The translations under genes were made by a program, and so were the position numbers. A stretch of DNA of 64,000 bases, taken from positions 43,641 to 107,640 of the IMG/VR virus record IMGVR_UViG_3300031760_000015; one strand, given 5' to 3'. The first letter of the stretch is position 1; each line of letters opens with the position of its first letter. The stretch is from a virus. Its lineage: Duplodnaviria; Heunggongvirae; Uroviricota; Caudoviricetes. Shown piece by piece: positions 1 to 64,000 of this stretch. The notes beneath the pieces are model-generated. The model saw only the letters and a list, made by a program, of their open reading frames with translations. It did not search any database and was not told where the DNA came from.

Positions 1-82
1 GCTATCGCCTTTTGCGAGATTTGGGAGTAAAAAGAATTTTCTATACTACTACAAGAGGATTTGTAGAGGAGAAATTTAAGTA

Positions 83-304
83 ATGTGTGATTTTTGTGAG
101 AAAATGAAGCCTATTATGCGAACAACTTTTGAAGATGGAACTTATTTACAAGCGACTTTATGCCCAATTTCTTTTAAAGGTAAAGGGCCGTATATCTATA
201 TAGAACATACAACTCCAATAGATGAACATTGTAAAACTTCATACGCAGATGGTATGTTTATAAATTATTGCCCAATGTGCGGAAAGGAATTATGGAATGT
301 GTAA
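83..304 (+). CDS. small Zn-ribbon protein (CxxC ... NYCPxCG family), paralog of 297..485
   Basis: ORF track; CDFC and CPMCG cysteine pairs; tandem paralog shares the INYCPxCG C-terminus. Confidence 0.45.
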   Translation: MCDFCEKMKPIMRTTFEDGTYLQATLCPISFKGKGPYIYIEHTTPIDEHCKTSYADGMFINYCPMCGKELWNV

Positions 305-485
305 GTATTGCGAAAAAGAAAATATTCAGTATATTTTAAATGATGATATTATTTATCTTTATATTATGAATAATAAACATATTCCTCCTCAAATAGTATT
401 TGGAGATTATAATGGAGTAGATTCTTTTCATAGAAATATAACCATAAATTATTGTCCTATTTGTGGAGAAAGGTTGGTAAATTAA
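297..485 (+). CDS. small Zn-ribbon protein (CxxC ... NYCPxCG family)
   Basis: ORF track; CKYC and CPICG; 4-nt overlap with upstream paralog. Confidence 0.45.
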   Translation: MCKYCEKENIQYILNDDIIYLYIMNNKHIPPQIVFGDYNGVDSFHRNITINYCPICGERLVN

Positions 486-486
486 T

Positions 487-1212
487 ATGCTTGATGTAGG
501 TCATGTGTTATATGGTTCTCAAAATTATGGGTTAGATGGTCCAGATTCAGATAAAGATTATAAAGTTTTTCTTTGTCCTGAAGCAGAAGATTTTTATCAC
601 TATAAAAGAGTAGAAAAGAATGATGTTCCAGAATATTTAGATAAAGAACATTATTCTCCTATGGATGTACGAGCTTTTGATAGAAGTCTTTACGTAGGAA
701 ATCCTAATTGTTTGGAAATGCTTTGGAGTAAAGAAACTGAAGATCTTTTTCTTGGTCTTAGAGTATATATGAATGATGCGCGATGTATGTTCGAACAAGG
801 TTATCTTGTTACGGTTTTTCCACAGTTTTTAAGCGCGGTTAAGGGGACTATTTTTAATTCATTTAATCGTTATGATGTAAATCGTAAAAGTGCTTCTCGC
901 GCTACTTTTTGGATGAATTTTGTTCTTAAATTAATGGCAAATGATTTTAAAGTAGAATCTTCTTTTTGGTATGATGAGCCCGCGCGAAAAATGCGTTTTG
1001 ATGAAAGTGTATACTTACCAACATTAGAAGATTTTAAGAAAATGTTTGCTTCTCTTGAAAAACAAGCTTTATGTCAGGCTGAAGAAGTTTATCATAATTT
1101 ACATTCGGAACAACTTCGGGGTTATAAAGGTATGGCAAATAAACTTCAAAAGCAAATGAAAGAATTTGTTTTTGGTAATTTAGTTGAAGAATTAATTGAA
1201 AATGGCTATTAA
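487..1212 (+). CDS. Pol-beta superfamily nucleotidyltransferase (minimal NTase fold) with helical C-terminal half
   Basis: hG[GS]x9-13Dh[DE]h signature: YGSQNYGLDGPDSDKDYKVF near the N-terminus. Confidence 0.55.
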   Translation: MLDVGHVLYGSQNYGLDGPDSDKDYKVFLCPEAEDFYHYKRVEKNDVPEYLDKEHYSPMDVRAFDRSLYVGNPNCLEMLWSKETEDLFLGLRVYMNDARCMFEQGYLVTVFPQFLSAVKGTIFNSFNRYDVNRKSASRATFWMNFVLKLMANDFKVESSFWYDEPARKMRFDESVYLPTLEDFKKMFASLEKQALCQAEEVYHNLHSEQLRGYKGMANKLQKQMKEFVFGNLVEELIENGY

Positions 1213-1225
1213 GGAGTAATAAAAT

Positions 1226-1369
1226 ATGTTTTTAAGTAAAGAAACTATGTTAAAGAAAATTGAATATCGAATTAATCTACTCCGCGCGCGAAGTGAAATT
1301 GTAAATGAGCGTTTAATTAACGCACTAATTCGTGAAGCAAGAAATTTAAAGAATGAGGAGAATAAGTAA
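1226..1369 (+). CDS. small hypothetical protein (47 aa)
   Basis: RBS AAGGAG 8 nt upstream of ATG; below 60-aa track cutoff. Confidence 0.3.
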   Translation: MFLSKETMLKKIEYRINLLRARSEIVNERLINALIREARNLKNEENK

Positions 1370-1838
1370 AATGAGGTATAAGTTTAATAATCATCCAGAA
1401 GATTGTCATTATATTGTAAATGAAGATAAGCGAAAGGTTATTTGTATTATCGAAGATACTGATAGAATTTTTATAAATTTTGCCAATAATAATTTTAAGA
1501 TTCCTTATGATTGTACAGATACTTATATTGGTAATAAAAATAATTTACTTCCAAAGCTTCTTATGCCTAAGCGTTTTTGGGGCGTAGCTACTTGTAGCAA
1601 AAACGATGAATGGGATGAAGAAATAGGTAAGAAGATAGCTTTTTCTAAGGCTAAAGATAAACTAAATAAGAGTTTCGTTAAGCGTGCAAATTTATATGTA
1701 CATACATTTGATAAGTATCTTGATCGCGCAGTTGAAATGCTAAATGGCGTTTGTGGAAAGTTAAATGCTAGTACAGAACATCGTCATAATAAGCTTGATG
1801 CACTTTTAGGAGAAGCAGATGTCGTGTCGGAAAATTAA
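1353..1838 (+). CDS. hypothetical protein
   Basis: ORF track; compact operon spacing. Confidence 0.5.
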   Translation: MRRISKMRYKFNNHPEDCHYIVNEDKRKVICIIEDTDRIFINFANNNFKIPYDCTDTYIGNKNNLLPKLLMPKRFWGVATCSKNDEWDEEIGKKIAFSKAKDKLNKSFVKRANLYVHTFDKYLDRAVEMLNGVCGKLNASTEHRHNKLDALLGEADVVSEN

Positions 1839-2391
1839 TGATAGATATGCCAAGGAAGGTTATATTATTAAAGAAATTAATCTTGATGACTTTCCTTGGC
1901 GAACAGATAAAATGCCTAATTTTCCAAAAGATGGAAATCCAGATATTATTTATAAAATTTTTGAAGAATGTAATGTAAATAGTATAACTCAACAAGCAAT
2001 TATGCAACAATATAATGAGTTATATGTTTATAATGAAGCATCTCCTGAAGAAAGAGAAATTCTTGCTCCACAAGTTAAGGTTGTTTATTCTTTATTAAAT
2101 CTTCCAGATATTTATTATCCAAAGTTTCAACCTTTAATGGATGAAAAAGAAGTTTGGTCTTTAAACGAAAGAGATTTGAGTGTTAAATTAGGTACTAAAC
2201 TTCAATGGTTTGGAATTAATTTTGATAATTATAAAAAATTTGCTAATAAAGTATCTGAATTATGTGAAGAATTTAATTTGCGTGAAGATGATATTCTTTT
2301 AAATCCATCTAATATTGGCTATCATCCCATATTAGGTTTAAGAATAATTGATTATGGATTAACAAATGATAATCAATTATTTGACTTTTAA
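1819..2391 (+). CDS. hypothetical protein, possible kinase-like catalytic loop (NPSNIGYHP ... IIDYG)
   Basis: ORF track; weak motif resemblance only. Confidence 0.4.
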   Translation: MSCRKINDRYAKEGYIIKEINLDDFPWRTDKMPNFPKDGNPDIIYKIFEECNVNSITQQAIMQQYNELYVYNEASPEEREILAPQVKVVYSLLNLPDIYYPKFQPLMDEKEVWSLNERDLSVKLGTKLQWFGINFDNYKKFANKVSELCEEFNLREDDILLNPSNIGYHPILGLRIIDYGLTNDNQLFDF

Positions 2392-2458
2392 ACAATTTTA
2401 TGGTATCATAAACTCAAGATAAGAAATTATCTTTAAAAATACAATAAAGAGGAAAAAT

Positions 2459-2656
2459 ATGAAATTTAATAATGAAGAATCTTATCGTGCTTTTCAAGAA
2501 CCAGAAACTATTGTAACTGAAGAAGATTTTGGATGCGGTTTTTGCTGGGACAGAAAGAAAAAGAAAGAAAAAGAATTATTTTTCTTAGATGCTGCGAATA
2601 ATATGAGAATATGTAATTATTGTCCTTCTTGCGGCAGAAAGTATAATGAAGAGTAA
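2459..2656 (+). CDS. small Zn-ribbon protein (CGFC ... NYCPSCG)
   Basis: same C-terminal NYCPxCG motif as 83..304, 297..485 and 52028..52252. Confidence 0.45.
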   Translation: MKFNNEESYRAFQEPETIVTEEDFGCGFCWDRKKKKEKELFFLDAANNMRICNYCPSCGRKYNEE

Positions 2657-2731
2657 GATTTCTTCTTACTCTTCTTTTTTATTAAGAAGAAGAAAATAGA
2701 AAAATTTTCTTTATGATTACGCACTTTTCTT

Positions 2732-3259
2732 GTGAAAGATATTTCAATCTTGGAGGTTGCTATGAATAGTCTTAATCAAAATATCCCAAATACTGGCTTA
2801 TATAATAATGGTTTATTTAATAATGGAATGAATTATGGGAATTTTAATCCAACTCCTACTCAGGGAAATTTTAATGGAATGAATGCTTATAATTTACCTC
2901 ATTATAATATTATTCAAGTAAATGGCCAGAAAGGTGCTGAAACATTACAAATGGCACCAAATAGTAAAGTTTTACTTTTAGATGAAACAGACCCTTTAAT
3001 ATGGTTTGTTCAAACAGATGGAGCGGGCTATAAAACAGTTACTCCATATTCAATTACTCCATATCAACCCGCGCCTCCTGTAGATTTAAACTCTCTTGAA
3101 CAAAGACTTTCGGTATTGGAGGAAAAAATAAATGCCAAATCCTATTCTGGAACAAATAAACAACGGAAGCAAAACAACCGCAATGAACAATATATATCAG
3201 TTGAAGCAGCAGATACAACCAGCCAAGCAAGCATTGCGGCAAATAATGAGTTTAAGTAA
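2732..3259 (+). CDS. Asn/Gly-rich hypothetical protein
   Basis: ORF track; overlaps 3132..3425 by 128 nt in another frame. Confidence 0.4.
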   Translation: MKDISILEVAMNSLNQNIPNTGLYNNGLFNNGMNYGNFNPTPTQGNFNGMNAYNLPHYNIIQVNGQKGAETLQMAPNSKVLLLDETDPLIWFVQTDGAGYKTVTPYSITPYQPAPPVDLNSLEQRLSVLEEKINAKSYSGTNKQRKQNNRNEQYISVEAADTTSQASIAANNEFK

Positions 3260-3425
3260 TCCACAAATGATGATGAATCAAATGTTAATGAGCAATCCAA
3301 AAGTTCAACAAGCATTAAGTTTTATAAAGCAAACAGGGAATAACCCACAAGAAGCTTTTATAAATTTAGCAAAACAAAAAGGTATAGATCCACAAGAATT
3401 TATGAATGAATTAATGAGTCAGTAA
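3132..3425 (+). CDS. Gln/Asn/Met-rich hypothetical protein
   Basis: strong RBS GGAGG 9 nt upstream of ATG 3132, inside upstream ORF. Confidence 0.4.
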   Translation: MPNPILEQINNGSKTTAMNNIYQLKQQIQPAKQALRQIMSLSNPQMMMNQMLMSNPKVQQALSFIKQTGNNPQEAFINLAKQKGIDPQEFMNELMSQ

Positions 3426-3450
3426 TTAATACTGACTCTTTTATTATGCT

Positions 3451-3475
3451 TAAAATCCGCAATGCGGGTTTTTAT
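3451..3475 (+). terminator. weak rho-independent terminator hairpin (CCGC-AAT-GCGG + T-run)
   Basis: short GC stem followed by TTTTTATT. Confidence 0.35.
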
Positions 3476-3506
3476 TATATATAATAAAAATAAAGAGGTG
3501 TCCCTT

Positions 3507-4232
3507 ATGAATGGTAATGAAGGATTAACTGCTTCCGATGTTGCTTTACTAGCCGGTAATAATGACGGCGGTTTTGGTGGTAATGGTTGGGGCGGCATGA
3601 TTTGGTTATTCGCTATTCTAGCTCTTATGGGCGGCTGGGGTAACGGCGGTTGGGGTGGAAATAATAGCTTTGCTAATGCTATTGGTTATGAAAATCTAGC
3701 TACTTCTAGTGAAGTACAACGTGGTTTTGATAATCAAAATCAAATGGCTAATCAACGTGATATTCTAGCCGCAGTTAATGCCGGCACAGCTCAAGCCGTT
3801 TCCGCGACTAACCAAGCCAAGTATGATAATATTAATGTAGCCAAAGATATTCAAGCCGCGATTATTGCTCAAATTGGTGATGTTCGCAATAATCAAATGC
3901 AACTATTAGCTAATCAAAATGATTGTTGCTGCAGTACTAAAATGGCTTTAATGGACGGCTTCAATAATGTAAATGCTGGTATTGCTCAAGCTCGTTATGA
4001 AAACGCGATGAATACCGCTGCTATTAATCAGACTACCAATGCTGGAGTACAAAAAATTATTGATGCTATTACTGGTAATCGTATGGCTGATATGCAAAAT
4101 CAAATTGATGCTTTACAGCTACAGAATGCTTTAAATGGCGTAGTACGCTATCCTAATGGATGGACTTACAATGCTGGTAATAATCCTTTCTGCGGCAATA
4201 ATGGTTGCGGCTGTAATGGATTTAACATGTAA
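3507..4232 (+). CDS. Gly/Asn-rich protein with GGWG repeats, internal CCC and C-terminal CGNNGCGCNG; GC-biased codon usage
   Basis: ORF track (start moved to ATG 3507 with RBS AAGAGGTG; track start lies in the terminator hairpin); flanked by terminators. Confidence 0.5.
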   Translation: MNGNEGLTASDVALLAGNNDGGFGGNGWGGMIWLFAILALMGGWGNGGWGGNNSFANAIGYENLATSSEVQRGFDNQNQMANQRDILAAVNAGTAQAVSATNQAKYDNINVAKDIQAAIIAQIGDVRNNQMQLLANQNDCCCSTKMALMDGFNNVNAGIAQARYENAMNTAAINQTTNAGVQKIIDAITGNRMADMQNQIDALQLQNALNGVVRYPNGWTYNAGNNPFCGNNGCGCNGFNM

Positions 4233-4272
4233 TTTAAACACCGAACACATCTAGTGTGTCTAGTTTAATACA

Positions 4273-4308
4273 AGAGGCACTTGTTTTCGGGCAAGTGCCT
4301 CTTTTTTT
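4273..4308 (+). terminator. rho-independent terminator
   Basis: perfect 11-bp stem AGAGGCACTTG/CAAGTGCCTCT, loop TTTTCGGG, then TTTTTTT. Confidence 0.7.
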
Positions 4309-4323
4309 GTAGGAGGAATTAAA

Positions 4324-4737
4324 ATGATTCAAGCTTATAGTGATGGCGTAACTGTCGCCGCCAATGGAACTTATCCTTTAAATAATGTTGTTTTTTTAAA
4401 AGGAAATACTGCCGTTGTTGCCGGTGCTGGCGGAATTGCTTTAACAAAACGTGGTATTTATAATGTACATGTTGATGGTTTTGCTACTCTAGCTGCCGCT
4501 GGAGATTACTCTATTCAACTTACTCGTAATGGCGTACCACTACCTCAAGCTATTAGTACCACCACTCTCGCAGCCGCAGGTTCTGCTAACGGAGCTTTTA
4601 ATGCTCTTGTTGTAGTTGAAGAAAGTGATTGTCCTTGTAATTGGACTTCTGCAGCAGTTACTATTGGTATTCTTAATCCAAGTACAGTTGAGGCAACAGA
4701 TGCTCATATTAATATAATTGTTTCTAAACTAATTTAA
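4324..4737 (+). CDS. hypothetical protein, beta-rich (possible structural or jelly-roll domain)
   Basis: ORF track; RBS GGAGG. Confidence 0.5.
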   Translation: MIQAYSDGVTVAANGTYPLNNVVFLKGNTAVVAGAGGIALTKRGIYNVHVDGFATLAAAGDYSIQLTRNGVPLPQAISTTTLAAAGSANGAFNALVVVEESDCPCNWTSAAVTIGILNPSTVEATDAHINIIVSKLI

Positions 4738-4750
4738 GGAGGGATGAGTT

Positions 4751-5617
4751 ATGGCTCAAAATAATCAAGAACTACAAACTCTTTACTCCGAATTAATTAA
4801 TAGAATGAAGCAAGGAGTAGAAATGCATGAGCAATTAGCTGATTATTATGCTTTTCTAAATCTTCCTGGTTATCAAAAATGTCATGAATATCAAATGCTT
4901 TGTGAATTATTAACATATCGTAAAGCAAAAGATATGTATATGAAGGAGTATAATCAATTAGTTCAACCAACTTATATGGTTAGTGGCATGTTGTCTAATA
5001 TGGCTAATATGGCCAATAATAATAACATGGCTAATAATACAAATAATAATAATAACAATAATAACAATTCTAACCAAATGAATCAAAACAATATGAATCA
5101 TAATGGAATGACAAGTATGGCTAATTCAGGTAAAAATTATGCAAATAATGTTATTCCTCAGAATTGGTACAATTATACTCGCTACGATGTTGATGCAGGA
5201 ACTAAGCGTACCGCTGTAAAAGATGGTTTTAAAAAATGGTTAGAATATGAAAAAGAAACTCGTCAATATCTATCTGAAATGGCACAGCGTTTAGAACAAA
5301 TGAATGAACGTGAAGCTGCGAGAAAACTAGATCATTTAATTGAACATGTTGAAAAAGAAATTCAAACTGCTGAAAATAAAATGATGGATTTAGAAAGCAC
5401 TGGATATGATATGGCTTATATTTTACAACAACAAAATGAATTACAACATCATTATGCAGAAAAGATTCGTACAATGAATGATAAAAACTTACAATTCCGT
5501 CGTCGCGGAGAAGGAAATTATGCTAATTATAATTTAAGTGATTATGATGATGAAGAGGAAGATTTTGAATATTATACTCATGAATATCCTCGTTATTATC
5601 GTAGATATTATAAATAA
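4751..5617 (+). CDS. Asn-rich coiled-coil protein with poly-N tract and YYRRYYK C-terminus
   Basis: ORF track; low-complexity AAT codon run 4990-5110. Confidence 0.5.
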   Translation: MAQNNQELQTLYSELINRMKQGVEMHEQLADYYAFLNLPGYQKCHEYQMLCELLTYRKAKDMYMKEYNQLVQPTYMVSGMLSNMANMANNNNMANNTNNNNNNNNNSNQMNQNNMNHNGMTSMANSGKNYANNVIPQNWYNYTRYDVDAGTKRTAVKDGFKKWLEYEKETRQYLSEMAQRLEQMNEREAARKLDHLIEHVEKEIQTAENKMMDLESTGYDMAYILQQQNELQHHYAEKIRTMNDKNLQFRRRGEGNYANYNLSDYDDEEEDFEYYTHEYPRYYRRYYK

Positions 5618-5629
5618 GGTATATAAAAA

Positions 5630-6394
5630 ATGATTAGACTTATACAAAGACGTTTAATCATTCCTCGCGGCGATACTGGATCTTTTTCTGTTCCAATTTT
5701 AGGAACTATGTCTGAAACTGATATAGCAGTTTTTTCGATATTTGATCAACGTATCCGCAAAATAATCTTTTCAAAATATGCTGATTTAGAAGAGAATAAT
5801 TTAAAAATTGACTTTTCTCATATGGATACAGTTAATTTGAAGCCTGGTAAATATGTTTGGGATATAAAAATTTATAAAAATCCGCAATTTATTGATGATA
5901 ATTTAATTGGTGGAGATGAAATAAATTCTTATTATGCAGGTTTTTCTTTGCCAGTTTGTGAAGTAAAAGAAACTGCGGATACTTATTTATGCGGGAAAAA
6001 TAATAATATATTATTTCCTGATAAAATTAATTTTATTAATGATGTGCTAAACGAAGTTAAGGAAATAGCTGTTCAAGCAGAAGAAAGTTCTAAACATTAT
6101 CCAATTATTCAAAATAATTATTGGTATATTTGGGATATTAATCAACAAGGTTATATCAATACAGGGATTAAAGCTAATGGTGATGATAATGTTATTTCAG
6201 TTGACGTTATTGATGCAGATACAATTAAAATAACTTTTTCTAATGGCGGCTTTCAATATATTCCAATTTCAGGTATTGATTCCTTAATAATCGATAATGA
6301 TTTAATTTATGATGCTGGCTCTATAGATGATAATAACGAAGAACCTATTGAAGATTTAATTCTAGATGGTGGTTCTTTAGAAGGAGGGGATTAA
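5630..6394 (+). CDS. hypothetical (probable tail/baseplate-associated) protein
   Basis: ORF track; position upstream of fibre genes. Confidence 0.45.
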   Translation: MIRLIQRRLIIPRGDTGSFSVPILGTMSETDIAVFSIFDQRIRKIIFSKYADLEENNLKIDFSHMDTVNLKPGKYVWDIKIYKNPQFIDDNLIGGDEINSYYAGFSLPVCEVKETADTYLCGKNNNILFPDKINFINDVLNEVKEIAVQAEESSKHYPIIQNNYWYIWDINQQGYINTGIKANGDDNVISVDVIDADTIKITFSNGGFQYIPISGIDSLIIDNDLIYDAGSIDDNNEEPIEDLILDGGSLEGGD

Positions 6395-6395
6395 A

Positions 6396-6728
6396 ATGGC
6401 AGAAATAAAAAGAAATGTCAGAATCTTTCTAAAGAATGGTTTAGAAGAAAATTGGGAAAAAATTACTGATTTTATTCCTGGTAAAGGAGAAATGATTATC
6501 TATAATCCAGATGAACTTCATTCAAGACCAAGAATCAAAATTGGTAATGGAATAGATCTTCCCAAAGATTTACCTTTTGTTATGACAGAAAATGATATAG
6601 ATTTAGATAATATTGTTGCCAATAGGGTTAAAGGAAAATTAACCTTTGGATCAGATGGAGCTTTTGTTTATGATGGCTCTACTGATATAAATGTACCAGT
6701 TTATACTGGTAATTTTGATATAAATTAA
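6396..6728 (+). CDS. small tail-fibre N-terminal-domain protein
   Basis: N-terminal motif IKRNVRIFLKNGLEENW...IPGKGEMIIY...IKIGNG shared with 14674, 15627 and 18806 genes. Confidence 0.5.
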   Translation: MAEIKRNVRIFLKNGLEENWEKITDFIPGKGEMIIYNPDELHSRPRIKIGNGIDLPKDLPFVMTENDIDLDNIVANRVKGKLTFGSDGAFVYDGSTDINVPVYTGNFDIN

Positions 6729-6742
6729 TGGAGGGAAAAATT

Positions 6743-8470
6743 ATGTCTGATTTTATCGTAAAAAATATTGATGAAGAACCCACTTTTGTTTTAGAGCAAG
6801 TTGTTGATCAAGCTTTAGTTAATGATGGTCATATCTTAGTTGACGCAGCTACTAAAAATACTTTCGTAGATAAAAATATTCATATTGATTTAGAAGTTCC
6901 TAATGCTTCTGCTCCAGTACTAGATGTAACTGATATTACTGGTTCTATTACTATGGGAACCGCAACGGACGGTGTTTATTCTCCTGTGGCAAATCTTTCC
7001 GGTACAGTAAATGTAGCTAGTGCTGGTTGGATGTCTGCTGGCAATAAAAATGTTTCCGAAAATGGAGTAAAGATTGGTAAGGTCAATCAATCTACTTTAA
7101 AGAATGGTAATACTGCCATTGCTAGTGGCGCAGAAATTACTCCTTCTGACGAAGATCAAACAATTAATATTTCTGAAGGTTATAATGCTGCTCGTACTGT
7201 TGTTGTTAAAGCCGCAAGTGAAAGTGACCCAGCAACTGTTGTTTCTGGTAACGCTACTGTTTCTACTTTAACTTATACCGCTGATAGTACAAATCACACA
7301 TTTGATATTAGTGGTACTGAAACTATTCCAGCTCCTAGCGTAACTACTCCTGGTTTTATTTCTACAACTAAAGGCACTAAGACTGCTGGTACTGCTACTG
7401 TAGCAGCTACTGTTGATGAAGTTACTGTTGGCGTAATTGCTAGTGAAACTACTAAAAAGGTAAAGCCTGTTATTGCTCGTACAGCTAAGCCTTCTGGCGA
7501 TGCGTGGGTTGATGCTGCTTCTGGCGCCGCAACTACTTCTAAACCAAGTGCTGGAGCTTATGTTCGTGTAGATGCTGCCGCTATTGCTGAAAGCGTAACC
7601 GCAACTGGTAAAGTAAGCCAAGCTGGTTATGGTACTACTACAGATTATCAAGCAGATACTGCTACCACTATTAATGTTGGTTCTAATGCTGCTGATAGTA
7701 CTTATATACCAGTTACTGCTGGTACTGTAACTGCTAATGGCGCTACTGTTAGCTCTGTTGCTTTAGCTTATAATTCCACAGGTGGAAACTTTGATGTTAC
7801 TGGTTCTGCTAATATTCCTGCTCCTACTGTTGGAACTGCTGGTTATGTTGGTGACGGTGTTGGAGCAGCTAATGGTTTATCTAATGGTGCTCAAGTTGCA
7901 GCTACTGTAGCTAAAGTTGGTATTGCTGCTTCTGTTACTGGTGGAAATGCTGTAACTCCTGTTATTTCTAAAGATGCTGCCACTAATGTTGATGCTAGTG
8001 CTGCAACTACTTCTCAACCTTCTGCTGGATTCTATGTAGCTGTTAATACCGCGGCCGATTCCTCTACTGTTAATGCTGCTGCTGCAGTAACTAGCGCAGG
8101 TTATGGTACTACTACTGATGGTCAATATACTACTACTCCTGCTAGTAAGACTGTTACTGTCAATGCAGCTGGAACAACTTATGTACCAATTACTGCTGCT
8201 TCTTTTGCTAATGCAGCAACTAATGGTCAAACTTATACAGATATTTCTAGTACAGCTCCAATTTTAGTATCTGATGATTATCTATATATTAATAAAGGCT
8301 ATACTAATAACGTAAAAATTAGTCTTGCTCAATTAGTACCAGATGATGCTACTATTACTGCTGCGACTGGTGCAGCTTATATGTTAAGCGGACAAAGTGC
8401 TTATGATAGTCAAGGTAAGTTAGTTGTGGGTAGTATTCCAACTTATAGCGGATCTTATACAATTGGTTAA
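6743..8470 (+). CDS. tail fibre-like protein (S/T/A/G-rich, internal repeats SxPSAGxYVxV...AGYGTTTD)
   Basis: composition, internal repeats; C-terminal AYDSQGKLVVGSIPTYSGSYT motif shared with next gene. Confidence 0.55.
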   Translation: MSDFIVKNIDEEPTFVLEQVVDQALVNDGHILVDAATKNTFVDKNIHIDLEVPNASAPVLDVTDITGSITMGTATDGVYSPVANLSGTVNVASAGWMSAGNKNVSENGVKIGKVNQSTLKNGNTAIASGAEITPSDEDQTINISEGYNAARTVVVKAASESDPATVVSGNATVSTLTYTADSTNHTFDISGTETIPAPSVTTPGFISTTKGTKTAGTATVAATVDEVTVGVIASETTKKVKPVIARTAKPSGDAWVDAASGAATTSKPSAGAYVRVDAAAIAESVTATGKVSQAGYGTTTDYQADTATTINVGSNAADSTYIPVTAGTVTANGATVSSVALAYNSTGGNFDVTGSANIPAPTVGTAGYVGDGVGAANGLSNGAQVAATVAKVGIAASVTGGNAVTPVISKDAATNVDASAATTSQPSAGFYVAVNTAADSSTVNAAAAVTSAGYGTTTDGQYTTTPASKTVTVNAAGTTYVPITAASFANAATNGQTYTDISSTAPILVSDDYLYINKGYTNNVKISLAQLVPDDATITAATGAAYMLSGQSAYDSQGKLVVGSIPTYSGSYTIG

Positions 8471-8539
8471 TTATGATATGTGGTTAAGTTTTTAAAACTT
8501 AACCACATTTTTAAAATTATTGTTAAGAAGGTGAGAATA

Positions 8540-10645
8540 ATGCCTCAAATAGATAATATTGCTAATGAGCCTTGGACTTCATCAATAGTTTTAGACGGAA
8601 GTAATAGTAAAACTATTCTTTATAATACAGCAAATAAATATATGGATAGAGACTTTAAAGTAGAAGTTACTGCAAATGAAGGTTCTGTTAGTCCATATTT
8701 TGATAATACTAATATTAGTACTTATTTTAATAGCGGTTCAGCTGGCTCAAATTCAATTAGTATTACTCCTAAAGCGACTTCTACTGCTGGTTTTGTTGGA
8801 GCATATGATACGAGTAATGCTCTTACTGGAACCGCAGTTTATTATACAATAAAATCTGGTACTTCTAAAGCAGGTAGTGCTGATGTTAATATAGATACTA
8901 CTGATGGAAGTGCTAATGGTGTTAATATTTCTGCTATTGTTGGAACAAAAGTAACTTCTGAACCAACTAGTGGATATTATTTAGCATTTAAAGGTGAAGG
9001 TAATTCTAAAGTTAATGCAGCTGGCTGGTTTGCTGCAGATACTTCTTTAACTAAAACTACAAGCGGGACTAAATATTTCCCTATTACTGCTGCGGCAATT
9101 ACAGCTTCTTCAAGTGATGCCACAGCTACAACTACTGTGGCCCCTGGAACGGTTACTATTGCAAAAGATACTTCAACAGTTTCAGGTAAAACTCGTTTAG
9201 ACTATACTCCAAGTACTGCAACTTCTGGTATTGGAACTTATTATATTGCAGTTAAAGCTAATGCTGCGGCAAATACTACTGGTACAACATCTTCAATTAG
9301 TGGTACAACTACTGCAAGTGTAAGTACCGCAGGTTATGCTCCAACTACACTATCAGGCTCTGGTAGTGTTAGTGGCACTGCTACAGCAAAAACTTCTTCA
9401 AAAGATAGTTCAGTTTATTATATTCCAGTGCCTTCTGCTGTTGCTACAATTACTGGTACAAATACTGTTACTCCATCAGCTTCATTAAGCCAATCTAATG
9501 TTACATTTAGTGATACTAATAATGGTATTTCAGTAACTGCAACTGGCGGTGGTACTGCTTCAGTTACAGCAAAAACAAATGCTACTACAGCTGGTTATAT
9601 TCCTGCCGGTGATAGCTTTAGTACAACTCTTTCTGCTTCTAGTAATACTACAACTGCTACTAAATATATTACAGGTATTACAGTACCAAAAGATAAAGGA
9701 TTTACTGTAACTACAACGGCGGATACAACATTAGATACTACTTCAGATTTAGATGTTACTAATGCTGCTTATCGTAGAGTTGATATTACTAATGCAGCAA
9801 ATGGTAGTGTTATAGTAAGCAATGCTGGTAATATTACTGCTACACAAAGTGCTAAAACTGGTGATATTGTTATTAATGCTTATGATACATCAAGTTCTAG
9901 TAGTTTAGCCGGTGAAAAGGCTATTGTTCAAAGTGGAACTTGGAAAACAACTGCTGCTTCCGGTGCAAGTACTTATTATGGTCGTGTAACAGTTGGCGCA
10001 GTAAGTGGAAGTATTGGTGGTTCTGCTTCAGGTGGTTCAGCAACTGCTACTATTACAAATACCAATAGTATTACAACTATTTCAGATATATCAGGAAAAA
10101 CAGCGGGTACTGATTATTGGCAGATTAAAGCTACTGCAACTGGTTCTGCTGGCTCTTATACTCCTAAATATACAGTCAATACCGCTGGTTGGATAGGTTC
10201 TACGGTTACTGGAACCGCACAAACTGTTTCTGTTTCCAGTGATAGTACGGGTAAATCATTATATATTCCAAAAGCTACGTTTAGTGTTTCTGGTAATAAA
10301 GTTTATTGTTCTGCGGCAGGCTATATCCCAGCTGGTAGTGCAAGTAGTCCTATTGGAACTGTTTCAACAGGTTCTATTTCTGCTGTTGCTAGCGATCCTG
10401 GAACTGGATATACTGAAAATACTTCTACTGTTATTGCTTCTGGTGGGTGGTTAAAATTAACTGCTGGTTATTATGGAGCAACTAAAATTAGTCTTGCTAC
10501 ATTAGTTCCTAATGCTGCTAATATCAGTAATGTTAGTGGTTATTCTGATGCAATGCTTGCTGGAACTACTGCTTATGATATTGATGGCGCTTTAATAACT
10601 GGTAATATTGCAACTTATGATGGTAGTTATACTGTTGTAACTTAA
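8540..10645 (+). CDS. tail fibre-like protein
   Basis: S/T/G-rich; C-terminal AYDIDGALITGNIATYDGSYT matches upstream gene; RBS GGTGAG. Confidence 0.55.
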   Translation: MPQIDNIANEPWTSSIVLDGSNSKTILYNTANKYMDRDFKVEVTANEGSVSPYFDNTNISTYFNSGSAGSNSISITPKATSTAGFVGAYDTSNALTGTAVYYTIKSGTSKAGSADVNIDTTDGSANGVNISAIVGTKVTSEPTSGYYLAFKGEGNSKVNAAGWFAADTSLTKTTSGTKYFPITAAAITASSSDATATTTVAPGTVTIAKDTSTVSGKTRLDYTPSTATSGIGTYYIAVKANAAANTTGTTSSISGTTTASVSTAGYAPTTLSGSGSVSGTATAKTSSKDSSVYYIPVPSAVATITGTNTVTPSASLSQSNVTFSDTNNGISVTATGGGTASVTAKTNATTAGYIPAGDSFSTTLSASSNTTTATKYITGITVPKDKGFTVTTTADTTLDTTSDLDVTNAAYRRVDITNAANGSVIVSNAGNITATQSAKTGDIVINAYDTSSSSSLAGEKAIVQSGTWKTTAASGASTYYGRVTVGAVSGSIGGSASGGSATATITNTNSITTISDISGKTAGTDYWQIKATATGSAGSYTPKYTVNTAGWIGSTVTGTAQTVSVSSDSTGKSLYIPKATFSVSGNKVYCSAAGYIPAGSASSPIGTVSTGSISAVASDPGTGYTENTSTVIASGGWLKLTAGYYGATKISLATLVPNAANISNVSGYSDAMLAGTTAYDIDGALITGNIATYDGSYTVVT

Positions 10646-10719
10646 TATTTGACTTAAAAAAGAAAATATGTTAAACTAATTATAGGATTAGTATTAACTT
10701 AAAAGGGGTGAGTTTAAAT

Positions 10720-11682
10720 ATGAGTTCAACAGATTTTTATCTTGAAGAAGGAACTACTTATCTTGAAGATGAAATTTTAATAGAACAGCCATCAACACAA
10801 GTTGTTTTACATACAGAAGAAAAATATATTAATAATGATATTTCTTTAAATTTAAATGTAAAATCAGGAAGCGCAACAACTCCTACTACAACAATTACTT
10901 CAAATCCAACTATTGCAGTTGATAGTAATGGATTAATTACTGCTTCATATAATAGTAGTAAAAATATTACTCCTACTGTTAGTGCCGGATGGGTTTCATC
11001 TGGCACTGCAGGAACTGTTAGTACAAGTGGTAGTAATACAAAGCAATTAACCACTAAAGCGGCTGCAACTTATAATACTTCTACTAGTGATCAAACTATT
11101 GCAAGCGGTACCTATCTTACTGGAACACAAACTATTCGTAAAATAACTACAAGTGGTATTAGTGCCGCAAATATTAAAAGTGGTACAACTATTAAAGTTG
11201 GAGATGCAGGAGATGATGATAGAATAGCTGGCGTAACAGGTACTTTTACAAGTTCATCAACTGTATCTTCTGGCCAAACAGCTGCTGCAGCCGCACAAAT
11301 TCGTTCAGGTTATTCTGCTTGGGTTAATGGTACTGAAATTAAAGGTTCTATTGCAAATGGAACAATTACAAATAATACTTCTGGTGGAACTTCTTCTGGC
11401 ACAATTAATCGTGGTAGTCAAATTAAAATTGGCGCTGGATATTATGCAAGTGACACCTATTATACTGCTCAATCTAATAGTGGAACTCTAACTATTGATA
11501 CTTCTAAAAATAAAGGTACAATTAGTGTCAATGGATATGCTAATGTTAATATAACTGGTATTAATATTCCTAAACCATCAAGTGGAACAAATACTTTTCA
11601 AATTAAAGTACCTAATGGTGAAAATGATACAATTACTTTTACTTTTACTGTTGATAGTGATGGTAATACAACAATAAATTAA
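10720..11682 (+). CDS. tail fibre-like protein
   Basis: S/T/G-rich beta-rich protein in fibre array. Confidence 0.5.
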   Translation: MSSTDFYLEEGTTYLEDEILIEQPSTQVVLHTEEKYINNDISLNLNVKSGSATTPTTTITSNPTIAVDSNGLITASYNSSKNITPTVSAGWVSSGTAGTVSTSGSNTKQLTTKAAATYNTSTSDQTIASGTYLTGTQTIRKITTSGISAANIKSGTTIKVGDAGDDDRIAGVTGTFTSSSTVSSGQTAAAAAQIRSGYSAWVNGTEIKGSIANGTITNNTSGGTSSGTINRGSQIKIGAGYYASDTYYTAQSNSGTLTIDTSKNKGTISVNGYANVNITGINIPKPSSGTNTFQIKVPNGENDTITFTFTVDSDGNTTIN

Positions 11683-11696
11683 AGAGGTGATTTGTT

Positions 11697-14000
11697 TTGG
11701 CTAATATGACTTTTGGAGTAAACATAATACCTAAAGATAATACAGTTTCTTTAGGTACTAGTCAAAATAAATGGAAAATAAATGGGGTTGACAATCCTAA
11801 ATTAACGGATACTACATATTCTAATGCTACAACAAGTGCCGCTGGATTAATGAGCGCAGCTGATAAAACTAAAATAAATGATATGGGTATGATTTCATAT
11901 GGAACATGTTCTACAAGTGCTAGTGCTCAAGTTAAAGTAGTGACTATTTCCAACGATAATTGGCAGCTAAAAATTGGAAGTATTATTGGAGTTAAATATA
12001 GTAACACTAATACGTATAATGCAACTACATCTGATCCTGTAAAATTAAATGTTAATGGCACTGGAGAAAAACAAATCTACTATAATAGTTCAGCAACACC
12101 CACAGGTACTAATACAACGGCATTTGGCTATGCTAATCAATATCGGTATTATATGTATGACGGAACGTATTGGGTTTTTATGGGTCTTTCGTATCATGAT
12201 AACACTTTCCCTAGTGCATACTGTTCAACTAGCAGCGGGACAGCAGCTAAAACAGCGAGTTGTAGCGGGTATTCGCTATTAACAAAATCATATTTACATA
12301 TTGTCGTCACAAATGCAAATACTTCTGCAAGTGCTCTTACACTAAATGTCAATGGTAAAGGCGCAAAGTACATTTACATTAATGGTGTTAGATCCAGCTC
12401 ATCAAATTATACATTACCTGCTGGTAGCTATATTATATATTATGACGGAACTAGTTACTATTTCCGCACAGATGGAAAACTAACTGCCGATATTACTGGC
12501 ACAGCATCTAATGTTACTGGTACGATAGATATTGAGCATGGTGGCACAGGCGCAACAACTGCGCCAGATGCGCGGGCAAGTCTCGAAATCACTCCAACAA
12601 ATATTGGCGCGGTATCTAAATCAGGTGGCATAATGGAAGGAAATTTAGCTATTGAAAAGAAAGGTTCAGATTCTTCTATTACATTTAAATCTTCTCCGTC
12701 ATCTGACTTTCCAGTAATGTCTTCTTTAGAAATAGGTAATTTTTCTGGCCCTGATAGCACTAGAAGACAAGGACTTTATTCCTATAGTTATTTTCCAGAT
12801 GATACAAGTATGCATACAGATGCGAAATGGTTAATTTATCGAGATACTAATGGAGATGTAGTTGTAAATGGTTCGGCTATAGATAACGTAGCTAAATCTG
12901 GTGATACAATGACAGGTGATTTAAATGTAACTCGTCAAGGTAGCGCCACGATTACAGTAAACGATACTATACGAGGACATTCAATTCAATTAAGAAGTTT
13001 GAATAATGGATTGCAAGGTCTTTGGACACCAGGTTATTATAATGGTTCTTCTTTGGTAACAAATAGCGAAAAATGGCTTATTTATAGAAATACAGATGGA
13101 GATGTAGTTGTTGATAATACGCCTGTAAAAAATATTTTAACAAAAACAGGCGACACAATGACAGGGAATTTAACAATAGAAAAAAATGTTGATCCAGAAA
13201 TTACGTTAAAAACTAAACCAAGCAATGCGTCTCAAGATTATGCTTTATTGCAGTTAGGTAACTGGACTAATACTGGGCATCAAGGACTTTATTCTTATGG
13301 GTACTATGATCAGAATCAAATCTATCACAACGACCCATCTTGGTTAATTTATAGGAACGGTTCTGATGGAAAAGTGCATGTTAATGGTACAGCTTCAGAT
13401 AATGTAGCAAAATCTGGCGATACAATGACAGGGAATTTAGTTTTTGAAAGAAGCGCCGATTCAGGAATAACATTAAAGTCTAAACCAGGTAGTAGTTATT
13501 CGAATTATGCGACGCTACAATTAGGTAATTGGAGTTACGAAAGCAGCACTAAAGATCAAGGTCTTTATTCTACTAGTTATTATGACAATAATAATAATTA
13601 TCACGGCGAAACTACTGATAGAACTTGGTTAATTTATAGAAGCAGTACTGATGGAAAAGTATACGTGGAAAACCACTATAACAAGAGTGAAATTGATAAT
13701 AAATTCACAGATAGATTATCGAATTTTAAATTAATTAAAGTTCAACAGACTGTTACTATAACTGCAGGTAGTAGTGGCAATCCAGCTCAAACAACAATTA
13801 CTATAAATAATATACCGTCCGGCAAGAATATTTATGAAGTCGTGAGTATGTGGTTAGGTGGATATAGAATCCCATATATAACAAATAGTGGGGTTGTTCA
13901 TACATGGATTTCTGGAATAAATGGAAGTACTATTACGTTTAGTAATTTAGCAAATGCGTGGTCAAATTACGACCTTTCTGCAGTATTATTAATTTATTAA
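11697..14000 (+). CDS. tail fibre protein with about 4 tandem phage-fibre repeats
   Basis: repeated about 80-aa units: AKSGDTMTGNL...LQLGNW...QGLYS..YY...WLIYR..DGKV.VNG. Confidence 0.6.
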   Translation: MANMTFGVNIIPKDNTVSLGTSQNKWKINGVDNPKLTDTTYSNATTSAAGLMSAADKTKINDMGMISYGTCSTSASAQVKVVTISNDNWQLKIGSIIGVKYSNTNTYNATTSDPVKLNVNGTGEKQIYYNSSATPTGTNTTAFGYANQYRYYMYDGTYWVFMGLSYHDNTFPSAYCSTSSGTAAKTASCSGYSLLTKSYLHIVVTNANTSASALTLNVNGKGAKYIYINGVRSSSSNYTLPAGSYIIYYDGTSYYFRTDGKLTADITGTASNVTGTIDIEHGGTGATTAPDARASLEITPTNIGAVSKSGGIMEGNLAIEKKGSDSSITFKSSPSSDFPVMSSLEIGNFSGPDSTRRQGLYSYSYFPDDTSMHTDAKWLIYRDTNGDVVVNGSAIDNVAKSGDTMTGDLNVTRQGSATITVNDTIRGHSIQLRSLNNGLQGLWTPGYYNGSSLVTNSEKWLIYRNTDGDVVVDNTPVKNILTKTGDTMTGNLTIEKNVDPEITLKTKPSNASQDYALLQLGNWTNTGHQGLYSYGYYDQNQIYHNDPSWLIYRNGSDGKVHVNGTASDNVAKSGDTMTGNLVFERSADSGITLKSKPGSSYSNYATLQLGNWSYESSTKDQGLYSTSYYDNNNNYHGETTDRTWLIYRSSTDGKVYVENHYNKSEIDNKFTDRLSNFKLIKVQQTVTITAGSSGNPAQTTITINNIPSGKNIYEVVSMWLGGYRIPYITNSGVVHTWISGINGSTITFSNLANAWSNYDLSAVLLIY

Positions 14001-14022
14001 TATGTAAAAGGAGGAGACAAAT

Positions 14023-14265
14023 ATGTCTAGACTATTTACTACAATTGAAAATCAAGTTAGGAATGATGGTAGCAAAGGATTATTATACGATCATTTTGAT
14101 AATGAAAATCAGGCTTTAGCAAAATTTTATACTATTTGTGCTGCTGCGGCAATTAGCGAAATTCCTTATCATGCAGCATTTCTTCTTTATGAAGATGGTA
14201 GTATAATGCAACGAATTTTTGATAGACGCACAGAAGAACAAAATAATGAAGAATCACCAGAATAA
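14023..14265 (+). CDS. hypothetical protein
   Basis: ORF track. Confidence 0.4.
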   Translation: MSRLFTTIENQVRNDGSKGLLYDHFDNENQALAKFYTICAAAAISEIPYHAAFLLYEDGSIMQRIFDRRTEEQNNEESPE

Positions 14266-14293
14266 TCATAAGTAACTAAAAGGAGTGAGCTTT

Positions 14294-14674
14294 ATGTCTG
14301 AAAGAGCAAAAACAAGAGACTTACTTCTTGAATACAACAAAACAATTATACCTCCTAAACCTCGTGCTGCAGGTTTAGGAAGTATATATCCTTGGGAAAA
14401 TTTAACTTTATCAATTTTTTCTAAACAATTATTCACTCTTGCAGAAAATAGTGGATTTAATGGAACAGAAACAGATTTTTTCCAAAAATTTGGTTCTTTC
14501 CTATCAAATAAAAATATTACTTTTATGAATTTTATTGATTTCCCAGATGAAGGAGAAATTAATAAATTATATTTTGCTTTAGACGAAAAAATTTTGTATT
14601 ATTGGGATGATGAATATATTCCAGTTAATGCAATGCTTATTGCTAATACTACAATAAATGGAGGCGAAGCATAA
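14294..14674 (+). CDS. hypothetical protein (possible fibre assembly factor)
   Basis: ORF track; start moved to ATG 14294 behind AAAAGGAGTGA. Confidence 0.45.
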   Translation: MSERAKTRDLLLEYNKTIIPPKPRAAGLGSIYPWENLTLSIFSKQLFTLAENSGFNGTETDFFQKFGSFLSNKNITFMNFIDFPDEGEINKLYFALDEKILYYWDDEYIPVNAMLIANTTINGGEA

Positions 14675-15612
14675 TGGCAATAAATAGTGTAAGAGCAACT
14701 CTTATCCTCCGTAATGATTTAGCAGAAACTTGGGCTTCTAAAAATCCTATTTTAGCAAAAGGCGAAATTGGTGCTGAAATTGATACCGGTTTATTAAAAA
14801 TAGGCGATGGCTCTACCGCTTTTAATAATTTAAATTATATAAATCATGGAAAAGACGGCGATGGGGCTTTAATTACTACAGTTAATAATACTTTAACTAT
14901 TGCCAATTATGGAAGAAGTTATTGGATTTACGATACTGAAACAATGAGAGATATAGAAATTCAAGAAACTGATTTATCTAAATGGCCACAAACTTTAGAA
15001 TTAGAGATTAAAAATGGAGTTGCTCGTTGGGTAGTTCCTAAAATTAACTACAATAGAACACAAGGAAAGTTAGATGGAGCATTAGTCACCCTTGCGCGAG
15101 ACCCTATGTATTCAACAGAAGCAGCTACTAAAAATTATGTTGATACAGCCATTGCTAATGCTATTATTAACGCACCACATTTAAAAAGAGAAATTGTTAC
15201 TGAATTACCTCAAAATTATTTAGATCCTAATACAATTTATATGATTAAAGATGATTCAGTTAGTGATGGAGATAAATATAAAGAGTATTTAGTAATTAAT
15301 AATGAATTAGTACAAATCGGAGATACTTCTGTTGATTTAAGTAACTATATAGAAAAAGTATCAAATGCTACCGCGGGGAATATTCCTGTTTTAGCTGCAG
15401 ACGGTACTTTAATAGATAGTGGTATTGCTGCAAGTACGATACATAATATTCCAATAGCAACTTCAACTATTCTTGGAGGAGTTTATTCTTCTAATTTAGA
15501 TAACCATGTTTCAGTTACTAATCTTGGTTATTTACAAATTAATAGAGTTGCTACTGATAAATTATATGTTCCAACTGGAAGTGAATTTATATTAAATGGC
15601 GGTGGAGCATAA
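14674..15612 (+). CDS. tail fibre protein (conserved prophage tail-fibre N-terminal domain)
   Basis: N-terminus RATLILRNDLAETWASKNPILAKGEIGAEIDTGLLKIGDGSTAFNNL matches the classic phage fibre / hyaluronidase-type N-terminal motif. Confidence 0.6.
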   Translation: MAINSVRATLILRNDLAETWASKNPILAKGEIGAEIDTGLLKIGDGSTAFNNLNYINHGKDGDGALITTVNNTLTIANYGRSYWIYDTETMRDIEIQETDLSKWPQTLELEIKNGVARWVVPKINYNRTQGKLDGALVTLARDPMYSTEAATKNYVDTAIANAIINAPHLKREIVTELPQNYLDPNTIYMIKDDSVSDGDKYKEYLVINNELVQIGDTSVDLSNYIEKVSNATAGNIPVLAADGTLIDSGIAASTIHNIPIATSTILGGVYSSNLDNHVSVTNLGYLQINRVATDKLYVPTGSEFILNGGGA

Positions 15613-15626
15613 AGGAGGTGGGATAA

Positions 15627-16970
15627 ATGGCTTCTAATATTTTAAAGACAAGAATACAATCAAAATATGACACTTTAACCGCATGGAATAGTAGTACTTT
15701 TATTCCCCTTTCTGGTGAAATATGCGTAGCTATTATTCCTAATGGTCAATCTTCCCCTCGTGATATGGATGTAGGGAGTCCTGATTCTTCGGGCTTATCT
15801 CCTTATGCTATTGGAATTAAAGTTGGTGATAATATTCATAGGTTTTCTGAATTACCTTGGATACAAGCTATAGCTGGGGATGTCTATGGATGGGCAAAAG
15901 CTTCTACACCACCTTCTGCAAGTAATATTTCTGTTACTTATAATAATAATAATAATTCTGATGTACAAACAGCAATTTCTGGTATTGAATCTTCATTAGG
16001 AAGTATTGTTGCTAATGGCGTTGATCCTGCTACATTAGGTAGTGCTTTAGCTCAATTACAAGAACAATTAAGCGGAATTGAATCTGATGTTTTTATTTCT
16101 AATCCATTATCTGAACCAGAAGATCCAAATGAAGAACCAACGCCTACTTATCCTACTAGAATTATTAGAAATATTACTCAAAATGGTTTAACTATTACAG
16201 CTACTGGCTCTGCTATTGAAGTTGCTGATTTGCCAGATATTCCATTATCTAAAATTAGTAATTTAGCTTTCCCAAGCGGTCAAATTTATAATCAAACTTC
16301 TAATCCTATCGCTACAAAAGGTTACGTAGATAATCTAACTACTGAATTAAGTAATAAAATTACTGGAGCTATGCATTTTAAAGGAGAAGTTCAAACTTTA
16401 CCCGATGCTACGGATAATGGAACTTTTTCAACTTATATTTCTGGTGATGTAATTTTAGTAGGAACTAAAGAATATGTTTATAATAAGGGTATAAATGAAA
16501 ATACTTCTGAATGGATATTACTTGGAGATGAAGGTAGCTATGCTGTTAAAGGCAGTATAACTAAAGCAGATTTAACACAAGCGTTACAAACTGAAATTGA
16601 AGGAAAGTTAGACTCTGCTACCGCGGCAAATACTTATGTTGCTCAAAATGGTACAGATAGGTTAATGACCGCGGCAGAAGGCACTAAATTAGCCGCAATT
16701 GCTGAAGGGGCTCAAGCTAATGTAATTGAAAACGTTAAAGTTAATGGAACTGCACTTACTATTACTAACAAAGCAGTTGATGTTGATATTCCAATTATGA
16801 GTATTAAAAGTAATGAAACTTCTGGAGTAGTTACTAAAACACCCGACGCTAATCGTGCGATAACTTTTGACCCAATTGCTTTTAACGGAGAAGTAAAGCA
16901 TTTGAAACAAACTGATACTACTTATTTAGTTTTAGATTGTGGTAATGCTACAGATAAATTATACTCCTAA
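15627..16970 (+). CDS. tail fibre protein
   Basis: N-terminus ILKTRIQSKYDTLTAWNSS...SGEICVAI same motif; RBS AGGAGGTG. Confidence 0.6.
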   Translation: MASNILKTRIQSKYDTLTAWNSSTFIPLSGEICVAIIPNGQSSPRDMDVGSPDSSGLSPYAIGIKVGDNIHRFSELPWIQAIAGDVYGWAKASTPPSASNISVTYNNNNNSDVQTAISGIESSLGSIVANGVDPATLGSALAQLQEQLSGIESDVFISNPLSEPEDPNEEPTPTYPTRIIRNITQNGLTITATGSAIEVADLPDIPLSKISNLAFPSGQIYNQTSNPIATKGYVDNLTTELSNKITGAMHFKGEVQTLPDATDNGTFSTYISGDVILVGTKEYVYNKGINENTSEWILLGDEGSYAVKGSITKADLTQALQTEIEGKLDSATAANTYVAQNGTDRLMTAAEGTKLAAIAEGAQANVIENVKVNGTALTITNKAVDVDIPIMSIKSNETSGVVTKTPDANRAITFDPIAFNGEVKHLKQTDTTYLVLDCGNATDKLYS

Positions 16971-16990
16971 TTTAATGGAGGTAATAAATT

Positions 16991-17122
16991 ATGGAAGAAG
17001 TTTTAATTTATGAGCAAGAATGTGATATTCCCGAAGATTGGGAATCTAATACAATTTTAATTAAAGATGGTAAAGGCAACATTATAGAGCGTGAAATTCC
17101 TGACGATATAGAGGAGGAATGA
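16991..17122 (+). CDS. small acidic hypothetical protein (43 aa)
   Basis: RBS GGAGG 8 nt upstream; below track cutoff. Confidence 0.35.
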   Translation: MEEVLIYEQECDIPEDWESNTILIKDGKGNIIEREIPDDIEEE

Positions 17123-18774
17123 TTATGCTAAAAACTCTTCAAGTTAAAGATACTGATAAGCTAGTTGCCGTAGCCCAGTATTTAACTAAATATGCAAAAA
17201 TTTTAAAGGCGTCTGAAACTTTTGACGACGCCTTTAAAACTTTTATTATAAAATGGCAAAAAGAGCATAATTTAACTGCCAATGGAATTATTAATGATGA
17301 CGATTGGATTGCAATGGGGAAAGAATTACCAACTTGTTCTACCAGTAAGAATAAGAAAAGTGTTTATACTTGCGCAATTCAAATTCTAATTGGCGGATTA
17401 GATATAGATGGTGATTATGGCTCTAAAACTAAAAAAGCAGTTGCAGCTTTTCAAAGCGCTTGTGGTTTAAGTGTAGATGGTATTTGCGGGCCAAAGACTT
17501 GGGCCGCACTTATTGTTGGTAAAACTACAACTACATCAACAGATAAAGTTTTAAATGAGTGTGTTAAATATTTACAGGGCGATAAAAAATGGAAAAATAT
17601 TAAATACAGCACACATACTTCATCTCAAACTATTGGTAATAGTGGATGCGGTACTACTTCAATGGCAATGATACTCGCTACTTGGGAAGATTCTAAAATT
17701 ACTCCTGTTGAAACTAGTAAATGGGCTGTAGATAATGGCTATAGAACATATAATAATGGAACTGATTGGGACTTTTATAAATGGATTTTTAAAAAGTTTG
17801 ATTGTTTTGAAAAGTATATAGAAACATCAAGTATTACTACTCTTGAAGCAGCACTTCGTGAAGGCGCACTTGCCGTTTGTAGTATGAATTCAAATGATAA
17901 TAAATTTTGGACTTCTCAAGGTCATTTTATTGTTGCTCGTGGAGTAGATAATACATATTTTTATGCTAATGACCCTAATAATAATACCACACCAAGACAG
18001 CAAGAAAAAACTAAATTTAAAAAATGTTTGAAACAAGCATTTATTTTTTGGCCTTTACAAAAAATAATTCCTCCAAAAGATGAAATAGAAGTTAAAATAG
18101 AAGATTCAACTGATATTATTGAAATTCCAGATAAAGAAATTATCATTGATTCGTTTATTGAAAATTATAATTTAAATGGAAAAATAATTGATATTTCTAA
18201 ATGGCAAGGGAAAATTGATTTTAATAAATTAAAAGATGAAGTTTCTCTTGTTATTACTCGTGCATCTTGCGGTTCTGACAAAGATATTAAATTAGATGAA
18301 TATGCTAATGAAATGATTAAATATAATATTCCTTTTGGGGTTTATTGTTATTCTTATGCAAGTACTGCAGAAAAAGCTAAAGATGAAGTAAGAAAAATGA
18401 TTGAATATTCTTCTAAATATAATCCATTATTTTATGTAATGGATGCAGAAGAAGCAAAAATAACCAATTTAGCTATTAAAACTTTTGCAGAAGAACTTCG
18501 CGCGCAGAATATTAAAAAAATTGGTTGTTATATAGCACATAATCATTATAATGATTATAATTATTCATCTATCAGTAATTTATTTGACTTTACGTGGATT
18601 CCGCGGTATAATAAAAATGATGGTACTATAGAAGGTAGTAAAAAACCAGCTTTCGAATGTGATTTATGGCAATATACTAGCACAGGGAAAATTGCTGGCA
18701 TAAAAGGTAATGTTGATATGAACATTATTATAAGTAAAGATAAAGATATAAAATGGTTCTTAATGAACAAATAA
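17119..18774 (+). CDS. peptidoglycan hydrolase embedded in fibre cluster (PG-binding repeats + C39-like cysteine peptidase + GH25 muramidase)
   Basis: PG_binding_1-like GICGPKTWAAL; peptidase C39-like GNSGCGTTSMAMIL...GHFIVARG; GH25 IIDISKWQG...LWQYTSTGKIAGIKGNVDMN. Confidence 0.65.
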   Translation: MIMLKTLQVKDTDKLVAVAQYLTKYAKILKASETFDDAFKTFIIKWQKEHNLTANGIINDDDWIAMGKELPTCSTSKNKKSVYTCAIQILIGGLDIDGDYGSKTKKAVAAFQSACGLSVDGICGPKTWAALIVGKTTTTSTDKVLNECVKYLQGDKKWKNIKYSTHTSSQTIGNSGCGTTSMAMILATWEDSKITPVETSKWAVDNGYRTYNNGTDWDFYKWIFKKFDCFEKYIETSSITTLEAALREGALAVCSMNSNDNKFWTSQGHFIVARGVDNTYFYANDPNNNTTPRQQEKTKFKKCLKQAFIFWPLQKIIPPKDEIEVKIEDSTDIIEIPDKEIIIDSFIENYNLNGKIIDISKWQGKIDFNKLKDEVSLVITRASCGSDKDIKLDEYANEMIKYNIPFGVYCYSYASTAEKAKDEVRKMIEYSSKYNPLFYVMDAEEAKITNLAIKTFAEELRAQNIKKIGCYIAHNHYNDYNYSSISNLFDFTWIPRYNKNDGTIEGSKKPAFECDLWQYTSTGKIAGIKGNVDMNIIISKDKDIKWFLMNK

Positions 18775-18805
18775 TTGGCTGAAATGATGCCAAGTAGGTG
18801 AGTTT

Positions 18806-19285
18806 ATGGCGAGCAATACCATAAAAACGAGAATTCAGTTGAAAAATGATACTGAAGCGCATTGGGATTTAGCGAAAAACTTTATCCCAAAACAGGGTGA
18901 GGTCATCATTTATTCAACTGATGACTCTCACCCTTTTTCTCGTTTAAAGGTGGGAGATGGAAATACATCAGTAATTAATTTACCATTTATTGGCTCTCAT
19001 AATATTAATAATGTAATTTTAGAAGAAACTTACAATGATCTTCCTTCTATTGGTAATTCAAATATGTTATACGTTGTAATTGATACTTTAACAGTTTATC
19101 AATGGAGTCAAGGAAATTTTGTAAAATTATACGGTTTTCAAAAACAACAAATAACAAGTGTTTCTAATTGGGATGCAGGTACAATGACTGAATTATCAGT
19201 AGATAATGGAATATTAAATGTTAATAATGGAACTGCTCCTACATTAAATACTTCTAATATAAATGTTATTACTGATTTTTCTTAA
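18806..19285 (+). CDS. tail fibre N-terminal-domain protein
   Basis: IKTRIQLKNDTEAHW...IPKQGEVIIY...LKVGDG motif. Confidence 0.55.
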   Translation: MASNTIKTRIQLKNDTEAHWDLAKNFIPKQGEVIIYSTDDSHPFSRLKVGDGNTSVINLPFIGSHNINNVILEETYNDLPSIGNSNMLYVVIDTLTVYQWSQGNFVKLYGFQKQQITSVSNWDAGTMTELSVDNGILNVNNGTAPTLNTSNINVITDFS

Positions 19286-19300
19286 TAGGAGGAAATTAAT

Positions 19301-20773
19301 ATGGCAAAAGGAAGTTATATAGGTCAGGTTAAAATTGGTAGTGATACGTATCCAGTTGGTTCTATATTATATGGTACTGCTTCATATGATACTACCAATA
19401 ATTATTGGACTGTTAATAATAATAATTTAACAACTGCTACTTTTACTGATAATAGTTTAACTACTGGTGTTACAATTCATATTAAATTTAATGCTATTAA
19501 TAATGCAGATACACCAAAATTAAAAGTAGGTGCTGCAACAGAAAAACCGATAGTTAAATATGGAACCACTAATGTAGGTAAAAGTGCGGCCACATCTTGG
19601 GTTACAGACTCAATAGTAAGTTTTACTTTTGATGGAACTAGTTGGGTAATGAATACCGGTATTGATAGTAATGATATGCGTACTCCTGCTTCTGACACAC
19701 CATCAGATGTTTCTACTGCCGCAGCTGTTGGTGTAAGCACTAAATACGCGCGTGAAGATCACGTTCACAATATTGCATTAGCTACTGGTGATTCTGCAGG
19801 ACAGGTAAAAATTGCTGGTTCTAATGTATCTGTTAATGGTTGGGCTGATAAAGCACCATTAGCATCTCCAGCACTAACTGGTACGCCAACCGCGCCAACA
19901 GCTGATGCGGGCACTAATAGTACACAAATCGCAACAACTGCTTTTGTAGCAACCGCAATTTCAAATTCTTTCGCAGCTAATGATGCAATGGTTTTTAAAG
20001 GTACATTAGGTACTAATGGCACTATTGATAAGGTTCCAACAAATGGGTATAGCGCTGGTGCAACTTATAAAATTATTACTGCTGGTACTTATGCAGGAAT
20101 GAATTGTGAAGTTGGCGATATGTTAATTGCTATAAAAGATGGTCCCGCAAGTGGAACTTCTGTTATAAATGCGGACTGGACAGTAGTCCAAACTAATATT
20201 GATGGTGCAGTTACTGGCCCATCTTCTTCTACCGCAAATCATTTTGCTTTATTTGATGGCACAACCGGTAAAGTTATAAAAGATAGTGGCATAAAACTTG
20301 ATACTTCTTCTTCTGGCTCTACTACAAAATGGTTAACAGAAAAAGGTACTTGGACAACACCAAGCTTGGCGGATATAGGCGCAGCAGCATCAGGCCATAC
20401 TCAAGCTGTAAATAAAGGTGGTACTAATATTACTTCTTATACAAAAGGCGATATATTGTATGCTTCTGATACAACCATTTTAACCAGATTAGGTATTGGA
20501 GACACAAATCAAGTCTTAAAAGCTACTACTAATGGCCCTGCTTGGAGTACGCCAAGTGTTTCTGTAACTAACAATAATGACGGTAGTGTAGTAACCGGTG
20601 TAGGATTTAACGAAGGAACACAACCAACCTTTACACAAGGTACTAAAGCTTCAGCTTCTGTTTCTGATGGAACTTTAATTATTACAAATCAAGGAACAGA
20701 TACATTTACTGAAGGCACTTATCCATCACTTGGTACTATTTCAAAAGCTAATTTAAGTATATCATTATCATAG
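19301..20773 (+). CDS. tail fibre-like protein
   Basis: S/T/G/A-rich beta-rich protein in fibre array. Confidence 0.5.
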   Translation: MAKGSYIGQVKIGSDTYPVGSILYGTASYDTTNNYWTVNNNNLTTATFTDNSLTTGVTIHIKFNAINNADTPKLKVGAATEKPIVKYGTTNVGKSAATSWVTDSIVSFTFDGTSWVMNTGIDSNDMRTPASDTPSDVSTAAAVGVSTKYAREDHVHNIALATGDSAGQVKIAGSNVSVNGWADKAPLASPALTGTPTAPTADAGTNSTQIATTAFVATAISNSFAANDAMVFKGTLGTNGTIDKVPTNGYSAGATYKIITAGTYAGMNCEVGDMLIAIKDGPASGTSVINADWTVVQTNIDGAVTGPSSSTANHFALFDGTTGKVIKDSGIKLDTSSSGSTTKWLTEKGTWTTPSLADIGAAASGHTQAVNKGGTNITSYTKGDILYASDTTILTRLGIGDTNQVLKATTNGPAWSTPSVSVTNNNDGSVVTGVGFNEGTQPTFTQGTKASASVSDGTLIITNQGTDTFTEGTYPSLGTISKANLSISLS

Positions 20774-20784
20774 GCGGTGATTAA

Positions 20785-22920
20785 ATGGCTCATATAAAAG
20801 ATGTAAAAATAGGTAATAATACTTATTTAATAGAGCCAACAGTATATGCGGCAACTGCTGGCACAGCATCAGCCATAACTGCCGCAGTAAATAATTTTGC
20901 TCTTGGCACCGGCGTAGTTGTCACTTTAAAAATCACTACCACTAATGCCGCGAACGCTACATTAAACGTAAATAGTACAGGAGTAAAAACTTTAAGATAT
21001 GGTAACGTTAATTTAGCTGCCGACGTATTAAAAGTTAATAGGTTTTATTCTTTTGTGTATGATGGAACATATTGGCAACTAATTGGTGAATTAGATACTA
21101 ATACTAATACTTGGCGTGGCATACAAGATAATTTAACTTCTAGTACTAATACAACTGAATCATTAAGCGCAAAACAGGGATATTTACTTGCGCATGGTAG
21201 CGCAAGAGATGAGACAAAAGTTCTAAAGAAAGGCGACACGATGTCGGGAAACTTGTACATACAAGCATCAGAAGCAGTTGTCTCAGTAAAAAGCACATCA
21301 ACCAACCCGCATGACCCGCAAGAACTACAATTGGGAAGCTGGCCCAGCGGGAGGCAAGGTCTATGGTCAATAGGCTATCAGGCAAACCCCCAATGGTTGA
21401 TCTATAGGGAAACCACAGGTGATGTGATTGTTAATGGCTCAGTTAATGGCAACGCAACAACAGCAACAGGATTAGTAGATGCAGGAGACGACACTCATAC
21501 AATAACGATTCAGTATAATAATTCGGGTTTTAGTGTCCCGGCTTCAAATTGGCTTCCAATGTATGACGATAGCGGCAATCTTGTGTGTGTATCCGCAGAA
21601 AATCTAGCAAATAAGATTCAGGAAAAAGCCAATGGTGCCTGGAATATCACTACGGCAGGTTCAGCTGTTATTACTGTGAAAGATACCTTTTGTGGGCATG
21701 CCCTTCAATTAGGAAGTTGGCACAATGGTACACAGGGCCTCTGGTCGTTGGGCTATTACACTGGTTCAAAGTATGAGGAAAATGGAAAATGGCTAATCTA
21801 CAGAAATACTTCCGGTAATGTAATCGTTAATGGCACGGCTTCTGAGAACGTGACAAAGACTGGCGACACGATGACGGGAAATTTAAATATACAAAAGTCA
21901 TCTAGTCCCCAAATTGTCCTTACAAATACAACTACAGGAATTAGTTTATATTTGGGGAATTGGGGGACTGACGTTGACAGTGGAATTCATGGTCTTTGGT
22001 CAACTGGCTATTGGGCTGGTTCTACTCTGACAACTAGTGGGAAATACATGATTTATCGGAATAATTCTGGTAATGTAATCGTTAATGGCTCAGCAACAGG
22101 ATTAATAGACGCGGGAAAAAGTGATCATATAATAACAATTAAATACTATAATTCCGGCACAAATGTCGCTGCAACAGATTGGCTTCCAATGTATTATGGT
22201 AATGGCGATCTTATATGTGTATCATCAAGCAACCTTGCAAGTAAACTTGCAAACGAACTTCCAACCCCAAACTCGGGGCAATGGTGGCCAGATTCAAGTG
22301 CATCGAAGCTTGTGCCAAAGATTAAAGATGACGGAGTTATGGAAATTGGAAGGTATATCGATTTTCATACAACAAAAAACACTCAAACAGATTATGATAT
22401 ACGTTTTGACGCAAAAGATGCTGATACTCTATTAATAACAAAATATAACTCAGGAAATCCTCTTAAAGCAACATTAGACGCTTATATACCTGCTGCTAAT
22501 ATTACTGGAACTTTGTCTGTTGATCATGGAGGAACTGGAGGAACTTTGCCTATTGGTTATGGAGGAACTGGAGCAACTGAAAAGTACGCAGCTTGTCGGA
22601 ATTTAATGGCAACTTCTTATCTTTCTCTTACTACGTCAACTGCAGGTACTAGAAGTACATTAAAAGATCAATTAACTAATCTTTTAATAGGATATTCAGC
22701 GACTTTTTACGCACAGAGTGACGTTATTTCTTTAATGAGTAATGGAAAACTTAGTGACGGTATTTATGGAATTATAGCTAGAACAGCAGCCAATAAATGG
22801 AGGATATTTGCTTTTTTAGCTGGTTCTATGTACACTTGGGGAATTGAAGGCATAGATATCACAGCTGATACTACAACTATTACTAATCTTTATAAATATA
22901 CTACTAGTACAACTCTATAA
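20785..22920 (+). CDS. tail fibre protein with phage-fibre repeats
   Basis: KKGDTMSGNL / KTGDTMTGNL ... WLIYRETTGDVIVNG repeats as in 11697 gene; repeated LPMYDDSGNLVCVS units. Confidence 0.6.
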   Translation: MAHIKDVKIGNNTYLIEPTVYAATAGTASAITAAVNNFALGTGVVVTLKITTTNAANATLNVNSTGVKTLRYGNVNLAADVLKVNRFYSFVYDGTYWQLIGELDTNTNTWRGIQDNLTSSTNTTESLSAKQGYLLAHGSARDETKVLKKGDTMSGNLYIQASEAVVSVKSTSTNPHDPQELQLGSWPSGRQGLWSIGYQANPQWLIYRETTGDVIVNGSVNGNATTATGLVDAGDDTHTITIQYNNSGFSVPASNWLPMYDDSGNLVCVSAENLANKIQEKANGAWNITTAGSAVITVKDTFCGHALQLGSWHNGTQGLWSLGYYTGSKYEENGKWLIYRNTSGNVIVNGTASENVTKTGDTMTGNLNIQKSSSPQIVLTNTTTGISLYLGNWGTDVDSGIHGLWSTGYWAGSTLTTSGKYMIYRNNSGNVIVNGSATGLIDAGKSDHIITIKYYNSGTNVAATDWLPMYYGNGDLICVSSSNLASKLANELPTPNSGQWWPDSSASKLVPKIKDDGVMEIGRYIDFHTTKNTQTDYDIRFDAKDADTLLITKYNSGNPLKATLDAYIPAANITGTLSVDHGGTGGTLPIGYGGTGATEKYAACRNLMATSYLSLTTSTAGTRSTLKDQLTNLLIGYSATFYAQSDVISLMSNGKLSDGIYGIIARTAANKWRIFAFLAGSMYTWGIEGIDITADTTTITNLYKYTTSTTL

Positions 22921-22938
22921 AATAGAGGAGGAAATATT

Positions 22939-23037
22939 ATGGGTTTTATTCATGAAAAATACTCAAATAATCAAGGTGGTCTTACCGATATTTGGTTGTC
23001 AAAAAACTATTCCCAAGGATGGAAATTAATTGATTAA
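22939..23037 (+). CDS. small hypothetical protein (32 aa)
   Basis: RBS GAGGAGG upstream. Confidence 0.3.
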   Translation: MGFIHEKYSNNQGGLTDIWLSKNYSQGWKLID

Positions 23038-23134
23038 TCGAAGTAAAAGCCAGAATAACGTGCTAATAAACTCACTTCTTTTAAGAAGCATAAGTCGCTA
23101 TTCTGGCTTATTACTCTTAAAAGGAAGTGAGTTT

Positions 23135-23332
23135 ATGGCACATATAATGACAAAACGTGGTTCACAAGATAATATTATTACTTACGAACATTATTGTGAT
23201 ACAATGGAAGACCGAGCAAAAATTGATCCTGATTATATTACTTTAGGTTCGACGTGTATTGTTGTAGAAGGAGAAAGTGGAGGTCTTGAAGCTTATGTGG
23301 CTAATAGCCGCAAAGAGTGGAAAGAAATCTAA
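23135..23332 (+). CDS. hypothetical protein
   Basis: ATG behind AAAAGGAAGTGA; track ORF trimmed. Confidence 0.4.
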   Translation: MAHIMTKRGSQDNIITYEHYCDTMEDRAKIDPDYITLGSTCIVVEGESGGLEAYVANSRKEWKEI

Positions 23333-23344
23333 AGGAGGTAACTT

Positions 23345-25270
23345 ATGGATATTTTAGACATTCTAATAGCCAAAAAGAAATCCTTTACAGGAGAAACGGA
23401 GAAATTAACTCGTCAAGCAAACGAGGCTATGTCAAAAGCTAATGAAGTCGCGGCAAAATTAGACCAGGCTGAAGAAGTTCTTACTGCCGCGCAAGAAGCA
23501 CAATCTGCGGCTCAGGAAGCGAACACTCGCGCACAAGAAATTGCTTCAAGTTTAGAAAATATGAAAGAAGAAGTAACTTCTGCCGCGGGCGAAGTAGTTG
23601 ATGAAAAAATCGCCCAATCTGTTTTTGCTTTACAATCTGATATAAATAACGCAGTTACTGATATAACAATAGAAGATGAAAATACTTCTTCTTATAAAAA
23701 TAAGAAAGCAAAAGTGCGGAAAAAAGGCATTTTAAATTCTTTTAATATCATAAAGAATTATACCTCTACAGGTTCAAATGAAGATGGAGGTATGACTCAA
23801 AAAGCAATAACAAATGCTTTAAACAATCAAAAGACTGATTTAGAAAATAAAATTAATAATATTCAAATTTCTGACGGTGGTTCTGGAAATATTTCAGGTA
23901 ATATTTCAGCCGCGGACGAAGGCTCTATTGTTTCCGTAGATGAAAATGGCAATATTATTCCAAGTTCTATTACCGAAGCAGATGTTATTTTAACACAAAT
24001 TATTTCTGGAACTTATAAAAATAATAACATAGTTGGTCTTGAATTAGATTATGCTAATAAAACTTTTACTCGCTTACAAGGAGCAAAAGATTTAACTGCA
24101 GGTCAAGATTTTGATAAGTTTAAAATGTATGGCGGTCGCAAACGCTGTGTAGTAGATAGAGAAGGAAATATTCAACAATTTTTAACTGGAGAAGAAGACC
24201 CAGATACATTAATTAATCAACGTATTATGGTTTATCAACCAGCTTTCTATTATCTACGAGTTCCGCTATCTGTTTCTAAAGTTTCTAATGGCTTTAAAAT
24301 TAATAAAGAACAAATATATTTAGCTGACCAAAAATATGCTGGTTTTATTTTACATCCATTATTTAGAAATGAAGAAGGAAAGGCTTTACGTTATGTTTTA
24401 TTACCAGCTTTTGAAAGTGGAACTTATCGTGTAAATTCTAATTCTTATGAATTAAATGATTCTCAGAATGTTGATTTAGAAAATGATTGTTTAGTCTCTA
24501 TTATCAATACTAAACCAATTAGTGGCCAATCTCAAGAATTTACTTCTGCCGCGGCAAAACGTATGTGTGAAAATAATGGTGTTGGCTGGAAGATGACAAA
24601 TCTTGAATTTGAATCTGCTAATCAAATGTTAATGATGATTGAATATGGACAACCAAATATCCAATCTGCTTTTAATATAGGTATAACCAAATTATCTGCA
24701 ACTGTAGGACTAAATTATGCTTGTAATACTGGTTCTACTTTATCTTTAGGAAATAATTCTGGTCAAGCAGTTGCTACAATAAATATTCGTAATGGCAATT
24801 CTTCTACATATACTACTACAGGACAATGTGCTATCTCTTATAGAGGTATGGAAAATCCATTCGGTAATATGTGGAGATTTATTGACGGTATATCTATTAT
24901 AAATAATGTTGTAACTTATAAAGATAAAATTATAGACTTTAAATTAGCTTCTCAAGAAAATTGGATTAATGCTTTTGGTTATGATAAAAATCATCTTTGG
25001 GTGTTTTTACCAATAGACGCTTCTTCTAGCGCAAATAGTAATCTTCCAATTGGAGATTATTATTATCCTCCAGTATCTGAAAATGTTGAATATGAAGGAG
25101 TAATTGGCGGCCACTCTGTCTCTAACGCAAACGCAGGAATTTTTTATTATGGTTTTAACATTGAAAAGAATTTCCATTTCCAGCACGATACTGCGCGAGT
25201 AATGTATATTCCAACTCCAAATACTTTAATTGATAATCATAATTATAATTTATGGTATGAGGTGGTTTAA
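23345..25270 (+). CDS. tail protein with N-terminal coiled-coil (possible fibre/spike)
   Basis: heptad-rich N-terminus (AQEAQSAAQEANTRAQEIASSLENMKEE), beta-rich C-terminal two-thirds. Confidence 0.5.
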   Translation: MDILDILIAKKKSFTGETEKLTRQANEAMSKANEVAAKLDQAEEVLTAAQEAQSAAQEANTRAQEIASSLENMKEEVTSAAGEVVDEKIAQSVFALQSDINNAVTDITIEDENTSSYKNKKAKVRKKGILNSFNIIKNYTSTGSNEDGGMTQKAITNALNNQKTDLENKINNIQISDGGSGNISGNISAADEGSIVSVDENGNIIPSSITEADVILTQIISGTYKNNNIVGLELDYANKTFTRLQGAKDLTAGQDFDKFKMYGGRKRCVVDREGNIQQFLTGEEDPDTLINQRIMVYQPAFYYLRVPLSVSKVSNGFKINKEQIYLADQKYAGFILHPLFRNEEGKALRYVLLPAFESGTYRVNSNSYELNDSQNVDLENDCLVSIINTKPISGQSQEFTSAAAKRMCENNGVGWKMTNLEFESANQMLMMIEYGQPNIQSAFNIGITKLSATVGLNYACNTGSTLSLGNNSGQAVATINIRNGNSSTYTTTGQCAISYRGMENPFGNMWRFIDGISIINNVVTYKDKIIDFKLASQENWINAFGYDKNHLWVFLPIDASSSANSNLPIGDYYYPPVSENVEYEGVIGGHSVSNANAGIFYYGFNIEKNFHFQHDTARVMYIPTPNTLIDNHNYNLWYEVV

Positions 25271-25525
25271 ATGAAAATTTATGAGCATACTTATTCTATG
25301 AATAAGCCACCAGAAATTGAAACTACTTCTACAAAAGTTTTTGTTTCAACTGACATCAAAGAAATGCCTATAGAAGTAGAAGAAAATACTGTTAATTGTT
25401 TTTGTTATACTTTAGTAGAGTATGATAAAGATGAATATTTAGATATTCTTTTTAAACAACAAACAGATATTACTGCATTACAAGAAGAACTTCAAGCCGC
25501 AAAAATTTTATTGGGGGTAGAATAA
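25271..25525 (+). CDS. hypothetical protein
   Basis: ORF track, translational coupling. Confidence 0.45.
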   Translation: MKIYEHTYSMNKPPEIETTSTKVFVSTDIKEMPIEVEENTVNCFCYTLVEYDKDEYLDILFKQQTDITALQEELQAAKILLGVE

Positions 25526-25526
25526 T

Positions 25527-25928
25527 ATGGGAAAATTAGTTGATTTAGCAATCAAACTTCGCCCATATATTGAAAAAGCTGCTGCAAATTTAAATGATAC
25601 AGATGCACTTGAAGCAATTCAATTATTTCCTAAATGGGAGCCTAATATTAAATATGAGAAAGACGATAGAGTAAGATATGAAAGTATTTTATATCGTTGC
25701 TTACAACCACATAATTCTCAAGAATCTTGGACTCCACTCGCGGCCGCAAGCCTATGGGCTAAAGTTTTAATTCCAGATGAAAATGTTATTCCAGATTGGG
25801 AACAACCTGATAGCACAAATCCATACCAAATTGGAGATAAAGTAAGATTTGAAAATAAAATTTATGAATCTGTTATAGCAAATAATATTTGGGCTCCAAA
25901 TGTTTATGGGTGGAAAGAGGTACTATAA
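25527..25928 (+). CDS. carbohydrate-binding protein with two CBM5/12-like domains
   Basis: YEKDDRVRYESILYRCLQPHNSQESWTPLAAASLWAKV matches CBM5/12 chitin-binding signature (Y..GD.V.Y.G..Y.C.Q.HTS..W.P...ALW). Confidence 0.55.
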   Translation: MGKLVDLAIKLRPYIEKAAANLNDTDALEAIQLFPKWEPNIKYEKDDRVRYESILYRCLQPHNSQESWTPLAAASLWAKVLIPDENVIPDWEQPDSTNPYQIGDKVRFENKIYESVIANNIWAPNVYGWKEVL

Positions 25929-26626
25929 TGAATAATTATAAAGTTTATTGTCATACATCACCAAACGGAAAGCGGTATGTTGGAATTAGTAATAATCCAG
26001 AAAAAAGATGGAATAATGGCAAAGGATATATTAAAAATTATTTATTTTATCGAGCAATAGAAAAATATGGTTGGAATAATTTTAATCACGAAATTTTATA
26101 TGATAATTTGTCTATAGAAGAAGCCGGAGCGATTGAACAAGAATTAATCCAAAAATGGAATTTAATGAACCCAAATTTTGGATATAATTTACGAGAAGGA
26201 GGAAATGGTAAATTTTCTGATTATTCTCGTTATTTGATGTCTAAAAATCGTAAAGGTAATACTAATTCCGTGGGCCAATATCATTCATTAGAAAATCGTA
26301 AACAAATTTCTGAATCATTAAAAAAATATTATAAAGAGCATCCTGTTCAAAAATTAGATATGACTGATAATAAAGAATATCAAAAAATTATAGCAAAACG
26401 AAAAGAACTTACTCATCAGAAACTTTCATTAGCTACTAGTGGTGCAAATAATCCTAGTGCTCGTCCTATAAGACAGCTAGATAAAGAAGGTAATTTAATA
26501 GAAGAATTTGCATATGCCACTTTAGCTGCGAAAAAATATAATATTGATTTATCTAGTATTATTAAATATTGTAGAGGTAAACAAAAAACTTGTGGTGGAT
26601 ATAAATGGGAATATGTTAATATTTGA
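25928..26626 (+). CDS. GIY-YIG homing endonuclease with NUMOD-like DNA-binding C-terminus
   Basis: YKVYCHTSPNGKRYVGIS...YRAIEKYG...NLREGG; C-terminal ...RGKQKTCGGYKWEY; start set to ATG 25928 (RBS GAGG). Confidence 0.7.
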   Translation: MNNYKVYCHTSPNGKRYVGISNNPEKRWNNGKGYIKNYLFYRAIEKYGWNNFNHEILYDNLSIEEAGAIEQELIQKWNLMNPNFGYNLREGGNGKFSDYSRYLMSKNRKGNTNSVGQYHSLENRKQISESLKKYYKEHPVQKLDMTDNKEYQKIIAKRKELTHQKLSLATSGANNPSARPIRQLDKEGNLIEEFAYATLAAKKYNIDLSSIIKYCRGKQKTCGGYKWEYVNI

Positions 26627-26651
26627 CTTCAATATAATTTTATGATATAAT
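26623..26651 (+). promoter_or_regulatory. sigma-A-type promoter TTGACT-N17-TATAAT
   Basis: -35 26623-26628, TG-extended -10 26646-26651. Confidence 0.5.
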
Positions 26652-26716
26652 AAATATATCAAAGGGAGAAAGGAATTCCTTTGAAATATAATTAAAATAT
26701 AAGGAGAGGAACTTAT

Positions 26717-27070
26717 ATGAAATTTTATTCAGATGTAACAAAGCAATTTTATGACACTGAGAAGGCTTGTTTAGAAGCTGAGTTTAAGGTAAAGGAAAAG
26801 CAAAATCGAGAAAAGATTTTACGTGAAAAGGCTGAACGCGAAGCTAAGGAAAAGCAAGAAGCTCTTGCTGCTGAACGTAAGACTCGCGCGCAGGAAGTAG
26901 AGGATGCTCGTAAAGCTATGGTAACAGCACAACATAAGTATAGTGAATTACTTGAGGTTTTCTGTAAAGATTATGGAACTTTTCATCAAACTCTAACTGG
27001 TGAAGATGCCAAGGGTATTATTCCTACTCTATTTGATATTTTCAATCCTTTATTCTTTGACTTTAAGTAA
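26717..27070 (+). CDS. coiled-coil K/E-rich hypothetical protein
   Basis: ORF track, RBS AAGGAGAGG. Confidence 0.5.
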   Translation: MKFYSDVTKQFYDTEKACLEAEFKVKEKQNREKILREKAEREAKEKQEALAAERKTRAQEVEDARKAMVTAQHKYSELLEVFCKDYGTFHQTLTGEDAKGIIPTLFDIFNPLFFDFK

Positions 27071-27121
27071 AAAATCTGGTATAATATTTATGTAAGGTTG
27101 AGGGAATACCTCACCTTATAG

Positions 27122-27194
27122 GTCATCATAGTTCAGTTGGTAGAACACTTCATTGGTAATGAAGAGGTCCCGAGTCCGATTCTCGGTGGTGGCT
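27122..27194 (+). tRNA. tRNA-Thr(GGT)
   Basis: hand-folded cloverleaf; anticodon loop TTGGTAA; T-loop TCCGATT. Confidence 0.55.
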
Positions 27195-27198
27195 CTTA

Positions 27199-27376
27199 TA
27201 GACCTGTAACAGCAATATAAAATTGGACTGTAAATCCCGAAAGATTGTGGGTTCGACTCCCACTCAGCCCCACCATTTATATGGGGCTGTGGCGCAACGG
27301 TTGACGCACGTGAAAAATTGGGTCTAGCATGTGCTGTAACGGGGAGAGGAGCACATTAATATCCCCTTTCCACCAT
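27199..27376 (+). ncRNA. E1: YACAGCAAU-motif element containing a circularly permuted tRNA-like core (T-arm + 3' acceptor CAGCCCC-A-CCA, 7-nt spacer, 5' acceptor GGGGCTG + D-arm) followed by two long hairpins
   Basis: motif TGTAACAGCAAT 27206-27216; T-arm 27247-27263; acceptor halves 27265-27271 and 27283-27289 perfectly complementary; CTGTAAC repeated at 27204 and 27344. Confidence 0.5.
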
Positions 27377-27450
27377 CGGAATGTAGCACAGTTGGTTAGT
27401 GCAATGGTCCGATAAACCAGAGATCGTTGGTTCAAATCCAACCATTCCGA
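27377..27450 (+). tRNA. tRNA-Ile(GAT)
   Basis: acceptor CGGAATG/CATTCCG, D-arm GCAC..GTGC, anticodon loop CCGATAA, T-arm GTTGGTTCAAATCCAAC. Confidence 0.7.
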
Positions 27451-27663
27451 CTTAGTATCAAATCCATCCGATATGGCTGTGGCTACAAGGTGCAGAAGGA
27501 TGGCGGTTGTCTAACGCCTATATGAGTTGAAACGATATATACTATATAGGATGAAATAAAGCAAAAAGCAAGAGAGTTAGAACACGTTAGTTTTACTGAT
27601 ATGAAAATGTAGCTGTGCTACCAGTGGCGCATACCGACATAACTTATGGACACTGGTTTATAA

Positions 27664-27737
27664 GCAGGTATAGTATAGTGGTAATACGGCTGCTTGCCAA
27701 GCAGCAATCACGGGTTCGAATCCCGTTACTTGCTCCA
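27664..27737 (+). tRNA. tRNA-Gly(GCC)
   Basis: anticodon arm GCTGC-TTGCCAA-GCAGC, T-arm ACGGGTTCGAATCCCGT, encoded CCA. Confidence 0.7.
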
Positions 27738-27850
27738 AATAAGGCTATACAGGGTTACGACTCGCGTATAGGATACCAAAAGGTAGCGCGGCGTGTGAAG
27801 AACACGTACTTTCTCGTTGGATTAGGTTGCTAATCTAACGAGAAGAATAT

Positions 27851-27926
27851 GGCCAGGTAGCTTAAAGGGTGAGAGCAACGGACTGAAAATCCGTAGAGGG
27901 TGGCTCGACTCCACCCCTGGCCACCA
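27851..27926 (+). tRNA. tRNA-Phe(GAA)
   Basis: acceptor GGCCAGG/CCTGGCC, anticodon loop CTGAAAA, encoded CCA. Confidence 0.7.
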
Positions 27927-27929
27927 TAT

Positions 27930-28001
27930 GGGTTTCTGGCGTAATGGTAGCGTAGCAGATTCTTAATCTGTCTGGTCAGGGTTCGAATCCCTGGAGACCT
28001 A
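27930..28001 (+). tRNA. tRNA-Lys(CTT), imperfect D-stem
   Basis: anticodon arm GCAGA-TTCTTAA-TCTGT, T-arm CAGGGTTCGAATCCCTG. Confidence 0.5.
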
Positions 28002-28004
28002 TTT

Positions 28005-28114
28005 TAAGACAGTTACAGCAAATTCAATTAGATTATTAGTATAGTGGATAATACATTAAACTTCCAATTTAAAAATCGTCAGTTCGACTCTGACATAATC
28101 GAAAAAACTGTCTT
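28005..28114 (+). ncRNA. E2: long-range 9-bp stem (AAGACAGTT/AACTGTCTT) + ACAGCAAATT motif enclosing an intact tRNA-Gly(TCC)
   Basis: stem strands 28005-28013 and 28106-28114; motif 28014-28023. Confidence 0.55.
28030..28102 (+). tRNA. tRNA-Gly(TCC)
   Basis: D-arm GTAT..ATAC, anticodon arm TTAAA-CTTCCAA-TTTAA, T-arm GTCAGTTCGACTCTGAC; 1-72 A/G mismatch. Confidence 0.55.
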
Positions 28115-28122
28115 GTTATTAT

Positions 28123-28194
28123 GCCGGTATAGTTTAACGGATAGAACATGAAACTTCTAATTTCAATGTCGAGGTTCAATTCCTCGTACCGGTG
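28123..28194 (+). tRNA. tRNA-Arg(TCT)
   Basis: anticodon arm TGAAA-CTTCTAA-TTTCA, T-arm CGAGGTTCAATTCCTCG. Confidence 0.65.
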
Positions 28195-28215
28195 CTTTAT
28201 TAAAAGGAGCTTAAT

Positions 28216-28341
28216 ATGATTTATTGTTATGAGTGTATTTTTTATGATTCTGAATGGGAAAGATGCCTTGAAAAAAATTTTCAATGTAAAATTAATCCAG
28301 AGGAGCATAAAAATTGCCCTTATAGGGAACATTGGAATTAA
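28216..28341 (+). CDS. small Cys-rich protein (41 aa, CYEC ... C..C) embedded in tRNA cluster
   Basis: RBS AAAAGGAG 9 nt upstream; below track cutoff. Confidence 0.35.
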   Translation: MIYCYECIFYDSEWERCLEKNFQCKINPEEHKNCPYREHWN

Positions 28342-28344
28342 TAT

Positions 28345-28434
28345 GCGGGTTTACTCAAGTCTGGTGAAGAGGTCTGATTCGAAATCAGATAGGATGTAAA
28401 AGTCGCAAGGGTTCAAATCCCTTAGCCCGCGCCA
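28345..28434 (+). tRNA. tRNA-Ser(CGA), type II
   Basis: anticodon arm TCTGA-TTCGAAA-TCAGA, long variable arm, T-arm AGGGTTCAAATCCCT, CCA. Confidence 0.65.
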
Positions 28435-28441
28435 TTAATAT

Positions 28442-28529
28442 GTAGGGTTGACCGAGAGGCTGATGGTGCTCGCCTGGAAAGCGAGTTGTCTGAAATATTG
28501 GCACACAGGTTCAAATCCTGTACCCTACG
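28442..28529 (+). tRNA. tRNA-Ser(GGA), type II
   Basis: acceptor GTAGGGT/ACCCTAC, anticodon arm CTCGC-CTGGAAA-GCGAG, T-arm ACAGGTTCAAATCCTGT. Confidence 0.65.
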
Positions 28530-28536
28530 CTTATAG

Positions 28537-28655
28537 AGTCGCTCACAGCAATTGTTCTTATAGAACATATGGGTTCAAATCCCATAATACGCACAGCGTA
28601 TTTAGCCAAATGGTCAAGGCAGATGTCTAACAAACATCCTTCTATTAAAGCGACT
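28537..28655 (+). ncRNA. E3: stem-framed (AGTCGCT/AGCGACT) CACAGCAAT element enclosing a circularly permuted tRNA (T-arm + 3' acceptor AATACGC-ACA-GCGTATT 5' acceptor + D-arm + anticodon arm with loop CTAACAA)
   Basis: T-arm ATGGGTTCAAATCCCAT 28568-28584; acceptor halves 28585-28591 and 28595-28601 perfectly complementary; no T-arm follows the 5' half. Confidence 0.55.
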
Positions 28656-28668
28656 TGTTATATTTTAT

Positions 28669-28700
28669 AAGAGTTTGATTTTAATCAAACTCTTTTTTAT
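28669..28700 (+). terminator. rho-independent terminator closing the first tRNA island
   Basis: 12-bp stem AAGAGTTTGATT/AATCAAACTCTT then TTTTTT. Confidence 0.65.
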
Positions 28701-28723
28701 ACTTCCAAAAAGAAGGTGAGATT

Positions 28724-30421
28724 ATGGGTAAAATAGCAGATATTTTTGAAGGAGATTATCCTATTAATTGGGATTTAGCACGCACTGAACTTGATTTAAT
28801 AATTTTTCGCGCAACTGTAGGACTAAAAGAAGATAAGCGTTATATTAAATATGCAAAAGATAGTAAAGTTCCATATGGTGTATATCATTATGTAACTGCT
28901 ACTACAGCAGAAGATTCGCGCGAACAGGCACGTTTTTTTGTAGAACATGCTAATAAAGCATATAAAAAACCATTATTTTATATCGCTGATATTGAAGGAG
29001 ATAGATTTAATTCAACTAATACTGAACCAGTTTGTATTGCTTTTTTAGAAGAATTGCGCAAATTAGGTTGCGAAAAAATTGGAATGTATATTAACAGAAA
29101 ATACAAGTATGCGGGAAAAGCAATAGAAATGTGTGATATAATGTGGATACCACATTGGGGTAAAGATGATGGAAATATCCCACCAGACTCTTCTAAACCA
29201 AAACATTATAATGATTTATGGCAATACACTAGTAATGGCACATTAGCAGGACTTAATGAAGATGTTGATTTAAATTTAATAAATGGAGATAAGCCATTAG
29301 AATGGTTTATAGAAGGATGGGAGTCAGATAAGGAGGAAGAAAAATCTATGTATGATAAATTTTCTAATATGCATTTTGTAGAATTTTGTAAAAAATTTGT
29401 AGGAATGCCTTATTGGTATGCAACTTGTGTTTATCCTTGCACAGAGTCTAAATTAAATTCTAAAACTAAAAATTATCCAGACCATTATACTTCCGATAGA
29501 ATGTCTCGTTATCGTGCTGATATTGCCGCACATAAAATTTGTGCTGATTGCGTTGGTCTTATGAAAGGTTATGCTTGGACTAATGCTGGTGAAAATGTAA
29601 TTGAATCTATTGGCAAAGAAAAACCTTTATTTACTAATAGTTATAAAAGTAATAATATGCCTGATAAATCTGCTAATGGTATGTTCTCTTATGCTAAAAA
29701 GCAAGGTTTAGATTGGGGAAATATTGATACATTACCCGAAATTCCAGGTCTAGGCTTACATATGGATGGTCATGTTGGAGTTTATATTGGTAATGGTGAA
29801 GCAATTGAAGAACGCGGCTTTAAGTATGGCTGTGTTAAAACTAAAATGAAAGATAGAAAATGGCTTCATTGGTTTAAGATTCCAACTATAATTTATCAAG
29901 AAAATCAAGTTATTCCTTCAGCAGAAATACTTGGCGAAACTTCTTTAAAGAACGGTTCTAAAGGAAATGCTGTTAAAGAGCTTCAAAAAAATTTAAATCT
30001 TTTATTAGGTCTTAATTTAGAAGTTGATGGTATTTTTGGAAAGAAAACAGAACTTGCGGTTAAAACTTTCCAAAATGAATATGGTTTAGAAATAGATGGA
30101 ATTTATAGTGAGCAAACTCATATTGCTTTAATGGCTGCTCTTTCTGATTTAACTACAGAGGAAGAAAAACAGCAAGAAGAAGTTGTTATGCCAGAACCTA
30201 TAAATAATGAAAACAAGTATATTACTAAAGCTTCTGTAAATGTAAGAACTGGTGATGGAACTTCTTATGAAAAAATTACTCATTTAGAAAAAAATATTCC
30301 AATAAATGTAGTATTAGATAAAGATAACAAACCAATTATTTCTTCAAATGGCTGGTATGCTATTTATATAATGGATAAAATTGGCTGGTTAAGCGGAAAT
30401 TATGTAAAGAAAAATACTTGA
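28724..30421 (+). CDS. endolysin: GH25 muramidase + NlpC/P60 peptidase + PG-binding repeats + SH3b
   Basis: GH25 ...LWQYTSNGTLAGLNEDVDLN; NlpC/P60 CADCVGLMKGY ... GHVGVYIGNG; PG_binding GIFGKKTELAVKTFQ; SH3-like C-terminus. Confidence 0.75.
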   Translation: MGKIADIFEGDYPINWDLARTELDLIIFRATVGLKEDKRYIKYAKDSKVPYGVYHYVTATTAEDSREQARFFVEHANKAYKKPLFYIADIEGDRFNSTNTEPVCIAFLEELRKLGCEKIGMYINRKYKYAGKAIEMCDIMWIPHWGKDDGNIPPDSSKPKHYNDLWQYTSNGTLAGLNEDVDLNLINGDKPLEWFIEGWESDKEEEKSMYDKFSNMHFVEFCKKFVGMPYWYATCVYPCTESKLNSKTKNYPDHYTSDRMSRYRADIAAHKICADCVGLMKGYAWTNAGENVIESIGKEKPLFTNSYKSNNMPDKSANGMFSYAKKQGLDWGNIDTLPEIPGLGLHMDGHVGVYIGNGEAIEERGFKYGCVKTKMKDRKWLHWFKIPTIIYQENQVIPSAEILGETSLKNGSKGNAVKELQKNLNLLLGLNLEVDGIFGKKTELAVKTFQNEYGLEIDGIYSEQTHIALMAALSDLTTEEEKQQEEVVMPEPINNENKYITKASVNVRTGDGTSYEKITHLEKNIPINVVLDKDNKPIISSNGWYAIYIMDKIGWLSGNYVKKNT

Positions 30422-30446
30422 CTTTTCCCCAAAATTATATTATAAT
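30418..30446 (+). promoter_or_regulatory. sigma-A-type promoter TTGACT-N17-TATAAT driving the 4-tRNA cluster
   Basis: -35 30418-30423, -10 30441-30446. Confidence 0.55.
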
Positions 30447-30559
30447 AAATATGTTGAGAGGATGACTGGGGAGCAACATTAAGCGGAGTCATGACCGCAC
30501 TCCTTTCCCGTGTCAATATCCTACCTTTCCACACGATAAATAAAGATGGTAGGACGCGT

Positions 30560-30634
30560 GCGCCGGTAGGCTAACGGATAGACCATGGGGCTACGGACTC
30601 CAGAGTGAGGGTTCGATTCCTTCTCGGCGCGCCA
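30560..30634 (+). tRNA. tRNA-Arg(ACG)
   Basis: acceptor GCGCCGG/TCGGCGC, anticodon loop CTACGGA, T-arm GAGGGTTCGATTCCTTC, CCA. Confidence 0.7.
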
Positions 30635-30639
30635 ATTAT

Positions 30640-30726
30640 GCGTCGGTATGCCTAGCAGCGAGAGCACTTGGCTGTAGACCAAGTACGTTAGAAACACCGT
30701 GGGTGCAACTCCTACCCGGCGCACCA
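30640..30726 (+). tRNA. tRNA-Tyr(GTA), type II
   Basis: anticodon arm CTTGG-CTGTAGA-CCAAG, long variable arm, CCA. Confidence 0.65.
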
Positions 30727-30730
30727 ATAT

Positions 30731-30803
30731 GGACCGGTAGCCCAATGGCAGAGGCACTAGCCTAAGGAGCTAGCAAGTGTGGGTTCAAATCCCACCCGGT
30801 CTA
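30731..30803 (+). tRNA. tRNA with anticodon AAG (Leu by anticodon) but class I (5-nt variable loop), A73
   Basis: anticodon arm CTAGC-CTAAGGA-GCTAG; T-arm GTGGGTTCAAATCCCAC. Confidence 0.55.
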
Positions 30804-30811
30804 CTAAAATT

Positions 30812-30882
30812 GCCGCATTAGTTTAATGGTAGAACAATATACTCGTAATATATAAACGCTTGTTCAAATCAAGTATGCGGCT
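30812..30882 (+). tRNA. tRNA-Thr(CGT)
   Basis: acceptor GCCGCAT/ATGCGGC, anticodon arm ATATA-CTCGTAA-TATAT, T-arm GCTTGTTCAAATCAAGT. Confidence 0.65.
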
Positions 30883-30899
30883 TCATAGGAGAGATAAAT

Positions 30900-33797
30900 A
30901 TGAAAAAGGGAATAGTATATTTTATACTATTGACTTTTTTATTTTTTATATTTCCAAGTTTTTCTGAAGAATTGGAAATAGAAATAGAAGAGCCAATAGA
31001 TGTTATTTTTCCAGTAGAAGAAAATGAAATAAACTTAGAAGATAATTTAGATTTAATTTCTATAAATGAACTTCAAGCTAACAATTTAGAAATACCAGAA
31101 GAACAAGAAGTAGAAATTCCAGACCTCCCAAAAGAATATAATTTTAATATAGAATTATCTAATTTAACTGGTTATTCTATTATAGCTTTAAATAATGCTT
31201 TTATTGACTCACATATTAGAGGTTCTTTATGGATTGGAAATACATTAACTAGTAATGAATGGTGCGGTTCAGACGACGGTTCAATTAATCACATACCTTC
31301 TGGAACAGAAAGTTATATATATAATAATGAATCTTCAATGTATTTTCAAGGTCGCACTGAAAATCAAAGTAAAGATGCTTATAAAAAATTAAGCGCGGCC
31401 GCAGTTGAAACTACAAAAGATTATTGGACTAATATAATAAACTCATTGCCTAACGATGAAGAACAATGGATTTATGTAAAACCTGATGAAAATGGTTATG
31501 TTAATTTAACAAAATGGGATTATCAAACTCAAGGAAGCGATGAATCCCAGGAATCTATTGAAAAAATATATTGGACAAACGCGTCTAAAGTAGATATGGG
31601 CGGCTTAGCCGGCCATTTAATTGCTCCATTCGCAGAAATTGATATTACTTGGTGTAATCATAGAGGAGCAATTGTAGGATGGAATATTACTACGCACGGT
31701 GAAGCCCATATTAATTATTGGACTCCCGAAATTATAGAGCCAACCTCTTCACCTACCGAAACACCTTCTCCAACAGCAACACCAGCTCCAGGCAAAATTA
31801 TTCTACAAAAAACATTAGTAAATGACGTTTGGCATATTCGTTGTGATGTTATGGATGGAACAACTTTCCAAGCTGGCGGCGGAATATGGAAAACTGATGT
31901 TATTATGAATCCAAATAAAAAAACAAGTAAAGAAGGACATAGGTCTAACAAATGCGGCGATGCCGACCATTGGATTATATGGTTAGATAATACAGGGACT
32001 CCATTTAGAATGGATGAAATAAAATCTGGAGCAACTGGTGGCACTTTACCCACTATGATATTTGAAGAAGTATATTCACCGCAAGATTTAGGATTTTCTG
32101 GTTGGGGAGAATTAGAACCAGAAATGACTGACAAAGTTGAATTATATAAAGAAAACTTTAAAATTCAAAAAGATATTACAACTGTAAAACCAGGAGAAAG
32201 AATATATTGGATTACTTGGAATAAAGACCAACGATGGTATCACAGTGGTGTGCCATATATTGCACCACCAACTTTTACTTTTTATATTGATGGAGAACCA
32301 TATCCTATTGTTGCTGGTAATTATCTTGAATTGGATGATGTATTGCCGGGCGCGCACGAAATTAGAGAAGATGTAAGCCTTGATGACTATATTATTACAA
32401 TATTTGGCAGTGATGAAGTTGAAGGCACAAAGTCTATAATTAATATTATAGATGGAGAAACTATAGAAGTAGAATATGTAAATGAAATTATTACTCCACC
32501 AACTGAACAACCTTCTACTCCTCCTGCACTACCTACTCCAACTCCAACATCTACACCTACAGTTGTTCCAACACCTACACCCACACCTACAGCGGTGCCT
32601 ACGATTGCTCCAACTATAAAACCAACGGATACTCCTATACCAACATCTACCCCTATTCCTACTGAAATACCCACTATAACTCCTACAGAAAAACCAACCA
32701 TACAACCAACATCTACCCCAACAATTAAACCTACTATCGCGCCAACTAAAACTCCTACTCCTACTGAAACATCACCAATAAAATCAACTGAAAATCCTAC
32801 CCCAATAGAAACTTTAACTCCAACTATTTCTCCTACGCTAGAAATAACTATAACTCCAACAATAATGCCTACGGAGGAACCTACACATGAACCAACAGAA
32901 AAGCCTACAGCAAAGCCAACACCAACTCCCAGTCCCGCACCCACTTCAATACCAGCAAGCCCAACTCCACCAACAGAGCCCAGTCCCGCGCCAACTATCA
33001 CCATCACTCCAACAGTTGAGCCCACCACAGTTCCTACAATACGACCAACTGATACACCAGTTGTTACAGCTACCCCTGGAAAGCCTAGTGAGTCTCCTCG
33101 ACCTAAACCAACACCTACCGAAACAATAAAACCTACGGAGGAGCCTACAAATGAACCGACTACAATTCCTACAGTGGTGCCGACAACAGAACCTACAGTT
33201 AAGCCTACTGCAACGTCTACAAATACTCCTACTGTGGCCCCTACCAATACGCCGCGGCCTACTCGTAAGCCAACGCTAACACCAGTAAAACCCACGAAAA
33301 CTCCAAAACCTACAAATACTCCTACTCCAACAAATACGCTAAGTATTAAACCAACAATAATTCCAACGCCAAAACCTACTAAAACCCCTGAAATTCTTAT
33401 TCCTTCATTAAAACCAACAGAAATAATACCTACTGAAACTCCTACAATTAGTCCGGCGCCAACAAGGACACCAAAACCAACCGAATTAATTATTATAGTA
33501 GATTTACCAACATTTACTCCCACACCAACTGCAACCCCAACTCCTAGACCTACAGTTCCACCCGAAGTAATAGAAGAAATTATTATTAATCCTCCACCAC
33601 CAGTTTCTAATAGACCAGATTTTTCTCAATATACTGATGAAGAATTAGAAGAATTATTTGATTTCTGGGGCTATCAAACTCCTTTATATGGTATATTCCA
33701 AACAGGTGACGAAATACCAATAGGAATAATAATAGCTGGATTGGCTGGATTATTGTGTTTAATTTTATATTTTATATTAAGAAAATATAATATTTGA
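30900..33797 (+). CDS. secreted/membrane-anchored surface protein: signal peptide, globular domain, about 350-aa Pro/Thr-rich linker, C-terminal TM helix
   Basis: MKKGIVYFILLTFLFFIFPSFS signal; PTPTPT repeats; C-terminal IIIAGLAGLLCLILYFILRKYNI. Confidence 0.65.
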   Translation: MKKGIVYFILLTFLFFIFPSFSEELEIEIEEPIDVIFPVEENEINLEDNLDLISINELQANNLEIPEEQEVEIPDLPKEYNFNIELSNLTGYSIIALNNAFIDSHIRGSLWIGNTLTSNEWCGSDDGSINHIPSGTESYIYNNESSMYFQGRTENQSKDAYKKLSAAAVETTKDYWTNIINSLPNDEEQWIYVKPDENGYVNLTKWDYQTQGSDESQESIEKIYWTNASKVDMGGLAGHLIAPFAEIDITWCNHRGAIVGWNITTHGEAHINYWTPEIIEPTSSPTETPSPTATPAPGKIILQKTLVNDVWHIRCDVMDGTTFQAGGGIWKTDVIMNPNKKTSKEGHRSNKCGDADHWIIWLDNTGTPFRMDEIKSGATGGTLPTMIFEEVYSPQDLGFSGWGELEPEMTDKVELYKENFKIQKDITTVKPGERIYWITWNKDQRWYHSGVPYIAPPTFTFYIDGEPYPIVAGNYLELDDVLPGAHEIREDVSLDDYIITIFGSDEVEGTKSIINIIDGETIEVEYVNEIITPPTEQPSTPPALPTPTPTSTPTVVPTPTPTPTAVPTIAPTIKPTDTPIPTSTPIPTEIPTITPTEKPTIQPTSTPTIKPTIAPTKTPTPTETSPIKSTENPTPIETLTPTISPTLEITITPTIMPTEEPTHEPTEKPTAKPTPTPSPAPTSIPASPTPPTEPSPAPTITITPTVEPTTVPTIRPTDTPVVTATPGKPSESPRPKPTPTETIKPTEEPTNEPTTIPTVVPTTEPTVKPTATSTNTPTVAPTNTPRPTRKPTLTPVKPTKTPKPTNTPTPTNTLSIKPTIIPTPKPTKTPEILIPSLKPTEIIPTETPTISPAPTRTPKPTELIIIVDLPTFTPTPTATPTPRPTVPPEVIEEIIINPPPPVSNRPDFSQYTDEELEELFDFWGYQTPLYGIFQTGDEIPIGIIIAGLAGLLCLILYFILRKYNI
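32500..33560 (+). repeat. low-complexity Pro/Thr(/Glu/Lys) codon repeat inside 30900..33797
   Basis: recurrent CCAAC(A/T)CC units; generates spurious minus-strand ORFs. Confidence 0.7.
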
Positions 33798-33822
33798 CTT
33801 TCTTTTAAAATTTTGCTATAAT
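33794..33822 (+). promoter_or_regulatory. sigma-A-type promoter TTGACT-N17-TATAAT
   Basis: -35 33794-33799, -10 33817-33822. Confidence 0.55.
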
Positions 33823-33866
33823 ATATACATAAGGTAAGGAAATAAAAAATTTTCTTACCTTAATAT

Positions 33867-33937
33867 AGGAGTTTAGTGTAATGGTAGCACAGCAGCCTCC
33901 AAATCTGTTTGTGAGGGTTCAAATCCTTCAACTCCTG
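33867..33937 (+). tRNA. tRNA-Trp(CCA)
   Basis: acceptor AGGAGTT/AACTCCT, anticodon loop CTCCAAA, T-arm GAGGGTTCAAATCCTTC. Confidence 0.6.
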
Positions 33938-33939
33938 CT

Positions 33940-34376
33940 TTAGGTTCCTCCTGTAAAAATCCTTCTGTTCGCGACAGTGAAAAGGAGTGGTTGTGGCTAG
34001 TAATATAGAAAAAGCAGAATTTATATTATGTGTTCGCCATTAAAGAACGCCGGGAGTTCTCTTACCCCGTAAGGTAGTCCGGAATACACATAAGATTCGC
34101 TCGGCGATTAGATTACGTCGTAAGACAATAAGGTGTCAGTCTAGCGGAAATTGAACTCGTTAGTGTCAATCGTGTAGCATACGAATAATGCTCGCTTGCC
34201 TGCCGTGTGACCGAAGGTGAGGTACGCTGCAAACCAAGAGTAGAAATTGCAGATTAGGGAATGTGTGCTTCGCGGGCACAGGTATTCCCGCGTGAGACTC
34301 GCGGTGAAATCGAGTGGCGGCTCCAATGGATTGAGGCCCAGAAGATGCCAATAGGAGAAGAAACCGCGAGATTTAT
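33940..34376 (+). ncRNA. GC-rich (about 48%) ORF-free structured block upstream of split tRNA-Met; contains GCGGG...CCCGC...GAGACT...TAGTCC motifs reminiscent of group I intron core elements
   Basis: no ORF >30 codons in a 30% GC genome; multiple GC helices. Confidence 0.35.
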
Positions 34377-34414
34377 GGGCGTCTAGCACAGTTGGTCAGT
34401 GCCTTCGGCTCATA
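34377..34414 (+). tRNA. tRNA-Met(CAT) 5' exon (acceptor, D-arm, anticodon stem + CTCATA)
   Basis: GGGCGTC-TA-GCACAGTTGGTCAGTGC-C-TTCGG-CTCATA; 3' partner at 34869-34904. Confidence 0.55.
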
Positions 34415-34442
34415 TCAAGCAAAATCATATCTATAAATTATT

Positions 34443-34853
34443 ATGGATACAAATATTAAAGGTATTATTACCGAATTAAAATGTAAAACTTATTTTTTAG
34501 AATTGGGATATACTGTCTCAACTCCAGAAAATCCAACGAGGTATGATTTTATTTTAGACACTGGAAATAAACTTATAAAAATTCAGGTTAAAACTTGTAC
34601 TTCAGATGGAGAAAAATTAAGTTTTGCTACTTGTTCTAGTCATTTTGTAAATGGAAAAGTTACTCATACTCATTATCAAAATGATAATATTGATTATTTT
34701 TGTACTTGGTATAATAATGAATGTTATCTAATTCCTGTATCAGAGTGTGGGAAAACTGAAAAAAAATTACGATTAGTTCCCACACGAAATGGACAAGTAA
34801 AAAAAATTAGTTTTGCTAAGGATTATATTGCTAAGGAGGTTTTAAATAGATAA
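34443..34853 (+). CDS. PD-(D/E)XK-like homing endonuclease within the tRNA-Met intervening sequence
   Basis: YDFILD ... KIQVKT motifs; paralog of 50608 gene; located between the tRNA halves. Confidence 0.45.
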   Translation: MDTNIKGIITELKCKTYFLELGYTVSTPENPTRYDFILDTGNKLIKIQVKTCTSDGEKLSFATCSSHFVNGKVTHTHYQNDNIDYFCTWYNNECYLIPVSECGKTEKKLRLVPTRNGQVKKISFAKDYIAKEVLNR

Positions 34854-34868
34854 GTGAGCTAGATATGA

Positions 34869-34904
34869 ACCGAATGGTCTTGGGTTCGAGCCCCAAGGCG
34901 CCCA
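34869..34904 (+). tRNA. tRNA-Met(CAT) 3' exon (A38, anticodon stem CCGAA, variable loop, T-arm, acceptor GGCGCCC)
   Basis: T-arm TTGGGTTCGAGCCCCAA; acceptor complementary to 34377-34383; flanking GATATGA pairs with the CTCATATC end of exon 1. Confidence 0.55.
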
Positions 34905-34926
34905 TTTAATAAAAAGGAGTTATATA

Positions 34927-35094
34927 ATGAAACTTGAAGAAATTTTAAAAAAAGATATTGATACTCTTTTAATTTATTTAGAATTTTCTTTAACTATGCT
35001 TTTAACTTCAGAAGGATATACTTACGATAAATGGGCTTTTCTTTTTAAAGCTATTCGTGAAGAAATTATTAGACGAACTGGAGAACATAAATAA
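34927..35094 (+). CDS. small hypothetical protein (55 aa)
   Basis: RBS AAAAGGAG; below cutoff. Confidence 0.35.
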   Translation: MKLEEILKKDIDTLLIYLEFSLTMLLTSEGYTYDKWAFLFKAIREEIIRRTGEHK

Positions 35095-35391
35095 TTGACT
35101 TTTTATTTAAATTATAATATGATAAATATATCAAGCAAGAAAGGAAAATTATTTATGAATTTTGTATTAATTAATGCTCAAGGAACTTTAGAAAAGAAAA
35201 TTGAAGTTAATACAGTTGAAGAAATAATGAATTTAATTAAAGAATATAATAATGCAGTTATATTTTACCCTGAACATGATTATTATAGCTCTCTTTATAA
35301 TTATCCAGTTATACAAATTTATGATGATTATATAGAATAAATAAATGTGTTTAAATAATTTACTTTTGGAAACAACACATTTTAGAAAGGT

Positions 35392-35847
35392 TTGATGATT
35401 ATGAGATTATGGCATACTAAACTTATTGAAGTTCTTCCGCGAGAGCAACTTGTAGCTCAATGGAGAGAATTAAGTGCAATTGCTGGGACAATTCAAAAGA
35501 AAGGCGCTCCAAATCATCTTTTAGTAAATTTTGTAATGGATTATGATTTTGATCATTTTATTTCTTATGCTTATTATGTGCGCGCGGAAATGACTAAACG
35601 TGGTTATCGCACTATGAATAATGTATGGGATAAGATTGTTTCTCTAAAACCTAATTATAATATTTTATCTTTTGAAGAAATTTATAAAGAAAAAATGAAT
35701 CAAGATTATTATGAAATTTGTTGGGATAATTTAAGAGAAAAATATTTGTGTGGTGGAATTAGTCAAGAAGATTGGTCTAAAATTAAAGAGCCTTATAAAA
35801 TGCTTCCTGATTATGAAGAAGAGGAAGAAGAAGAAATATGTTTTTAA
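35392..35847 (+). CDS. pyrimidine-dimer DNA glycosylase (T4 endonuclease V / Pyr_excise family)
   Basis: MRLWHTKLIEVLPREQLVAQWRELSAIAG resembles the T4 endoV N-terminus [24 protein letters not shown] and the family consensus MRLWH..LI..LPR.QL.GQHRE. Confidence 0.55.
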   Translation: MMIMRLWHTKLIEVLPREQLVAQWRELSAIAGTIQKKGAPNHLLVNFVMDYDFDHFISYAYYVRAEMTKRGYRTMNNVWDKIVSLKPNYNILSFEEIYKEKMNQDYYEICWDNLREKYLCGGISQEDWSKIKEPYKMLPDYEEEEEEEICF

Positions 35848-35969
35848 AACTTTATTTAATAATTGGTAATTTTATTGCTTTATGGGTATTGCCAGTTTGG
35901 ATATTTTGGTGCTTAATTCCTAATAAAAGTCTTATTGAAGGTTTTTCAGATTGGCTTAATGAAGATTAA
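35838..35969 (+). CDS. small hydrophobic peptide (43 aa)
   Basis: ATG overlapping upstream stop; single TM helix. Confidence 0.25.
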   Translation: MFLKLYLIIGNFIALWVLPVWIFWCLIPNKSLIEGFSDWLNED

Positions 35970-35970
35970 T

Positions 35971-36045
35971 GCGCTCGTGGGAGAATGGCTTATCCGGAAG
36001 TCTGCAAAACTTCATATGCCAGTTCAATTCTGGCCGAGCGCTCCA
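35971..36045 (+). tRNA. tRNA-Cys(GCA), solitary
   Basis: acceptor GCGCTCG/CGAGCGC, anticodon arm GAAGT-CTGCAAA-ACTTC, T-arm GCCAGTTCAATTCTGGC, CCA. Confidence 0.7.
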
Positions 36046-36072
36046 TTATAATATAAAGGGAGTTAAAGGAGT

Positions 36073-36984
36073 ATGAAAAAAATTAAAAAGAATGGTTTAT
36101 CTTTTGGAATTTTTGGTGCTATTGCCGCAATTCTTGTTGTTCTATTATTTATAGACTTGACTACGCCACAATATGGATTTTTTGCAAAAGTTAATGCAGG
36201 TTATGTGGGTATTAGAGAATATTTTGGCAAAGTGCCTGATGAACCGTTACAACCAGGTTTTCATGTGACTCGTTTTTTTGAGCATGTTCATCCTGTCGAT
36301 GTTAGAACTCAACGCAACACTTATAAAATGGAAGCATTTAGTTCCGATATTCAGCAAGTAATTGTTACAGTTGCAGTAAATAGTAATATTTCATCTGAAT
36401 CTGCGGGAACCTTATATAAAACTGTTGGTATGAATTATCTTACTACTCTAATGGAACCTCGTCTATTAGAAAATGTAAAAGTTGTAATTAGTCAATATAC
36501 CGCAGAATCTTTAATTGCTCAACGAGAAACTTTATCTAAACAAGTTTTAGAATTAATGCAACAAGATTTAAAGTCTTATGGAATTGTTATTAGTAATATT
36601 TCTGTAGAAAATATAGATTTTACAGATGCTTTTGAATCAAGTGTAGAAGCTAAACAAGTTGCTACTCAAGAAAAACAAAGAGCTAAAACCATTCAAGAAC
36701 AGCAAACTATGGAAGCTCAACAAGCAGCAGAGCGTCAAAAGATTGCTGCGCAAGCAGAAGCAGAAGTAGCTAAAACAAAAGCAGATGCAGAAGCATATGT
36801 TGTTCGCGCAAAGGCAGAAGCAGAGGCAGAAGCTAATAAGAAAATCAATGAATCTTTAACTCGCGATTTAATTGATTATACACAAGTTCAAACTTGGGAT
36901 GGTAAGTTACCTACTTTTGTAGGCGGAGATTCTAGTATTCCTATTTTTAATATTGAAACAGAAACTACGTCAACTCAGGAATAA
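36073..36984 (+). CDS. SPFH/band-7 (prohibitin/HflK-like) membrane protein
   Basis: N-terminal TM, SPFH core, C-terminal QA/EA-rich coiled coil. Confidence 0.6.
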   Translation: MKKIKKNGLSFGIFGAIAAILVVLLFIDLTTPQYGFFAKVNAGYVGIREYFGKVPDEPLQPGFHVTRFFEHVHPVDVRTQRNTYKMEAFSSDIQQVIVTVAVNSNISSESAGTLYKTVGMNYLTTLMEPRLLENVKVVISQYTAESLIAQRETLSKQVLELMQQDLKSYGIVISNISVENIDFTDAFESSVEAKQVATQEKQRAKTIQEQQTMEAQQAAERQKIAAQAEAEVAKTKADAEAYVVRAKAEAEAEANKKINESLTRDLIDYTQVQTWDGKLPTFVGGDSSIPIFNIETETTSTQE

Positions 36985-36998
36985 TATGAATACATATA

Positions 36999-37024
36999 AA
37001 CGCACGGGAAACCGTGCGTTTTTC
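36999..37024 (+). terminator. rho-independent terminator
   Basis: AACGCACGG-GAAA-CCGTGCGTT then TTTTT. Confidence 0.7.
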
Positions 37025-37027
37025 TAT

Positions 37028-37056
37028 TTGACTTGGTATAAAAATTATGATATAAT
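37028..37056 (+). promoter_or_regulatory. sigma-A-type promoter TTGACT-N17-TATAAT
   Basis: -35 37028-37033, -10 37051-37056. Confidence 0.55.
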
Positions 37057-37080
37057 ATGTTTAGACAAGGAGGAGATAAT

Positions 37081-46107: not shown

Positions 46108-46195
46108 GCCGCGGTGGTGCAACTGGCGAGACACAGCAGACTTAAAATCTGCCACGCAAGATACATTACCGGTTCAAATCCGGTTCGCGGCACCA
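46108..46195 (+). tRNA. tRNA-Leu(TAA), type II
   Basis: anticodon arm GCAGA-CTTAAAA-TCTGC, long variable arm, T-arm CCGGTTCAAATCCGG, CCA. Confidence 0.6.
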
Positions 46196-46250
46196 AGGAC
46201 TACTGTTCTCACTTCATACGTCCTATATAAACATTCTAGAAGTGAATTAT

Positions 46251-46335
46251 GGGGCATTGGACTTAGGCGAACATGGCACAGCCGGCGGACTCAAAATCCG
46301 CGTCTTTCGGGGTTCGAATCCCCGATGCCCTACCA
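46251..46335 (+). tRNA. atypical tRNA-like, anticodon CAA, with about 8 extra nt in the D region (contains CACAGCC)
   Basis: acceptor GGGGCAT/ATGCCCT, anticodon arm GCGGA-CTCAAAA-TCCGC, T-arm CGGGGTTCGAATCCCCG, CCA. Confidence 0.4.
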
Positions 46336-46336
46336 C

Positions 46337-46365
46337 TTGACTTTCTTTTAAAATTATAGTATAAT
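46337..46365 (+). promoter_or_regulatory. sigma-A-type promoter TTGACT-N17-TATAAT
   Basis: -35 46337-46342, -10 46360-46365. Confidence 0.5.
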
Positions 46366-46395
46366 AATTACAGTAAAGAGAAAGGAACTAATTAA

Positions 46396-46596
46396 ATGGA
46401 TTTAATTGAACAACTTGAAACCTTACGAATTTCTGATAATGATTTTTTTGGACAAAGTTATGAAAAACAATGCGCTTATGCTCGCGCGAATGCGATGTTA
46501 GACGATTGCCTAGAAATCGTTTGGAAATGGTTATTAGATAATAATGCACTAGATAAAGTAGAATACCTTAGAAAAAGAGTTCATTTTAATACTTGA
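46396..46596 (+). CDS. hypothetical protein
   Basis: ORF track. Confidence 0.45.
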   Translation: MDLIEQLETLRISDNDFFGQSYEKQCAYARANAMLDDCLEIVWKWLLDNNALDKVEYLRKRVHFNT

Positions 46597-46621
46597 CTTA
46601 TAATAAAAAATTTGTTATAAT
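46593..46621 (+). promoter_or_regulatory. sigma-A-type promoter TTGACT-N17-TATAAT
   Basis: -35 46593-46598, -10 46616-46621. Confidence 0.5.
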
Positions 46622-46623
46622 AA

Positions 46624-46688
46624 ATATGTAAGAACGACGATTACAGCAATTAATAAGTAAACATAGCTATTGGAGTTATTTCTACTGT
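46624..46688 (+). ncRNA. E4a: stem (ACGACG/CGTCGT) + ATTACAGCAATT motif hairpin element, no tRNA inside
   Basis: motif 46632-46643 directly 3' of the stem 5' strand. Confidence 0.45.
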
Positions 46689-46702
46689 TCGTCGTGCTGA
46701 TT

Positions 46703-46777
46703 GAAATTAAAGGCGGATACAGCAATTTTATATTTTAAGTAATAATCTGTTAAATTATCGCACTTAATAATAACCGC
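46703..46777 (+). ncRNA. E4b: stem (AGGCGG/CCGCCT) + ATACAGCAATT motif hairpin element
   Basis: motif 46709-46719. Confidence 0.45.
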
Positions 46778-46786
46778 CTAGAAATT

Positions 46787-46864
46787 ATGGGCTTGTGACG
46801 TAACTTGGCAAACGTACGGCGTTTAGACCGCCGGTTCTGAAGGTTCAACTCCTTTCAAGCCCAC
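46787..46864 (+). tRNA. tRNA with anticodon TAG (Leu) but class I (5-nt variable loop), A73
   Basis: D-arm ACGT..ACGT, anticodon arm CGGCG-TTTAGAC-CGCCG, T-arm GAAGGTTCAACTCCTTT, CCA. Confidence 0.6.
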
Positions 46865-47384
46865 CAGTCACCTCCCGCTAATGTGACAACCGTTAACATT
46901 TGTTTGATAGTTTCTGTTGGAAAACGGTATATAAAGAAGCAACAGCACATATCAATCGGACGAGTTGCTACGCCGGTATGATTGAAACTATCGTGGCATC
47001 ATTGAAGAGCCTTCACGCGGCGATGCTGTTTAAACTAATCTTCAACTTGCTGGCGATTTGTCGTAAGTCAGCGCCAACCAAATATTGAAGAGCGGCCCAT
47101 CCTTTACTTGCAAGACTGTGATGGGACTTGAACCGCAAGGGAGATTTGTCGAGTCGGAACTCGTATAAGAGAAGCCGGGGTGCGCAAGAAAGCCAGGATA
47201 AGAGTTGGACCGGCCTGGATGAAAGACGTTCACTTCAATATTTAAGTTATCCGCTGACCAATATGCGGGATATAAATAGTTGGGTATAAATTAAGATATT
47301 TTAAGGTAGCATTGGTGTCATGAGCCAATGAGATAAGATGCTCCTACATCAGCTTAAAATATAAATATAAATAAAATCATAGGA
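46865..47384 (+). ncRNA. GC-rich ORF-free structured block between tRNA and HNH gene
   Basis: hairpins GTCAC..GTGAC, GCAAC..GTTGC; no convincing ORF. Confidence 0.3.
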
Positions 47385-47954
47385 GTGATTATTATGAAAA
47401 AATGGGAAAGGTTTTCTGATGAAGAGTTGCAAGAAATTGCTTATAGAAGTTCTTGCTTAGGAGACTACGCTAAAAATTTAGGCTATTCTATAAAAGGTAC
47501 TAGTGGTAATAGTGCTCGTTCTTCTGTAAAAGCAATGATTGAACTTAAACAAATAAATGTAATGCATTTTAAAGGTTATAAAGATAAATCTACACAATTT
47601 AATTATAAACATGTTAATGAAAATTATAATGTTAGTAATTTATTTATAGAAAATAGCTTCGCAGAAAGAAAACTTATTAGACGTTATTTATTAGCATATA
47701 ATTTAATTCCATATAAATGTGCTTTTTGTGGTAATGAAGGGGAATGGCGAGGAAAGCAGATTAGTTTAGAATTAGACCATATTAATGGCAAGCATAATGA
47801 TAATAGATTAGAAAATCTTCGTTGGCTTTGTCCAAATTGTCACGCTACTACTCCTACATACTGCGGTAAAAATATAACTTATCAATGTGAACAAGCCCTG
47901 TTAGCTCAGTCGGTAGAGCATTCGGCTGGTCAGATAGAAACAAGTCCTAGTTGA
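47385..47954 (+). CDS. HNH homing endonuclease
   Basis: CAFCG ... DHINGKHNDNRLENLRWLCPNCH; 3' end overlaps tRNA-Thr exon 1. Confidence 0.7.
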   Translation: MIIMKKWERFSDEELQEIAYRSSCLGDYAKNLGYSIKGTSGNSARSSVKAMIELKQINVMHFKGYKDKSTQFNYKHVNENYNVSNLFIENSFAERKLIRRYLLAYNLIPYKCAFCGNEGEWRGKQISLELDHINGKHNDNRLENLRWLCPNCHATTPTYCGKNITYQCEQALLAQSVEHSAGQIETSPS

Positions 47955-48020
47955 GTGCAAGACTCAAATCTGGCACCATTAACCGAAGTGTCGGCAGTTC
48001 AAGTCTGTCACAGGGCGCCA
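47895..48020 (+). tRNA. tRNA-Thr(GGT) interrupted by a 50-nt insert in the anticodon loop (insert 47931-47980, between nt 36 and 37)
   Basis: acceptor GCCCTGT/ACAGGGC, D-arm GCTCAGTCGGTAGAGC, anticodon stem TTCGG/CCGAA, T-arm GGCAGTTCAAGTCTGTC, CCA; insert folds into CAGAT/ATCTG and TTGAGT/ACTCAA helices. Confidence 0.55.
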
Positions 48021-48095
48021 GCCTGAGCAAATGTGGAAAGTCGTATGTGCGGTTAGCTGACCTTAAAGCTATTCTAATCTAGAGGAGAATAAAAT

Positions 48096-48635
48096 ATGGA
48101 TAATGTACGTTTAAAGATTCTACCACCTTGGACAATTGTAATTCGTAAGTTTGAGGCTCTATTTGATGGTGACCCACAAATTGCTTGTAATTGTAACTTC
48201 AATGGTTCTAATCCTTCTATTGTTCTTGCTTGTAATAATGGCGATAAGGTTGCCGCACTCCAGAAGATTCTTCCTTCTGATATCTCCTTCGGCAATGTGA
48301 AGTTGAACGTTGTCGTGGATGGTATTCCTTCCAATCGAGCTTTTACTAGCAAGGTAGAATTATTTGATATCGCTTTTAAGGGCAATCCAGCATACGCTTA
48401 TTCTGTGTGCCCAGCTGAAGATGGTTATATGTGGATTGGAACTACTTATGTAGTATTTAAGAATTGTGTTGTACAGTTCGCCGCAGATAATCTAAATGAT
48501 TGCCACGGTATCATTAGCACTCTATATCAAACTATCGCAGAAGAACTTCTACGTGGTGAAGCTACCGAAGGTGTTTTCTATAATACTGATGTAGAGCGCG
48601 CAAATCTTGGTAAGCCTCTAGGTGAGTGGCCATAA
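48096..48635 (+). CDS. hypothetical protein with GC-biased codon usage
   Basis: ORF track; RBS GAGGAG. Confidence 0.5.
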   Translation: MDNVRLKILPPWTIVIRKFEALFDGDPQIACNCNFNGSNPSIVLACNNGDKVAALQKILPSDISFGNVKLNVVVDGIPSNRAFTSKVELFDIAFKGNPAYAYSVCPAEDGYMWIGTTYVVFKNCVVQFAADNLNDCHGIISTLYQTIAEELLRGEATEGVFYNTDVERANLGKPLGEWP

Positions 48636-48648
48636 TCCACTCAATTAT

Positions 48649-48723
48649 GACCCTATGGTGTAGTTGGTCTAACATATTAGCCTGTCACGCTAAAGATCAC
48701 GGGTTCAAATCCCGTTAGGGTCG
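48649..48723 (+). tRNA. tRNA-Asp(GTC)
   Basis: acceptor GACCCTA/TAGGGTC, anticodon loop CTGTCAC, T-arm ACGGGTTCAAATCCCGT. Confidence 0.65.
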
Positions 48724-48726
48724 CTT

Positions 48727-48850
48727 TTAGACTCAGCCAGCATATTTTTTACTTACGCATTGAGGAGCGAGTAGCATTGGTTCGAATCCAATTCTTCCCA
48801 CTATATGGGAAGATAGTGTAATGGTAGCACGCTTAATAGTATGAGTCTAG
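48727..48850 (+). ncRNA. E7: stem-framed (TAGACTCA/TGAGTCTA) element with degenerate motif (GCCAGCATAT) enclosing a circularly permuted tRNA-like core (T-arm + 3' acceptor TCTTCCC ... 5' acceptor GGGAAGA + D-arm)
   Basis: T-arm ATTGGTTCGAATCCAAT; acceptor halves perfectly complementary; D-arm GTGTAATGGTAGCAC. Confidence 0.45.
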
Positions 48851-48856
48851 TTTTAT

Positions 48857-48933
<77 letters not shown>

Positions 48934-48934
48934 T

Positions 48935-48963
48935 TTGACATCTTTTCAAAATTCTGTTATAAT
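48935..48963 (+). promoter_or_regulatory. sigma-A-type promoter TTGACA-N17-TATAAT
   Basis: -35 48935-48940, -10 48958-48963. Confidence 0.5.
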
Positions 48964-48993
48964 ATATACAGAAAGAATGAAAGGAATATAATT

Positions 48994-49218
48994 ATGAAAG
49001 AAGTATTAAACGCAAACAAAGCCAAAGCAGAATTTGTAAAATCAATTCATAATTGGTTAATGCGTACTCTTGAACAAAATAATAAAACAGAATATAAAAA
49101 TTGTTTTACTATTGAAGGTTCGAGTATTATGTGTGAGCTTCCTACTGATTATTTCAATTTATTTGATATTCCCGCAGGAACAAAAATTGAAATGAAATTT
49201 ATTTCTAAGAAATCTTAA
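48994..49218 (+). CDS. hypothetical protein (74 aa)
   Basis: ATG behind GAAAGGAA; the track ORF start overlaps tRNA-Pro. Confidence 0.45.
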   Translation: MKEVLNANKAKAEFVKSIHNWLMRTLEQNNKTEYKNCFTIEGSSIMCELPTDYFNLFDIPAGTKIEMKFISKKS

Positions 49219-49221
49219 TAA

Positions 49222-49313
49222 TAAGCCTTTACAGCAATTTTTAAATGGTTAAATTATTTTGTTTAAAGTACAGAGTAAGAGAAGGTTCGAGCCCTTCATA
49301 ATTAAAAGGCTTA
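49222..49313 (+). ncRNA. E5: 9-bp stem (TAAGCCTTT/AAAGGCTTA) + ACAGCAATTT motif element containing a T-arm-like hairpin (GAAGGTTCGAGCCCTTC)
   Basis: motif 49231-49240; T-arm-like 49281-49297. Confidence 0.45.
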
Positions 49314-49319
49314 GTATTT

Positions 49320-49396
49320 GCCGGTTTAGCTTAGTTGGTTAAAGCACTCGCCTTGTAAGCGAGAGACCTTCGGTCCGAATCCGAAAACCGGCCCCA
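49320..49396 (+). tRNA. tRNA-Thr(TGT)
   Basis: acceptor GCCGGTT/AACCGGC, anticodon arm CTCGC-CTTGTAA-GCGAG, T-arm TTCGGTCCGAATCCGAA, CCA. Confidence 0.7.
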
Positions 49397-49414
49397 CTTA
49401 AAAGGAGTAGTAAA

Positions 49415-49864
49415 ATGGGATTTTTTAATCGGTCTAAGAATACAAAAACAGAAAATTTAGAACTTAAACCGGTATCGTCTCCGTCAAAAAAATGTAATCA
49501 TAAATTTCAAGATTTTCCTTGGTATGTAGAAGGAACAGAAAATGATGATATTTATTCTAGACATTGGTATCATTTAACTATCAAAGAACCGTATGTTTGT
49601 ATTTATTGCGGAGAAAGACAAGATAAAATATTATGGGAAATAAAGCGTTATGGTCCACATAAAGAAGCAATACAAGGTTTAGATGATATTAATGAAAAAT
49701 TTAAAGACCATATTAGGCATCGTGCTGAAATTGAAGATATGATAAATGATATGCAATTAGTTGATCCACAATATTTACAATATTATCATATGCTTCAAGG
49801 AACTAAAGACCCATCTACTTCAAGACTATATGAAAAAGAAATAAAACCAAAATTAAAAGTTTAA
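49415..49864 (+). CDS. hypothetical protein (contains CIYCG Zn-ribbon-like motif)
   Basis: ORF track. Confidence 0.5.
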   Translation: MGFFNRSKNTKTENLELKPVSSPSKKCNHKFQDFPWYVEGTENDDIYSRHWYHLTIKEPYVCIYCGERQDKILWEIKRYGPHKEAIQGLDDINEKFKDHIRHRAEIEDMINDMQLVDPQYLQYYHMLQGTKDPSTSRLYEKEIKPKLKV

Positions 49865-49866
49865 TT

Positions 49867-49986
49867 TATGCGGTCACAGCAATTTTAGATATTAATCTAA
49901 GTGTCATCGGTTCGATTCCGATTATTCCAGCCATTTAATTTGGAGTGTAGCTCAATTGGTAGAGCATTAGACTTTATAACCGCATA
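49867..49986 (+). ncRNA. E6: 8-bp stem (TATGCGGT/ACCGCATA) + CACAGCAATT motif enclosing a circularly permuted tRNA (3' anticodon-stem strand TCTAA, variable loop, T-arm, 3' acceptor TATTCCA-G-CCA, spacer, 5' acceptor TGGAGTG, D-arm, 5' anticodon-stem strand TTAGA)
   Basis: T-arm ATCGGTTCGATTCCGAT 49906-49922; encoded CCA 49931-49933; D-arm GCTCAATTGGTAGAGC 49950-49965; no T-arm downstream of the 5' half. Confidence 0.6.
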
Positions 49987-50002
49987 GTACAAATATTTAT
50001 AG

Positions 50003-50061
50003 AGACTCTTTCAGCAAAAGTAAATTTATAAGTCCTTACATTATAAAAAGAATATGAGTCT
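50003..50061 (+). ncRNA. stem (AGACTC/GAGTCT) + degenerate motif TTTCAGCAAAAG hairpin element
   Basis: same arrangement as E2-E9, motif diverged. Confidence 0.3.
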
Positions 50062-50075
50062 TGTAATTAAACTTT

Positions 50076-50176
50076 AAGTCCGTTACAGCAATTTTATATA
50101 AAAATTTAGAATTAATTTAATATGTTGGTTTATTAAAAATTTTGAAAATTTATTGATACGGACTTGATTTTTTTAT
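50076..50176 (+). ncRNA. E8: 8-bp stem (AAGTCCGT/ACGGACTT) + TACAGCAATT motif element with AT-rich loop, followed by a T-run (terminator-like)
   Basis: motif 50084-50093; T-run 50168-50176. Confidence 0.45.
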
Positions 50177-50191
50177 TTGAAAGGTTAAAAT

Positions 50192-50551
50192 ATGAATGAC
50201 GCAAATTATGAATGGCTTTTTCTAATTCCTGAAGGTTGGGTACAGATTGCTCAACAAATGATTGAAGAATGTGAAGCTATCAATCCTTCTTATCAAATTG
50301 AAGATTTAAAAGAAAAATGGGGAGAATTGCGCGTTGTTAGTTATATTAAAGACTACAATGATACTGAATGGCTTCTTCCCGCCTCCAATGATAAAGAAAT
50401 AGAAGAAATAGAAAATAAATATATAGAACAAAGTCGTAAAACTTGTTGCATTTGCGGCAAATCTGCTACGAAAATATCTACTGGTTGGATTTGTCCTTAT
50501 TGTGATGATTGCGGAGATAAGGATGAGAGGTTTTATAAAAGGTTTAAATAA
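50192..50551 (+). CDS. Cys-rich (CCICG ... CPYCDDCG) hypothetical protein
   Basis: ORF track. Confidence 0.5.
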   Translation: MNDANYEWLFLIPEGWVQIAQQMIEECEAINPSYQIEDLKEKWGELRVVSYIKDYNDTEWLLPASNDKEIEEIENKYIEQSRKTCCICGKSATKISTGWICPYCDDCGDKDERFYKRFK

Positions 50552-50587
50552 GGCGGGTTAAGCCTAATGGTAAGGCAGGAGATTGCT
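50552..50587 (+). tRNA. tRNA-Ser(GCT) 5' exon
   Basis: GGCGGGT-TA-AGCCTAATGGTAAGGC-A-GGAGA-TTGCT; partner exon at 51251-51309. Confidence 0.5.
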
Positions 50588-50607
50588 TTTTTACTTAATT
50601 AAACTTA

Positions 50608-51225
50608 ATGGTAGAAACAAAGATTAAAGGGCTTACGACAGAATTATTATGTCAGGCATATCTTACTTCTTTAGGATATAATATTTCTATTCCTATTGGC
50701 GAAGATTGTAGATATGATATGATTCTGGATTTAAATGGAAAACTTTTGCGTATACAAGTTAAAACTTGTCAAGAAGAAGAAAATAGAATATCTTTTCGTA
50801 CTTGTAGTATTACAACATCCGGAAAAGAAAATATTATTCATAAATATACTAAAGACCAAATTGATTTAATAGCTACTTATTATAATGACCAATGTTATTT
50901 AATTCCAATTGAAGAATGTGAAGGAATGAAAGGTAGAAGTTTAGTTTTTTCACCAGAAAAAACAAATGCTATTAAACCTTTATATATTAAAGATTATACA
51001 GCAGAAATCATTTTAAATAAAATCCTTAATAATGAACAAATTAAAAAGGAGGATGATTTTATTGTGTATCAATATGATTTAAATAATAACTTACTTAATC
51101 AATTTTCTTCATACGCAGAAGCAGGAACTTCCATTAACAAACCTTCTAGTCATATAAGTCAATGTGCTAGAGGATTAAGAAAAACCGCATATGGTTTTAT
51201 TTGGTCATTAACATTAAAGGATTAA
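50608..51225 (+). CDS. PD-(D/E)XK-like homing endonuclease with NUMOD-like C-terminus, inside the tRNA-Ser intervening sequence
   Basis: YDMILD ... RIQVKT; C-terminal ...CARGLRKTAYGFIWS; paralog of 34443 gene. Confidence 0.45.
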   Translation: MVETKIKGLTTELLCQAYLTSLGYNISIPIGEDCRYDMILDLNGKLLRIQVKTCQEEENRISFRTCSITTSGKENIIHKYTKDQIDLIATYYNDQCYLIPIEECEGMKGRSLVFSPEKTNAIKPLYIKDYTAEIILNKILNNEQIKKEDDFIVYQYDLNNNLLNQFSSYAEAGTSINKPSSHISQCARGLRKTAYGFIWSLTLKD

Positions 51226-51250
51226 GAAAGAAAAAAAGCAATCTCCCAGT

Positions 51251-51309
51251 AATCGACGTATGTCGGTGTTTCGGTTCAAGTCCGAAACCCGTCGCCAATT
51301 GTGGACTGT
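51251..51309 (+). tRNA. tRNA-Ser(GCT) 3' exon (AA, anticodon stem TCTCC, variable-arm hairpin CGAC-GTAT-GTCG, T-arm, acceptor ACCCGTC, G, CCA)
   Basis: acceptor complementary to 50552-50558; intron-proximal AAAAGCAA pairs with TTGCTTTT of exon 1. Confidence 0.5.
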
Positions 51310-51773
51310 TGGCTTAGAAGCAGCCATTCAGCTAAGGAGTTCTTAATTTCTCTATTAGTGCAAAATGTATTGTGGGCTACATTTGTTATAATGACCCACG
51401 AGTATGATGTGCTGATAGATAATAGAAATATGAGATTTGGCGTAATAGCACACCACAAATATTGAGCTGGTCAGTGTAGCGTGCAGAAAGTTCAAGAAAA
51501 TAAACACGGGGTTACTACACAATAGAATTAGAGCGTTGGAACGGGCAGCCACGAGTCTTAGTAACTGATGGAAGAATGTCAACTTCCCTAATTCTATATA
51601 ATGCGGTGGCGGAATAGGTAGACGCATAGACCGTAAGAGCCTGTGAAATTACGGATAACAACTTGCTCATGTAAGGTGCAAATCCTTACCCGCATAAATA
51701 GACTTGCCCACGCCTCTTAATAATGCGTACCTTGGGGAGCGCGTGTTCCGCGACGTTTAACTGCGGGTTATAT

Positions 51774-51848
51774 GCGGGTGTAGTTCAACGGCTCGAATAC
51801 CTGGCTTCCACCCAGGAGATGAGGTTTCGACTACCTCTACTCGCACCA
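51774..51848 (+). tRNA. tRNA-Gly(TCC)
   Basis: anticodon arm CCTGG-CTTCCAC-CCAGG, T-arm GAGGTTTCGACTACCTC, CCA. Confidence 0.55.
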
Positions 51849-51851
51849 TAT

Positions 51852-51925
51852 AGGGGATTAGCGTAATGGCAGCGCCGCGGGCTTTGAACCCGTCTGTTGT
51901 AAAGGTTCGATTCCTTTATCCCCTG
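51852..51925 (+). tRNA. tRNA-Gln(TTG)
   Basis: acceptor AGGGGAT/ATCCCCT, anticodon arm GCGGG-CTTTGAA-CCCGT, T-arm AAAGGTTCGATTCCTTT. Confidence 0.55.
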
Positions 51926-51930
51926 CTTAT

Positions 51931-52010
51931 TTTAGACATTCACAGCAATAATAAGCAATGCCATTATTTAAATTTAAATCAAAAGATTATTGCAACTTTT
52001 GTAGTGTCTA
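51931..52010 (+). ncRNA. E9: stem (TAGACA/TGTCTA) + TTCACAGCAATAAT motif element with AT-rich loop
   Basis: motif 51939-51952. Confidence 0.45.
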
Positions 52011-52027
52011 GTTTATAGGAGAAAAAT

Positions 52028-52252
52028 ATGAAAATGAAAAGAGGAACAGACCATTCTTGGGATATAAGAAGATATAAAGGTGATACTGCTTTATACGCGC
52101 ACTGCAATTGTGGATTTGATTATAATTGTTCGCGCACCGAATATAGCAAAGAAGAAGGCTTTATTACAAAAATCTTTTGTATTTATCGCTATTGTCCCAA
52201 TTGCGGCGCTCGCAAGAAATGGTATAATGAAGTTCCTCATAAAATGTTCTAG
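52028..52252 (+). CDS. small Zn-ribbon protein (CNCG ... YRYCPNCGARK)
   Basis: same YCPxCG C-terminal motif as 83, 297 and 2459 genes. Confidence 0.5.
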   Translation: MKMKRGTDHSWDIRRYKGDTALYAHCNCGFDYNCSRTEYSKEEGFITKIFCIYRYCPNCGARKKWYNEVPHKMF

Positions 52253-52263
52253 GAGGTTATCGG

Positions 52264-52602
52264 ATGAACTCAAATACAATTTATGGTCCAGAGCTAAATA
52301 AAGATATTTTAGATTTTATCAATCGCCGTTTTCCTATTGATAAAGATTGCAATTGGATGAGCGGTAATTGTTATTATTTTGCTCGAATTTTAAAGACAAG
52401 ATTTAAAGGTGAAATTTGGTATGATTTGGTTAATGGTCATTTTCTCTTCCGTCGCGGCGATTACTTTTTTGATTGGACTGGGATTAGACTAGAATATGAT
52501 TTGGATAAGCCTGAAACAGTTGATAATCTAGTTAAATGGTCTACTTATAAGAAAGTTGACCCAGCTCATTATGAAAGAATTGTTAGAGATGTAATTGAAT
52601 AA
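52264..52602 (+). CDS. hypothetical protein
   Basis: ORF track. Confidence 0.5.
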   Translation: MNSNTIYGPELNKDILDFINRRFPIDKDCNWMSGNCYYFARILKTRFKGEIWYDLVNGHFLFRRGDYFFDWTGIRLEYDLDKPETVDNLVKWSTYKKVDPAHYERIVRDVIE

Positions 52603-52613
52603 AGGAGAGAATT

Positions 52614-52859
52614 ATGAGTAAGTTTTTAAGTAATATTCAAGATGTTGAAGCTTTTCGTGCAGCAGTAAGGCAATGTAAGGGAGATGTAATTCTTCGTAGC
52701 ACTGATGGCACTGAAGAATTTAATTTAAAAAGTCGTTTATCAGAATTTATTGCTCTTAGTAAATTAGCTGATATGCATGGAGATCAATATGAAATATTTT
52801 GTATGAATTATGCTGACGAAGCTATTCTTTTAAAATATTTTTATGATAAAACTCATTAA
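52614..52859 (+). CDS. hypothetical protein
   Basis: ORF track. Confidence 0.5.
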   Translation: MSKFLSNIQDVEAFRAAVRQCKGDVILRSTDGTEEFNLKSRLSEFIALSKLADMHGDQYEIFCMNYADEAILLKYFYDKTH

Positions 52860-52866
52860 TAAATAT

Positions 52867-52894
52867 AAACCTGCGAAAGCAGGTTTATTTTTTT
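52867..52894 (+). terminator. rho-independent terminator
   Basis: AAACCTGC-GAAA-GCAGGTTT then ATTTTTTT. Confidence 0.75.
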
Positions 52895-52908
52895 AGGTGG
52901 TGAATTAT

Positions 52909-55743
52909 ATGAAATTGGGAAAATTAAATAAAAATTTTAAATCAAAAAGAAGAACAAATAATAGACCTTTTATTTTTCCAAATTTTGGTAATTTAATATA
53001 TTATGATAGTTTACAACCAAATTACTTTTATTTTGGCTCATTATTATCAGATTATGAAAGAAATGAACCTAATCCAAGATATGCGCAAATAGCAAATAAT
53101 ATCGGAAATAACGCAAAAGCTATGCTTTCTCAAATTCCAGGAATAGGATTTGAAAATAGTGAAGATAAAAGTGATTTTTATTCTCAATATAAACAAATTA
53201 TTAGTCTTATAGAAGAAGGAATTGCTACAGAAAGAGAAAATGAAGTAAAATTTATTAAAGATAAATTAGCTATGCTAGAAAAAAGTTTTAATCCTAAATA
53301 TATAAAAAGTCATAAGCAAGACCTTACAGTAATAAGAAATTTATTATCAACATTAGGTGAAGGTGAAGGTATTGATTACAACAAACTTATTTCAATAATT
53401 AATATAATACAACAAGGCTTACAAAATACTAAAAGTATTTTTAAATTTGAAGCAGAACATTTACAGAAATTGGAAACAGCTCGCCAAATGAATGCTCAAG
53501 CTCTAGAAAACCAAATGAGAGGATGGGCTCATAAACAAGGAATTGAACAAGAAGCTGATGAAATAGTAAATAAAGCTTTATCAAAACGAAATAAATTAAG
53601 AATTAATACTTATTTAGAAAAGCATAATATTGTAAATTTGCATGGCTTTAAAAAATATATGAAAAATATGGAAACATCTGAAACAATGGTTGCAAAATGG
53701 ATGATGAAAGAAATAAAAAAACAATTAGAAAAAAATTATATTAAATATGATGAAAAAATTTTAATTAATGGTGATCCTCGTTCTAATGGAGAAATCATTA
53801 AAGAATATTTAGTTAATGCTTTAATATTAAAAAGAGAAGAATTACTTCCTAAAATTTTAAAAACTTTATCAGATAATAGTATCGATCATCGCAGCTTAGA
53901 AAGAGATTTATTAAAAAATTTTGATCAAGATTTAAGAATAGAAATTACTGGAACTCCAGAAAATTTTGGAGTTAATAAAAAAAAATTAGCCCTTTTTAAA
54001 GACAGAATTACTCAAAATAATGCTGATACCAGATCTGCACAAGAACTATATAACATTACACAAGATATTATAAAAAGTTTAATGAAAAAAAATCAAGCAG
54101 ATTTATCACCTGAACAACAAGATATAGTGGATAATTTAGGAGATTTTTATCAAGAAGAAATTCAACCTATTGAACAATTAATGAATAAATTGGAAAAAAT
54201 TAATAACCAATTAACAAAAGAAGATGATGTAAAATTTTCCAGAGAAAATAATCAAAAAGATGGTAAATTAATATTAACAATATCTACTAAAGATAAAGGC
54301 AATATTAAAACAAGTACTTTTAATTTAGGTGATGAATTTGAACAAGTCGGATTAGATATTTTTCAAAGTAAACGTGGAAGTTTACCTACAAATTTAAAAT
54401 CTGTTATTACAACTATGAAAAGTGCCTCAAGTAAAAAAATTCGAGATGAAATCGTTAATTTATTAATTAATCAAGAAGATCCAACTGTAAAAAAAGAATT
54501 AGAAGATAATTTAAGTCAAACTTTTCAAAAAATTGAAGTTGCTGTAAAAGGTTCTAGTTTAGAAGAAATAGTTCAAGGTATGGATCATACTTTAACTAAA
54601 AAATTATATACTGGGGGGACTTACGTAAAAAATGATTTTATAGAAATTATAGTTGGTATGCCCAAACTTGAAAATACAAAAGAATTAATGGTAAGAGCTT
54701 TGACTAATCAACTTGAAACTTTAGAACAAAAACCAAGTAAAACATTTAATATATTTTCAGATGTAATGACAGAATTTCAACAAAAATACGCCGATGCGGT
54801 TGAACAAAATATGAAAGAAGTTAGAAGTAAAAAGAAATATACTGATTATGAATTTATGGCAAAACAATTTATTGAAACACAAAAATTAAAAGTTGAAGCT
54901 ATTAAAAAAATTCAAAAAGAATATGAAAAATTAGAAAAAGCTTTTAAAGAAAAATATAAAGACTCAGAAAAACAAGAAAAAAATTTAGAATTATTAAATA
55001 AAGCAAGAGACATGTTTTTACAATCTATTCAAGAAACAATATATGAAAGTTCCACAATGAAAGCCTTTAGAACGTATCAAAATGATATTGGTTTTATTGG
55101 TGGTGATCTAGGCTCAACAGTAAGCAATCAAATTCAATCTTTTAAACAGCTTTTTGAAGCTGGCGGAGTTAATGTTCCAGAAGATTTATGGGATTGGTTA
55201 ACAAGTGCTATTATTAACTGCTCTACAAAAAGTGTAATAGGAGAAAAAAATAAAGATTTTATTGAAAATTATTTAGGTAGTTTAGCATTATTTAGTTTAT
55301 TTAATGAAGGTGGAGCAGAATTAACTTTTTTAAAAGAGCAACTAGAAGGGAAAGATAGTTCTACAAACACAATTATGCATTTATATAAATTAAATGGTAT
55401 ATATTATCCTGGTTCATTTGTTCTAAAACAAGCTTTAAAAAACTTAGTACCTTTTATGGATATAATACAGCAAAAAGATATGGAATTTAAAAATAAAAAT
55501 GTAATGATTTACAATCCTGCTTCATACGATATGCTTCCAAATGGAAAATTTACTAATAAAAAATTCTCAAAGGGTTCAGGGAAAGATAAAGTTGTAAAAA
55601 AACAAGGAGATACTCATCCTTGGCAGACAGTTAGTGAAGAAGTATCTCACGGTACAAAAATAAAAATATTATTTTTAGCTGGATTATTCGATGTCGTCCA
55701 AACATTACAACAAAATTTAGAAAAAATAGAATTGCCTAATTAA
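52909..55743 (+). CDS. large K/E/N-rich alpha-helical protein (944 aa), function unknown
   Basis: ORF track; start moved to ATG 52909 behind AGGTGGTG. Confidence 0.5.
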   Translation: MKLGKLNKNFKSKRRTNNRPFIFPNFGNLIYYDSLQPNYFYFGSLLSDYERNEPNPRYAQIANNIGNNAKAMLSQIPGIGFENSEDKSDFYSQYKQIISLIEEGIATERENEVKFIKDKLAMLEKSFNPKYIKSHKQDLTVIRNLLSTLGEGEGIDYNKLISIINIIQQGLQNTKSIFKFEAEHLQKLETARQMNAQALENQMRGWAHKQGIEQEADEIVNKALSKRNKLRINTYLEKHNIVNLHGFKKYMKNMETSETMVAKWMMKEIKKQLEKNYIKYDEKILINGDPRSNGEIIKEYLVNALILKREELLPKILKTLSDNSIDHRSLERDLLKNFDQDLRIEITGTPENFGVNKKKLALFKDRITQNNADTRSAQELYNITQDIIKSLMKKNQADLSPEQQDIVDNLGDFYQEEIQPIEQLMNKLEKINNQLTKEDDVKFSRENNQKDGKLILTISTKDKGNIKTSTFNLGDEFEQVGLDIFQSKRGSLPTNLKSVITTMKSASSKKIRDEIVNLLINQEDPTVKKELEDNLSQTFQKIEVAVKGSSLEEIVQGMDHTLTKKLYTGGTYVKNDFIEIIVGMPKLENTKELMVRALTNQLETLEQKPSKTFNIFSDVMTEFQQKYADAVEQNMKEVRSKKKYTDYEFMAKQFIETQKLKVEAIKKIQKEYEKLEKAFKEKYKDSEKQEKNLELLNKARDMFLQSIQETIYESSTMKAFRTYQNDIGFIGGDLGSTVSNQIQSFKQLFEAGGVNVPEDLWDWLTSAIINCSTKSVIGEKNKDFIENYLGSLALFSLFNEGGAELTFLKEQLEGKDSSTNTIMHLYKLNGIYYPGSFVLKQALKNLVPFMDIIQQKDMEFKNKNVMIYNPASYDMLPNGKFTNKKFSKGSGKDKVVKKQGDTHPWQTVSEEVSHGTKIKILFLAGLFDVVQTLQQNLEKIELPN

Positions 55744-55832
55744 TAATTTTTTACTTAATTTTATAATTAGTTTTATTACATATCTATAAGGAAGAAATTA
55801 TTTCTTCCATCTTATTGAGGAGGTATGGGCCA

Positions 55833-56258
55833 ATGCAGCAAGTTGTAGAATGGATAGGCAAAAATCTGTGGACAATAATAATTATTGTCTCCATTTTTAT
55901 TCAAATTACACCTATCAAAGTTAATCCCTGGTCTGCCCTTTTCAAATGGATTGGTAAAGCTATAACTGGCAACGCTTGTAGTAAAATTGACGGTTTAATG
56001 GAAAAAGTTGAAAAAATTGAAAAAGATGTTAAAACTAATGAAAAAGATCGCATACGTTGGGAGATTCTAGATTTTGCCAATTCATGCCGCAATGATCGCA
56101 AGCATACAAGAGATGAATTTCAACATATAGTCGCATTAAATGATAAATATAAACGACTATTAAAAGAAACAAATGATAGTAATGGCGTTTTTGAAGTTGA
56201 ATATAATTACATTCAAGATTTGTATGCTGAACGATTAGAAAAAAATGATTTTCTATAA
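55833..56258 (+). CDS. membrane protein (N-terminal TM + coiled coil), possibly lysis-associated
   Basis: ATG 9 nt after GAGGAGG; immediately upstream of holin-like gene. Confidence 0.4.
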
Positions 56259-56272
56259 GGAAGGTGAATATT

Positions 56273-56482
56273 ATGGTCTTTACTAAACAATGGTTTAAAG
56301 CCGCAGCTATTCGTGCAATAAGAACTATTGCTCAAACTGCTATTGCAACTATTGGTTCTAGTGCCGCAATAGGTGACGTAAATTGGACCATGGTAGCTTC
56401 CGCTTCTGCGTTAGCTGGCATTTTAAGCCTTCTAACTAGTGTTGCGGGCTTACCAGAAGTAAAAGAAAAGGAAGAGGCTTAA
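56273..56482 (+). CDS. holin-like protein (phi-LC3-type holin family)
   Basis: 69 aa, [22 protein letters not shown] ... two hydrophobic segments, charged C-terminus KEKEEA. Confidence 0.5.
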
Positions 56483-56492
56483 TAGCTTCTTC

Positions 56493-56521
56493 CTTGACTT
56501 TTTTTATTTTTTATAGTATAA
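56493..56521 (+). promoter_or_regulatory. sigma-A-type promoter TTGACT-N17-TATAAT
   Basis: -35 56493-56498, -10 56516-56521. Confidence 0.5.
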
Positions 56522-56552
56522 TATTTTTAAAGAATATAAGGAGGACAATATT

Positions 56553-57071
56553 TTGGAAAAACATAGTAAAGAACGAGTAATTAATTTAGAAGTTTATACA
56601 GATGGTTCTTTAAAGAAAACAGGCGCACAATCTACTTTTGGTGGTTGGGCTTATATTGTTACTCAAGACGGCAAAGAATTATATTTTGCTTCAGGAAATG
56701 AACCAAACACTACTAATCAACGAATGGAATTAATTGCTATTAAAGAAGCTTTAAACTATGTAAAAACTGTCCGACGTAATTCAGAAAAAGTTATTATATA
56801 TAGTGATTCTGCTTATGCAATTAATTGTTATTTACAAGAATGGTACGTAAATTGGCAGTCAAATGGATGGCGAAATGCTAATAAAAAAGAAGTCGCTAAT
56901 CAGGATTTATGGCGAGAAATTATTCCATTTTTTGATAATTTTTGGTATGATTTTAGAAAAGTAGAAGGGCATACAGGGAATTATTGGAATGAAGAATGTG
57001 ATAAACTCGCGCAGAATGAAGCTGATCAATTAAAGAAAACTTGGCGAGGTAATAAAAATGATGATAGATAA
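56553..57071 (+). CDS. rnhA: ribonuclease HI
   Basis: VYTDGS ... RMELIAIKEAL ... YSDSAY ... W..NGW catalytic DEDD arrangement. Confidence 0.7.
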   Translation: MEKHSKERVINLEVYTDGSLKKTGAQSTFGGWAYIVTQDGKELYFASGNEPNTTNQRMELIAIKEALNYVKTVRRNSEKVIIYSDSAYAINCYLQEWYVNWQSNGWRNANKKEVANQDLWREIIPFFDNFWYDFRKVEGHTGNYWNEECDKLAQNEADQLKKTWRGNKNDDR

Positions 57072-57411
57072 AAGTCTTTATGAAGTATCCCGAAATGAAT
57101 ACAAAGGTTTTGTTGAACAAATTAAACCTGAATATAGACGAATTGAAATTGAAAAAGTAGATAAAGAACATACAGCAACAAAAATTTTTAGTATTAATAC
57201 TGGAAAATGTCTTTGTAGTAGGGTTACTTATTCTGCCGATTATGGAGAACCTGAACCAGAAAAATATTATGTTTTTGAAATGCCTGAAAAATATGAACGA
57301 CAAGCTCCTATTCCAAAACAACAATTAATTTTAGAAACAAAAGAAGAAGTTCAAGCTTTTTTTGACTTTCTAGCTAAAAAAATAAAAGAGGAGAATAATA
57401 AAAATGATTGA
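57058..57411 (+). CDS. hypothetical protein
   Basis: ORF track. Confidence 0.45.
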   Translation: MMIDKSLYEVSRNEYKGFVEQIKPEYRRIEIEKVDKEHTATKIFSINTGKCLCSRVTYSADYGEPEPEKYYVFEMPEKYERQAPIPKQQLILETKEEVQAFFDFLAKKIKEENNKND

Positions 57412-57631
57412 ACTTTTTACAAACATTCCTAAAGAAATTAAAACTCAAACAGAATTGGTTGCTAATTTTATTTTTAATACTTTTGATCCGGAATCTGGTT
57501 TAAAATTTATGCAAAGTTATATTTCTTCTTGTCAAGACGAAGAAGAAAGAGATTTTGTCCGTTTTTATTTTAATATGCGTTTAGAACAACTTTTAAATGA
57601 AGGAGAATCTAATGAACAACAATTTATTTGA
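57404..57631 (+). CDS. hypothetical protein
   Basis: ORF track. Confidence 0.45.
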   Translation: MIELFTNIPKEIKTQTELVANFIFNTFDPESGLKFMQSYISSCQDEEERDFVRFYFNMRLEQLLNEGESNEQQFI

Positions 57632-58742
57632 AATGGAACCAATGCGCTATTGGGCTCCTGCTTCATCTATGTCTCCAGAAATAAAACGAGAACATTTAGA
57701 ACAAATGGCTGCAAGTGGTAATTATATTTGGAGTCAAAAATATGATGGTAATTGGTCGCGCGCAGTTATAACTCCAAATAAAGCTGTATTACAAACTCGT
57801 GGTATTTCAAAGAAAACAGGAACTTATGGAGAAATTCAAAATAAAGTTTTCTTTTGGGAAGATGTTATAAAAGGTTTTTATGAAGACACAGTAATTCTTG
57901 GTGAAGTTTATCTTCCTGGTGGAATTGATAAAGATGTCGGTTCAATTCTGCGTTGTTTAGATGATAAAGCTCGTGCACGACAAAAAAATACTAAACTTGA
58001 ATGGAGAATTTTTGATGTTTTAGTGCTAGATGGAATAGATATGATGGACACACCAGTCGAAGAACGTATTAAACATATTCCAGAAGTAGTAAAACGAATG
58101 AATTGCCCATTAATTCGTGGTATTGAATATCACGAAATGAACGAAAACTTCTTTGAGGAATTAAATGATATTTTTGCCGCTGGTGGCGAAGGTGTAGTTT
58201 GTTATAAAAAAACTAGTATTTATGTTCCTGGCAAACGCGGCCCTCATTCTTGGGATACCGTCAAAGTAAAACAAGAAATCTCTGCCGACATTGATTGTTT
58301 TATTACTGGTATTGAACCTGCTGTGCGCGATTATACTGGAAAAGATATTGAAACTTGGAATTTATGGGAAGATGAGCGTACAGGAGAAAAAATAATTGGT
58401 GATTTATATACAGAATATCGTATGGGTCGCGCGATTAGACCAATTTCTAAAGGTTATTATTATGGATGGCCAGGTGCTATATACACTAGTGTTTATGATA
58501 ATAATGGTAATATAATTCCTCTTTGTAAAGTAGCTGGTCTTACTGAAGATTTTAAAACTAAATTGAGAGATAATTTTGATGAATGGAATATGTGTCCATT
58601 AACTATTGGTGGAATGATGGTTTCAACTGCACAAGCAGGAAATGATGGGACCGGTATTTCAATTCGACACCCATATATAAAGAATATTAGAAAGAACGAT
58701 ATTGATATAAAAGATTGTAATTTAGCAAAAATTCTTTCTTAA
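57612..58742 (+). CDS. ATP-dependent DNA ligase
   Basis: motif I SQKYDGNW, motif IV GGEGVVCYK, motif V WDTVKVK; start moved to ATG 57612 behind AAGGAG. Confidence 0.6.
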   Translation: MNNNLFEMEPMRYWAPASSMSPEIKREHLEQMAASGNYIWSQKYDGNWSRAVITPNKAVLQTRGISKKTGTYGEIQNKVFFWEDVIKGFYEDTVILGEVYLPGGIDKDVGSILRCLDDKARARQKNTKLEWRIFDVLVLDGIDMMDTPVEERIKHIPEVVKRMNCPLIRGIEYHEMNENFFEELNDIFAAGGEGVVCYKKTSIYVPGKRGPHSWDTVKVKQEISADIDCFITGIEPAVRDYTGKDIETWNLWEDERTGEKIIGDLYTEYRMGRAIRPISKGYYYGWPGAIYTSVYDNNGNIIPLCKVAGLTEDFKTKLRDNFDEWNMCPLTIGGMMVSTAQAGNDGTGISIRHPYIKNIRKNDIDIKDCNLAKILS

Positions 58743-58791
58743 TATAAATAAATAAAGTCTAAGCCATATAAAATATGGCGAGGAGGAGCTA

Positions 58792-59400
58792 ATGAGTGAC
58801 TTGGAATTTTTAGGGTTTGCTAACGAAGTTAGTACTCTTGATCCTATAATGTACCAATACTTTAATCAACTTTTAAAAAATAGAACTATTGTTTTAAATG
58901 CAGAAATTGATGAAAGTATTTTAGAAACAATAGTATTACCTTTAAAGAATTTTGAACAAGATGGAGATATTATTAATCCTATTAAATTAATTTTAAATAC
59001 CCCAGGGGGCTCTGTGGCTGATGGTTTAATGTTATGTAATGTTATTGACAATTATAAAAAACCATTAGAAATTATTGTCCCTTCTTATGCTTGTAGTATG
59101 GGAACAATTATTCTTTGTTCTGGTAATAATAATCCTAATGTTATTAAAAAATGTTATCCTTTTTCTTTTGCTTTATTTCATTCTGGACAAACTTACGTAG
59201 GTGGAGAATCTACTTCTGTTGACGATGTAATTGATTTTAACCGCGGAGTAGATAATAAAATTAAAGAATATATTATTAAAAATACTAATATTACAGAAGA
59301 ACTTTATGATAAACATCATAGAAAACAATGGTATTTAACCGCAGAAGAAATGTTACAGTATCATCTTGTCGATGAAATAATTGGTAAGGAAAGTGATTAA
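58792..59400 (+). CDS. clpP: ClpP-family serine protease
   Basis: NTPGGSVADGLMLCNVIDNYKKPLEIIVPSYACSMGTIIL matches ClpP core incl. catalytic Ser. Confidence 0.6.
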   Translation: MSDLEFLGFANEVSTLDPIMYQYFNQLLKNRTIVLNAEIDESILETIVLPLKNFEQDGDIINPIKLILNTPGGSVADGLMLCNVIDNYKKPLEIIVPSYACSMGTIILCSGNNNPNVIKKCYPFSFALFHSGQTYVGGESTSVDDVIDFNRGVDNKIKEYIIKNTNITEELYDKHHRKQWYLTAEEMLQYHLVDEIIGKESD

Positions 59401-60616
59401 TGTGATTTATTTTATTGATACAAGCGCCGTATTGGAAGGCGCTTTATCTTTATACGACCATAGTCATATTTATTTAAGCCCATTGGTATTAATGGAATTA
59501 GAAAATTTAAAAACTAATGGTAATGAACATATTAAATTTTGCGCGCGAGAAGCTATTCGTACAATTATTCAATCAGAAATTGCTATGACAACAATTTCCC
59601 AAAGAAAAATTTTAAATGTATTGAAAAAAAATAATTGTTTAATGGACATTAACGATCATAAAATGATCTGTGAAGCTTTAATCTTGAATAATTATAATGA
59701 AGTTATTTTTATAACAAGTGATTGCGCTCAATTATTATTTGCTCGTACTTTAGGATTAAAAACTAATTATTTTATTCCTAAAGAAGAAAAAAAGCAGGAA
59801 GAATATTGCGGTTGGAAAAAATATACTCCATCTGAAGATGAATTAATTTCTTTATATTCTAAACCAAATGAAAATGTTTTAAACGCAAATATTAATGAAT
59901 ATTGTGAAATTTATGAGGAAAAAGAATTAAAAGATGTTCTTCGTTGGACTGGAGAAAAATATACTTCATTAAAATGGTCTAATTTTAAAAATAATTTTTT
60001 AAATAAAAAAATTTCTCCATTAAATTTAGAACAAAAAATGGCTTTTGATTTATTACAAAATAATGATATTGCTGTAAAAATACTTGTTGGATATCCTGGC
60101 ACTGGTAAAGATTACCTAATGTTACTTCATGCTTTAGATTTAATTCAAAAAGGAATTATGGATAAAATTATATTCGTAAGAAATCTTGTTCCATTTAAAG
60201 ACGCCCCTGAAATTGGTTATCTTGCAGGAGATTTACAACAAAAAATTTCTTGGGGACTTGGACCATTAAGTGGTATTCTTGGAGAAGAAGGATTAAATCA
60301 ATATATTGATGAAGGTATAATTGAAGCTGTTAATTTAGGTTTTATTCGTGGCTGTTCTTGGGATAAAACAATTATTTATGTTTCAGAAGGACAAAATATT
60401 ACTGGCGGCGGCTATAAATTATTAATTAGTAGATGCGGTCAAGGCAGTCAATTATGGGTTAATGGAGATATTTTACAAACTGATAGCAAAGAATTTGAAA
60501 AAAATAATGGACTATTAAGACTAAGTAATTCATTAAAAAATAATCCACTTGCAGGAACTGTTAAATTAATTAAAACAGAACGTAGTCCTGTAGCGGAATT
60601 AGCAAAAATTATCTAA
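59381..60616 (+). CDS. phoH: PhoH-like ATPase with N-terminal PIN-like domain (atypical Walker A GYPGTGKD)
   Basis: FIDTSAVLEG N-terminus; GTGK P-loop; phage phoH-like architecture. Confidence 0.45.
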   Translation: MVRKVINVIYFIDTSAVLEGALSLYDHSHIYLSPLVLMELENLKTNGNEHIKFCAREAIRTIIQSEIAMTTISQRKILNVLKKNNCLMDINDHKMICEALILNNYNEVIFITSDCAQLLFARTLGLKTNYFIPKEEKKQEEYCGWKKYTPSEDELISLYSKPNENVLNANINEYCEIYEEKELKDVLRWTGEKYTSLKWSNFKNNFLNKKISPLNLEQKMAFDLLQNNDIAVKILVGYPGTGKDYLMLLHALDLIQKGIMDKIIFVRNLVPFKDAPEIGYLAGDLQQKISWGLGPLSGILGEEGLNQYIDEGIIEAVNLGFIRGCSWDKTIIYVSEGQNITGGGYKLLISRCGQGSQLWVNGDILQTDSKEFEKNNGLLRLSNSLKNNPLAGTVKLIKTERSPVAELAKII

Positions 60617-60645
60617 GAGGGAGATTTCTCCCTCTTTTATTTTTT
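60616..60645 (+). terminator. rho-independent terminator
   Basis: AGAGGGAG-ATTT-CTCCCTCT then TTTATTTTTT. Confidence 0.7.
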
Positions 60646-60672
60646 GACTTTTTTTAAATTTTATGATATAAT
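60644..60672 (+). promoter_or_regulatory. sigma-A-type promoter TTGACT-N17-TATAAT
   Basis: -35 60644-60649, -10 60667-60672. Confidence 0.5.
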
Positions 60673-60683
60673 AAAAGAAAAAG

Positions 60684-60866
60684 GTGAAATATATGAATTT
60701 AAAAAAACAAATTTTAGAATTATTTAGACAGTATTATAATCAAAATGCAGGTCAAACCTATTTAGGATGTAGTAATGAAGAAAAATATAAACTAATTGCT
60801 AAAAGTTTTGATGATCTATTAATGGATATTTATACTTTAGTAAAAAATTATGAAGAAAATATTTAA
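60684..60866 (+). CDS. hypothetical protein
   Basis: ORF track. Confidence 0.45.
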   Translation: MKYMNLKKQILELFRQYYNQNAGQTYLGCSNEEKYKLIAKSFDDLLMDIYTLVKNYEENI

Positions 60867-61560
60867 TCAAACAGTATTATATTCTTCAAAAGAAATTATT
60901 CAAAAATGTGAAGAATTATCTAAAAAATCTTGGAGGAAAAATATGGCGAATAAAACTCAAATACTTAAAATACTCGGCGATTGGCAAGATGTAGTAGATG
61001 ATTGCCGAGCGACAGTTAGTAAACCACCACTTGGTAAAGAACCTTCTACAAAATTTAAGAAAAGTATTTTAATATCGGAACATAGTCCAATTCGTGATAT
61101 TATTTTTCGTTGGAAATGGAGCGGAATTAAATCTTGGGTAGCAACACATTGGGTTCGTCATCATTGGGAGTGTCGTGTATCTACACAACGTAATGATAGA
61201 CAAGATAAATATGATAGAAATAAAGCACCTCAAGATGCTCCAGTTGATTTTGTTGGGCAAGCTAATACACAAAGTTTAATTGATACAGAACGTAAACGTT
61301 TATGTACTATGGCCGCAAAAGAAACCCGTGAACAAGCAGAAGATTTAAAATGTACAATTCATGAAGTTCAGCCAGAAATTGGTGATGTTTTAGTTCCTAA
61401 TTGTATTTATAGAGGTGGTTGTCCAGAAGGAGAAAATAATTGTCATTGGTATGACCATCCAGAGCGTGGCTTCCTTGCGCGACATCCAGAAATTACACCT
61501 TTTACAACATTACAAGAACGTTATGATATTTATAATAAAGAATTTTATGAATCACATTGA
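60850..61560 (+). CDS. ThyX-like (flavin-dependent thymidylate synthase-like) protein with degenerate motif
   Basis: THWVRHHWECRVSTQRN resembles ThyX THQxVRHRxxSxxxxSQRY. Confidence 0.4.
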   Translation: MKKIFNQTVLYSSKEIIQKCEELSKKSWRKNMANKTQILKILGDWQDVVDDCRATVSKPPLGKEPSTKFKKSILISEHSPIRDIIFRWKWSGIKSWVATHWVRHHWECRVSTQRNDRQDKYDRNKAPQDAPVDFVGQANTQSLIDTERKRLCTMAAKETREQAEDLKCTIHEVQPEIGDVLVPNCIYRGGCPEGENNCHWYDHPERGFLARHPEITPFTTLQERYDIYNKEFYESH

Positions 61561-61879
61561 TTTTTCTAATTTTGAAGAAGTTAAAAAAGCTTTTCCAGTT
61601 GATTCTACAATAAAAATTTGTGGTCGAACTATTTTAATTACCGGCTATTATTATGATACATATAATTGGTGGCCTATTAATGTTGTTGAAGGCTTTAATG
61701 AAGAAATTAAAAAGGATTTATTAAAAAATAATTGGTTTAATAAACTATTATCAATTCAAAATGGAGACTACGGTTTTTCAATAAAAGAAAATGTAGAACA
61801 ATATTTAAAAAATTCAAAAATATTAGATATTTTTCTAAAAGAAAATTTAGAAGGAACTTCTGCTCCTCCTTTATTTTAA
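61548..61879 (+). CDS. hypothetical protein
   Basis: internal ATG overlapping upstream stop; the track ORF would overlap ThyX-like by 146 nt. Confidence 0.4.
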
Positions 61880-61902
61880 TTTTTATTTGGAGGTATAATA
61901 TT

Positions 61903-62172
61903 ATGGAAACAAATACTGCACAAATCAAATTTAAAGATTTAACTAGAGATTTCCTAGAAGATTTTATTTCAAAAATGAATAAAGAAGATAAGAAAAAATT
62001 AAAAGAATATATTGAAGATAATCCTAAAGACTCATCTAGCGCTTTTTTTAGTATGGTAAAAAGTTATATTTATAATTATTATTTCCGCGCTAAGCCAACC
62101 TCACAAACAAAAAAGAATAATTTTGTTGATGTTATAGATAATTTATTGGCAGATGTAGAAAATGAAGAATAA
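61903..62172 (+). CDS. hypothetical protein
   Basis: ORF track; RBS GGAGG. Confidence 0.5.
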   Translation: METNTAQIKFKDLTRDFLEDFISKMNKEDKKKLKEYIEDNPKDSSSAFFSMVKSYIYNYYFRAKPTSQTKKNNFVDVIDNLLADVENEE

Positions 62173-63010
62173 TTTTGTTAAAAGTCCTATGAATTGGCCA
62201 GGTGGAAAATATAAACTTTTACCACAAATAATCCCACTTTTCCCTCCGCAAATAAATAATTTTATTGATTTATTTGCGGGAGGGCTTGATGTATCTTGTA
62301 ATGTTTTAGCAAATCATATTTTTTCTAATGATATTGATAGTTCTATAATCAGTATTTATAAAGCTTTTCAAACTATAAAATATGAAGATTTAATTAAGTT
62401 TATAGAAAAACGAATTAAAGAATTTAATTTAACTAAGTGGAATTATGAAGGATATATTAAATATAGAAGCTTATATAATAAAGGCGAAGAATATTGTACA
62501 CCATTAGATTTATTTGTTTTATCACGTTTTTCTTATAATAATTTAATTGAAATTAAAAATAATAAATGTAATAGTGCTTTCGGTTATGATCATTCTGATT
62601 TCAATTTAACTCAAAAAGCACATACAAAATTTTTACATCAAAAAATACAAAATTTTACTTTTTCATCTTTAAATTTTTCAGATTATAATCTTGATCCTTT
62701 TGGGAAAAATGATTTTTTATATGTAGACCCACCATATTTAACAAGTGGAAATGTGTATAAAAATATTATAAAATGGGATGAAAATAAAGAATATGAATTA
62801 TATAAATATTTAGATGAAGCAAATAAAAGAGGAATTAAATGGGGATTATCTAATTTAATTTCTCATAAAGGAGAAGTGAATGAAATATTAGAAAAATGGT
62901 CCTATAATTATAATATTCATGATGTTTATTCTAATTATTCTAATTCTTTTCATAATCATAAAAAAACTAAAGATGATTTTACTATAGAAATTTTTGTAAC
63001 AAATTATTAA
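62162..63010 (+). CDS. dam: DNA adenine (N6) methyltransferase, Dam/D12 class
   Basis: NWPGGKYKLLPQI (motif I-like) and DPPY motif IV. Confidence 0.75.
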   Translation: MKNNFVKSPMNWPGGKYKLLPQIIPLFPPQINNFIDLFAGGLDVSCNVLANHIFSNDIDSSIISIYKAFQTIKYEDLIKFIEKRIKEFNLTKWNYEGYIKYRSLYNKGEEYCTPLDLFVLSRFSYNNLIEIKNNKCNSAFGYDHSDFNLTQKAHTKFLHQKIQNFTFSSLNFSDYNLDPFGKNDFLYVDPPYLTSGNVYKNIIKWDENKEYELYKYLDEANKRGIKWGLSNLISHKGEVNEILEKWSYNYNIHDVYSNYSNSFHNHKKTKDDFTIEIFVTNY

Positions 63011-63029
63011 TATATTTAGGAGAAAAAAA

Positions 63030-63206
63030 ATGATTTGTGAAAATTGTCCCTATGGGAAACTAGTACAAATTGATTCATTAATTTGGATGGTACAATGTTC
63101 TATTGAAGATGTCTTAATGGCGCGCGAAGATGAGTGTTTTTTTCCTGACAACACTTTAAAAGAGAGTAATTATGCAATTAAACGAAAAACACATGAAAAC
63201 AATTAA
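63030..63206 (+). CDS. small Cys-containing hypothetical protein (58 aa)
   Basis: RBS AGGAGAAAAAAAATG. Confidence 0.35.
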   Translation: MICENCPYGKLVQIDSLIWMVQCSIEDVLMAREDECFFPDNTLKESNYAIKRKTHENN

Positions 63207-63344
63207 AATGTTTAATCAAGCATTTTACCGTTCAGGTTTTCATAAAAAAAGAAAAATAAGAAAGAAAAATCGTCAACGAGCTTTATATATGTTAAGAAGA
63301 GGAAATCAAATCCCGAGAAAAGAATGGAGGAAATATATTAAAAA

Positions 63345-63746
63345 ATGAATTTTTTTCAGCGTCTTTTAATTTTATTTATTATGATCTTCTGTCATTTAAT
63401 TGATGATTATAAACTTCAAGGTATTCTCGCAAATATGAAGCAGCATCAATGGTGGAAAGAAAATGCTAATAAATACATATATCGAAATGATTATAAAGTA
63501 GCTTTAGTAGAGCATGCTTTTAGTTGGTCTTTTATGATAACCTTACCATTTTTAATTATTTCTTTTATTCAGAATAATTCATTCTTAATGATTTTATTAA
63601 TTATTAGTTATTTTATAAATACTATAATTCACGCTTTTATTGATAACTTAAAAGCTAATAAATATGTAATTAATTTAATAGAAGATCAATTCGCGCATTT
63701 AATACAAATTATTTGTACTTGGATTATTTTAATGGCAGTAATTTAA
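63345..63746 (+). CDS. integral membrane protein (3-4 TM helices)
   Basis: ORF track; hydrophobic segments. Confidence 0.5.
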   Translation: MNFFQRLLILFIMIFCHLIDDYKLQGILANMKQHQWWKENANKYIYRNDYKVALVEHAFSWSFMITLPFLIISFIQNNSFLMILLIISYFINTIIHAFIDNLKANKYVINLIEDQFAHLIQIICTWIILMAVI

Positions 63747-63812
63747 AAAATAGAAATATACTTATCTAAAAAAGATAAGAATATTTCTTTTTATCAGAGG
63801 TGTGGGAATATT

Positions 63813-64000: not shown

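Follow-up and report, generated by a model that had tools for sequence, protein, structure and literature searches.

YrlA RNAs (Rfam RF02553) are laid out as V region, T-arm, closed acceptor stem, D-arm and terminal stem (Chen et al., 2014, PMC4201824). The YrlA RNA of M. smegmatis undergoes RNase P cleavage and CCA addition, and a GNCGAA(N0-1)G box near the YrlA 5' end has been proposed as the contact site for Ro60/Rsr (PMC4201824). In Thermus phage phiLo, a canonical Ro60 binds Yrl RNAs that carry a stem and a CGAA box and are encoded beside it (PMC12135203). The protein gp130 of Felixounavirus Bas63, described as Ro60-like, is encoded directly upstream of tRNA genes and counters the Ppl defence; the authors guessed that some of the neighbouring "tRNA genes" could be Y RNAs (PMC11482910).

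The element analysed here, E7, lies in a stretch of 64,000 nucleotides (the window; positions 43,641 to 107,640 of IMG/VR record IMGVR_UViG_3300031760_000015, a virus of the Caudoviricetes). It is flanked by tRNA-Asp and tRNA-Pro, where the preliminary description had placed it (Table 1). That description had listed a T-arm, two acceptor strands with 7/7 complementarity, a D-arm and an outer frame, and all of these parts were found in the sequence, the stem coordinates being about one base off. The closing stem, P1, lies beyond an asymmetric internal loop in which the conserved box sits. The motif had been called degenerate, and this proved correct: the E7 box carries a one-base insertion (CAGCA-T-AT) compared with the orthologue boxes, which read (A/C)CAGCAAT or ACAGCGAT (CAGCAAT or CAGCGAT). 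The acceptor loop of the orthologues reads N-CCA-UAU, and E7 has CUA in place of CCA. Since the box is degenerate and the CCA is lost, the sequence of this particular copy suggests that it could be in decay. The region between box and P2 contains no canonical anticodon loop in E7, and its length and sequence differ among family members. INPHARED contains no near relative of the window, matches being limited to its tRNAs, and a search of IMG/VR for the exact E7 sequence gave no match.

Table 1. Coordinates of E7, its parts and related features (positions refer to the window)
Feature	Position	Strand	Sequence	Remarks
E1	27199-27326	+	AACAGCAAT	P1 and the sequence given, Tyr-like anticodon hairpin (CUGUAAA), T-arm, acceptor closed by ACCA-containing loop, D-arm; R1 40.6 bits, R2 62.8 bits
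Paralogue	28005-28115	+	ACAGCAAA	P1 and the sequence given around normal-order tRNA-Gly(UCC) at 28029-28103; R2 35.2 bits
E3	28536-28656	+		Permuted tRNA-like body, extra anticodon-like hairpin (CUAACAA) 3' of D-arm; R1 33.2 bits, R2 62.5 bits
Candidate partner gene	38483-40111	+		542-aa Ro60-like protein; Pfam DUF2828, DUF7788 and VWA_2; phrog_850 "RNA-binding protein"
drum RNA (RF02958)	43192-43303			70.8 bits
Minimal paralogue	46634-46695	+	UUACAGCAAU	P1 and the sequence given, no tRNA-like body; pattern scan only
Minimal paralogue	46711-46779	+		R2 36.8 bits, E = 1e-4
tRNA-Asp	48649-48724
E7	48728-48849	+		Complete element
P1 5' strand (closing stem)	48728-48735	+	TAGACTCA	8/8 pairs with 48842-48849
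Box stretch	48736-48745	+	GCCAGCATAT	Just inside P1
Conserved box	48738-48745	+	CAGCATAT	Degenerate in E7; family consensus UACAGCAAU
Variable region, box to P2	48746-48768	+		Counterpart of V hairpin or anticodon-like hairpin of other members
P2 5' strand	48769-48771	+	GAG	Anticodon-stem position; pairs with CUU at 48832-48834
Variable loop	48772-48775	+	UAGC	4 nt, directly after P2 5' strand
T-arm	48776-48792	+	ATTGG/TTCGAAT/CCAAT	Seen in sequence
3' acceptor strand	48793-48799	+	TCTTCCC	7/7 complementary to GGGAAGA
Acceptor loop	48800-48806	+	ACTATAT	Between the acceptor strands; closed acceptor stem 48793-48813
5' acceptor strand	48807-48813	+	GGGAAGA	7/7 with TCTTCCC
Junction (tRNA positions 8-9)	48814-48815	+	TA	Directly 5' of D-arm
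D-arm	48816-48830	+	GTGT/AATGGTA/GCAC	Seen in sequence
P2 3' strand	48832-48834	+	CTT	Pairs with GAG at 48769-48771
P1 3' strand and tail	48842-48854	+	TGAGTCTA	With G-UUUU tail; strand proper 48842-48849
tRNA-Pro	48857-48933
Paralogue	49222-49313	+		T-arm only; part miscalled tRNA-Phe(aaa) by ARAGORN; R2 33.1 bits
E6	49866-49987	+		Permuted tRNA-like body, GCCA after 3' acceptor strand; R1 42 bits, R2 85 bits
Minimal paralogue	50002-50062	+	UUUCAGCAAA	Box as given; pattern scan only
Minimal paralogue	50074-50167	+		R2 20.4 bits, E = 0.32, weak
Minimal paralogue	51932-52011	+		Directly 3' of tRNA-Gln; R2 30.3 bits

Since the single-sequence fold z-score of E7 is only -2.55, the support for its structure comes from comparison and not from folding energy. 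Five orthologues from IMG/VR contigs, 78-81% identical to E7, were aligned with it using MAFFT. The 27 proposed pairs were formed in 100% of the cells of E7 and the five orthologues, five of the pairs being compensatory; none of 500 shuffles equalled the observed value and slid controls paired in at most 44%. P2 reads CGG/CCG in the orthologues (two compensatory pairs) and CCG/CGG in the L009 group, and the acceptor stem shows three compensatory pairs among the close orthologues. When 42 family members were aligned, 96.1% of the cells were paired and 25 of the 27 pairs were compensatory, with a covariation score of 0.754 versus 0.187 for shuffled and at most 0.115 for slid controls. Pair counts from alignments A4 and A6 are biased towards the structure, both having been fitted to the model. 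Covariation across the family extends to all eight pairs of P1 (96.7% of cells paired), to all seven of the acceptor stem and to four of the five T-arm pairs (100% paired). G-U or U-G cells numbered 58, and A-C or C-A cells 12.

Two covariance models were used, R1 being built from E7 and its orthologues only and R2 from 31 family members, none of which came from the window or from the E7 orthologue loci. R2 recovered E7 at full length (model positions 1-135) as the top match in 202 kb, with 101.3 bits and E = 4e-18, E-values of these models being rough; its consensus keeps the box and the G-UUU tail. Both models detect E1, E3, E6 and E7, which share one fold. Matches lay on the plus strand in 98 of 98 cases for R1 and in 38 of 39 for R2. 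The permuted order proposed earlier (T-arm, 3' acceptor strand, loop, 5' acceptor strand and D-arm inside an outer stem) is thus real and backed by covariation. The closing stem had also been seen as a substitute for the anticodon stem; the outer stem stands, but the anticodon-stem position is held by the covarying 3-bp P2 and not by P1. Judged by this comparative evidence, E7 is a real, conserved small RNA gene with a rearranged tRNA-like body.

Every family member has the box 1-5 nt inward of P1, and about 35 elements from eight phage lineages conserve it. Most members are predicted to leave the box unpaired, though it could pair with a downstream UUGC in some. RNAalifold offered two alternatives for the orthologues, a helix competing with the T-arm and the pairing of the box with UUGC; both were dropped, since neither covaries nor is general. 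The G-U-U-U tail 3' of P1 is kept across the family as well. Altogether, about 11 elements of this kind were counted in the window. Four have the full permuted tRNA-like body, and all lie on the plus strand in the tRNA region around the ORF at 38483-40111.

Rfam 15 holds no family for E7 or its relatives, at gathering as well as at permissive thresholds. The tRNA model (RF00005) recognised only the T-arm of E7 (model positions 44-63, 12.9 bits versus 29 curated), and ARAGORN made no call at 48725-48856. The preliminary description had termed the element YrlA-like, which holds for the design. As in YrlA (RF02553), the 5' and 3' ends form a terminal stem whose 5' strand is closely followed by a conserved box; V region, T-arm, closed acceptor-like stem-loop and D-arm come next, and the tRNA invariant bases U8, GG in the D-loop and UUCGA in the T-loop are present. 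Both kinds of RNA share their strand with the gene of a Ro60-type ring protein and are often present as multiple copies, accompanied by simpler YrlB-like partners, and phage versions of YrlA are known.

E7 is nevertheless not a member of the YrlA family. The family box (U)ACAGCAAU, which is GCCAGCAUAU in E7, contrasts with GNCGAA(N)G, and no CGAA is present at that position. The Rfam YrlA model gave no match in 48700-48870 at E up to 10, and on the relative in phage BigCheese it reached 21.4 bits (E = 5) in the core only, versus a gathering score of 69. According to Pfam, the partner protein is of the DUF2828/DUF7788 type and not TROVE. Unlike YrlA, many relatives possess a full anticodon-like hairpin and encode N-CCA, and the elements are scattered through tRNA arrays. 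YrlA is recognised by a TROVE Ro60/Rsr gene within about 4 kb on the same strand, whereas the gene on the strand of E7 encodes a DUF2828 protein and is 8.6 kb away. Binding to Ro60 in vivo and tRNA modifications are further hallmarks of YrlA. In the broad functional sense of a Y RNA, the family does show a terminal stem, an adjacent conserved box and a variable effector module, as well as genomic association with a Ro60-type ring protein in 8/8 lineages including the window. Yrl1 and Yrl2 of phiLo are likewise phage-encoded, with a 5'-3' stem, an internal loop holding a short box, and several copies beside a Ro60-type gene; they differ in their CGAA box and canonical TROVE Ro60 partner, and a tRNA-like body is not described for them (PMC12135203).

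The window also contains a drum RNA. Compared by eye in three sequences, some minimal members resemble the 3' domain of drum: both have a short closing stem with an (A)AC-NN-CAA box directly within it, both have UGCGGAUA, and in both the 3' strand is preceded by an A-rich run. Both kinds of RNA are found in phage tRNA regions. Drum differs by ACCACAA instead of ACAGCAA and by an extra 5' hairpin. Membership of E7 or the minimal elements in drum was rejected, the Rfam drum model giving no match and the likeness being one of the 3' domain by eye.

The product of the ORF at 38483-40111 matches its PHROGs family with E = 6e-122. Its AlphaFold2 model (pLDDT 82, pTM 0.78) was compared with the PDB, and the top 12 fold matches were all Ro60/TROVE structures (E = 6e-9 to 8e-6). 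The likeness to canonical Ro60 is at the level of the fold only (TM about 0.5, 15-16% identity), and Pfam detected DUF2828, DUF7788 and VWA_2 in this product instead of a TROVE domain. The nearest family member in the window is about 3.5 kb from this gene, and E7 lies 8.6 kb downstream on the same strand; in other phages elements adjoin the DUF2828 gene, which is not the case in the window.

A tblastn list, and not random sampling, supplied the seven comparison phages; P1 and CAGCAA elements were found near the DUF2828 gene and on the same strand in all seven of these further lineages, whose hosts are Bacillus, Listeria, Mycobacterium, Salmonella, Enterococcus, Staphylococcus and Campylobacter. 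Element and gene are 20-350 nt apart in six of them (Bacillus PJN02, A511, BigCheese, VRE9_1, 6ec and CP81), and in UAB_Phi87 the elements lie 340-1140 nt downstream of the gene. R1 detected elements that neighbour the DUF2828 gene in BigCheese of Mycobacterium (55 bits, E = 2e-9), VRE9_1 of Enterococcus (47 bits), PJN02 of Bacillus (40 and 30 bits) and UAB_Phi87 of Salmonella (33 bits). The D-arm GTGTAATGGTAGCAC is identical in members from VRE9_1 and UAB_Phi87 and near-identical in PJN02. The association was also examined in reverse with pattern hits from IMG/VR: a DUF2828 gene accompanied 9 of 23 hits with the closing stem versus 3 of 97 without it (Fisher p = 1.2e-5), the gene being unseen at 14 of the 23 loci, with stored stretches of 1.5-14 kb.

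Neighbours of RNA-repair type occur at some loci, an RNA ligase and a Band-7 protein in the window and RtcB with an RNA ligase beside the DUF2828 gene of A511. The Band-7 protein and the RNA ligase were rejected as co-varying partners, both being absent from the seven other loci; because they are missing elsewhere, only the DUF2828 protein is common to the loci. This co-localisation suggests that the CAGCAAU-box RNA family is probably the partner RNA of the DUF2828 protein. Since its RNA family adjoins that gene in hundreds of phages, the E7 RNA is probably a partner of the Ro60-like protein, too.

The reading we favour, with a probability of roughly 0.65, is that E7 is a Y-RNA-like circularly permuted tRNA mimic and the partner RNA of a divergent Ro60-like protein of the phage; we infer both its expression and the binding. 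A single precursor transcript may span the neighbouring ORF, tRNA-Asp, E7 and tRNA-Pro, and processing of the flanking tRNAs would free E7 from it. A terminator scan found none between the upstream ORF, tRNA-Asp, E7 and tRNA-Pro, and a 12/12 sigma-70 promoter opens the next unit at 48935. The covariation data show a tRNA-like body made of T-arm, D-arm and loop-closed acceptor stem, with the chain entering and leaving at the anticodon-stem position via the 3-bp P2, the internal loop and the 8-bp P1. Judging from the co-occurrence, the CAGCAAU box, P1 and the G-UUU tail would form the docking site for the DUF2828/vWA ring protein, in parallel to the stem and CGAA box of the YrlA/Yrl RNAs that bind canonical Ro60. 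By analogy with YrlA, the tRNA-like body would be the effector module, presenting a tRNA-shaped surface to RNase P, CCA-adding and modification enzymes, exonucleases and ligases, and the RNP may serve tRNA/RNA quality control or repair, or act against RNA-targeting host defences. Orthologues and some paralogues encode N-CCA-UAU in the acceptor loop, so that an RNase P cut and 3' trimming might produce a tRNA mimic in two pieces that ends in CCA.

An unlikely but not negligible alternative is a decoy or sacrificial tRNA mimic, i.e. a two-piece look-alike that would soak up or sense host tRNA-targeting nucleases, with or without a Ro-like protein. This would apply most of all to relatives that have canonical anticodon loops and an encoded CCA. 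This proposal overlaps with the main explanation and places the function in the tRNA-like body instead of in tethering. It is consistent with the canonical CU-NNN-AA loops of many members (Tyr GUA, Asn GUU, Thr UGU, Arg UCU), with N-CCA after the 3' acceptor strand in 10 of 42 members, and with the neighbours of RNA-repair type. The activity of the Felixounavirus Ro60-like gp130 against Ppl would fit as well, but Ppl has been proposed to be a DNA-degrading system (PMC11482910). Moreover, E7 has neither an anticodon-like loop nor a CCA, and minimal members keep P1 and box without any tRNA-like body.

A lower probability is given to a processing or stability module of a polycistronic tRNA precursor, in which P1 and box would be recognised by an RNase of host or phage, or insulate the folding of adjacent tRNAs, with no relation to the DUF2828 protein. 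The elements are indeed interleaved with tRNAs in the window, PJN02, VRE9_1 and UAB_Phi87, a normal tRNA-Gly is wrapped by one P1 and box, and the P1 ends are conserved (UAGAC...GUCUA-G). In BigCheese, however, the elements adjoin the DUF2828 gene and have no tRNA within 6 kb, and the only nearby tRNA in 6ec is about 1.4 kb from the elements. Two control tRNA arrays without a DUF2828 gene (Klebsiella KaAlpha, Arthrobacter Racecar) contained no P1 and box element, only partial matches at tRNA-tRNA junctions. A simple cleavage site would also leave the conserved, covarying tRNA-like body unexplained.

We regard it as very improbable that E7 is a true circularly permuted tRNA gene whose product works in translation after cleavage or ligation. 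Like permuted tRNA genes of the Cyanidioschyzon merolae type and two-piece tmRNA (RF04321), E7 has its 3' half upstream of its 5' half with a short linker, and an origin by tandem duplication is likely in each case. Two-piece tmRNA is split in its acceptor loop to give two RNA pieces, and the same is conceivable for E7-type elements. In addition, orthologues encode discriminator base and CCA, relatives have intact anticodon arms, an RNA ligase gene is nearby, and canonical tRNA-Tyr, tRNA-Asn and tRNA-Val were not found in the window. E7 itself, in contrast, has no anticodon arm, its place being taken by P2 and the P1/box module, and it has no tag reading frame and no pseudoknots. A bulge-helix-bulge motif is absent, P1 being an unbroken 8-bp helix without 3-nt bulges. 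E1-type relatives combine a Tyr-like arm with a short variable loop, unlike bacterial tRNA-Tyr, which is a class II tRNA. Known permuted genes do not have a conserved stem and box module, whereas in E7 such a module closes the break point, and P1 and box are conserved even in members without a tRNA body.

Non-functional debris (two tRNA fragments, a decayed tandem-tRNA junction or a DNA-level inverted repeat) is the least credible reading: tandem-tRNA junctions match the model in part (positions about 50-107), tandem duplication is the likely evolutionary origin and the CCA and box of E7 are degenerate, but P1, P2 and the acceptor strands covary, the match is full-length, no tRNA halves lie beside E7 and phages from four bacterial phyla share the design. 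Two independent tRNA fragments or pseudogenes, which the preliminary description had named as the refuting fold, were ruled out by the covariation of the two acceptor strands with each other. A tandem-tRNA junction was rejected, true junctions matching only positions 50-107 and E7 having no flanking tRNA halves and a full-length match, and so was a DNA-level inverted repeat, MITE or att site, since G-U cells far outnumber A-C cells and all copies lie on one strand.

Beyond the Y-RNA-like reading of E7, a wider and more tentative proposal can be made. The CAGCAAU-box RNAs might be the missing partners of a second phage-wide Ro60-like clade (DUF2828), and RNase P might open the acceptor loop of the tRNA-shaped members, which would then be trimmed back to the encoded CCA. 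This could yield two-piece, possibly chargeable look-alikes that are tethered to the ring protein, some of them carrying real Tyr, Asn, Thr or Arg anticodon loops. The RNP might then be a decoy, sensor or repair platform against tRNA-cutting host nucleases, a new anti-defence mechanism, with drum as a relative in the same superfamily.

DUF2828 Ro60-like relatives occur in at least 697 sequenced phage records, the carriers including phages used as models or in applications, such as Listeria phages A511 and P100, Felix O1-type phages, Staphylococcus phage 6ec, cluster L mycobacteriophages and Campylobacter phage CP81. A literature search on DUF2828 returned nothing relevant, its partial coverage limiting any statement on novelty. 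In public records the elements are unannotated or lie under "hypothetical protein" ORFs, with 234 records in Felix O1-type phages alone. The family thus offers concrete candidate RNAs for Ro60-like phage proteins, with a box that can be mutated, and the function of both partners is directly testable. The Ro60/Y-RNA partnership would extend to a second protein clade, and the family shows that bacterial viruses mimic tRNAs by gene permutation.

Comparative evidence demonstrates the fold of E7, its strand, its family and its association with a Ro60-like gene. E7 lies between tRNA-Asp (48649-48724) and tRNA-Pro (48857-48933), where the preliminary description had placed it, and the parts named there were found in the sequence, enclosed by an 8-bp closing stem (P1) and accompanied by a 3-bp helix (P2) at the position of the anticodon stem (see table). 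The tRNA hallmark bases U8, D-loop GG and T-loop UUCGA are present; ARAGORN and Rfam made no call on E7 beyond a partial T-arm. The box inside P1, described earlier as degenerate, is indeed a one-base-insertion variant of the CAGCAAT or CAGCGAT of the orthologues, and the acceptor loop is ACUAUAU, whereas orthologues have N-CCA-UAU. Since P2 is kept by compensatory change (CUU/GAG versus CCG/CGG) despite the lost CCA and the variant box, we infer continued selection on the E7 fold.

Relatives of the ORF upstream of E7 are encoded by 62 IMG/VR contigs, five of which contain an E7 orthologue (identity 78-81%). E7 and these orthologues were aligned with MAFFT and scored for five helices (P1, P2, T, acceptor and D), showing that 100% of the cells are paired, with double-sided changes in three pairs of the acceptor stem and two of P2. 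This result was matched by 0 of 500 shuffles, and slid partners gave only 33-44% pairing. A covariance model trained on the same six sequences (R1) was used to search 531 kb, yielding 98 matches with E up to 1, on the plus strand only. The common fold proposed for E7 and its window paralogues was confirmed, R1 matching E6 with 42 bits, E1 with 40.6 bits and E3 with 33.2 bits. When 42 R1 matches were aligned to the model, 96.1% of the cells were paired, a value inflated by the fitting but borne out by the slid controls and, independently, by the MAFFT alignment, and 25 of 27 pairs showed compensatory change. G-U/U-G cells exceed A-C/C-A cells (58 versus 12), showing that the structure is read as RNA from the plus strand. 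A leave-out model (R2), trained on 31 members with the window and the E7 orthologue loci left out, returned E7 at full length as its best match (101.3 bits, E = 4e-18; E-values of both models are rough).

About 11 copies span 27.2-52.0 kb of the window: four whose permuted tRNA-like body is complete (E1, E3, E6, E7), five minimal, one around a normal-order tRNA-Gly and one with a T-arm only. They share the motif (U/C)ACAGCAAU, located directly inward of the closing stem on its 5' side, and the stem sequences vary (TAGACC, AGTCGCT, ACGACGA, AGGCGG, AAGCCTTT, ATGCGGT, AAGTCCGT and others). A pattern scan of the window gave 19 matches on the plus strand, 9 on the minus strand and 1-7 in shuffles; true copies are concentrated in intergenic gaps of the tRNA region. 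The enclosed tRNA-Gly shows that the stem-plus-box module can take an unpermuted tRNA as cargo. Hairpins of many family members carry canonical anticodon loops (CU-NNN-AA; window 27199-27326 and 28536-28656, and compared loci L025, L026, L009, L014, L018, L033, L060 and L064), with Tyr GUA (E1), Asn GUU (BigCheese of Mycobacterium included), Thr UGU and Arg UCU; the anticodon-like loop of E3 is CUAACAA. N-CCA follows the 3' acceptor strand in 10 of 42 members. The ARAGORN 'tRNA-Phe(aaa)' at 49235-49305 (+) is a miscall inside the T-arm-only member 49222-49313.

Parts of E7 as read from the sequence, the tRNA-Gly element of the window, and elements at seven DUF2828 loci (positions relative to the gene)
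Feature	Position	Strand	Remarks
P1, 5' strand	48728-48735	+	TAGACTCA
Box	48736-48745	+	GCCAGCATAT
Variable stretch		+	23 nt, after box
P2, 5' strand	48769-48771	+	GAG, then variable loop UAGC
T-arm	48776-48792	+	ATTGG/TTCGAAT/CCAAT
Acceptor		+	3' strand TCTTCCC, loop ACTATAT, 5' strand GGGAAGA; 7/7 paired
Between 5' acceptor strand and D-arm		+	TA
D-arm	48816-48830	+	GTGT/AATGGTA/GCAC, followed by G
P2, 3' strand	48832-48834	+	CTT, then AATAGTA
P1, 3' strand	48842-48849	+	TGAGTCTA, then tail GTTTT
Stem and ACAGCAAA box	28005-28115	+	around complete normal-order tRNA-Gly(UCC) 28029-28103
Bacillus PJN02, 6 elements	in 2.5 kb upstream		2 with permuted tRNA-like body
Mycobacterium BigCheese, 3 tandem	41-297 nt downstream		tRNA-free within 6 kb
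Listeria A511, 3 elements	35-300 nt upstream
Salmonella UAB_Phi87, 3 elements	340-1140 nt downstream		Felix O1 type
Enterococcus VRE9_1, 4 elements	one at 45 nt upstream
Staphylococcus 6ec, 3 tandem	20-230 nt downstream
Campylobacter CP81, 2 elements	22-172 nt upstream

The window is AT-rich (~33% GC), has no close relative that we found among deposited phage genomes, and contains at least 26 tRNA genes, without exception on the plus strand; canonical tRNAs for Tyr, Asn, Val and His are missing from the calls. Rfam calls a tRNA at 30640-30723 (+; 38.2 bits) that is absent from the ARAGORN output. ARAGORN also overlooked the tRNA at 47895-48017 (+; Rfam 51.8 bits over 123 nt), whose anticodon is interrupted by a structured insert of ~49 nt, much below group I intron size; excising GUCAG...GGCACCA would give back CUGUUAA, that is, tRNA-Asn(GUU). 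An HNH endonuclease ORF (47385-47891) adjoins this tRNA, and the related contig L059 has the same insert.

The ORF at 38483-40111 (+) encodes 542 amino acids with Pfam DUF2828, DUF7788 and VWA_2, and matches phrog_850 'RNA-binding protein' in PHROGs (E = 6e-122); a PDB sequence search gave no match. Its AlphaFold2 model (pLDDT 82, pTM 0.78) has only Ro60/TROVE proteins among its best 12 PDB fold matches, including Xenopus, human and Thermus phage phiLo Ro60 (E = 6e-9 to 8e-6, TM ~0.5), followed by isolated vWA domains, so that the predicted fold assigns the protein to the Ro60 type as a divergent HEAT-ring-plus-vWA form. At least 697 phage records encode a relative; some of them, from mycobacteriophages, already bear the label 'Ro-like RNA binding protein'. 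The gene is flanked by an SPFH/Band-7 gene (36073-36984, +) and an RNA ligase gene (PF09414; 41746-42396, +), as is typical for RNA-repair systems. At the equivalent place, A511 encodes RtcB and an RNA ligase; counterparts of the window Band-7 protein and RNA ligase were found in none of the seven other DUF2828 loci.

In these seven loci, chosen rather than randomly sampled from phages of different host genera, elements with P1 and CAGCAA are present without exception (7/7), on the gene's strand and adjoining it or up to ~1 kb away. R1, built from E7 and orthologues only, scored elements of BigCheese with 55 bits (E = 2e-9), of VRE9_1 with 47, of PJN02 with 40 and 30, and of Phi87 with 33 bits. 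In the reverse direction, pattern AAAGACNNNTACAGCAA was run over IMG/VR and the gene was looked for within the few stored kb; it was near 9 of 23 matches with closing stem versus 3 of 97 chance-like matches (p = 1.2e-5). As controls served two tRNA arrays without DUF2828 gene, Klebsiella KaAlpha (21 tRNAs) and Arthrobacter Racecar (18 tRNAs), which contain no P1-plus-box element and only partial matches at tRNA-tRNA junctions. The Felix O1-type tRNA-like element is kept in 234 phage records, unannotated or as 'hypothetical protein'. Two short ORFs of the latter kind overlapping RNA elements, Phi87_08 (14355-14612 of the UAB_Phi87 locus, L066) and ORF140 (L069 5843-5980), are probably spurious calls.

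YrlA RNAs have a 5'-near box GNCGAA(N)G followed by V, T, a closed acceptor-like stem and D, adjoin TROVE Ro60 genes and bear tRNA modifications; M. smegmatis YrlA is an RNase P substrate and acquires CCA (PMC4201824). E7 shares this design but has a different box, and DUF2828 is another Pfam family than TROVE Ro60. The Rfam YrlA model (RF02553) did not match E7 and reached 21 bits on the BigCheese relative versus a gathering score of 69. Yrl1 and Yrl2, each consisting of a stem around a loop that contains a CGAA box, are ligands of the Ro60 of Thermus phage phiLo, which also recruits host PNPase (PMC12135203). The Ro60-like gp130 of Felixounavirus Bas63 counters Ppl defence; some nearby tRNA genes were guessed to be Y RNAs, none being identified (2024 preprint, PMC11482910). 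Its described position directly upstream of a tRNA stretch is that of the DUF2828 gene in UAB_Phi87, of which it may be an orthologue. No earlier description of the CAGCAAU-box family was found in Rfam 15 or the searchable literature, whose coverage is incomplete, so that one may exist.

The ORF-free 1.26 kb at 42400-43660 (+), with GC above its surroundings, contains tRNA-Met (42714-42787) and a drum RNA (RF02958; 43192-43303, full score, 70.8 bits); the remainder may hold further structured RNA. The drum 3' domain (window 43252-43300) resembles some minimal CAGCAA-box elements (L064 7463-7512, L066 13883-13936) in its short closing stem, AAC-NN-CAA box, UGCGGAUA and A-rich run ahead of the 3' strand. 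The Rfam drum model did not match these L064 and L066 elements; the family and the orphan drum motif may be relatives.

Near-perfect sigma-70 promoters (TTGACx, 17-nt spacer, TATAAT) at 38377-38405, 46593-46622 and 48935-48963 (+) precede the Ro60-like gene, the minimal-element pair 46634-46779 and the ORF after tRNA-Pro, respectively, which suggests transcription of the region by host polymerase. Because there is no terminator between E7 and the flanking tRNAs and the next promoter is only at 48935, E7 would be transcribed together with them. As rival functions of the element, a decoy role and a pure processing signal were considered. A functional permuted tRNA is disfavoured by anatomy and covariation, which also speak against debris or a DNA repeat. 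As a putative partner of the Ro60-like protein, E7 would present P1, box and tail as the docking site of the ring, and the tRNA-like body would act as effector towards tRNA-recognising enzymes; members with a CCA loop may be cleaved by RNase P.

What the first reader, a model, noticed from the sequence alone, without database searches (positions are those of the whole stretch)
49867..49986. E6: clean circularly permuted tRNA gene with internally encoded CCA
Reading 5' to 3', the element has: closing stem, CACAGCAATT, TCTAA (3' anticodon-stem strand), GTGTC, T-arm ATCGG-TTCGATT-CCGAT, 3' acceptor TATTCCA, discriminator G, CCA, 7-nt spacer, 5' acceptor TGGAGTG, TA, D-arm GCTCAATTGGTAGAGC, A, TTAGA (5' anticodon-stem strand), CTTTATA, closing stem. 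Every tRNA element is present and mutually complementary, but the 3' half precedes the 5' half and no T-arm follows the 5' half. This is the architecture of the permuted tRNA genes of Cyanidioschyzon merolae, and of the tRNA-mimic module of bacterial YrlA Y-RNAs, in which the Ro-binding stem replaces the anticodon stem. Neither is described in a phage tRNA island. If the halves were joined at the anticodon loop, the anticodon would be near TTA (UAA-reading), so a suppressor function is also conceivable.
Basis: partly seen in the sequence, partly recalled or inferred. Interest (0 to 1): 0.9.

Follow-up and report, generated by a model that had tools for sequence, protein, structure and literature searches.

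The report
Phage Y-RNA-like tRNA mimic
The "permuted tRNA" is real, but it is best read as one member of a large, apparently undescribed family of small phage RNAs. Each has a closing stem plus the motif ACAGCAA, some carry a tRNA-shaped body, and they sit beside a Ro60-like protein gene in RNA-repair gene clusters of many phages.

Summary
**Observation.** It holds. Window 49867-49986 has an 8-bp closing stem (P1), then a T arm, a 7-bp acceptor hairpin containing GCCA, and a D arm, in permuted order.

**Family.** E6 is not a one-off.
- The window holds 11 elements with a P1 stem followed by yACAGCAA; four of them have permuted tRNA-like bodies.
- The same design recurs in dozens of viral contigs.

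**Protein partner.**
- Window 38483-40111 encodes a DUF2828/vWA protein. Its predicted fold matches Ro60/Rsr over the full length.
- It lies among PTH2, a cyclic-phosphate-processing domain and an RNA ligase.
- In 32 viral loci fetched by the RNA pattern alone, all 44 RNA matches lie on the same strand as a DUF2828 gene, at a median distance of 426 nt.
- Nine of ten cultured phages checked carry P1+CAGCAA elements next to their DUF2828 gene. These include Felix O1, Listeria A511 and a cluster-L mycobacteriophage.

**Reading.** E6 is the tRNA-mimic form of a Y-RNA-like partner of a Ro60 paralogue, analogous to YrlA. It fails the tests for YrlA membership: a different 5' motif and 30.6 bits against a cut-off of 69.

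**What is not supported.** The C. merolae-type permuted-tRNA reading and the suppressor reading are not supported for E6.

**Status.** Protein binding and function are inferred, not shown. I rate it a new variant of a known kind.

The parts
49867..49874 (+). E6 P1 closing stem, 5' strand (TATGCGGT)
   Evidence: It pairs with 49979-49986. In 60 family members chosen without reference to P1, P1 is >=7 bp in 51, against 7 and 2 in the two controls. All 8 P1 pairs covary.
49876..49882 (+). Conserved motif ACAGCAA, 1-3 nt inside P1 on the 5' strand
   Evidence: CAGCAA was the defining search string for all 35 curated elements from the window and 9 cultured phages. The independent conservation is the A before it, present in 32 of 35. 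By analogy with GNCGAA/CGAA in Y RNAs, this is the inferred protein-binding site.
49885..49900 (+). Anticodon-arm-like hairpin TTAGA-TATTAA-TCTAA (6-nt loop)
   Evidence: The orthologues have a 5-nt loop, TTTAA, so this is not a decoding loop.
49901..49922 (+). Variable-loop-like GTGTC plus T arm ATCGG-TTCGATT-CCGAT
   Evidence: The T helix is 100% paired across the family.
49923..49947 (+). Capped acceptor hairpin: TATTCCA, G, CCA, spacer TTTAATT, TGGAGTG
   Evidence: All 7 acceptor pairs covary across the family and 96% of cells are paired.
49948..49966 (+). TA, D arm GCTC-AATTGGTA-GAGC, A26
49967..49978 (+). Second copy of TTAGA plus A/T-rich linker CTTTATA
   Evidence: The linker sequence varies among the orthologues.
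49979..49986 (+). E6 P1 closing stem, 3' strand (ACCGCATA), followed by G
   Evidence: A G follows P1 in 29 of 35 curated elements.
38483..40111 (+). Ro60-like protein gene (Pfam DUF2828 + DUF7788/vWA; phrog_850)
   Evidence: AlphaFold model pLDDT 78.9. The top 11 Foldseek PDB hits are all Ro60/Rsr/TROVE, aligned over the full length, E 9e-10 to 3e-6.
37605..38108 (+). PTH2 peptidyl-tRNA hydrolase
40356..40721 (+). cREC_REC cyclic-phosphate-processing receiver domain protein
   Evidence: It is conserved next to DUF2828 in related loci.
41746..42396 (+). RNA ligase (PF09414)
48935..48963 (+). Consensus sigma-70 promoter (TTGACA-17-TATAAT) that probably drives e49222, tRNA-Thr, the 149-aa ORF, E6 and the two elements after it
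   Evidence: a consensus match only.
27199..27326 (+). Paralogue: permuted tRNA-like element, anticodon-like loop CTGTAAA (GTA), ACCA in the acceptor loop
28005..28114 (+). Paralogue: P1+ACAGCAA wrapping a normal-order tRNA-Gly(TCC)
28537..28655 (+). Paralogue: permuted tRNA-like element with a full anticodon arm after the D arm (P1 enters at the variable region)
46634..46695 (+). Paralogue: small element with no tRNA parts
46711..46779 (+). Paralogue: small element with no tRNA parts
48729..48849 (+). Paralogue: permuted tRNA-like element with variant motif CCAGCAT
49222..49313 (+). Paralogue: element with a T arm only (ARAGORN's 'tRNA-Phe aaa')
50003..50061 (+). Paralogue: small element (TTTCAGCAA)
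50076..50165 (+). Paralogue: A/T-rich element, followed by a T run
51933..52010 (+). Paralogue: small element directly after tRNA-Gln

Best explanation
E6 is a stable non-coding RNA of the Y-RNA type.

**Anatomy.**
- Its 5' and 3' ends pair into an 8-bp stem (P1).
- The invariant single-stranded ACAGCAA just inside P1, together with the stem, is the inferred docking site for the phage's Ro60-like protein (window 38483-40111).
- The rest of the RNA folds as a tRNA look-alike: T arm, D arm and a 7-bp acceptor stem closed by a loop that contains GCCA.
- This is the same topology as bacterial YrlA, where the protein-binding stem takes the place of the open acceptor end.

**Transcription.** It is probably transcribed with the neighbouring tRNAs and small elements.

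**Processing.** As shown for M. smegmatis YrlA, RNase P could cut before TGGAGTG and expose the encoded CCA.

**Function.** The RNP most likely works in the phage's RNA/tRNA repair or quality-control module (kinase/phosphoesterase, ligase, RlaP, PTH2 neighbours). The tRNA-shaped body would tether tRNA-handling enzymes, or gate or mimic damaged tRNA.

**Shown:** the structure, the family, the gene linkage and the protein fold.
**Inferred:** binding, processing and role.
For: **Anatomy**
- Sequence and fold.
- Partial YrlA match confined to the tRNA-like module.

**Family**
- 11 paralogues in the window with different, complementary P1 sequences.
- 53 clean members parsed from 97 P1-bearing pattern matches (viral loci plus the window).
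- Helices: 95.8% of cells paired against 60% in shuffles, 23 of 24 pairs with changes on both sides, slid controls 31-43%.
- Unbiased P1 test: 51 of 60 against 7 and 2 of 60 in controls.

**Protein**
- DUF2828 + vWA.
- Predicted fold matches Ro60/Rsr/phage phiLo Ro60 over ~565 columns; these are the top 11 hits.

**Linkage**
- 32 of 120 loci fetched by the RNA pattern alone encode DUF2828.
- All 44 RNA matches in them are on the gene's strand, median distance 426 nt.
- Only 3 of 120 bacterial-genome pattern hits have DUF2828.
- 9 of 10 cultured phages from six bacterial groups have P1+CAGCAA elements beside the gene, with E6-type members in Felix O1, Crossroads, FADO and phiM7.
- T5's tRNA cluster, with no DUF2828 in that 50 kb, has none.

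**Context**
- PTH2, cREC and RNA ligase flank the gene.
- Elsewhere the recurrent neighbours are Metallophos, an AAA_33 kinase, RlaP and RNA ligase, and RtcB in A511.

**Precedent**
- Phage phiLo Ro60 binds adjacent Y-like RNAs (PMC12135203).
Against: - No binding or expression data exist.
- E6 lies 9.8 kb from the Ro60-like gene, not within the 4 kb typical of YrlA, and no element directly flanks the gene in this window.
- The motif ACAGCAA differs from GNCGAAN0-1G/CGAA. The Rfam YrlA score is 30.6 against a cut-off of 69, and YrlA gave no hit at E<=1 in three of the cultured-phage loci and none at E<=0.1 in two others.
- Many relatives keep canonical 7-nt anticodon loops with varied anticodons. 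Non-permuted versions look like ordinary tRNAs with an intron-like insert at about position 29/30. A pure scaffold model does not predict either feature.
- The DUF2828/Ro60 relation rests on a predicted structure with TM about 0.5; sequence searches against PDB found nothing.
Confidence: 0.68

Rival explanations
1. E6 and its relatives are true permuted (or intron-like interrupted) tRNA genes. The P1/ACAGCAA module is cut out, the ends are joined by the phage's healing and sealing enzymes, RNase P and 3' trimming open the acceptor loop, and a working tRNA results. This would be a phage analogue of the C. merolae pathway.
For: - The order of the parts and the encoded GCCA.
- Relatives with canonical anticodon loops (GTA, GAT, GAA, TGT, TAC, CTA) and NCCA.
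- Non-permuted versions score 40-53 bits as tRNA, with the insert inside the 5' strand of the anticodon stem.
- RNA ligase and a cyclic-phosphate domain lie next to the Ro60-like gene.
- The window has no ordinary tRNA-Tyr or tRNA-Val, while elements 27199 (GTA) and 28537 (AAC) could supply them.
Against: - E6's hairpin loop is 6 nt, and 5 nt in the orthologues; the alternative loop varies (TTA or TAT).
- There is no bulge-helix-bulge at P1 and no splicing endonuclease was identified.
- Most elements beside DUF2828 genes in cultured phages have no tRNA parts.
- Many acceptor loops are 3-6 nt and lack CCA.
Confidence: 0.07
2. P1+ACAGCAA is a cis-acting processing, stability or autoregulatory signal of tRNA-island and DUF2828 transcripts, for example a nuclease entry or stop site or a leader bound by the protein to control its own mRNA. 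On this view it is not a trans-acting RNP RNA, and the tRNA-like body is incidental.
For: - Elements often start 3-15 nt after a tRNA.
- One element wraps a normal tRNA.
- In A511, CP30A, BUCT-ZZ01 and VRE9_2 the elements lie between a promoter region and the DUF2828 start codon.
- Element 50076 is followed by a T run.
Against: - 18 of 44 matches lie downstream of the gene.
- Copies sit 10 kb or more away, as E6 does.
- Conserved, covarying T, D and acceptor helices are unnecessary for a cleavage signal.
- The close parallel with Ro60/Y RNA loci.
Confidence: 0.12
3. The RNA is a free tRNA decoy or sponge for host anticodon nucleases or other tRNA-targeting defences, acting without the Ro60-like protein.
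For: - The tRNA-shaped body.
- The RNA-repair neighbourhood implies conflict over tRNA cleavage.
- Varied anticodon loops in relatives.
Against: - It does not explain the invariant ACAGCAA+P1 module, or the majority of members without tRNA parts.
- It does not explain the strict same-strand adjacency to DUF2828.
- E6 has no canonical anticodon loop.
Confidence: 0.06
4. E6 is a non-functional relic of a tandem tRNA duplication or of homing-endonuclease-driven rearrangement in the tRNA island.
For: - The TTAGA strand occurs twice, as a duplication junction would leave.
- Five homing-endonuclease genes lie in or beside the island.
Against: - The element is conserved in related contigs whose flanking protein is only 77-83% identical.
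- The same architecture, with covariation, occurs in phages of unrelated hosts.
- The acceptor strands of two independent tRNAs would not pair.
Confidence: 0.03

Closest known systems
YrlA, the bacterial/phage tRNA-mimicking Y RNA bound by Ro60/Rsr (Rfam RF02553; Chen et al. 2014, PMC4201824)
   Same: - A terminal stem made by the 5' and 3' ends, with a short conserved motif on the 5' strand.
- The order T arm, capped acceptor-like stem-loop, D arm.
- Several paralogues per genome, some without the tRNA module (like YrlB).
- Genes lie beside, and on the same strand as, a Ro60-fold protein gene in an RNA-repair context.
- The 7-bp acceptor stem resembles that of M. smegmatis YrlA, which RNase P cuts and which receives CCA.
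   Different: - The motif is yACAGCAA, not GNCGAAN0-1G.
- The partner is the DUF2828/DUF7788 family, not Pfam TROVE.
- E6 scores below the Rfam cut-off, and the cultured-phage loci tested gave no YrlA hit.
- CCA is encoded.
- Many members carry an extra anticodon-arm-like hairpin.
- The family also exists in a non-permuted form (P1 as a closed hairpin inside an otherwise normal tRNA).
- There are up to 11 copies, scattered through a tRNA island.
Phage phiLo Ro60 with Yrl1/Yrl2 (PMC12135203)
   Same: A phage-encoded Ro60-fold protein with tandem small RNAs next to the gene; each RNA has a 5'-3' stem and a conserved motif in the adjoining loop.
   Different: The phiLo RNAs carry a CGAA motif and were not described as tRNA mimics. 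Binding and PNPase recruitment were shown there; nothing has been shown here.
Circularly permuted tRNA genes of Cyanidioschyzon merolae and other algae, and of Thermofilum pendens (from my own knowledge of Soma et al. 2007 and Chan et al. 2011)
   Same: The 3' half precedes the 5' half; a short spacer joins the acceptor strands; the leader and trailer pair.
   Different: Those use a bulge-helix-bulge motif cut by the splicing endonuclease and yield decoding tRNAs. E6 has no BHB, no canonical anticodon loop and no known endonuclease, and it belongs to a family whose common core is not a tRNA.
Dictyostelid Class I RNAs (Rfam RF01414; PMC7919456)
   Same: - About 60 nt long.
- A 6-8-bp terminal stem that covaries.
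- An unstructured motif (CC)UUACAGCAA directly after the 5' strand, with the same near-invariant C..CAA.
- G/U after the 3' strand.
- A variable A/U-rich interior.
- Clustered multi-copy genes.
- It is the best-scoring Rfam family on three small phage elements (17.7 and 22.4 x2 bits).
   Different: Eukaryotic, with a Pol II/III-type upstream element. All three phage scores are below the cut-off of 41.5. No tRNA-like members are known. Rnp1A/CIBP (an RRM protein) is the one partner shown to bind directly; three other associated proteins are not named in the paper I could read. A link to DUF2828 is untested.

Membership tests
YrlA (RF02553) | tRNA-like module in the order V region, T arm, acceptor-like stem-loop, D arm | tested here: met
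   (model positions 23-88 aligned).
YrlA (RF02553) | GNCGAAN0-1G motif near the 5' end (PMC4201824) | tested here: not met
   E6 and all 35 curated relatives have yACAGCAA instead.
YrlA (RF02553) | Reaches the Rfam gathering score (69 bits) | tested here: not met
   30.6 bits for E6. No YrlA hit at E<=1 in the Crossroads, FADO and 6ec loci, nor at E<=0.1 in A511 and Felix O1.
YrlA (RF02553) | Encoded within about 4 kb of, and on the same strand as, a Ro60 (TROVE) orthologue | tested here: inconclusive
   E6 is on the same strand but 9.8 kb away. Across the family the median distance is 426 nt with 44 of 44 on the same strand. The protein is DUF2828, Ro60-like only by predicted fold.
Y RNA (functional class: ncRNA bound by a Ro60-family protein) | Physical association with the Ro60-family protein | not testable with these tools
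   Needs RIP, EMSA or a structure.
Y RNA (functional class) | Stem formed by the 5' and 3' ends, carrying or adjoining a conserved protein-binding sequence, plus a variable effector module | tested here: met
Circularly permuted tRNA gene (C. merolae type) | 3' half upstream of the 5' half, with the acceptor strands joined by a short spacer | tested here: met
Circularly permuted tRNA gene (C. merolae type) | Bulge-helix-bulge motif formed by leader and trailer at the junction | tested here: not met
   P1 is an uninterrupted 8-bp helix, flanked by a 10-nt 5' loop and a 7-nt 3' loop. There are no 3-nt bulges 4 bp apart.
Circularly permuted tRNA gene (C. merolae type) | Joining the ends restores a canonical anticodon arm that is conserved in orthologues | tested here: not met
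   The hairpin loop is 6 nt (5 nt in orthologues). CTTTATA, ATTTATA and ATTATAA differ among the orthologues.
Circularly permuted tRNA gene (C. merolae type) | A circular intermediate and a mature, aminoacylated tRNA | not testable with these tools
   Needs RNA sequencing and charging assays.
Canonical tRNA (RF00005 / ARAGORN) | Detected as a contiguous cloverleaf | tested here: not met
   No call at 49867-49986.
Two-piece (permuted) tmRNA | Tag reading frame and pseudoknots after the permuted tRNA-like domain | tested here: not met
   Only a 16-bit partial cyano_tmRNA match to the T arm/acceptor. ARAGORN finds no tmRNA, and the element is only 120 nt.
Dictyostelid Class I RNA (RF01414) | Terminal 6-bp stem plus an adjacent 11-nt motif CCUUACAGCAA | tested here: inconclusive
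   Stem plus (C)ACAGCAA are present in E6. Small paralogues match the model over its full length at 17.7-22.4 bits, below the cut-off of 41.5.

The most novel reading that the evidence does not exclude
The P1+ACAGCAA module defines a second, previously unrecognised Ro60-paralogue (DUF2828) ribonucleoprotein system. Its RNA component would be homologous to the enigmatic Class I RNAs of dictyostelid amoebae, which have the same terminal stem, the same UUACAGCAA motif, the same G/U 3' end and the same ~60-nt size. E6 would then be the tRNA-mimic form of an RNA class shared by phages of six bacterial groups and a eukaryotic lineage, and Class I RNAs would be Y-like RNAs of eukaryotic DUF2828 proteins.
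Probability: 0.15. Interest if true: 0.9.

Novelty: new variant of a known kind. Interest (0 to 1): 0.7.

Why it matters
- DUF2828 proteins occur in at least 692 cultured phage records. These include model and applied phages such as Felix O1, Listeria A511/P100, Staphylococcus, Enterococcus and Campylobacter phages, and cluster-L mycobacteriophages.
- Their RNA partners appear to be unannotated. They are sometimes mis-called as tRNAs or as small ORFs.
- Recognising a conserved RNA module gives a concrete handle on what these Ro60-like proteins do in phage RNA-repair cassettes, and on how phages protect or police tRNAs during infection.
- It would improve the annotation of tRNA islands.
- The family shows a natural circular permutation of one RNA architecture: the same parts occur with either the acceptor stem or P1 left open. 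This is rare for non-coding RNAs.
- If the resemblance to dictyostelid Class I RNAs reflects common descent, a 20-year-old orphan RNA class would gain a testable protein partner.

Tried and rejected
- **Nucleotide search against cultured phages.** blastn of 49400-50700 against INPHARED gave no match.
- **PDB by sequence.** Single-sequence and profile searches with the DUF2828 protein found no Ro60. Only the fold comparison did.
- **MAFFT on full-length elements (A1).** It misaligned the 3' strand of P1, so I used a trimmed core alignment (A3).
- **Covariance model R1 built from A3.** It finds E6 (40.9 bits) and an 11th element. It mostly gives local hits, because the variable regions were trimmed, and it also hits tRNA-tRNA junctions, so I did not use it for a census.
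- **Simple 'CAGCAA + downstream complement' detector.** It gives 7-bp false positives in coding DNA. I used it only with controls.
- **RNA pattern in bacterial and archaeal genomes.** Mostly chance matches.
- **afdb50 fold search.** Intended to look for a Dictyostelium DUF2828 protein; the library was unavailable.
- **Avesson et al. 2011.** Could not be read, and the drum-RNA supplement was not held.
- **Readings considered and dropped:**
  - junction of two adjacent tRNAs: the acceptor strands pair with each other and covary;
  - tmRNA: no tag;
  - self-cleaving ribozyme or BHB intron: no matching core motifs. This was judged by inspection only;
  - retron-type ncRNA: I did not look for a reverse transcriptase.
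Full report
**1. The observation**

There is an 8-bp closing stem (TATGCGGT/ACCGCATA, here called P1). Inside it come a T arm (ATCGG-TTCGATT-CCGAT), a 3' acceptor strand TATTCCA, then G, CCA and a 7-nt spacer. Next come the 5' acceptor strand TGGAGTG, TA, a D arm, A, TTAGA and an A/T-rich linker.

With these included, the strand TCTAA can pair either with an upstream TTAGA, giving a hairpin with a 6-nt loop, or with the TTAGA after the D arm.

- The minimum-energy fold contains P1, the hairpin, the T arm, the capped acceptor stem and the D arm: -31.8 kcal/mol, z = -3.4, 0 of 200 shuffles as stable.
- ARAGORN and Rfam's tRNA model do not call it.
- In a local Rfam scan the best match is YrlA, restricted to the tRNA-like module: 30.6 bits, cut-off 69, E 1e-4.

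**2. E6 is one of many**

The heptamer ACAGCAA just inside P1 recurs in non-coding DNA of the tRNA island. Each time it is preceded by a 6-9-nt strand whose perfect complement lies 50-130 nt downstream, and the stem sequences all differ. With one variant found later (48729-48849, motif CCAGCAT) the window has 11 such elements.

| Type | Elements |
|---|---|
| Permuted tRNA-like body | 27199, 28537, 48729, E6 |
| Wraps a normal-order tRNA-Gly | 28005 |
| T arm only | 49222 |
| Small, no tRNA parts | five elements |

Near-identical E6 orthologues occur in three related viral contigs. In them the hairpin loop is 5 nt, and the linker after the second TTAGA varies.

Parsing gave 53 clean members with a fixed order: P1, yACAGCAA, variable region, T arm, acceptor hairpin, D arm, A-rich linker, P1.

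- On a trimmed core alignment of 55 members, 95.8% of cells pair (60% in shuffles; 31-43% when partners are slid), and 23 of 24 pairs show changes on both sides.
- P1 was a selection criterion in that alignment, so I tested it separately. Among 60 non-redundant elements chosen only on the T, acceptor and D helices, P1 is >=7 bp in 51. The controls gave 7 (reversed) and 2 (shuffled).

**3. The protein partner**

Window 38483-40111 encodes a 542-aa protein with Pfam DUF2828 + DUF7788/vWA (phrog_850, 'RNA-binding protein'). Sequence searches of PDB find nothing.

An AlphaFold model (pLDDT 78.9) matches Ro60, Rsr, human Ro60 and the Ro60 of Thermus phage phiLo as its top 11 Foldseek hits. The alignments run over about 565 columns, with E from 9e-10 to 3e-6 and TM about 0.5.

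Its neighbours are SPFH, DUF5662, PTH2, a cyclic-phosphate-processing receiver domain and an RNA ligase.

Around DUF2828 genes in 51 more distant loci, the recurrent neighbours are a calcineurin-like phosphoesterase, an AAA_33-type kinase, the RNA-ligase-associated nucleotidyltransferase RlaP, DUF5662 and RNA ligase. In Listeria phage A511 they include RtcB. This is an RNA-repair neighbourhood, like rsr-yrlBA-rtcBA in Salmonella.

**4. Linkage of RNA and protein**

- Of the 120 viral loci fetched by the RNA pattern alone, 32 also encode a DUF2828 homologue (23-50% identity).
- All 44 RNA matches in those loci are on the gene's strand. The median distance is 426 nt, and 40 lie within 1.5 kb.
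- The same pattern in bacterial and archaeal genomes gave mostly chance matches; only 3 of 120 loci had DUF2828.
- DUF2828 homologues occur in 692 cultured phage records.
- Of ten cultured phages checked, nine have P1+CAGCAA elements beside the gene: A511, Felix O1/FO1a, mycobacteriophage Crossroads, Staphylococcus 6ec, Bacillus FADO, Campylobacter CP30A, Synechococcus BUCT-ZZ01, Sinorhizobium phiM7 and Enterococcus VRE9_2. Vibrio VH7D is ambiguous.
- E6-type permuted tRNA-like members occur in Felix O1, Crossroads, FADO and phiM7.
- CAGCAA was the defining search string for all 35 curated elements. The preceding A is present in 32, and a G follows P1 in 29.
- Phage T5's tRNA cluster, in a 50-kb stretch without DUF2828, has no such element between its tRNAs.
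- Rfam 15 reports nothing on these elements, YrlA included.

**5. Two topologies**

Next to several DUF2828 genes, Rfam-123-nt 'tRNAs'. Their sequences show ordinary tRNAs with an insert in the 5' strand of the anticodon stem, near position 29/30. The insert is an A-rich linker, P1 as a closed hairpin, yACAGCAA and a spacer.

This is the exact circular permutation of the E6 type, where P1 is open and the acceptor stem is capped. In a third arrangement P1 enters at the variable region (28537 and its relatives).

Many such members keep canonical anticodon loops with varied anticodons. E6 does not.

**6. Interpretation**

The common denominator is P1+ACAGCAA. The tRNA-like body is optional: a minority of the elements beside the gene in cultured phages have one. 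This is the modular logic of Y RNAs, a protein-binding stem plus a variable effector module.

It also parallels YrlA/YrlB and the phiLo Yrl RNAs (PMC4201824, PMC12135203). [quoted passage not shown]

I therefore read E6 as the tRNA-mimic form of a Y-like RNA that partners the Ro60-like protein in a phage RNA/tRNA repair or surveillance module. Binding, processing and role are inferences.

The main unexplained point is why many relatives retain real anticodon loops and an intron-like placement of the module. This keeps alive, at low probability, the idea that some members are pre-tRNAs from which the module must be removed.

For E6 itself that reading fails on three counts: a degenerate loop, no bulge-helix-bulge, and no conservation of the putative anticodon.

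**7. Known families**

E6 works like YrlA but fails two defining tests, the 5' motif and the Rfam score. Its partner also belongs to a different Pfam family. I therefore class it as a new variant of a known kind rather than as a YrlA member.

I found no description of this RNA in Rfam 15 or in ten full-text searches.

**8. An unexpected resemblance**

Among all Rfam families, the dictyostelid Class I RNA model is the best match to three small elements:
- window 50003-50063, 17.7 bits;
- two elements in Staphylococcus phage 6ec, 22.4 bits each, matched over the full model length.

All three are below the cut-off of 41.5.

Class I RNAs are about 60 nt long. They have a covarying 6-bp terminal stem, an unstructured CCUUACAGCAA next to its 5' strand, and a CUGU 3' end (PMC7919456). 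These features match the phage elements.

Whether Dictyostelium has a DUF2828 protein could not be tested here.

Noticed in passing
window 47895-48017: Rfam calls a 123-nt tRNA (51.8 bits) that ARAGORN misses. It has an insert of about 50 nt inside the anticodon loop (stem TTCGG/CCGAA), no CAGCAA, and it overlaps the 3' end of the HNH endonuclease ORF 47385-47954.
   Followed up: partly
window 43192-43303 and 42400-43970: A drum RNA (RF02958, 70.8 bits) lies in a 1.5-kb GC-richer non-coding stretch downstream of the RNA ligase. The stretch 42800-43190 has no Rfam match. A weak P1-like element with GAGCAGCAA lies at 43098-43167.
   Followed up: partly
window 28005-28114: A P1+ACAGCAA module pairs the leader and trailer of a normal-order tRNA-Gly(TCC), so the module can also wrap an intact tRNA.
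   Followed up: partly
window 38378, 40158, 42400, 48935: Near-identical sigma-70-type promoters (TTGACT/TTGACA, 17 nt, TATAAT) lie in front of the Ro60-like gene, the cREC gene, the long non-coding stretch and the E6 transcription unit.
   Followed up: partly
window 25889, 34443, 43971, 47385, 50608: Five homing-endonuclease-type genes (GIY-YIG x2, HNH, PD-(D/E)XK_5 x2) are scattered through or beside the tRNA island.
   Followed up: no
L075 7967-8218: A permuted (two-piece) tmRNA (cyano_tmRNA 116 bits, tmRNA_permuted 81 bits) lies just upstream of the DUF2828 gene (8446-9885) in a related viral contig.
   Followed up: no
L282 (phage T5 30.2-34.0 kb): T5's tRNA cluster carries long-annotated 'tRNA-like stable RNAs with unknown functions' (RNA1, RNA2, RNA3, RNAI, RNAIII and others). 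They lack the P1+ACAGCAA module, so a different set of orphan tRNA-island RNAs exists there.
   Followed up: partly
L281 2856-2972 (Enterococcus phage VRE9_2): A predicted 'hypothetical protein' CDS is annotated over a P1+ACAGCAA element (2887-2950), an example of mis-annotation of these RNAs.
   Followed up: partly
L015 885-1011: A permuted family member has a canonical anticodon loop CTCTAAA (anticodon CTA, amber-reading) and ACCA in its acceptor loop.
   Followed up: no
window 50003-50061; L275 4523-4660: The best Rfam match for small elements is the Dictyostelium Class I RNA model (17.7 and 22.4 x2 bits, full length, below the cut-off). They share the terminal stem, UUACAGCAA and a 3' UG.
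   Followed up: partly

What the first reader, a model, noticed from the sequence alone, without database searches (positions are those of the whole stretch)
50552..51309. Second homing-endonuclease-split tRNA: tRNA-Ser(GCT) with a 663-nt insert between nt 36 and 37
5' exon GGCGGGT...GGAGA-TTGCT and 3' exon AA-TCTCC + classic Ser variable-arm hairpin (CGAC-GTAT-GTCG) + T-arm + ACCCGTC-G-CCA have complementary acceptor strands. The insert encodes a paralogue of the 34443 endonuclease. Its ends again form a continuous helix with the anticodon stem (GGAGATTGCTTTT / AAAAGCAATCTCC, 13 bp). The insertion position (36/37) and the long exon-insert helix resemble archaeal/nanoarchaeal split-tRNA logic rather than bacterial group I introns.
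Basis: partly seen in the sequence, partly recalled or inferred. Interest (0 to 1): 0.75.

Follow-up and report, generated by a model that had tools for sequence, protein, structure and literature searches.

The report
Ribozyme-less endonuclease intron in phage tRNA
A phage serine-tRNA gene is split in its anticodon loop by a 652-base mobile insert that carries only a homing-endonuclease gene and no self-splicing RNA; it belongs to a widespread family whose ends pair with the anticodon, which implies an undescribed, protein-based way of splicing tRNA in bacteria.

Summary
50552-50587 and 51240-51297 join into a 94-nt tRNA-Ser(GCT). The insert is 652 nt (50588-51239), not 663. The exon-insert helix is 15 perfect bp, not 13. 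The insert is almost entirely one ORF (50608-51225): an I-Ssp6803I-family PD-(D/E)XK endonuclease plus NUMOD1, 43% identical to the ORF at 34443.

No group I, group II or small ribozyme is detectable, and only 20 + 14 non-coding bases remain. There is no bulge-helix-bulge.

Homologues split at least 9 tRNA species in Clostridia-phage tRNA arrays, always compatibly with position 36/37. In 24 curated cases the insert's last three bases complement whichever anticodon is present (7.96 of 9 positions paired, versus 3.92 in controls; G·U 13, A·C 2). All 24 exon pairs still make tRNAs, and near-identical phages differ by clean presence or absence.

Best reading: a mobile, ribozyme-less intron that proteins cut on both sides of the anticodon/anti-anticodon triplet and an RNA ligase seals. 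Splicing, nuclease and ligase are inferred, not shown. The main rival is an unspliced selfish insertion.

The same arrays also hold tRNA-shaped mini-inserts ending in CCA (window 47929-47978) and one true group I intron (L113).

The parts
50552..50587 (+). 5' exon of tRNA-Ser(GCT), nt 1-36, ending GGAGA-TT-GCT
   Evidence: Collinear with the uninterrupted orthologue in L102.
50588..51239 (+). 652-nt intervening sequence inserted between tRNA nt 36 and 37
   Evidence: No ribozyme family match. No terminator inside.
50578..50592 (+). 5' strand of the 15-bp helix: anticodon stem GGAGA, loop TT, anticodon GCT, then the first five insert bases TTTTT
51232..51246 (+). 3' strand of the 15-bp helix: insert AAAAA, anti-anticodon AGC (51237-51239), exon A37 A38, anticodon stem TCTCC
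50594..50599 (+). 5' strand of the second, 6-bp helix (CTTAAT). It pairs with ATTAAG 51221-51226, which contains the ORF stop codon.
50608..51225 (+). 205-aa homing endonuclease: PD-(D/E)XK (PF11645, I-Ssp6803I family) N-terminal domain plus NUMOD1 DNA-binding C-terminal domain
   Evidence: E12, D37, D41, Q50 and K52 are invariant in 11 homologues. 116 homologues found.
51240..51297 (+). 3' exon of tRNA-Ser(GCT): A37 A38, TCTCC, long variable arm, T arm, ACCCGTC, G73, CCA
34377..34905 (+). Sister element: tRNA-Met(CAT) split at 36/37 by a 454-nt insert (34414-34867) carrying the 136-aa paralogue (34443-34853). Same helix logic (CAT/ATG plus ATC/GAT).
41746..42396 (+). Phage RNA ligase (PF09414). 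Candidate sealing enzyme for cut tRNA halves; its role here is inferred only.
   Evidence: Not found in most other intron-bearing contigs.

Best explanation
This is a mobile intervening sequence in a phage tRNA-Ser(GCT) gene. It lies between nucleotides 36 and 37 and consists of a homing-endonuclease gene plus about 20 + 14 non-coding bases.

At the DNA level (inferred from family behaviour): the PD-(D/E)XK + NUMOD1 enzyme cuts intron-less tRNA genes of related co-infecting phages in the anticodon stem-loop region. The element is then copied in by repair.

At the RNA level:
- Shown: the insert has no ribozyme.
- Shown by sequence and fold: its last three bases (AGC) pair with the anticodon GCT, and the preceding A-run pairs with its first five U's. 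The anticodon stem therefore continues as a 15-bp rod that holds both exon ends together while the rest of the tRNA folds normally.
- Inferred: the precursor is spliced by proteins. Two cuts, each at the 3' side of one strand of the 3-bp anticodon/anti-anticodon helix (a 3-nt 3' stagger with pseudo-twofold symmetry), release the endonuclease mRNA. An RNA ligase then joins U36 to A37.

The nuclease is unknown; it could be a host or phage enzyme, or the intron's own protein. The phage RNA ligase at 41746-42396 is the local candidate for sealing.
For: 1. The exons join into a canonical tRNA-Ser(GCT) that is collinear with an uninterrupted orthologue with loop TTGCTAA in a related 169-kb phage.
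2. There is no ribozyme. No Rfam hit at E<=10 in 50400-51700 and none in 11 related loci, while the same search finds Intron_gpI at 61.5 bits in L113. The family lacks a conserved U at -1 and a terminal G.
3. The helix covaries with the anticodon across 24 junctions and 9 anticodon classes: AGC, TCA, ACA, AAA, ATG, CAC, CTG, GTA. It averages 7.96 of 9 paired positions versus 3.92 of 9 in slid controls.
4. Non-Watson-Crick positions in the helix core are G·U 13 versus A·C 2. This argues for selection on RNA rather than on a DNA inverted repeat.
5. All 24 exon pairs joined at 36/37 are called as normal tRNAs. Seven interrupted Thr(TGT) genes show 99.3% paired cells and compensatory changes in 15 of 21 stem pairs.
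6. There is a clean presence/absence polymorphism in near-identical phages, with two nearby 3'-exon differences that look like co-conversion (L083 versus L082).
7. Free-standing copies of the same endonuclease lie next to intact tRNA-Ser(GCT). I saw no obvious flanking helix in the flanks printed, although this was not tested with the repeat finder. This ties the helix to residence inside a tRNA.
8. The endonuclease's catalytic residues are conserved.
9. The window encodes an RNA ligase and other RNA-repair-type proteins.
Against: - No RNA data. Splicing, cut positions and end chemistry are all inferred.
- No known nuclease makes a 3-nt 3' stagger in a perfect RNA helix. RNase III gives a 2-nt stagger, which would produce a 6- or 8-nt anticodon loop.
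- The window's RNA ligase family was found in only one of the roughly 15 large contigs that carry these endonucleases (the search has limited sensitivity). It is therefore not a universal partner.
- L111 carries the endonuclease plus helix with only the anticodon stem as 'exons', between two intact tRNAs. The helix may thus also, or only, serve the element itself.
- L092 shows a decayed tRNA around such an endonuclease.
- L119 has a Ser-type body with anticodon GTT.
- Intact exons could reflect recent homing rather than long-term function.
Confidence: 0.6

Rival explanations
1. Unspliced selfish insertion. The endonuclease gene has simply landed in, and inactivated, a dispensable phage tRNA gene. 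The terminal helix serves the element, for example as a processing or stability structure for the endonuclease mRNA cut out of the polycistronic tRNA transcript. It does not serve tRNA production.
For: - L111 is an endonuclease plus helix with only anticodon-stem remnants, lying between two intact tRNAs.
- L092 is a decayed tRNA around a homologue.
- Phage tRNAs are often dispensable.
- The same endonuclease also lives free-standing next to tRNA genes.
- No splicing enzyme could be identified.
Against: - A helix needed only for mRNA stability would not have to use the anticodon itself, nor re-adapt to 9 different anticodon classes.
- Exons stay cloverleaf-competent in 24 of 24 cases, with abundant compensatory change, although the endonucleases have diverged to 40-70% identity.
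- In arrays of 19-29 tRNAs the interrupted gene is the only copy of that anticodon seen.
- Free-standing copies show no obvious flanking helix in the flanks printed; the repeat finder was not run on them.
Confidence: 0.3
2. Cryptic self-splicing intron. A degenerate group I or other ribozyme is hidden in the coding sequence, or a ribozyme supplied in trans by another intron of the same phage carries out the splicing.
For: - The endonuclease family is known from a group I intron in Synechocystis tRNA-fMet (established knowledge; 2OST match).
- Related phages do carry a true group I intron in tRNA-Leu(TAA) (L113).
- In this instance the base before the 5' junction is U.
Against: - No Intron_gpI, group II or small-ribozyme hit at permissive thresholds here or in 11 relatives, with a working positive control.
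- Only 20 + 14 nt lie outside a protein-constrained ORF. The sister insert is 454 nt, with a 411-nt ORF.
- The last intron base is C here and A, C or G in relatives, not a conserved G. The -1 base is U, A, G or C across the family.
- No internal guide sequence lies near the 5' end.
Confidence: 0.04
3. Archaeal-type splicing. The helix is a relaxed bulge-helix-bulge substrate cut by an EndA-like splicing endonuclease (2',3'-cyclic phosphate and 5'-OH ends) and sealed by RtcB.
For: - The intron pairs with the anticodon and extends the anticodon stem, as in archaeal and eukaryal pre-tRNAs.
- Endonuclease-bearing BHB introns exist in archaea (established knowledge).
- RtcB is common in bacteria (established knowledge).
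Against: - Both splice sites lie in a perfect 15-bp helix with no 3-nt bulges, and the two cuts are separated by 3 bp rather than 4 bp plus bulges.
- The host is bacterial.
- No tRNA-intron endonuclease domain appeared among the 22 window proteins scanned against Pfam.
Confidence: 0.04

Closest known systems
Group I intron of Synechocystis PCC 6803 tRNA-fMet encoding I-Ssp6803I
   Same: Same endonuclease family (PF11645; PDB 2OST match). Both are inserted in a tRNA anticodon loop. From memory, that intron also follows the anticodon (CAU|A), like the sister Met(CAT) element in this window.
   Different: That intron is a self-splicing ribozyme of several hundred structured bases. Here no ribozyme is detectable and no room is left for one. 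Here the intron's 3' end pairs with the anticodon instead of a 5' internal guide sequence.
Archaeal bulge-helix-bulge introns, including endonuclease-encoding rRNA introns, and eukaryal tRNA introns
   Same: Ribozyme-free. The intron pairs with the anticodon region to extend the anticodon stem. They can carry a homing endonuclease as a passenger. Exons must be rejoined by a ligase.
   Different: There are no bulges; both junctions sit in a continuous helix. The position is 36/37 rather than the canonical 37/38. The setting is a bacterial virus, where no EndA is known. The endonuclease is PD-(D/E)XK rather than LAGLIDADG.
Nanoarchaeum equitans split tRNA genes
   Same: tRNA halves are separated in the anticodon-loop region and brought together by complementary flanking sequence.
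   Different: Those halves are separate genes joined in trans through a BHB. Here the halves are 652 nt apart on one strand, with no terminator between them.
Free-standing homing endonucleases in phage tRNA clusters (for example T4 SegB; from memory)
   Same: A homing endonuclease uses conserved tRNA genes of related phages as its target. Close relatives of this very ORF are free-standing beside intact tRNA-Ser(GCT) (L102, L103, L108).
   Different: Here the gene sits inside the tRNA and has acquired ends that pair with the anticodon.
RNase III-excised intervening sequences of bacterial 23S rRNA, and rRNA processing stalks
   Same: An insert is bounded by a long helix formed by its own ends and is removed by a host double-strand RNase without a ribozyme.
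   Different: Those fragments are not religated. A tRNA anticodon loop must be resealed exactly, and the 2-nt stagger of RNase III does not fit the required junctions.
Phage T4 Pnkp/Rnl1 repair of anticodon-loop breaks
   Same: A phage RNA ligase reseals a broken tRNA anticodon loop. This window encodes an RNA ligase.
   Different: That is repair of host-inflicted damage, not removal of an encoded insert. The ligase family here is PF09414, and no kinase-phosphatase was seen among the proteins scanned.

Membership tests
tRNA-Ser(GCT) gene | Exons fold into a cloverleaf with a long variable arm, G73 and anticodon GCT in a 7-nt loop with U33 and a purine at 37 | tested here: met
   ARAGORN on the joined exons. 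Alignment to the uninterrupted orthologue in L102.
PD-(D/E)XK homing endonuclease, I-Ssp6803I family (PF11645) | Profile match above the curated cut-off and conserved catalytic residues (E...D...QxK) | tested here: met
   85.6 bits against a cut-off of 26.1. 2OST E 5e-6. E12, D37, Q50 and K52 invariant in 11 homologues.
PD-(D/E)XK homing endonuclease, I-Ssp6803I family (PF11645) | Mobility: presence/absence polymorphism at the target site in otherwise near-identical genomes | tested here: met
   Shown for a family member: L083 Pro(TGG) with the insert versus L082 without it. For this locus only an orthologous uninterrupted allele in a more distant relative was found (L102). An exact intron-less junction was not found in IMG/VR.
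PD-(D/E)XK homing endonuclease, I-Ssp6803I family (PF11645) | Site-specific cleavage of the intron-less allele | not testable with these tools
   Needs an enzyme assay.
Group I intron | Conserved catalytic core (P3-P9) detectable by covariance model | tested here: not met
   No RF00028 hit at E<=10 nor in 11 related loci. The positive control L113 scores 61.5 bits.
Group I intron | U at the end of the 5' exon paired to an internal guide, and a terminal G on the intron | tested here: not met
   Here -1 is U, but the last base is C. Across 24 relatives -1 is U, A, G or C and the last base is the complement of nt 34.
Archaeal/eukaryal BHB intron | Two 3-nt bulges carrying the splice sites, separated by a 4-bp helix | tested here: not met
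   Both junctions lie in a perfect 15-bp helix, 3 bp apart.
Archaeal/eukaryal BHB intron | EndA/Sen-type splicing endonuclease available in the virus or the host | tested here: inconclusive
   None among the 22 window proteins scanned against Pfam. The full phage and host genomes are not available.
Split (trans-spliced) tRNA, Nanoarchaeum type | Halves encoded as separate transcription units | tested here: not met
   Same strand, 652 nt apart, no terminator-like site inside, and promoter-like sites at chance level.
Spliced intron of any kind | Precisely joined exons present in RNA | not testable with these tools
   No transcript data. Only indirect support.

The most novel reading that the evidence does not exclude
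The element is a self-contained, protein-only mobile intron. The pre-tRNA helix (GGAGAUUGCU paired with AGCAAUCUCC) is an RNA copy of the left half-site plus centre of the endonuclease's own pseudo-palindromic DNA target. The intron-encoded PD-(D/E)XK enzyme would itself make the two RNA cuts flanking the anticodon, with the same twofold geometry and 5'-P/3'-OH ends as its DNA cut. Any 3'-OH/5'-P RNA ligase would then finish the job. Together with the tRNA-shaped, CCA-ended mini-inserts in the same arrays (probably excised by RNase P and a 3'-end tRNA nuclease), this would mean that bacteria and their phages have ribozyme-free tRNA splicing. It would also offer a living example of the proposed transition from group I to protein-spliced introns.
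Probability: 0.12. Interest if true: 0.95.

Novelty: new variant of a known kind. Interest (0 to 1): 0.8.

Why it matters
In bacteria and their viruses, tRNA introns are known as self-splicing ribozymes (almost all group I). Protein-spliced tRNA introns are regarded as an archaeal and eukaryal trait. A 2014 review states that all phage introns observed to that date lie in protein-coding genes, despite the many phage-encoded tRNA genes (PMC3984707). Eight full-text searches found no later report.

A widespread family of ribozyme-less, endonuclease-carrying inserts at a fixed position in phage tRNAs would matter in four ways:
- It would point to an unknown RNA cutting and joining pathway in Clostridia or their phages.
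- It would give a concrete intermediate for the old proposal that protein-spliced introns descend from group I introns that lost their ribozyme.
- It would explain 'missing' isoacceptors in phage tRNA arrays and expose systematic mis-annotation. ARAGORN calls this gene Gly(GCC) and the neighbouring Asn gene Thr(GGT).
- It would offer compact, programmable RNA-processing parts.

If the inserts are not spliced, they are still a notable case: homing endonucleases colonising tRNA genes, with a conserved RNA structure of unknown purpose.

Tried and rejected
- GenBank phage search by DNA matched only individual tRNAs. There is no cultured relative.
- An exact search for the intron-less junction AGGAGATTGCTAATCTCCCAG in IMG/VR found nothing.
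- The 38/39 junction model was suggested by the L082/L083 alignment. I rejected it as a general rule because it puts U or C at position 37 in the Ser(GCT) and Ser(TGA) cases.
- The mirror model, with the junction at 33/34 and the anti-anticodon becoming the anticodon, was rejected. It would put Ala or other anticodons on Ser, Thr and Met bodies.
- ARAGORN's own junction (35/36, giving Gly GCC) was rejected for the same reason.
- RNase III as the sole nuclease was rejected. Its 2-nt stagger gives 6- or 8-nt loops.
- Precise DNA-level excision by the endonuclease using the 15-bp inverted repeats was rejected. The two exon ends would both carry GCT 3' overhangs, which are not complementary. G·U far exceeding A·C also favours RNA-level selection.
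- The co-occurrence test for the RNA ligase was inconclusive. Only contig 3300021399_000003 is shared with the endonuclease list.
- My recollection that I-Ssp6803I leaves 3-nt 3' overhangs flanking the anticodon could not be verified. The key papers are not held, and the reviews that are held do not state it.
- The GTDB scan gave only two loci.
- The first IMG/VR scan with the full protein mostly recovered unrelated NUMOD1 domains.
Full report
**What is there.** The window is part of an uncultured phage. It has tail and structural genes, then a GH25 lysin with peptidoglycan-binding and SH3 domains, and then a 25-kb array of about 29 tRNA genes interspersed with small ORFs. No close relative exists among GenBank phages. 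Relatives are IMG/VR contigs of 170-180 kb and metagenome contigs. Homologues of the ORF studied here are found in MAGs named Lachnospiraceae, Clostridia (sheep rumen) and Acutalibacteraceae. The host is therefore a Clostridia-class bacterium, not an archaeon.

**The observation.** ARAGORN in default mode sees nothing at 50552. With introns allowed it reports a tRNA at 50552-51297 with a 652-nt intron, but places the junction one base too early and calls it Gly(GCC). Joining 50552-50587 to 51240-51297 gives a 94-nt type II tRNA. It has acceptor GGCGGGT/ACCCGTC, anticodon stem GGAGA/TCTCC, loop TTGCTAA, a long variable arm, G73 and an encoded CCA, so it is tRNA-Ser(GCT).

Of the four possible ways to obtain a 7-nt loop from the two flanks, only the 36/37 junction gives a serine anticodon. 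The joined sequence is collinear with an uninterrupted orthologous tRNA-Ser(GCT) in L102, a 169-kb IMG/VR phage. That gene has the same D loop, T arm and downstream flank and the loop TTGCTAA, with compensatory differences in the stems.

The insert is 652 nt, the tRNA ends at 51297, and the continuous helix is 15 bp (50578-50592 with 51232-51246). A 6-bp helix follows it and includes the ORF's stop codon. The minimum-energy fold of the whole 746-nt precursor keeps the acceptor, D, variable and T arms and the 15-bp extended anticodon helix.

**The insert.** The ORF spans 50608-51225 and leaves 20 nt before it and 14 nt after it. Its product matches PF11645 (PD-(D/E)XK endonuclease, E 4e-24) and NUMOD1 (E 2e-7). 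Its only significant PDB relative is 2OST (E 5e-6), which I recognise as I-Ssp6803I, the endonuclease of the Synechocystis tRNA-fMet group I intron. The catalytic E, D and QxK residues are invariant in an alignment of 11 homologues. It is 43% identical to the 136-aa ORF at 34443-34853, which splits a tRNA-Met(CAT) in the same way.

**Not a ribozyme, not a BHB.** A permissive Rfam scan of 50400-51700 finds no intron or ribozyme family. The same kind of scan of 12 related loci finds nothing in the 11 that carry this type of insert. It does find a bona fide group I intron (RF00028, 61.5 bits) in the twelfth, inside tRNA-Leu(TAA) at 34/35 (L113), so the method works on phage tRNA introns.

Across the family the base before the 5' junction is U, A, G or C, and the last insert base is simply the complement of nt 34. 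The group I hallmarks are therefore absent. Both junctions lie within perfectly paired helix, so the archaeal bulge-helix-bulge is absent too. No terminator-like site lies inside the insert.

**The family.** The ORF has 116 homologues at E<=1e-5. I fetched the DNA around a sample of them and curated 24 junctions.
- The endonuclease sits in the anticodon loop of Ser(GCT), Ser(TGA), Thr(TGT), Lys(TTT), Met(CAT), His(GTG), Pro(TGG), Val(TAC) and GTT-anticodon tRNAs. All are in phage tRNA arrays, including an SPbeta-like phage.
- In every case a 36/37 junction gives U33 and a purine at 37, and the joined exons are called as ordinary tRNAs (24 of 24).
- In every case the last three insert bases complement the anticodon that happens to be there (AGC, TCA, ACA, AAA, ATG, CAC, CUG with wobbles, GUA). 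The preceding bases pair with the first bases of the insert.
- Over the nine positions 34-36 plus the first six insert bases, 7.96 are paired on average (minimum 7). When the 3' strand is slid 3-39 nt the average is 3.92.
- Non-canonical positions in the helix core are G·U 13 times and A·C twice. This is the signature of selection on an RNA helix, not on a DNA inverted repeat.
- No base is conserved at either junction, so whatever recognises it reads shape or distance from the tRNA body.

**Are the interrupted genes alive?** Seven interrupted Thr(TGT) genes, joined in silico, pair in 99.3% of stem cells. They show compensatory double changes in 15 of 21 stem pairs (0 of 500 shuffles reach this), although their endonucleases and anticodon stems have diverged. 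In the arrays examined, the interrupted gene is the only copy of its anticodon seen.

Near-identical phages differ by clean presence or absence of such an insert. L083 carries a 488-nt insert in Pro(TGG) and L082 has the intact gene, with two nearby 3'-exon differences that look like co-conversion.

Close relatives of the window's endonuclease (52-69% identity over the N-terminal PD-(D/E)XK domain) also occur free-standing, immediately beside intact tRNA-Ser(GCT) genes (L102, L103, L108, L110). I saw no obvious flanking helix in the flanks printed, but did not run the repeat finder on them.

Counter-examples exist. L092 is a decayed tRNA around a homologue. L111 is an ectopic copy with only the anticodon stem as flanks. 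L119 has a Ser-type body with anticodon GTT.

**Mechanism.** Shown:
- the anatomy of the insert;
- the absence of known splicing motifs;
- covariation of the helix with the anticodon;
- integrity of the exons;
- DNA-level presence/absence polymorphism.

Inferred: the precursor is cut after nt 36 and before nt 37 and resealed. In the helix these two bonds lie at the 3' side of each strand of the 3-bp anticodon/anti-anticodon segment. That is a 3-nt 3' stagger with pseudo-twofold symmetry, which suggests a dimeric nuclease. RNase III would leave a 2-nt stagger and the wrong loop size. EndA needs bulges.

Candidate nucleases are an unidentified host or phage enzyme (the window encodes a PIN-PhoH protein and an RNase H-like protein) or the intron's own protein. 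The helix reproduces, as RNA, one half-site plus the centre of that protein's presumed palindromic DNA target. From memory, I-Ssp6803I cuts DNA on both sides of the anticodon with a 3-nt 3' overhang. I could not verify this in the papers held.

Sealing needs a ligase. The window has a PF09414 RNA ligase at 41746-42396 beside a Ro/TROVE-like RNA-binding protein and PTH2. However, this ligase family turned up in only one of the large contigs carrying these endonucleases, so a host ligase may be used elsewhere.

I put about 0.6 on 'spliced by proteins' and about 0.3 on 'unspliced selfish insertion whose helix serves the element'. A hidden ribozyme and an EndA-type route get a few percent each.

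**Comparison with what is known.** The closest relative by protein and by site is the Synechocystis tRNA-fMet group I intron, but the ribozyme that defines that class is missing here. The closest by RNA logic are archaeal and eukaryal protein-spliced introns, but the BHB and the enzyme that define that class are missing, and the host is bacterial.

A review of bacterial group I introns states that, to that date, all phage introns were in protein-coding genes despite the many phage-encoded tRNA genes (PMC3984707). A 2026 survey of bacterial tRNA introns treats them as group I or group II (PMC13011429). Eight full-text searches found no description of ribozyme-less phage tRNA inserts (and papers checked).

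I therefore rate this a new variant of the 'mobile, endonuclease-carrying tRNA intron'. There is a real chance that it represents a new splicing class.

**Seen on the way.** The same arrays contain a second kind of anticodon-loop insert, 48-74 nt with no ORF. It folds as a tRNA-like minihelix or a full cloverleaf with a 7-bp acceptor-like stem, a T-arm-like hairpin and a 3' NCCA.
- One is an unambiguous 49-nt presence/absence difference between L082 and L083 within tRNA-Trp.
- Removing the element exactly from stem base +1 through CCA turns eight 'odd' genes into sensible tRNAs. These include the window's 47895-48020, which becomes Asn(GTT) rather than ARAGORN's Thr(GGT).
- RNase P plus a tRNA 3'-end nuclease would leave 3'-OH and 5'-P exon ends, ready for an ATP-dependent RNA ligase.

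Noticed in passing
window 47895-48020 (insert 47929-47978): A 50-nt ORF-less insert in a tRNA anticodon loop. It folds as a tRNA-like minihelix: 7-bp acceptor-like stem GTCAGAT/ATCTGGC, a hairpin, then A-CCA. Removing it exactly gives tRNA-Asn(GTT), whereas ARAGORN calls the gene Thr(GGT). Seven more examples of 48-74 nt, some full cloverleaves, occur in related phages. One is a clean 49-nt presence/absence difference within tRNA-Trp (L082 versus L083). It is possibly excised by RNase P plus a 3'-end tRNA nuclease.
   Followed up: partly
window 34377-34905: Sister element. tRNA-Met(CAT) is split at 36/37 by a 454-nt insert (34414-34867) carrying a 136-aa PF11645 endonuclease without NUMOD1. 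Near-identical architecture occurs in L120, L121, L140 and L141.
   Followed up: partly
L113 329-642: A genuine group I intron (RF00028, 61.5 bits) in a phage tRNA-Leu(TAA) at 34/35. It was used as a positive control. A 2014 review reported all phage introns observed to that date in protein-coding genes, i.e. none in tRNA genes.
   Followed up: partly
L102 1501-2252; also L103, L108, L110: The closest IMG/VR relative of the window's endonuclease (69% identity over the N-terminal domain) is free-standing. Its stop codon overlaps the 5' end of an intact orthologous tRNA-Ser(GCT). The same enzyme lineage therefore alternates between 'beside the tRNA' and 'inside the tRNA'.
   Followed up: partly
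L111 about 1470-1960: An endonuclease plus terminal helix (CTGCT-TT-GTC... / ...GAC-AA-AGCAG) sits between two intact tRNAs. Only an Asp-type anticodon stem-loop remains as 'exons'. This is an ectopic copy that took the stem along, or a tRNA decayed down to the helix.
   Followed up: no
window 47394-47954, 43971-44612: More homing-endonuclease genes lie in the tRNA array. An HNH ORF has its 3' end running into the 5' half of the Asn tRNA and its mini-insert. A GIY-YIG + NUMOD1 ORF lies just after tRNA-Ala.
   Followed up: no
window 51298-51773 and 43192-43303: A 476-nt non-coding stretch lies directly after tRNA-Ser. Its start is conserved in L102 (GTGGACTGTTGGCTTAGAAGCAGCCA...). It contains a sub-threshold skipping-rope RNA match at 51524-51595 (29.3 bits against a gathering score of 36.7). 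A full drum RNA (70.8 bits) lies at 43192-43303.
   Followed up: no
window 37605-42396 and 59492-60616: An RNA-repair-like gene set lies inside the tRNA region: PTH2, a Ro/TROVE-like vWA RNA-binding protein (phrog_850), an RNA ligase (PF09414) and, further on, a PIN + PhoH protein. Weak Y-RNA-like (YrlA) matches occur in related loci L081, L088 and L120.
   Followed up: partly
L119 1248-1799; L123 1435-1970: Two inserts end in AGC, as in the Ser(GCT) introns, but face a GTT anticodon through a G·U pair. L119 has a Ser-type body (long variable arm, G73) with anticodon GTT. This could be a mutated gene, a recent host switch of the intron, or recoding.
   Followed up: no
L095, L098, L106, L107, L109: Five homologous Thr(TGT) introns all end in TCA instead of ACA. 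This leaves a conserved U36·U mismatch right at the 5' junction. Three other Thr(TGT) introns pair perfectly there.
   Followed up: no
window 30640-30723 and 49235-49305; L104, L105, L140: An Rfam tRNA hit (38 bits) that ARAGORN does not call, and an odd 71-nt 'tRNA-Phe(AAA)'. Related loci carry candidate suppressor tRNAs (anticodons TTA and CTA) and tRNA-Sec-like hits. This may hint at stop-codon recoding in some relatives.
   Followed up: no
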